In this document: positions 1 through 16,368 of the stretch, piece after piece
Layout of the letters: each line of letters opens with the position of its first letter
Position numbering within the stretch: the stretch's first letter is position 1
NCBI GenBank assembly: GCA_046757805.1
Contig: JBHHZA010000043.1
Span: forward strand, 1-16,368
Length of the DNA: 16,368 nt
Source of the DNA: Planctomycetaceae bacterium
GTDB taxonomy: Bacteria > Planctomycetota > Planctomycetia > Planctomycetales > Planctomycetaceae
Direction: 5' to 3'
Translations under genes and position numbers: made by a program
The notes under the pieces: model-generated
Told to the model about the DNA's origin: nothing
The model's database searches: none
The model's input: the letters and a program-made list of their open reading frames with translations, nothing else

Positions 1-3000
1 GATGGAGGGATGCGTGCCGGCGAGTCCTTCGACGGTCTGTTCGACCCGCGCGTCGACGATCGATTGCGAGTCGATTGTATTGCGAAGCAGCATCGCGGCG
101 ACTTCGTCGGCGTAATCGGCGTTGCCGCTAAGCCGCGAAGCGGTGTCGTGTTGGCCGAGAAACGCCCGCACCCAGTTGCGCGCCAGCCGGAAGCGGGCGA
201 CCGGCGAACCCTCGACCGACTTCACCGAAACCGCAAACTTTTTCGCGTGACCGAACTGCTTGAGGTGCGATTGGAAGGCGTCGCACAGGTCGGCCGCCGT
301 ACGGCTGACGGTGAAGGACCGGTTCTTGGGGCCGACCTCCTCCAGCTCGCCGCCGGCCAGCTCGAAGAACAGGTACTCGGCCGCTTCGTCCACAAGTTCC
401 GGCTCGAACAGTTCGAACTGCTCCACGAACTCGCGGAGCAGCGCCCGCAACTGGTCGACGTAGGCCTCGCGTCCGGAGCCGGCGGGGAACACCCGCGAGA
501 TCGCCCCCATGCCGTGCAGCTTGGCCGCCATCAACGCCTTCCGCTGCGGCTCGGCGAAGTGCTCCCAGAAGACGGCCCCCAGCGCGCGGGCCCGCGTGTG
601 AAACCTCAGCAGGCCGATCGTCGCCTGCATCTCAACGAGCACGCGTAACAGCTTCGCCGCGTCCCGGTCGTGCACCCCCTTCACGTAGCCTTCGCTGTAC
701 CGCGGGCCCATGAACCGCGCGACGAACGCCGCCAGCGCATCGTCGTCCATCTGCCGCAGGTCGTCCAGGCTTAGCCGCGACCCGGAGGGAAGCGCGTCCG
801 TTGCGCCATTCGTCGCCGCGTTCCCCTTCGGGTCGCGGCCAAACGGCGCGCTCGCATCCGTCAGCACTTTATACGCCAGATACTCCCCGCGATACACGTC
901 CCGGTTCTCCGAGACAACGTCCTGGTCCCAGACGTCGCGGCTGTCGTTGAGGAATTCGTCTTCGATTTCCTCGAAGAAGTTCGTGCCGGTGAGATGCAGG
1001 TTGAAGGCGCCGTCGCGCAGGACCGTCGTAAGGTCCAGGGCCTGCACGTTGACCGAGAACTGGTGGTTGCCGAACTGGATGACGTTCTGGCCGTCCACGT
1101 AGAGTTCCTGCCGGTCTTTCAACTGGCGGACGGCGTCTTCGCGGACGGTCTTCAGCCGGCTCTGGATGTCGTCGACCTTGACGGAGTCGTCGAGTTCATC
1201 GAGTTGTTCGCAGAGGTCGCGGACCTTGCCGATCATCAGGTCCGACGCGAAGTAGCTGTTGATGTCGTTGACCGACTCGAACCGCTCGACGCGGTTCTTG
1301 ATGCCTTTCAGGATCCGGTCGGCGGCGGCGGCCAGCGCACCGGCCCGCTTGTTCCGCGATTCGACGAGCGCCAGTTTGCGGGACTCGAACGCGTTGTAAA
1401 CTTCGTCCCGCTTTTCGGAGAGCTGGACGATGAACTCGTCGAATTCGGCGAAGCGCCCCTCCAGCTCTTCCAGCTGGATCATCACTTTTGTGAGAAACTC
1501 TTCGCACTTGTCCGGCGTGTCGCAGATGTCGAGATAATTGACGACGCTCTGGTTGAGCAGCTTCAACTGCGAATTGAACTCGGCGACCCCTTCGACCGAC
1601 GACAGTTCGCGCAACTGTCTTTTCAGCGCGGCCCGGGCCTGATTGACGGTCGCAAAGATCGTCGAAATGTTGTCGATGATCGCCGTCCGCTGCGTGGCGT
1701 CGTCGATTTTCAGGTTGCTGACGATCTCGATCAGCATTTCCAGTTCGCCGGCGCTGGCGGCGACGTCCTCCTCGACCTTTTTCGCGTCGGCGACTTTCGT
1801 AAGGTGCGGAATCCCGTCCTGCTGTTGCTGGATTTTCTCGACGTAGGGCTGAAGCGCATTGGGATTGAGCAGAAACTCGACGCAACGGTGCGAGAGCCGG
1901 TCGCTCTGCTCGACGACTCGGGTCTCCAGCGATTCGATCAGCGTTTCGTCGGCGTAACGAAGGTCCCGCAGCGAGATGATCTCCCCGCGTTCGCTGCGCA
2001 GGTCGGCCAGCGATTGCACGAAATCGTTGATGTGCTCGTAACGCCGGTGGGTCACCGCCCCCAGAATCTCCTCGGTCGCGTCGCGGACGCGCTTGGTCTG
2101 CTCGGCGGTGTTCCGCTTGACGCGGACGACCTTGTCGAACTCTTCAACGGCCGCCGCGGCGGCTTCCTTGATTTTCGCCAGCGGTTCGTCCAGCCGGTGC
2201 GTCTCCTCGCGATTCACCCAGAAATAGGAGTCGAGGACGTCACTGGCTTCCTTGGAGATGTCCACGTACAGGTTGGCGTAGGTGTCCTCTTTGTCGATCA
2301 ACGCGAGGACCTCGTGGCATTCGGCCATCGCGCGGACGATGTCTTTGTTGCCGATCTTGTAGAGGTAGGAATCGCTCTGCGTGGGCGGGTTGTGGTCTTC
2401 GCCGACGTACGGGGTCTGCCAGAGTTGCACGGCGTGGTGTTTCTGAGGTTCTCCCTGCGAGCGGAAGCAGACCAGTTCGCCGGCCTCGAACAACGTGTAG
2501 CCGTTGCAGACGATCGGCGTCTCGACCTGCTGCGCGATCAGATTGTAACGCAGCAGCACGTATTCGCCCCGGTCGCGATGGTAGAAGACGTACAGAAAGT
2601 CTTCGCCGTTCGGGGCGGCGATGCGGCGCTCGAAGATCAGCCCCGCCGGTACCGAATCGAACGTCTTGTGTTCGCCGGTCTGCAGATAATAGCCGTTGGC
2701 GAAGATCAGCCCGTGATGGTCCGGCAGGAGCACGCACGCGCGCTCGACGGAGTCCAGACGAATCGCCCGCTGGATTTTGTCGTTGTAAATGAAGTAGCGA
2801 TGCTTCTGTTCCTGATACGGCCGGATCTTCAGCAGGATCACGTTGCCGACGACGGCGTAGTAGACTTCCGCGTCGTCCAGCGTCTGATCGGGGTCGTCGA
2901 CCGGCTCGGAGTAAATGCCTTCGCCGCTGTCGGTGTTGTTTTCGATTTTGATCGTCAGGTCGCCGCCGACCGTCTCGACGAAGACGCGGTCTTCAATCGA

Positions 3001-3645
3001 AATGTGCGGGTGCAGGCCGGACTGGTGCAGATCACGGGTCGTGCGCTTCCATTCGAACTCGTGTTGTGGGGGATAGCGGACCTCGTGATCGCTGCGGCTG
3101 TCCACGTAGACCAGCGAATCCCCCTGCACGAGCCACTTGAACGTCTTGATGTCGGCCACGCTCTTGCCGACGCGCATCACCATGTAGAGATGCGGCCCTT
3201 TGGTGAAGAACTTGGCGAAGGTCGCGTTCTTGTAGTAGCGGTAGACGTCTTGGAATTCTTTTTCGAAGCGTTCGTCGCGGAGCAGCTCCAGGCCGAGTTC
3301 GCGGAACGAATTCTCGCGGAACTCGTAGACGGCAAAGACGTCGGCCAGGTCGGTCTCCGTCTTCAGCCCGATGTGCACGTTGTAACCGAAGAGGAACCGG
3401 TCCCCGATCGCCACCATGTCGCGGGGGACGCAGTTGTGCTGCGTGGTGATGCGCTCGGTGGAGAGCAGCGCGGTCTCGATCGCCCCGAAGACCGCTTTGC
3501 GGTCGACGTTGAGCCTCTCCATCCGCTCCGCGAGTTCCTTCCCGTAACCGGAAAGCCGGTTGCGGATGATCTCATACGTGCCGCTTTCCAGGGCGATCTC
3601 CGGCGCGGCGTCGGCGGGTTGGTTGTCGGGGTCGGGCGTGGCCAT
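1..3645 (-). CDS. Very large uncharacterised protein; start at 3645 lies in the window and more than 1215 codons are visible, but the 3' end runs off the window start. Beta-strand-rich N-terminal ~450 aa followed by a long alpha-helical region. Third gene of the NfeD-flotillin operon.
   Basis: I translated the minus strand by hand starting from the ATG whose reverse complement is CAT at 3643-3645. This gives MATPDPDNQPADAAPEIALESGTYEIIRNRLSGYGKELAERMERLNVDRK... and continues without a stop to position 1, where it reads ...ADYADEVAAMLLRNTIDSQSIVDARVEQTVEGLAGTHPSI. The composition is protein-like throughout, for example FANGYYLQTGEHKTFDSVPAGLIFERRIAAPNGEDFLYVFYHRDRGEYVLLRYNL and GTNFFEEIEDEFLNDSRDVWDQD. 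The plus-strand track ORF 994..3684 shares the same codon register and has the Val/Asp/Glu/Ala/Leu-rich look of an antisense shadow. I found no GxxxxGK[ST] motif in the visible 1215 residues. It lies on the same strand as, and 231 bp downstream of, the flotillin gene. Confidence 0.75.
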   Translation of the reverse strand, partial: MATPDPDNQPADAAPEIALESGTYEIIRNRLSGYGKELAERMERLNVDRKAVFGAIETALLSTERITTQHNCVPRDMVAIGDRFLFGYNVHIGLKTETDLADVFAVYEFRENSFRELGLELLRDERFEKEFQDVYRYYKNATFAKFFTKGPHLYMVMRVGKSVADIKTFKWLVQGDSLVYVDSRSDHEVRYPPQHEFEWKRTTRDLHQSGLHPHISIEDRVFVETVGGDLTIKIENNTDSGEGIYSEPVDDPDQTLDDAEVYYAVVGNVILLKIRPYQEQKHRYFIYNDKIQRAIRLDSVERACVLLPDHHGLIFANGYYLQTGEHKTFDSVPAGLIFERRIAAPNGEDFLYVFYHRDRGEYVLLRYNLIAQQVETPIVCNGYTLFEAGELVCFRSQGEPQKHHAVQLWQTPYVGEDHNPPTQSDSYLYKIGNKDIVRAMAECHEVLALIDKEDTYANLYVDISKEASDVLDSYFWVNREETHRLDEPLAKIKEAAAAAVEEFDKVVRVKRNTAEQTKRVRDATEEILGAVTHRRYEHINDFVQSLADLRSERGEIISLRDLRYADETLIESLETRVVEQSDRLSHRCVEFLLNPNALQPYVEKIQQQQDGIPHLTKVADAKKVEEDVAASAGELEMLIEIVSNLKIDDATQRTAIIDNISTIFATVNQARAALKRQLRELSSVEGVAEFNSQLKLLNQSVVNYLDICDTPDKCEEFLTKVMIQLEELEGRFAEFDEFIVQLSEKRDEVYNAFESRKLALVESRNKRAGALAAAADRILKGIKNRVERFESVNDINSYFASDLMIGKVRDLCEQLDELDDSVKVDDIQSRLKTVREDAVRQLKDRQELYVDGQNVIQFGNHQFSVNVQALDLTTVLRDGAFNLHLTGTNFFEEIEDEFLNDSRDVWDQDVVSENRDVYRGEYLAYKVLTDASAPFGRDPKGNAATNGATDALPSGSRLSLDDLRQMDDDALAAFVARFMGPRYSEGYVKGVHDRDAAKLLRVLVEMQATIGLLRFHTRARALGAVFWEHFAEPQRKALMAAKLHGMGAISRVFPAGSGREAYVDQLRALLREFVEQFELFEPELVDEAAEYLFFELAGGELEEVGPKNRSFTVSRTAADLCDAFQSHLKQFGHAKKFAVSVKSVEGSPVARFRLARNWVRAFLGQHDTASRLSGNADYADEVAAMLLRNTIDSQSIVDARVEQTVEGLAGTHPSI

Positions 3646-3697
3646 GGTGTCGGTTGCCGGGACGGCGTTGCAATGCCAATGTGATTCGGGAAAAGGC

Positions 3698-3809
3698 GGA
3701 CCCCGAAGGGGTTTCACAACAAAGCCCAGGGTCAGCGGCGAAGCCGCGCCACCCTGGGAAGGATTACGTTCGCGACTCTGGGCTTTGCTGTGTGACCCCT
3801 TCGGGGTGA
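3698..3809. repeat. Imperfect inverted repeat of two ~35-nt copies (3698-3732 and 3775-3809, about 29/33 identical as reverse complements) separated by 42 bp. Each copy has a CCCC-GAA/TTC-GGGG mini-hairpin, and the spacer has GCGGC-GAA-GCCGC. REP/BIME-like structured element inside an operon spacer.
   Basis: The left copy is ggaccccgaaggggtttcacaacaaagcccagggt. The reverse complement of the right copy is tcaccccgaaggggtcacacagcaaagcccagagt. The spacer hairpin gcggc gaa gccgc sits at 3735-3747. The element lies between the flotillin stop (3877) and the start of the large gene (3645), on the transcribed strand. Confidence 0.6.
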
Positions 3810-3876
3810 TGCGGGTCCGCGGATGTGCATCCCCGGCCGCGATTGGACGGATGACAATCCGTCCTACTGTTCGTTG

Positions 3877-5964
3877 CTATTTGGTGTTTTCCAGAAGACC
3901 GAGCCCCAACGCCTTCACCTTCTTCCCGGCGGAGCCGGTGCTTTTGACGAAGTCGAGGATGCGGTTCAGGTCGGCCTTCGATTCGTCGTCGTTGGATTCG
4001 ACCAGCATTTTGCCGATCAACGCCGAGACCGAGAGGTCCTTCACGTCTTCGAAACTCATGCCGAACTGGTCGATGAAGCCTTGCAGCTTCTCCTTGAAGT
4101 AATCGGGGTTGCCGTTGAAGAACGAGTTTTTGACGTCGGTGAGGGTTTCGCTGTTGTGGACGAAACGATCGACGGCCTTTCCGCCCTTGATCGAGTCGAC
4201 GATTTTGTCGAAGAAGACCGTTTCGCCGCCGACGATGTCGATGCGGGCCGACTTGAGGGCCTCTCCGACGATTCGCGATTGCGCCTCGGCGATTTCCTCC
4301 TGAGCGGTGATCGCGGCGATCTCGATGTCCTTCTCTTTGTTGAGGCTCAGCTTGAATTCCTCGTGCTCGCGGCCGACGCCGTCAAAGAGCTTCATGGCTT
4401 CGGCCTTCTCTTCGATGCCTTTCGCCTCGGAGCTGTACTTGAGGTGCATGACGGTGGCTTCGGCGGTGCCTTCCTTCTCGACGGCGACCGCGATCGCCTC
4501 TTTGCCCTTCGCTTCGGCGACGGCCTTCTTCTCGAGGACGCTGGCTTCGGCGGTGCCGTGCGTCTCGAACGCCTCGGCCTTGGCCGTGGTGACCTGGGCC
4601 TCGGCGAGTCCGACCGCGGCGGCGTCGGCGGTCTTCGCCTCGGCGAGCATTTTTCGGGCGGCGGTGTCCTTTTCGGCCGATTCGCGTCGGGCGTCGGCTT
4701 CGATGACGACCTGTTTCGCGCCGAATTCGGCGGCGTTTTTGGCCGCCTCGGCCTTCTTCACGTCTTTGACGAGCGCCTCTTCGGCTTCCTTTTCGGCCAA
4801 GGTGACGGCGACGCGTTTCGTCCGGTCGGCGGTGGCGAACTGTTCGGTGTCCTTGATGCGCTGCTCTTCTTCGACGACCGTGCGTTCGACCACGACCCGC
4901 TCGCGGATGATCTCCTGCACGTTGCGTTTCTCGGCTTCGATCACTTTTTCCTTCTCGATTTCGGCCAACCCGACGACGCGTTCGCGGTCGGTGACTTCCA
5001 GCAACCGGTCCTTTTCGACGCGCTCGGTTTCGACGGCGTCGGTCCGCTGCTTGTTTTTTGCGGCGACGATGATCTGCCGGTTCTTGTTTTCCTCGGCGAC
5101 CTGGACTTCTTCCTCAGTCACGATGCGGGCGCTTTCGGAACGCAACCGTTCTTCCTGGCGGATTTTTTCCGCCTCGGCCTCTTCGCGCGCGGTGATGGCG
5201 GCGATTTCCCGCTTCTGTTTTTCCTGGGCTTCGACGCGCTGGCGTTCGAGTTCGTAGATCGTCTCCGCGGCTTCGACGTCCTGCTTCTTGATGGTCTTTT
5301 CTTTTTCGCGGGTGAAGTGGTTTTCCTGGACTTTCTCCTTCGCCGTCAGTTCGGTGATCTTCTTGATGCCTTCCGCGTCGAGGATGTTCTGCGGGCTGAG
5401 CAATTCCAGTGGGGTCTGTTCGAGGTAGTCGATGTGACAGTTGTCGAGCCGGTAACCGTTCAGGTCGGTCCCGATCTCGGTGACGATCTTGTCGCGGAAG
5501 TTGTCGCGGTCCGTGTACAGGGAGACGAAATCGAACTGTTTGCCGACCGTCTTGAGCGCTTCGGAAAACTTCGCCTCGAACAGTTCGCGGAGCTGCGTGA
5601 TCTCGGAGGCCCGCTGCGGGTTGAGCATCTCGGCGACCTGCTTGATGCTCTCTTCCTCGTTGTTGACGCGCACGTAGAAGGCGACCTTGATGTCCGCCCG
5701 GATATTGTCCTGGCAGATCAGGCCGTCAGCCCCTTCGCGGGCGATTTCGATCCGCTTGACCGAAAGGTCCATCGTCTGCGCTTCCTGGATCAACGGGACC
5801 ACGACCATGCCGTGGCCCGTGCAGACCTTCAGCCCGCCCACACCCGTCTTGACGATCGCTTCCTCCGGGCCCGGTTTGCGGTAGAACCGGGAAAAGAGTA
5901 CGGCGAACCCGACCAGGAACACCAAGACGATTCCACCGTACATTAAGAGTTCAGCAGTAGTCAT
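3877..5964 (-). CDS. Flotillin-like SPFH/band-7 protein (FloT/YqiK family), 695 aa. N-terminal transmembrane helix, SPFH domain, long Glu/Ala/Lys-rich coiled-coil region, C-terminal flotillin tail.
   Basis: The track ORF begins MTTAELLMYGGIVLVFLVGFAVLFSRFYRKPGPEEAIVKTGVGG..., with a hydrophobic N-terminus followed by a band-7 core. An extensive EA/KE-rich coiled coil follows (...EAEKIRQEERLRSESARIVTEEEV...AEAKGKEAIAVAVEKEGTAEATV...), which is typical of flotillins. An AAGGTG Shine-Dalgarno-like motif sits about 7 nt upstream of the ATG at 5964. The start ATG overlaps the TGA of the upstream NfeD-like gene (ATGA at 5961-5964). The stop is TAG (cta at 3877-3879). Confidence 0.9.
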   Translation of the reverse strand: MTTAELLMYGGIVLVFLVGFAVLFSRFYRKPGPEEAIVKTGVGGLKVCTGHGMVVVPLIQEAQTMDLSVKRIEIAREGADGLICQDNIRADIKVAFYVRVNNEEESIKQVAEMLNPQRASEITQLRELFEAKFSEALKTVGKQFDFVSLYTDRDNFRDKIVTEIGTDLNGYRLDNCHIDYLEQTPLELLSPQNILDAEGIKKITELTAKEKVQENHFTREKEKTIKKQDVEAAETIYELERQRVEAQEKQKREIAAITAREEAEAEKIRQEERLRSESARIVTEEEVQVAEENKNRQIIVAAKNKQRTDAVETERVEKDRLLEVTDRERVVGLAEIEKEKVIEAEKRNVQEIIRERVVVERTVVEEEQRIKDTEQFATADRTKRVAVTLAEKEAEEALVKDVKKAEAAKNAAEFGAKQVVIEADARRESAEKDTAARKMLAEAKTADAAAVGLAEAQVTTAKAEAFETHGTAEASVLEKKAVAEAKGKEAIAVAVEKEGTAEATVMHLKYSSEAKGIEEKAEAMKLFDGVGREHEEFKLSLNKEKDIEIAAITAQEEIAEAQSRIVGEALKSARIDIVGGETVFFDKIVDSIKGGKAVDRFVHNSETLTDVKNSFFNGNPDYFKEKLQGFIDQFGMSFEDVKDLSVSALIGKMLVESNDDESKADLNRILDFVKSTGSAGKKVKALGLGLLENTK

Positions 5965-6611
5965 GTTTGCACCTTTTGATTCGCTCGTTTCACGAAATAG
6001 ATGTTGTCCTGGGGGGAGTAGTCGCAGATTTCGGCCCGCTCACCCTTTTTCATCGTTCCTTCCGCAGTCCGCACCGTCAGCAGCAGCGGAGCTCCGTCGG
6101 TGGCAAACCGGGCCTCTCCGCTGGTTTCCGTCGCCTCGCCGGTCGTAATCACGCAGGTCTTCCCGATCAAATCCGCAGCGCCGATCGGCGCGACGAAATC
6201 GAATATGTGCCGGATGGGCTGCGTCAACACCTTCGTGACCAGCGCCGCAATGGCGAAATCCCGCAGGATTGCCAACGCATCGCTGGAAAATACGAAATCC
6301 GCGTGAGGTCCCGGGTTTTCAAAGTACGTGGCAATCAGACGGGAAATCACCAGCGCCGAGAGCGCAAAAACGCTGAACCAGATCATCAACGGCACCCGCC
6401 CGAGATTGAGGAAACGCAACGGGACGAACCCCAAATCGAGCAGCGAGCCGTCAACGTCCGTATCGAAATGCAGGTCGTGGAAATCGACGTGCAGCAGATC
6501 GACCGTGACCGCTCCGAAGATCACCAGCAACCAGTACGCGCAAGCGACAATCACCAACACGGCCGCCGGCCAGGTGGGCCACTGGAAAATCGGCTCGAGG
6601 ACCTCGTCCAT
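5961..6611 (-). CDS. NfeD/YqiJ-like membrane protein (flotillin partner). N-terminal membrane helices plus a C-terminal OB-fold-like soluble domain.
   Basis: The track ORF 5961..6944 has an Arg/Ser-rich, implausible first 111 aa. A start at 6944 would also overlap the divergent gene that begins at 6911. I therefore start at the internal Met (reverse complement CAT at 6609-6611): MDEVLEPIFQWPTWPAAVLVIVACAYWLLVIFGAVTV...MIWFSVFALSALVISRLIATYF... followed by a soluble tail ...IGKTCVITTGEATETSGEARFATDGAPLLLTVRTAEGTMKKGERAEICDY.... Pairing an NfeD/YqiJ-like gene immediately upstream of a flotillin gene is the canonical operon arrangement (E. coli yqiJK, B. subtilis yuaF-floT). Confidence 0.72.
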   Translation of the reverse strand: MDEVLEPIFQWPTWPAAVLVIVACAYWLLVIFGAVTVDLLHVDFHDLHFDTDVDGSLLDLGFVPLRFLNLGRVPLMIWFSVFALSALVISRLIATYFENPGPHADFVFSSDALAILRDFAIAALVTKVLTQPIRHIFDFVAPIGAADLIGKTCVITTGEATETSGEARFATDGAPLLLTVRTAEGTMKKGERAEICDYSPQDNIYFVKRANQKVQT

Positions 6612-6790
6612 CGCGCATTCCTCAATGTCAACGCGTTGCCAGTATGCAACACGAACCTCCGCGTGTGTGGTGAGAACGCAACTCGAAACCGCGCGGATCA
6701 CGAAAAGTTGCACGTTGGCGTCGATTCTGCACTTTGGGACGGTCGCGCCGCAAGCACTTCTTCGACCGATTCTGCAATTCGTTGGTGCCC

Positions 6791-6831
6791 GGCCTTCCGG
6801 CTGCGGGAGTCGGCGAGAAGCCTTCCGGCTG
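6791..6831. promoter_or_regulatory. Two exact 13-bp direct repeats, gccttccggctgc (6791-6803 and 6819-6831, 28 bp centre to centre), in the ~300-bp divergent promoter region between the NfeD/flotillin operon and the glycosyltransferase gene. Candidate regulator binding site.
   Basis: The repeats are read directly from the sequence: cccggccttccggctgcgggagtcggcgagaagccttccggctgcccg. The same region also carries a 10/11-bp direct repeat, (t/c)cgattctgca, at 6720-6730 and 6765-6775. Confidence 0.35.
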
Positions 6832-6910
6832 CCCGATGCAAGGCGGGACGCCAACTGTCCGCGGTTCGCACGGCGTGATAGGCTGAGGTTGTTTCCCGAT
6901 AGACGCGACG

Positions 6911-8554
6911 TTGAAATCCATGGATAACGCGGACACCCCGACATCCCGGCGACTTGGACGGCTGCCGCCGTCCATCGTGGCGATACTGGCGAGTGCTGCG
7001 GTCCTGCTGTCCGTCTGTCCGAGAGGATCGCGATACTCGGAGCCGGGAATCACGCTCGATGAGCCGTTCAACGTTCAGGAGGGCGTGCGGCTGGCGTACG
7101 GTGTTCCCGAATGGCTGACGGGCCGGCTCACACTGCGCGAAGTCTGGGGGGATGCGGAGGATCAGAAGCCGGGGAGGTCACCGCTGGGTCCCCACCTGTC
7201 GGATCACCCGCCGCTGGGACGCCTCTGGATCGGACTGTGGCATCGCGCCGTCGCGAATGACGACCAGGTTCCGTTTTCGATTGCCGCCGGGCGCGTGGGA
7301 TCGGCGGTTGCGTTTGGTTTGACGGTGTTTCTCGTGGGACTCGCGACGGCCCGCTGGTACGGAACGGCGGCGGGGCTGTTCGCGTCGTTGGCGCTGGCGA
7401 CGATGCCCCGCGTCTTCGGTCACGCGCACCTGGCGGCGTTGGAGACGTTCACCAACCTCACGTTTGCCGCCGCTGTTCTGAGTGTTGCCGCGTTCTGGAA
7501 GAAGCAGGCGCCCGGCTGGAAAACGGCCGTGCTCACCGGCGCCCTCTTCGGGCTGGCGCTGCTGTCGAAGATGCAGGCGGTGTTCCTTCCGATTCCGGTC
7601 GCCGTCTGGGCGTTGTGGCGGTATCGCGCGCGGGCAATTCTACCACTGGCGATCTTCGGCGGCATTGCCTTCGCCGTGTTCTTCGTTGGTTGGCCGTGGC
7701 TGTGGCTGGATCCCATGAGTCACTTGCTGGAGTATTTCGCCAGCACGACGGAACGGGCGTCGCTGCACGCGTTCTACATGGGCGCGCAATATGTCGACCG
7801 CGAGGTTCCCTGGCATTACCCGTTCGTCATGTTTCTCGTCACCGTGCCAGTCGGTTGGCAATTGGCGGGCATGTTCGGATCGTTCAAGAGCGCGAGCGAT
7901 CCCGACGACTGTTGGCGAAGACGGTTGCTGGGCGGCGCGATGTTGCTGCCGTTGATCGCATTCGCGGTCCCGGGCGTCGTCGTCTACGACGGTGTGCGGC
8001 TGTTTCTGGTCGTGTTCCCGCTGTGGGCGGTATTCGTCGGACGCGGCGCGGCGGCTGTGTTTGACCGGCTGCGGCAGCGCCGGTCCCGCGTGTTGGCGGT
8101 TGCTCTTATCGTCGCGCTCATCGGAATTCAGTCCGTCCCCCTGTTTCTGATCCGACCTTGCTGCTTGAGCTATTACAACGCGTTCGTGGGCGGCACGTGG
8201 GGCGCAGAGAAGCTCGGTTTCGAGATGAACTACTGGGGCGACGCGGTAACGCCCGAATTCCTCGACGGCGTCGCCGACGCCGCTCCCGCAGGTTCGACCG
8301 TCGACGTCGTTCCGGTGCTGCACGCTCTGCAACTGCCGGCCTGGCGGAGACAGTCCGGGGCCCTGCGGGACAAGCGGATCTCCCTGCGAGCGTACGATCC
8401 TCTTCGAAATGCACCGTCGAAGTATGTGCTGGTTTTCCGCCGCCGCGCGGGGCTGTCGCCGGAACTCGAACTCGCCAGAGAGAACGCCCGCGTTCTGGCG
8501 GTCGTGCGTCGTCAGGGCGTCGTGCTCGCGGCGTTGTATCAACTGCGCGACTGA
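6911..8554 (+). CDS. GT-C superfamily membrane glycosyltransferase of the PMT/ArnT type (GT39/GT83-like; dolichyl- or undecaprenyl-phosphate sugar-dependent), 547 aa.
   Basis: The protein is polytopic and hydrophobic. The first extracytoplasmic loop carries a DE motif (ITLDEPFNVQEG). A typical segment reads ...RWYGTAAGLFASLALATMPRVFGHAHLAALETFTNLTF.... Many transmembrane helices fill the first ~400 aa, and a soluble C-terminal domain follows. The family assignment rests on motif and topology resemblance only. Confidence 0.7.
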   Translation: MKSMDNADTPTSRRLGRLPPSIVAILASAAVLLSVCPRGSRYSEPGITLDEPFNVQEGVRLAYGVPEWLTGRLTLREVWGDAEDQKPGRSPLGPHLSDHPPLGRLWIGLWHRAVANDDQVPFSIAAGRVGSAVAFGLTVFLVGLATARWYGTAAGLFASLALATMPRVFGHAHLAALETFTNLTFAAAVLSVAAFWKKQAPGWKTAVLTGALFGLALLSKMQAVFLPIPVAVWALWRYRARAILPLAIFGGIAFAVFFVGWPWLWLDPMSHLLEYFASTTERASLHAFYMGAQYVDREVPWHYPFVMFLVTVPVGWQLAGMFGSFKSASDPDDCWRRRLLGGAMLLPLIAFAVPGVVVYDGVRLFLVVFPLWAVFVGRGAAAVFDRLRQRRSRVLAVALIVALIGIQSVPLFLIRPCCLSYYNAFVGGTWGAEKLGFEMNYWGDAVTPEFLDGVADAAPAGSTVDVVPVLHALQLPAWRRQSGALRDKRISLRAYDPLRNAPSKYVLVFRRRAGLSPELELARENARVLAVVRRQGVVLAALYQLRD

Positions 8555-8567
8555 CCTGATGAAGGAA

Positions 8568-8583
8568 CCGGTGACGTCACCGG
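8568..8583. promoter_or_regulatory. Perfect 16-bp palindrome, ccggtgacgtcaccgg, 14 bp after the glycosyltransferase stop codon. Possible dimeric-regulator operator or weak hairpin (no T-tract follows).
   Basis: The sequence at 8568-8583 is identical to its reverse complement. The palindrome lies in the 156-bp spacer upstream of moaC. Confidence 0.3.
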
Positions 8584-8638
8584 CGCGCTTCCCCTGCCAG
8601 CGCTACCGGCCCGCAACGGGCGAAATCCTTGCAACGGG

Positions 8639-8667
8639 TTGTCGCTCGTTTGGCACAGGACTATAGT
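8639..8667 (+). promoter_or_regulatory. Putative sigma70-like promoter for moaC: TTGTCG, then 17 nt, then TATAGT.
   Basis: The -35-like ttgtcg is at 8639-8644. After a 17-nt spacer the -10-like tatagt is at 8662-8667, about 44 nt upstream of the moaC ATG. The -10 element sits inside the 10-bp palindrome gactatagtc. The promoter consensus for this lineage is poorly known. Confidence 0.2.
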
Positions 8668-8710
8668 CTAGCGGCCTTTCGATGATTCACTCCCAATCGC
8701 CTCGATTTCG

Positions 8711-9232
8711 ATGTCTTCCGACTCCGAATTGACGCATTTTCGCGAAGACGGCGCCAGCCGAATGGTGGACGTTTCCGCGAAACCGGTCACGCATCGTCAG
8801 GCGCGGGCCGAGGCAAGGGTGACGATGCAGCCGTCGACGCTGGAACGGATTCTCAACCGGTCGATCGGCAAAGGAGACGTGTTCGAGGTCGCACGACTGG
8901 CGGGCATTACGGGAGCGAAACGCACTTCAGAATTGATTCCGTTGTGCCATCCTCTGGGACTGGATCGCGTCGAAATCGATTTTGAAATCGTCGATGACGC
9001 GGCGGTCCGAATCGAGGCCCTCGCCGCCGTCCACGCGCGGACCGGCGTCGAAATGGAGGCGCTGACCGCGGTCGCGACGGCGGCGCTCACGCTGTACGAC
9101 ATGTGCAAATCGATCGATCGCGGCATGCGCATCGAACGGATCCAACTGCTGGAAAAATCGGGCGGAAAGAGCGGGCATTATCGGCGGGAATCGGCCGCCG
9201 ATCCGGAAGCCCTGGAAAGCAACTCACGATGA
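8711..9232 (+). CDS. moaC: Cyclic pyranopterin monophosphate synthase accessory protein MoaC (molybdenum cofactor biosynthesis).
   Basis: The sequence is [31 protein letters not shown]...[18 protein letters not shown]...[33 protein letters not shown]. It is collinear with E. coli MoaC ([29 protein letters not shown]...), and the hallmark motifs are all present. Confidence 0.92.
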
Positions 9233-10221
9233 GCAACCCCCTCACCGGTTCGGAATGGCTGGCCCGTATCGACGACGTGCTCGGCGGCGAACTGCGCGAA
9301 GTCGAAGCGATCTACGCCGCCGAACTCCAAAGCGCAAGCCCGTACGTGCGCGATATTCTCGCGCAGGCTTCGCGATTCCGCGGGAAGCGGCTGCGCCCCA
9401 TGCTGCTATTGCTGACGGCCGCCGCCGGCGGCGGAATCCGACGCGATCACCGCGTGCTGGCGGCCGTCGTCGAGATGATTCACACCGCCACGCTGGTGCA
9501 CGACGACGTCCTCGACGAGGCGGCAACCCGCCGCCACGTCGCCACCGTCAACAACCGCTGGAACAACGAAACCAGCGTCCTCTTCGGCGATTACCTGTTC
9601 ACACATTCGTTCCACCTGGCGGCGAGCCTCAAATCGACCGCGGCCTGCCGGCTCATCGGCCGTTCCACGAACATCATCTGCGAAGGCGAACTCACGCAGA
9701 TCCGCGAGCGCGGCAACCTCGAACTGTCCGAAAGCGACTACCTGAAAATCATCGACGGCAAAACGGCCGAACTGTGCGCGTTGTGCTGCCGGCTGGGGGC
9801 GCTTTACGCTGAAGCGACCGACACCGTGATTCAGGCCGCCGAGCGATTCGGCCGCGGGTTGGGCATGGCGTTTCAGATTGCCGACGACATTCTGGATCTC
9901 ATCGGCAAGGAGTCACAAACCGGAAAAACACTGGGGTCGGACTTCGCGAAACAGAAACTCACGCTGCCGTTGATCCGACTGTTGGCGACGTCCGGGGAAC
10001 CGGAGTCGACACGTTTGCGGGAGCTGCTCCTGCGTGCGGACGAGGAATCGTGCGCAGCGGTTCGCGAGCTGCTGCTCGACGGCGACGGACTCCATTACGC
10101 CCGCAACCGCGCCCTGGAGTTTGCCGCGTCAGCCCGCGAAAGCCTCGCCCCCCTGCCGGACACCGAAAGCCGCCGCGTCCTCGAAGAAATGACCGACTTC
10201 GCGGCGCTGCGGAGTTTCTGA
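9229..10221 (+). CDS. Long-chain trans-polyprenyl diphosphate synthase (IspB/octaprenyl- or solanesyl-diphosphate synthase-like), 330 aa.
   Basis: I place the start at ATG 9229-9231 ([11 protein letters not shown]...), which overlaps the moaC TGA as ATGA. The upstream extension of track ORF 9103 lies inside moaC. The first Asp-rich motif is [20 protein letters not shown], with small residues (A, T) at -4/-5 as in long-chain enzymes such as E. coli IspB (HTATLLHDDVVDE). The second Asp-rich motif is FQIADDILD. The sequence [11 protein letters not shown] near the N-terminus also fits. Confidence 0.9.
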
Positions 10222-10318
10222 GCGGCCCAAAACCAGTCACCTGGTGTTTTGCGAGGGCACTCGAAAGTTATCCGTTCACTTGTGTCAACCTATGGCTCAG
10301 ATCTTCAAACTGGTAGCC

Positions 10319-10370
10319 GCGGATGCATATCCGCAGTATCAAGGAGGCTCGGCTGCGGATATGCATCCGC
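10319..10370. terminator. Perfect 18-bp-stem hairpin (10319-10336 pairs with 10353-10370, 16-nt loop) between the convergent isoprenyl synthase and mnmA genes. Likely bidirectional terminator or RNA-stability element.
   Basis: The two arms are gcggatgcatatccgcag and ctgcggatatgcatccgc, exact reverse complements. Each 16-nt arm core is itself nearly palindromic (gcggat-gcat-atccgc), giving nested hairpins. The loop tatcaaggaggctcgg contains AAGGAGG. It lies 98 bp after the plus-gene stop and 47 bp after the minus-gene stop. T-runs (tattttt) lie about 20 nt to the plus side. Confidence 0.5.
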
Positions 10371-10416
10371 AGCTACAATGACTCTACCGTATCGTATTTT
10401 TGAAATGGTGTTTCGT

Positions 10417-11538
10417 TCAGCGAATCCAACCGCCGCCCAGCACCCGGTCGCCGTCGTACAGCACGACCGCCTGCCCCGGGGCGACGCCGTATTGCGGATC
10501 GTGGAACCGGACCCGCACGCGGTCTTCGTCGACAATCTCCGCTTCCGCGAAAGCCGCCGTGTGACGGTAGCGGATTTGTGCGTGACACTCGAAACGCTGC
10601 GGCAGGTCGTCGTCGAGCCAGTTCAGCCGATCGGCTTCCAGCGCGGAAACCGCAAGGTCTTCTCTTTCCCCGATCACAACGCGCCGCGATGCCGGTTCGA
10701 TCGCGACGACAAACCGCGGCGCACCAAACGCGACCCCCAGCCCCCGGCGTTGACCGATGGTGAACCGCTCGAATCCGTCGTGCCGTCCTAAAACATTGCC
10801 CGCCGTATCGACCAGTTCGCCGGCGGTCTCCTGATCGCCGCGATAGCGTTCGATGAAGCCGGCGTAGTCGTTGTCCGGAATGAAGCAGATTTCCTGGCTG
10901 TCGGGTTTGTCGGCGACGCGCAGACCGGCATCGCGGGCCATCGCGCGGATCGCCGGCTTCTCGTGGTCGCCGACGGGAAACAGAATGCGATCCAGCAGGT
11001 CGGGGGCGATGCCGAACAGCACGTACGACTGGTCTTTGTTGCGGTCCCTGCCGCGCAGCAGTGCGGGCCGGTTTTCGCCGCCGCGGTCTTCCAGCCGGGC
11101 GTAATGTCCGGAGGCGATGCGCTCGGCCCCCACCCGCCGCGCGAAGTCCCACAGCTTGCCGAACTTCAGCCAATTGTTGCAAACGACGCAGGGATTGGGA
11201 GTACGGCCATTGAGGTATTCGTCTGCGAAGTAATCCTTGATGCGGCCGAACGCGTCCTTGAAATTCAGGGCGTAAAAGGGAATGTCGAGCGAGTCCGCCA
11301 CGCGGCGCGCATCGGCGGCATCCGATGCGCTGCAACACCCCTGCCGATGACCGCCGGCGTTGACGATCGGCAGGTCCTCGAGCGAACCCCCCGTGTCCCG
11401 GACGCCGGTCGCGCAGAGGGTCTCCTCCGTCGCCCCGGACCGCATGAACAGCCCGATGACGTCGTAGCCGGCTTCCAGCAGCAGCTTGGCGGCGGCGGAA
11501 CTGTCCACCCCGCCGCTCATGGCCAAAACAACGCGCAT
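10417..11538 (-). CDS. mnmA: tRNA-specific 2-thiouridylase MnmA (tRNA U34 2-thiolation).
   Basis: The sequence is MRVVLAMSGGVDSSAAAKLLLEAGYDVIGLFMRSG... (PP-loop SGGVDS), ...GRTPNPCVVCNNWLKFGKLWDFA..., ...ASGHYARL..., ...RNKDQSYVLFGI... and ...FIPDNDYAGFI.... It is collinear with E. coli MnmA. I chose the start at the internal ATG (reverse complement cat at 11536-11538) by homology with the E. coli N-terminus. The track start at 11592 would add 18 aa. Confidence 0.9.
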   Translation of the reverse strand: MRVVLAMSGGVDSSAAAKLLLEAGYDVIGLFMRSGATEETLCATGVRDTGGSLEDLPIVNAGGHRQGCCSASDAADARRVADSLDIPFYALNFKDAFGRIKDYFADEYLNGRTPNPCVVCNNWLKFGKLWDFARRVGAERIASGHYARLEDRGGENRPALLRGRDRNKDQSYVLFGIAPDLLDRILFPVGDHEKPAIRAMARDAGLRVADKPDSQEICFIPDNDYAGFIERYRGDQETAGELVDTAGNVLGRHDGFERFTIGQRRGLGVAFGAPRFVVAIEPASRRVVIGEREDLAVSALEADRLNWLDDDLPQRFECHAQIRYRHTAAFAEAEIVDEDRVRVRFHDPQYGVAPGQAVVLYDGDRVLGGGWIR

Positions 11539-11572
11539 ATTGACTTCGACTCGCGACGACGAAGGTCCTCGC

Positions 11573-11618
11573 CCCGCCAAGTCTAGTGACACGCGCAGGC
11601 GCCGCCAAGTTCGGCGCC
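11573..11618. repeat. Direct repeat (c/g)ccgccaagt(c/t) x2, 28 bp apart (11573-11583 and 11601-11611), plus hairpin ggcgccg-ccaagtt-cggcgcc (11598-11618). The element lies in the 100-bp spacer upstream of mnmA and downstream of the small hypothetical gene.
   Basis: Read directly from the sequence: gccccgccaagtctagtgacacgcgcaggcgccgccaagttcggcgccgg. The same heptamer, CGCCAAG (CTTGGCG on the mnmA sense strand), builds the 15505-15614 palindromic element. Confidence 0.4.
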
Positions 11619-11639
11619 GGATTGATGCCGCGGTCGGGT

Positions 11640-12128
11640 TTAAACCGTTGTCAACGCGGCCGCAGACCGCGGCCTCAGCTTGGCCATCAGCGGTCTGAGC
11701 ATTTCGATTTCTCGTGCGAATTCGGCGTTCGCAAACTCGGTGAGTTCAAGGCCCATCGTCCAGAATCCGCCGCCCAGAGCGGTGAGATGGCACGTTTGAC
11801 CCAGGAAGAACCACGGTTGCGACGGGTCATTCGTATCGGGGTGCAGTCCAACGACGACGTATTTGGAATGAACGGGCTGGCACAACAACAAACCAATACC
11901 GAGGTTGCACACGTCTTTTGTGACGACGATGAGACTCTCACTTTCTACGGGTTTCCCGTCCTGCCACGGACACATCAACATCGGAATGGCGCGATTGTGC
12001 CGATCTTCCCGCCGATCCTGCGATACGTGGTTGCCGTAATTGGGGATCGTGAGATCGCGGATGCGCCTCATGTAGCGCCCGATGTCGGCTGTGTCATTAC
12101 GTTTGCGGAGTGTGGAAAACAGTGCCAT
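11640..12128 (-). CDS. Hypothetical protein, 162 aa, with locally lower GC than its surroundings. Weak PilZ-like motif pattern (RREDR ... DVCNLG), possibly a c-di-GMP-binding PilZ-domain protein.
   Basis: The ORF is MALFSTLRKRNDTADIGRYMRRIRDLTIPNYGNHVSQDRREDRHNRAIPMLMCPWQDGKPVESESLIVVTKDVCNLGIGLLLCQPVHSKYVVVGLHPD.... It has a balanced, non-shadow composition. The overlapping plus ORF 11586..12251 is Arg/Gly-rich junk. An RxxxR motif about 28 aa before a DxCxxG motif is reminiscent of PilZ (RxxxR...DxSxxG). I cannot confirm this from the sequence alone. Confidence 0.5.
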   Translation of the reverse strand: MALFSTLRKRNDTADIGRYMRRIRDLTIPNYGNHVSQDRREDRHNRAIPMLMCPWQDGKPVESESLIVVTKDVCNLGIGLLLCQPVHSKYVVVGLHPDTNDPSQPWFFLGQTCHLTALGGGFWTMGLELTEFANAEFAREIEMLRPLMAKLRPRSAAALTTV

Positions 12129-12857
12129 GTCAATGCGCCTAGATTCGTCCCGGGAATCAGCGGAAGGCTAGGTCACGCAGCCTCCAAGTCAAACTCATCA
12201 CCGACAGGGACCGGCGGCCGACAGGTTCAAACGCGGTCAGTATCGTGTTGAACCGACAACCGGTGGACCGTGTGTTTCGGTCGGCGTCAATCGGGGTGGT
12301 CGGCGAGAGGTCGCAGGGGGGGCGATAATCCTTACGACCCACGCCACCGCCCGAAGTTTCACGCCCACGCGAACGCCGCGGTGATCCTGCCGGTCTTAAA
12401 GAATACGGCCGAAGAACCGAGACCGCAGCAGCAATTCGTTCCAATTCGGCGACGAACGCGCCTGAAAGCAGCGCGTCAGCGCCAGAAACGGGGTCGTCTG
12501 CAGTCACGGCGGGCTGACGCCCTTCGCCGCCAGCGTGAAAAACGACGCCCGCCGGCAGCAGGGAAATCACCCGTGACACACCATGGGCGCATTGCGGCGG
12601 TTCGACCCCTTCCAATGTTCCGCAGGCTTCGCCGGCTTGACTGTTCTCATGTCCATAAATTCGTGATGAGCGGTAGAAATCTCAGGCAGAGTTGTCCTGC
12701 CCCCATCCTGTTCTCGTCTCGGCCGATGGCCGTCGAAAACCTACGTCCGTTTCGCCGCCGAGAAACGACGGGCGGACGGCGATGGGGAATTCTCTTGCGG
12801 AATCGCCTAATATGAATGTCCAACTGAACCGCCCGTCATCATCGGAATCCACATCGC

Positions 12858-14423
12858 ATGACATCGAAGTTACGAGTCGGCATTGCGTTACAGATTGGCG
12901 TTGCGGTGCTGTTCGGACTGACGACGGCGTCGCCCGCCGCCGAAAAGCCGAACATCGTCGTCATTCTCGCCGACGATCTGGGCTACGGCGACGTCGGCTG
13001 CTTCAACCCAAAGTCGAAGATCCCCACGCCGCACCTGGACAAGCTCGCGAAACAGGGGACTCGTTTTACCGACGCCCACAGCGCTTCCACCGTCTGCACG
13101 CCGTCGCGGTACGGCATCCTGACCGGGCGGATGTGTTTCCGCACCGGGTTTCGCGGCGTGTTCACCGGGGTGGACGGGCCGCTGATCGAGAAAGGCCGGC
13201 TCACGCTGCCGCAGATGCTGCGCGACAACGGCTATGCCACCGCTTGCGTGGGGAAGTGGCACGTCGGCATGACGTTCTTCGACAAGGACGGTAAGCCGGT
13301 CCGCAAACGGGGCGGCGGCGTCAACAAAGTCCGCCGCGTCGACTTTTCTCGTCCGATTCGCAATGGGCCGGTGGACGTCGGTTTCGACTATTTCTTCGGA
13401 ACGGTCTGCTGCCCCACCACCGACTGGCTGTATGCCTACATCGAAAACGACCGCATTCTCGAAGCGCCGACGACGATTGTCCGGCCGAAGACGAAACACT
13501 GGCTGGAGTACGAGCATTTCCGCGCCGGCCTGAAGGCGCCGGGATTCCATTTCCGCGACGTCGACCTGCGGTTCCTGAAGCAGAGCCGGCGGTTTCTCGA
13601 ACGACACGTGAAGACGAAACCGGACCAGCCGTTCTTTCTGTATCATGCCACGCAATCGGCCCACCTGCCGGCCTTGCCCGCCAGGCAGTTCGTCGACAAA
13701 ACCAAAGCCGGCCCGCTCGGAGATTGTATCTTCGAATTCGACCACGTCGTCGGCAAACTGATGAAAACGCTGGACCGGCTGGGCGTGGCCAAAAACACGC
13801 TGGTGATCGTCACCAGCGACAACGGCCCCGAGATCGTCATCACGCACATGCGCAAAGCGTACGGCCACGACGGCGCATACCCCTGGCGCGGCATGAAGCG
13901 CGACAACTGGGAAGGCGGGCATCGCGTCCCCTTCATCGCCCGCTGGCCGGGCCGCATCGAACCCGGCAGCACCAGCGACGAGACGATCTGCCTGACGGAC
14001 ATCATGGCTACCTGCGCGGGAATCGTCGGCGCGAAACTGCCGAATAACGCGGCCGAAGACAGCGTAAGCATTCTCCCGGCGCTGCAAAGCCGCAAGCGGC
14101 GGAAACCGCTGCGCCCCTACACGCTGCACCAGACGATGAGCCTTGCGTTGGGGATCCGCCGCGGGCCGTGGAAACTGCTGGATCACAGAGGCTCCGGCGG
14201 CAACAACTACAACGCGCCGCGCTTGAAGCCCTACGCGATCAAAGACGCGGCCCCCAACGCCCCCGGCCAACTCTACAACCTGCGCACCGACCCCGGCGAA
14301 CGGCGCAACCTGTACCGCGAGCGGCCGAAGATCGTGCGGGAATTGAAGAAACTGCTGGAGCAATCGAAGTCCGCAAAGCGCCGTATCGGCCTTCCCAAGC
14401 CGAGATCGCATGGCCGGCCGTAA
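12858..14423 (+). CDS. Cys-type sulfatase (arylsulfatase / N-acetylgalactosamine-6-sulfatase-like) with an N-terminal Sec signal peptide, 521 aa.
   Basis: The sequence is MTSKLRVGIALQIGVAVLFGLTTASPAAEKPNIVVILADDLGYGDVGCFN...DAHSASTVCTPSRYGILTGR, carrying the CxPxR formylglycine signature, then ...LVIVTSDNGPE... and ...GGHRVPFIARWPG.... These are classic sulfatase-family blocks. Confidence 0.92.
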   Translation: MTSKLRVGIALQIGVAVLFGLTTASPAAEKPNIVVILADDLGYGDVGCFNPKSKIPTPHLDKLAKQGTRFTDAHSASTVCTPSRYGILTGRMCFRTGFRGVFTGVDGPLIEKGRLTLPQMLRDNGYATACVGKWHVGMTFFDKDGKPVRKRGGGVNKVRRVDFSRPIRNGPVDVGFDYFFGTVCCPTTDWLYAYIENDRILEAPTTIVRPKTKHWLEYEHFRAGLKAPGFHFRDVDLRFLKQSRRFLERHVKTKPDQPFFLYHATQSAHLPALPARQFVDKTKAGPLGDCIFEFDHVVGKLMKTLDRLGVAKNTLVIVTSDNGPEIVITHMRKAYGHDGAYPWRGMKRDNWEGGHRVPFIARWPGRIEPGSTSDETICLTDIMATCAGIVGAKLPNNAAEDSVSILPALQSRKRRKPLRPYTLHQTMSLALGIRRGPWKLLDHRGSGGNNYNAPRLKPYAIKDAAPNAPGQLYNLRTDPGERRNLYRERPKIVRELKKLLEQSKSAKRRIGLPKPRSHGRP

Positions 14424-14484
14424 CCGGACACGCGTATCATGGAACGGTCGAGATGCCCCATTCCCATCTGCCGAGAATCCCGCC

Positions 14485-15453
14485 ATGTCCATTCGCACGA
14501 AACCGACCCGCCGTGACGTGCTGCAAGCCGCGGTCGCCGGCGCAGTCACTCTGGCCGGCAGCCCCCTTCTTGCTGGAACCCGAGACGCGAAACGGGACGA
14601 CCTGAAATCCGGCTGGATCGACGCGCATTCGCACATCTGGTCGCGGGACGTCAAAGCCCATCCGCTGGCGAAGGGCCAGACGGTCGCCGACCTCGATCCC
14701 CCCAGTTTCACCACCGAGGAACTCATCAAGACCGCCGGGGCGGAAGGCGTCTCGCGGGTCGTGCTGATTCAGCACCACACGTATTACGCGTGGGACAACT
14801 CGTACCTGACCGACTCCGCGAAACGCTATCCGGGGAGGTTCCGCGTGGTCGGCATGATCGACGACACGGCGCCCAAACCCGCCGCCGCGATGCGCAAGCT
14901 GCTGAAGAAAAAGGTCACAGGCTTCCGCATCACGCCCTGGATTCGCGGTAAAGACAAATGGCTGCACGGAGACGGCATGGCCGCGATGTGGAAGTGCGCC
15001 GCCGAGACCCGGCAGGCGATGTGCTGCCTGATCGACGCGGACGACATTTCCGCCGTCGACGCAATGTGCGTGAAAAACCCTGATACGCCCGTCGTCGTCG
15101 ATCACTTCGCGCGCATCGGCGTCGACGGAAAGATCCGCGACAGACACGTCAAGCAACTCTGCAGTCTGGCAAAACACAAGCACACGTTTCTGAAGATCTC
15201 GGCCTACTACGCGTTGGGCAAGAAAGCGCCGCCCTATCTCGACCTCGTGCCGATGATTCGCCGCGTCTACGACGCCTTCGGCCCGAAGCGCCTGATGTGG
15301 GCCAGCGACAGCCCGTATCAACTCGTCGGCAAGCACACTTACAAGGCGTCCATCGAACTCGTACGCAGCAAACTCGACTTCGTCACCAAGGCCGATCGCG
15401 AGTGGCTGCTGCGCGGGACGGCGGACAAGGTGTTCTTCTTCGACGCGTCCTGA
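14485..15453 (+). CDS. Amidohydrolase-2 family (PF04909-like TIM-barrel metal-dependent hydrolase) with a twin-arginine (Tat) signal peptide, 322 aa.
   Basis: I chose the start at ATG 14485, giving MSIRTKPTRRDVLQAAVAGAVTLAGSPLLAG, a canonical Tat n-region plus RR plus h-region. The track start at 14410 overlaps the sulfatase and buries the Tat motif. An HxH metal motif (IDAHSHIW) follows early in the mature protein. Later come ...VVDHFARIG... and ...LMWASDSPY..., as in amidohydrolase_2 enzymes. Confidence 0.75.
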   Translation: MSIRTKPTRRDVLQAAVAGAVTLAGSPLLAGTRDAKRDDLKSGWIDAHSHIWSRDVKAHPLAKGQTVADLDPPSFTTEELIKTAGAEGVSRVVLIQHHTYYAWDNSYLTDSAKRYPGRFRVVGMIDDTAPKPAAAMRKLLKKKVTGFRITPWIRGKDKWLHGDGMAAMWKCAAETRQAMCCLIDADDISAVDAMCVKNPDTPVVVDHFARIGVDGKIRDRHVKQLCSLAKHKHTFLKISAYYALGKKAPPYLDLVPMIRRVYDAFGPKRLMWASDSPYQLVGKHTYKASIELVRSKLDFVTKADREWLLRGTADKVFFFDAS

Positions 15454-15504
15454 TCCGGCCGAGGGTTGAGAGTGGGGCGGGGACGTAAAACCGTCGCATT
15501 CGTT

Positions 15505-15614
15505 GAACCGCCAAGACGCCAAGTTCGCCAAGATGCTTGTGGTTGGACGCCGTTGATACGGCGAAACAGGTTTCCGTCTTGGCGAACTTGGCGAACTTGG
15601 CGTCTTGGCGGTTC
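15505..15614. repeat. 110-bp palindromic element with a 28-bp perfect inverted repeat (15505-15532 pairs with 15587-15614) built from CGCCAAG/CTTGGCG heptamers. Three copies lie in the left arm and four in the right, and a nested hairpin cgccgt-tgat-acggcg sits at 15548-15563. It lies between convergent genes. It could be a MITE/REP-like element or a bidirectional terminator.
   Basis: The left arm is gaaccgccaagacgccaagttcgccaag. The right side is cttggcgaacttggcgaacttggcgtcttggcggttc, whose last 28 nt are the exact reverse complement of the left arm. The flanks are amidohydrolase (plus strand, stop 15453) and sulfatase-like (minus strand, stop 15641). Confidence 0.65.
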
Positions 15615-15640
15615 TTTCAAGGATCTTCGTCCGCCGATTC

Positions 15641-16368
15641 TCAACTCTCAACTCTTGACAGAAACGCACGCAATTCCCCGACCAGGGAATCCACGATTTC
15701 CGGTTCCTGATCGGCGACGTCGTGCACGTCCCACACGTCGTCCGGTTTGACGAACAAACGATGCCCTCCGCCGGCCGGGGATTCGCCGTCGGCGCGCAGC
15801 GCCTCCGGCGTCGTCAGCAGCGAGAACTCGCGGCCGCGTATGCCGAATGCGCGGCAACCGTCGCCGTAGCACAAGAACTCGCGCGGGGCGGCGGCGTGCG
15901 ATACGTTCGCCGCCTCAACCAGCGGCAATAGGCTCATCCCGGCAAACCCCGGATTGTCCACGGGAACGCCGAACCAGTCGACGATGGTCGGCGCCAGATC
16001 GACCGTTTGAACGAGTTCCCGTCGGCGCGCTCCCAATTCACCCGGCAATCCGATCATCAGCGGAGCGTGAACGGCCGGCTCGTTCAGCGGCCGCAATTCG
16101 TTTGGCAGCCGAGAGTGTTCCGGCAGCCGGTCCTGTTCGCCCAGCGCCCCGCCCTGCGCCGCCGTCAATACGAACAGCAGTTCGCCCCCCGAAGCATGTC
16201 GGAACGCGTGCACGGCGTCTCGAAGCGTCGCGAGGCCGGCATCCAGCAGTGCCATTTCCTCGGTTGCCCGAGAGACCATCGCCGACGGTTCCGTTTCTGA
16301 CAGCGACAGCCCGGCGGACTGAATCCAGACGAGGCGGTCGCGGGGCGGCTCGCGGCGGAGTTCACCGA
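15641..16368 (-). CDS. Sulfatase / alkaline-phosphatase-superfamily protein, C-terminal part only. The 5' end lies beyond the window end, and the reading frame is open to 16368.
   Basis: The track ORF 15641..16279 starts at an internal Met. I checked that the same minus frame has no stop through 16368 (upstream it reads ...RDRLVWIQSAGLSLSETEPSA-MVSRATEE...). The C-terminal blocks resemble sulfatases: LLFVLTAAQGGALGEQDRL matches FTSDHGEMLGEHG, AVHAPLMIGLPG matches VPLIIRWPG, TVDLAPTIVDWFGV matches VDLLPTLLDLAGI, and the tail is RLFVKPDDVWDVHDVADQEPEIVDSL. The stop is TGA (tca at 15641-15643). Confidence 0.65.
   Translation of the reverse strand, partial: GELRREPPRDRLVWIQSAGLSLSETEPSAMVSRATEEMALLDAGLATLRDAVHAFRHASGGELLFVLTAAQGGALGEQDRLPEHSRLPNELRPLNEPAVHAPLMIGLPGELGARRRELVQTVDLAPTIVDWFGVPVDNPGFAGMSLLPLVEAANVSHAAAPREFLCYGDGCRAFGIRGREFSLLTTPEALRADGESPAGGGHRLFVKPDDVWDVHDVADQEPEIVDSLVGELRAFLSRVES

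What the first reader, a model, noticed from the sequence alone, without database searches (positions are those of the whole stretch)
1..6611. NfeD - flotillin - giant protein three-gene operon: candidate undescribed flotillin-associated system
NfeD/YqiJ-like plus flotillin is a well-known two-gene module. Here it is followed, on the same strand and after a structured 231-bp spacer, by a very large gene (more than 1215 codons visible, still open at the window edge) with no recognisable enzymatic signature. There are no intervening promoters of opposite-strand genes. NfeD and flotillin are translationally coupled through an ATGA overlap. The plain reading is that the giant protein is a dedicated partner or cargo of the flotillin scaffold. 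I do not know of such a giant partner as a described component of SPFH/NfeD modules.
Basis: partly seen in the sequence, partly recalled or inferred. Interest (0 to 1): 0.75.

Follow-up and report, generated by a model that had tools for sequence, protein, structure and literature searches.

The report
Flotillin operon with giant AAA+ ATPase
A small membrane protein, a flotillin scaffold and a ~1,800-residue ATPase form a three-gene unit kept together in at least ten bacterial phyla; it was already noted in a 2024 comparative-genomics paper, but nobody has tested its function.

Summary
On the minus strand lie a YqiJ/NfeD-like gene (5961-6611), a YqiK-type flotillin (3877-5964, ATGA overlap), a structured 231-bp spacer, and an ORF open for 1215 codons to the contig end.

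The giant protein is not featureless. It belongs to the DUF3686-DUF7902-AAA family, which NCBI labels "DNA repair ATPase". Full-length homologues are about 1,800 aa. Their AAA+ domain starts about 50 residues beyond the window edge.

The linkage is conserved. Of 74 related loci with enough upstream DNA, 72 carry the flotillin directly upstream on the same strand, and 69 of 73 also carry the NfeD gene. These loci span Planctomycetota, Bacteroidota, Verrucomicrobiota, Acidobacteriota, Desulfobacterota, Pseudomonadota, Actinomycetota, Deinococcota and others. In Bacteroidota and on Pseudomonas plasmid pQBR103 the unit is extended by CesT/Tir-PspA.

This operon, including its abbreviated form, was described computationally by Ravi et al. 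2024 (PMC11237479). So it is not undescribed. I found no experimental work on it.

Most likely the ATPase remodels flotillin and/or PspA assemblies during envelope stress. That mechanism is inferred, not shown.

The parts
5961..6611 (-). YqiJ/NfeD-like small membrane protein, 216 aa. It has predicted TM helices, an acidic Asp-rich loop and a conserved C-terminal soluble domain.
   Evidence: Pfam YqiJ_N E=8.2e-5, 23.2 bits against a cutoff of 23. BLASTP to E. coli YqiJ E=5e-5. Profile of 12 orthologues against YqiJ: hhalign probability 95.7%, E=1e-8. Alignment A4.
5961..5964 (-). ATGA overlap of the NfeD stop codon and the flotillin start codon
   Evidence: Read directly.
3877..5964 (-). YqiK-type flotillin, 695 aa. 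It has an N-terminal hydrophobic anchor (aa 6-27), an SPFH region, a long Glu/Ala-rich coiled coil and a conserved C-terminal part about 135 aa longer than in E. coli YqiK.
   Evidence: BLASTP to E. coli YqiK: 29% identity over 448 aa, E=5e-49. Orthologues are 33-79% identical across phyla. PGAP names orthologues 'flotillin family protein' or 'SPFH domain-containing protein'. No Pfam hit for the window protein itself.
3646..3876 (-). 231-nt flotillin-to-ATPase spacer. It is highly structured and its sequence is not conserved.
   Evidence: MFE -112.6 kcal/mol, z=-7.3. No Rfam family above threshold. No sequence conservation even against the 84%-identical relative L086. Orthologous spacers are mostly 80-300 nt, and 27 of 40 fold with z<-2.
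3700..3807 (-). Long imperfect hairpin (34-nt arms, 88% complementary, 40-nt branched loop) followed by CCUUUUCCC
   Evidence: It was not reported as a canonical intrinsic terminator.
3845..3864 (-). Small perfect hairpin GGACGGAU-UGUC-AUCCGUCC, 12 nt after the flotillin stop codon
3819..3834 (.). REP-like palindrome GCGGAT-N4-ATCCGC. Other copies lie at 10319-10334, 10355-10370 and 13127-13142.
   Evidence: 8 strand-matches against 0.13 expected. A similar motif is in the L086 spacer.
1..3645 (-). N-terminal 1215 aa of a ~1,800-aa DUF3686-DUF7902-AAA+ ATPase, truncated by the contig end
   Evidence: Full-length orthologues are 1,600-1,900 aa with a C-terminal AAA+ domain.
2221..3537 (-). DUF3686 domain (aa 37-475): a beta-propeller-like all-beta domain clasped by an N-terminal long helix and C-terminal helices
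1108..2208 (-). Helical / coiled-coil region (aa 480-846), including DUF7902 (aa 596-680, nt 1606-1860)
   Evidence: Pfam PF25472 E=1.1e-28. Helices in the model (pLDDT 65-86 in this region). The weak PADLOC LmuB match at aa 513-866 falls in this helical region.
1..1107 (-). Small beta region (aa 855-893) and a helical domain (aa 960-1200) that precede the AAA+ module, which lies beyond the window
   Evidence: Secondary structure (pLDDT mostly 70-90 for aa 960-1200). In P0009 the AAA domain begins at about aa 1266.

Best explanation
The locus is the abbreviated, PspA-less form of a widespread three-gene module: YqiJ/NfeD membrane protein, then YqiK-type flotillin, then a giant cytoplasmic AAA+ ATPase (beta-propeller, helical coiled-coil region, DUF7902, AAA+). 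That part is shown.

The proposed mechanism is inferred. The flotillin, with YqiJ, forms an SPFH cage or microdomain on the cytoplasmic face of the inner membrane. The ATPase docks there through its beta-propeller and coiled-coil parts. A plausible docking site is the conserved flotillin C-terminal extension that YqiK lacks. The ATPase then uses ATP to remodel protein assemblies at that site. The targets could be the flotillin cage itself, its clients, and/or PspA (ESCRT-III-type) polymers encoded next to it or elsewhere in the genome. The setting would be an envelope-stress or membrane-repair response.

The structured, non-conserved spacer most likely lowers or buffers ATPase expression relative to the abundant scaffold. 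That too is inferred.
For: Shown:
- Family assignments.
- The AAA+ domain in all full-length orthologues has invariant Walker A SPPGYGKT, Walker B hhhhDD, sensor-1 N and conserved Arg residues.
- No TM segment in the full-length orthologue P0009.
- Synteny of 72/74 (flotillin) and 69/73 (flotillin plus NfeD), in fixed order and on one strand, across at least 10 phyla while the flanking genes differ.
- No other conserved neighbour downstream.
- Divergence of flotillin and ATPase is correlated (Pearson 0.90, n=68).
- 23 of 73 loci add PspA. In Bacteroidota, 19-22 loci also carry CesT_Tir_1 and a divergent XRE-HTH/S24 regulator. pQBR103 adds YjfI-PspA and a polyamine-type PSP operon.

From the literature:
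- Ravi et al. 2024 describe the same operon and propose chaperone-like, ATP-dependent sub-membrane remodelling.
- The Ravi et al. supplement lists the same gene order for Dokdonia.
- An SPFH protein recruits PspA in B. subtilis (cited).

From my own knowledge: SPFH cages house AAA+ machines in HflK/C-FtsH and in prohibitin/m-AAA.
Against: - No experiment exists for any member in the searchable literature.
- The AAA+ clade is unresolved. Sequence similarity to Cdc48/p97 covers only about 40 residues around the P-loop, and Pfam AAA_5 matches the domain more completely.
- Walker B is DD rather than DE, so hydrolysis may be slow or regulatory.
- No physical interaction has been tested.
- PspA is not in this window, nor next to the operon in the two planctomycete loci with gene calls, L001 and L002.
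- Co-transcription is not shown. The spacer hairpin could act as a terminator, with the ATPase gene having its own promoter.
Confidence: 0.5

Rival explanations
1. The ATPase is specifically a functional analogue of Vps4. It would disassemble or recycle PspA/ESCRT-III polymers, with the flotillin/YqiJ cage marking the membrane site.
For: PspA, with its CesT/Tir partner, lies in the same operon in Bacteroidota (19-22 loci) and on pQBR103. Archaeal ESCRT loci also combine ESCRT-III, an SPFH protein and Vps4 (Makarova et al.).
Against: Most loci, including this window, have no PspA in cis (50 of 73). No MIT domain was found. Flotillin, not PspA, is the invariant partner. Relatedness to the Vps4/Cdc48 clade is limited to the P-loop region.
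Confidence: 0.18
2. It is an anti-phage or abortive-infection module, a membrane-acting defence system triggered by envelope or DNA damage.
For: Copies occur on large plasmids. Toxin and defence-type genes (AbiEii, ParE, DUF4258, a STAND NTPase, DUF559) are inserted next to or inside the operon in some genomes. Bacteroidota copies carry a LexA/CI-like XRE-S24 regulator.
Against: PADLOC gives no hit for flotillin or NfeD, and only a weak helical-region match (LmuB, E=1.4e-6) for the ATPase. There is no match in 50,697 phage records. Sequence conservation is very high (AAA module 55-72% identical across phyla). Presence in the sampled relatives, in housekeeping contexts, is unlike fast-evolving, patchy defence genes.
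Confidence: 0.08
3. The database name is right: it is a DNA repair ATPase, SMC/Rad50-like, that merely sits beside flotillin.
For: The Pfam and NCBI names say so. A long helical region gives a weak LmuB (SMC-like) match. There are weak RuvB_N matches.
Against: The N-terminus is a beta-propeller without a P-loop. The only ATPase is a single C-terminal AAA+ module, not a split ABC head. No DNA-binding domain was detected. The invariant neighbours are two membrane proteins. No paper supports the name.
Confidence: 0.04
4. One reading: the giant protein is a passive cargo or structural partner of the flotillin scaffold, with no activity of its own.
For: The 1215 visible residues are indeed non-catalytic (beta-propeller plus helices).
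Against: The missing C-terminus is the most conserved part of the protein and has intact nucleotide-binding motifs in 15 of 15 orthologues from many phyla.
Confidence: 0.05

Closest known systems
[quoted passage not shown] 2024, mSystems, PMC11237479; example: Dokdonia donghaensis ANH61663.1)
   Same: Same three proteins, same order, same strand. My Bacteroidota loci reproduce their full version gene for gene, including the divergent HTH-protease regulator. The window is their abbreviated version.
   Different: The window has no CesT/Tir or PspA in cis. It comes from Planctomycetota. The paper gives only a few sentences, does not use the DUF3686 name, and reports no quantified synteny, structure or experiment.
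E. coli yqiJ-yqiK and B. subtilis yuaF-floT (the NfeD-flotillin two-gene module)
   Same: The first two genes are homologous (YqiK E=5e-49; YqiJ hhalign 95.7%) and are likewise adjacent.
   Different: E. coli K-12 has no ATPase gene downstream; sib/ibs toxin loci follow instead. The window flotillin is about 140 aa longer at its C-terminus.
HflK/HflC-FtsH and prohibitin/m-AAA protease (an SPFH cage around an AAA+ machine)
   Same: An SPFH-family scaffold is genetically or physically coupled to an AAA+ ATPase at the membrane. This is an analogy from established knowledge and was not tested here.
   Different: The ATPase here has no TM helices and no protease domain. It carries a beta-propeller and a long helical coiled-coil region. 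Flotillin-type SPFH proteins face the cytoplasm, whereas the HflK/C cage is periplasmic.
Archaeal and eukaryotic ESCRT-III/Vps4, including archaeal loci that carry an SPFH protein (Makarova et al. 2024)
   Same: The extended bacterial versions combine an ESCRT-III-superfamily protein (PspA), an SPFH protein and an AAA+ ATPase.
   Different: No MIT domain was found. Similarity to Cdc48/Vps4-type ATPases is limited to the P-loop region. PspA is absent from most loci.

Membership tests
DUF3686-DUF7902-AAA+ 'DNA repair ATPase' family | N-terminal DUF3686 (PF12458) domain | tested here: met
   E=3.8e-194, aa 37-475, full model length.
DUF3686-DUF7902-AAA+ 'DNA repair ATPase' family | Central DUF7902 (PF25472) | tested here: met
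   E=1.1e-28, aa 596-680.
DUF3686-DUF7902-AAA+ 'DNA repair ATPase' family | C-terminal AAA+ P-loop module | not testable with these tools
   It lies beyond the contig end. It is present in essentially all full-length homologues at 59-84% identity and starts at about aa 1266 in P0009.
YqiK-type flotillin (SPFH superfamily) | Significant full-length similarity to a named flotillin | tested here: met
   E. coli YqiK: 29% identity over 448 aa, E=5e-49.
YqiK-type flotillin (SPFH superfamily) | Match to the Pfam Band_7/SPFH model | tested here: not met
   No hit even at E=10. Only 1 of 12 orthologues matches Band_7 (9.3e-11). The PDB profile search finds only QmcA, at E=0.0018. The family is a divergent branch, so membership rests on the YqiK alignment.
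YqiK-type flotillin (SPFH superfamily) | N-terminal membrane anchor followed by a long Glu/Ala-rich coiled coil | tested here: met
   Read from the sequence: hydrophobic aa 6-27 and an E/A/K-rich stretch at aa 200-520.
NfeD / YqiJ family | YqiJ_N membrane domain | tested here: met
   PF21001 at 23.2 bits against a cutoff of 23, which is marginal. hhalign of the orthologue profile against E. coli YqiJ: 95.7%, E=1e-8.
NfeD / YqiJ family | Gene directly upstream of, and coupled to, an SPFH gene | tested here: met
   ATGA overlap. Conserved in 69 of 73 loci.
NfeD / YqiJ family | C-terminal OB-fold (NfeD_C) domain | not tested
   Alignment A4 shows a conserved C-terminal block, but no structure was predicted and no Pfam NfeD hit was obtained.
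PSP-linked YqiJ-flotillin-AAA+ operon (Ravi et al. 2024) | The three genes on one strand in the order YqiJ, flotillin, ATPase | tested here: met
   Window coordinates. The same order holds in 69 of 73 related loci.
PSP-linked YqiJ-flotillin-AAA+ operon (Ravi et al. 2024) | ATPase with N-terminal beta-propeller and coiled coil | tested here: met
PSP-linked YqiJ-flotillin-AAA+ operon (Ravi et al. 2024) | CesT/Tir-PspA dyad in cis (full form only) | tested here: not met
   Absent from the 16-kb window and from the planctomycete loci L001 and L002. So the window is the abbreviated form that the paper also describes.
Classical AAA clade (Cdc48/p97, Vps4, FtsH) | Similarity across the whole AAA module, including the second region of homology | tested here: inconclusive
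   PDB hits to p97/Cdc48 at E about 1e-7 to 1e-5 cover only about 40 residues around Walker A. PF00004 covers model positions 1-69 of 131, while AAA_5 covers 2-126 of 139. Walker B is DD.
SMC/Rad50-type DNA repair ATPase (implied by the database name) | Split ABC ATPase head with Walker A at the N-terminus, separated by a coiled coil from a C-terminal signature motif and Walker B | tested here: not met
   The N-terminus is a beta-propeller without a P-loop. There is a single C-terminal AAA+ module. The LmuB match is confined to the helical region.
Known anti-phage defence systems (PADLOC) | Component proteins match system models | tested here: not met
   No hit for NfeD or flotillin. Only weak LmuB and BrxA matches for the ATPase.

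The most novel reading that the evidence does not exclude
The giant beta-propeller AAA+ ATPase is the bacterial counterpart of Vps4. It would be an ATP-driven disassembly or recycling machine for PspA/ESCRT-III polymers, working at membrane patches capped by a flotillin-YqiJ cage. If so, a complete module of ESCRT-III, an SPFH protein and an AAA+ ATPase exists in bacteria, where recent reviews say such an ATPase is missing (PMC7619361; PMC11188069).
Probability: 0.15. Interest if true: 0.8.

Novelty: new member of a known kind. Interest (0 to 1): 0.35.

Why it matters
Bacterial flotillins are widely studied, yet their mechanism is unclear. Here a flotillin subfamily has an obligate, very large AAA+ partner. 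More than 6,000 homologues were found, forming 754 clusters at 50% identity, and all are mislabelled 'DNA repair ATPase'. That gives a concrete biochemical handle: an energy-consuming machine tied to an SPFH cage and, in many genomes, to PspA. Characterising it could show how flotillin or PspA assemblies are turned over, and would correct a misleading annotation. For this scan, the result is that the finding is real but already reported in silico.

Tried and rejected
- Pfam and NCBIfam on the flotillin gave nothing, even at E=10. This was resolved by direct comparison with E. coli YqiK.
- hhalign of the flotillin profile against a Band_7-positive ORF from L078 showed no similarity (probability 0.2%), so it was uninformative.
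- PDB sequence searches with the visible giant protein and with the NfeD profile gave nothing usable.
- The first AlphaFold run, on 1,200 aa with 26 close homologues, was poor (pLDDT 59.8). Only its helical regions were used. A second run on aa 1-500 with 62 diverse sequences worked.
- The first alignment for locus finding was too diverse and had to be narrowed.
- The afdb50 fold library was unavailable.
- The phage collection gave no match.
- Literature searches for DUF3686, PF12458, 'DNA repair ATPase' with flotillin, and YqiJ/YqiK with AAA+ found nothing beyond Ravi et al..
- Rfam gave no family for the spacer. The Acido-Lenti-1 match at E=0.74 was rejected as chance.
- I considered the spacer hairpin as a conserved regulatory RNA and rejected that. 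There is no sequence conservation even in the closest relative. What recurs is 'some stable hairpin', not a motif.
Full report
**1. What is in the sequence.**

The window is a 60-65% GC contig. It is identical to a complete 16,368-bp public MAG contig from a Planctomycetaceae bacterium (P0001). Three minus-strand genes occupy 1-6611.

- The first is a 216-aa membrane protein at 5961-6611. Its ATG at 6609-6611 follows a GAGGAA motif, and the length agrees with orthologues of 203-216 aa.
- The second is a 695-aa protein at 3877-5964. Its ATG overlaps the upstream TGA as ATGA at 5961-5964.
- After exactly 231 bp comes an ORF that starts at 3645 and stays open for 1215 codons until the contig ends.
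- Long plus-strand ORFs over the same DNA have no family match and are antisense shadows.
- Upstream, a PMT_2 glycosyltransferase gene diverges on the plus strand. The rest of the window encodes MoaC, a polyprenyl synthetase, a sulfatase and an amidohydrolase. None of these is conserved next to the operon elsewhere.

**2. Identity of the three proteins.**

- The small protein matches Pfam YqiJ_N marginally. As a 12-sequence profile it matches E. coli YqiJ with 95.7% hhalign probability.
- The 695-aa protein has no Pfam or NCBIfam hit at all. It nevertheless aligns with E. coli YqiK at 29% identity over 448 residues, E=5e-49. It is therefore a divergent YqiK-type flotillin. It is about 140 residues longer than YqiK, the excess lying in a highly conserved C-terminal part (A3).
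- The giant protein matches DUF3686 ('ATPase involved in DNA repair', E=4e-194, aa 37-475) and DUF7902 (aa 596-680).
- More than 6,000 homologues were retrieved. Full-length ones are 1,600-1,900 aa and carry a C-terminal AAA domain. A library-wide search gives 754 clusters at 50% identity.
- In the Symmachiella orthologue the AAA module starts at about residue 1266. That is roughly 50 residues beyond the point where the window stops.

**3. Architecture of the ATPase.**

- An AlphaFold2 model of residues 1-500, built on 62 diverse homologues, is confident (pLDDT 89.1, pTM 0.87).
- It shows a long N-terminal helix, about 26 beta strands, and C-terminal helices.
- Every top Foldseek hit in the PDB is a beta-propeller (WD40, Kelch, prolyl-oligopeptidase, Sec12, CyRPA). 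E-values are near 1e-7 but TM-scores are only 0.2-0.27.
- So the domain is propeller-like with no close solved relative.
- Residues 480-846 are long helices. Residues 855-893 form a small beta element, and 960-1200 form a helical domain (whose confidence is adequate only in these regions).
- No TM segment exists in the full-length orthologue.
- The AAA module is the best-conserved part, at 55-72% identity across phyla. Walker A SPPGYGKT, sensor-1 Asn and several Arg residues are invariant. Walker B is an invariant hhhhDD (YLDDIQH) instead of DE.
- Sequence similarity to solved structures (p97/Cdc48/VAT, then RuvB) is limited to about 40 residues around the P-loop. Pfam AAA_5 covers the module more completely than PF00004. 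The AAA+ clade is therefore unresolved.

**4. Is the linkage real?**

- I collected 80 loci from one-genome-per-species contigs using the DUF3686 domain. I added four metagenomic or genomic loci and six loci from the plasmid collection, some of them chromosome-sized records.
- Of 74 loci with at least 2.5 kb upstream of the ATPase gene, 72 have the flotillin on the same strand upstream. Of 73 loci with at least 3.3 kb upstream, 69 have both flotillin and the YqiJ-like gene.
- The order never changes. Unsupervised clustering of all ORFs finds no other neighbour conserved across phyla, and none downstream.
- The taxa include Planctomycetota, Bacteroidota, Verrucomicrobiota, Acidobacteriota, Desulfobacterota, Chitinispirillaceae and Eubacteriales.
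- At 32-37% identity they also include Proteus, Vibrio, Pseudomonas plasmid pQBR103, Streptomyces, Nonomuraea and Deinococcus.
- Divergence of flotillin and ATPase is correlated (r=0.90, n=68).
- There are two exceptions. L031 has toxin-antitoxin and STAND NTPase genes in front of the ATPase. L067 has signal peptidase and PCMT genes there.

**5. The extended versions.**

- In 19-22 Bacteroidota loci the triad is preceded by a CesT_Tir_1 protein (PF22550, E=4e-54) and a PspA/IM30 protein (E=5e-41). A divergent XRE-HTH/peptidase-S24 regulator sits beside them.
- On pQBR103 the triad follows YjfI-PspA-rhomboid-DUF2491-DUF350-DUF1190-glutathionylspermidine synthase.
- Overall, 23 of 73 loci contain PspA.

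**6. Prior knowledge.**

- Ravi et al. [quoted passage not shown] - Their Table S3 entry for Dokdonia lists exactly the gene order I found in Bacteroidota.
- The system is thus described in silico.
- I found no experimental study and no paper using the DUF3686 name.

**7. The spacer.**

- The 231-nt spacer folds far better than shuffles (z=-7.3). It contains:
  - a small perfect hairpin just after the flotillin stop codon;
  - a REP-like palindrome, GCGGAT-N4-ATCCGC, that recurs elsewhere in the window;
  - a 108-nt hairpin at 3700-3807 followed by CCUUUUCCC.
- It matches no Rfam family. It contains no sigma-70-like promoter and no canonical terminator.
- Its sequence is not conserved, even against a relative whose ATPase is 84% identical.
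- Across orthologous loci the spacer is usually 80-300 nt, and 27 of 40 fold with z<-2 (mononucleotide shuffles).
- In other genomes the same position holds unrelated inserted genes: DMP19, DUF3997, AbiEii, DUF559 and an extra Band_7 protein.
- I infer a generic intercistronic stem-loop or REP site that tunes ATPase expression relative to the scaffold. It is not a specific riboregulator. Co-transcription remains untested.

**8. Mechanism.**

- Shown: a membrane-anchored flotillin, its YqiJ partner, and a soluble AAA+ ATPase with a propeller and long helices are inherited as one unit. PspA is a frequent additional member.
- Inferred, by analogy with SPFH cages that house AAA+ machines (HflK/C-FtsH and prohibitin/m-AAA; from established knowledge) and with PspA recruitment by SPFH proteins in B. 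subtilis: the ATPase docks on the cytoplasmic flotillin assembly and uses ATP to remodel it, its clients and/or PspA polymers during envelope stress.
- I give this general model about 0.5 and the specific Vps4-analogue version about 0.15-0.2.
- The defence-system, DNA-repair and passive-cargo readings are each below 0.1, for the reasons listed under the rival explanations.

**9. Verdict.**

- The window is a new planctomycete member of a known but experimentally untouched kind.
- Interest is moderate. The system is widespread, misannotated and mechanistically open, but its existence would not surprise a specialist who knows the PSP comparative-genomics work.

Noticed in passing
L027 8615-9698; L045 8076-9380; L033 9503-9940; L038 7784-9768; L078 3437-7352; L031 7253-9805: The flotillin-to-ATPase intergenic position is a recurrent insertion site for unrelated small genes: DMP19, DUF3997, AbiEii toxin, a DUF559 endonuclease-like protein, an extra Band_7 protein, ParE, DUF4258 and a STAND NTPase. 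In L031 the flotillin is not within 10 kb.
   Followed up: partly
window 10313-10376, 15505-15614, 3819-3834, 13127-13142: Intergenic palindromes are present. One has perfect 28-nt arms (15505-15532 / 15587-15614). A repeated motif GCGGAT-N4-ATCCGC gives 8 strand-matches against 0.13 expected. A similar motif sits in the spacer of the closest relative, L086. This looks like a REP-like family of this planctomycete lineage.
   Followed up: partly
AAA module of orthologues (alignment A8), e.g. L001 13646-14920: Walker B is an invariant Asp-Asp (YLDDIQH) instead of the usual Asp-Glu in 15 orthologues from many phyla. Walker A, the sensor-1 Asn and the conserved Arg residues are intact.
   Followed up: partly
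window 994-3684(+), 3823-5946(+), 5967-6878(+): Very long antisense ORFs (896, 707 and 303 aa) shadow the three real genes. They have no family hits. Comparable shadow ORFs form 'conserved' clusters across loci and could mislead gene callers.
   Followed up: yes
window 771-842: A 26-nt-arm inverted repeat (85% complementary, 20 nt apart) lies inside the coding sequence of the giant gene.
   Followed up: no
window 6808-6876 (+): There is a sub-threshold Rfam match to Pseudomonas sRNA P10 (28.5 bits against gathering 37, E=0.0014) in the divergent intergenic region between the NfeD-like gene and the PMT_2 gene. It is probably chance.
   Followed up: no
L086 959-3140 and 3384-8992: In the closest relative (ATPase 84% identical) the flotillin is called as four fragments and the ATPase as two. 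These are most likely assembly frameshifts rather than pseudogenes.
   Followed up: no
L016 3968-6093 and 18-21 other Bacteroidota loci; L083 986-6110: Bacteroidota copies carry a divergent XRE-HTH + peptidase S24 (LexA/CI-like) regulator next to CesT_Tir_1-PspA. Plasmid pQBR103 joins the triad to the polyamine-type PSP operon (YjfI, PspA, rhomboid, DUF2491, DUF350, DUF1190, glutathionylspermidine synthase).
   Followed up: partly
P0004: A 'eukprot' protein is 70% identical to the planctomycete ATPase. This is probably bacterial contamination of a eukaryotic data set rather than a eukaryotic homologue.
   Followed up: no
window 3880-4290 (flotillin aa ~560-695): The flotillins linked to the ATPase share a strongly conserved C-terminal region that did not align with E. 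coli YqiK, which has no ATPase partner. This region is a candidate docking site.
   Followed up: no
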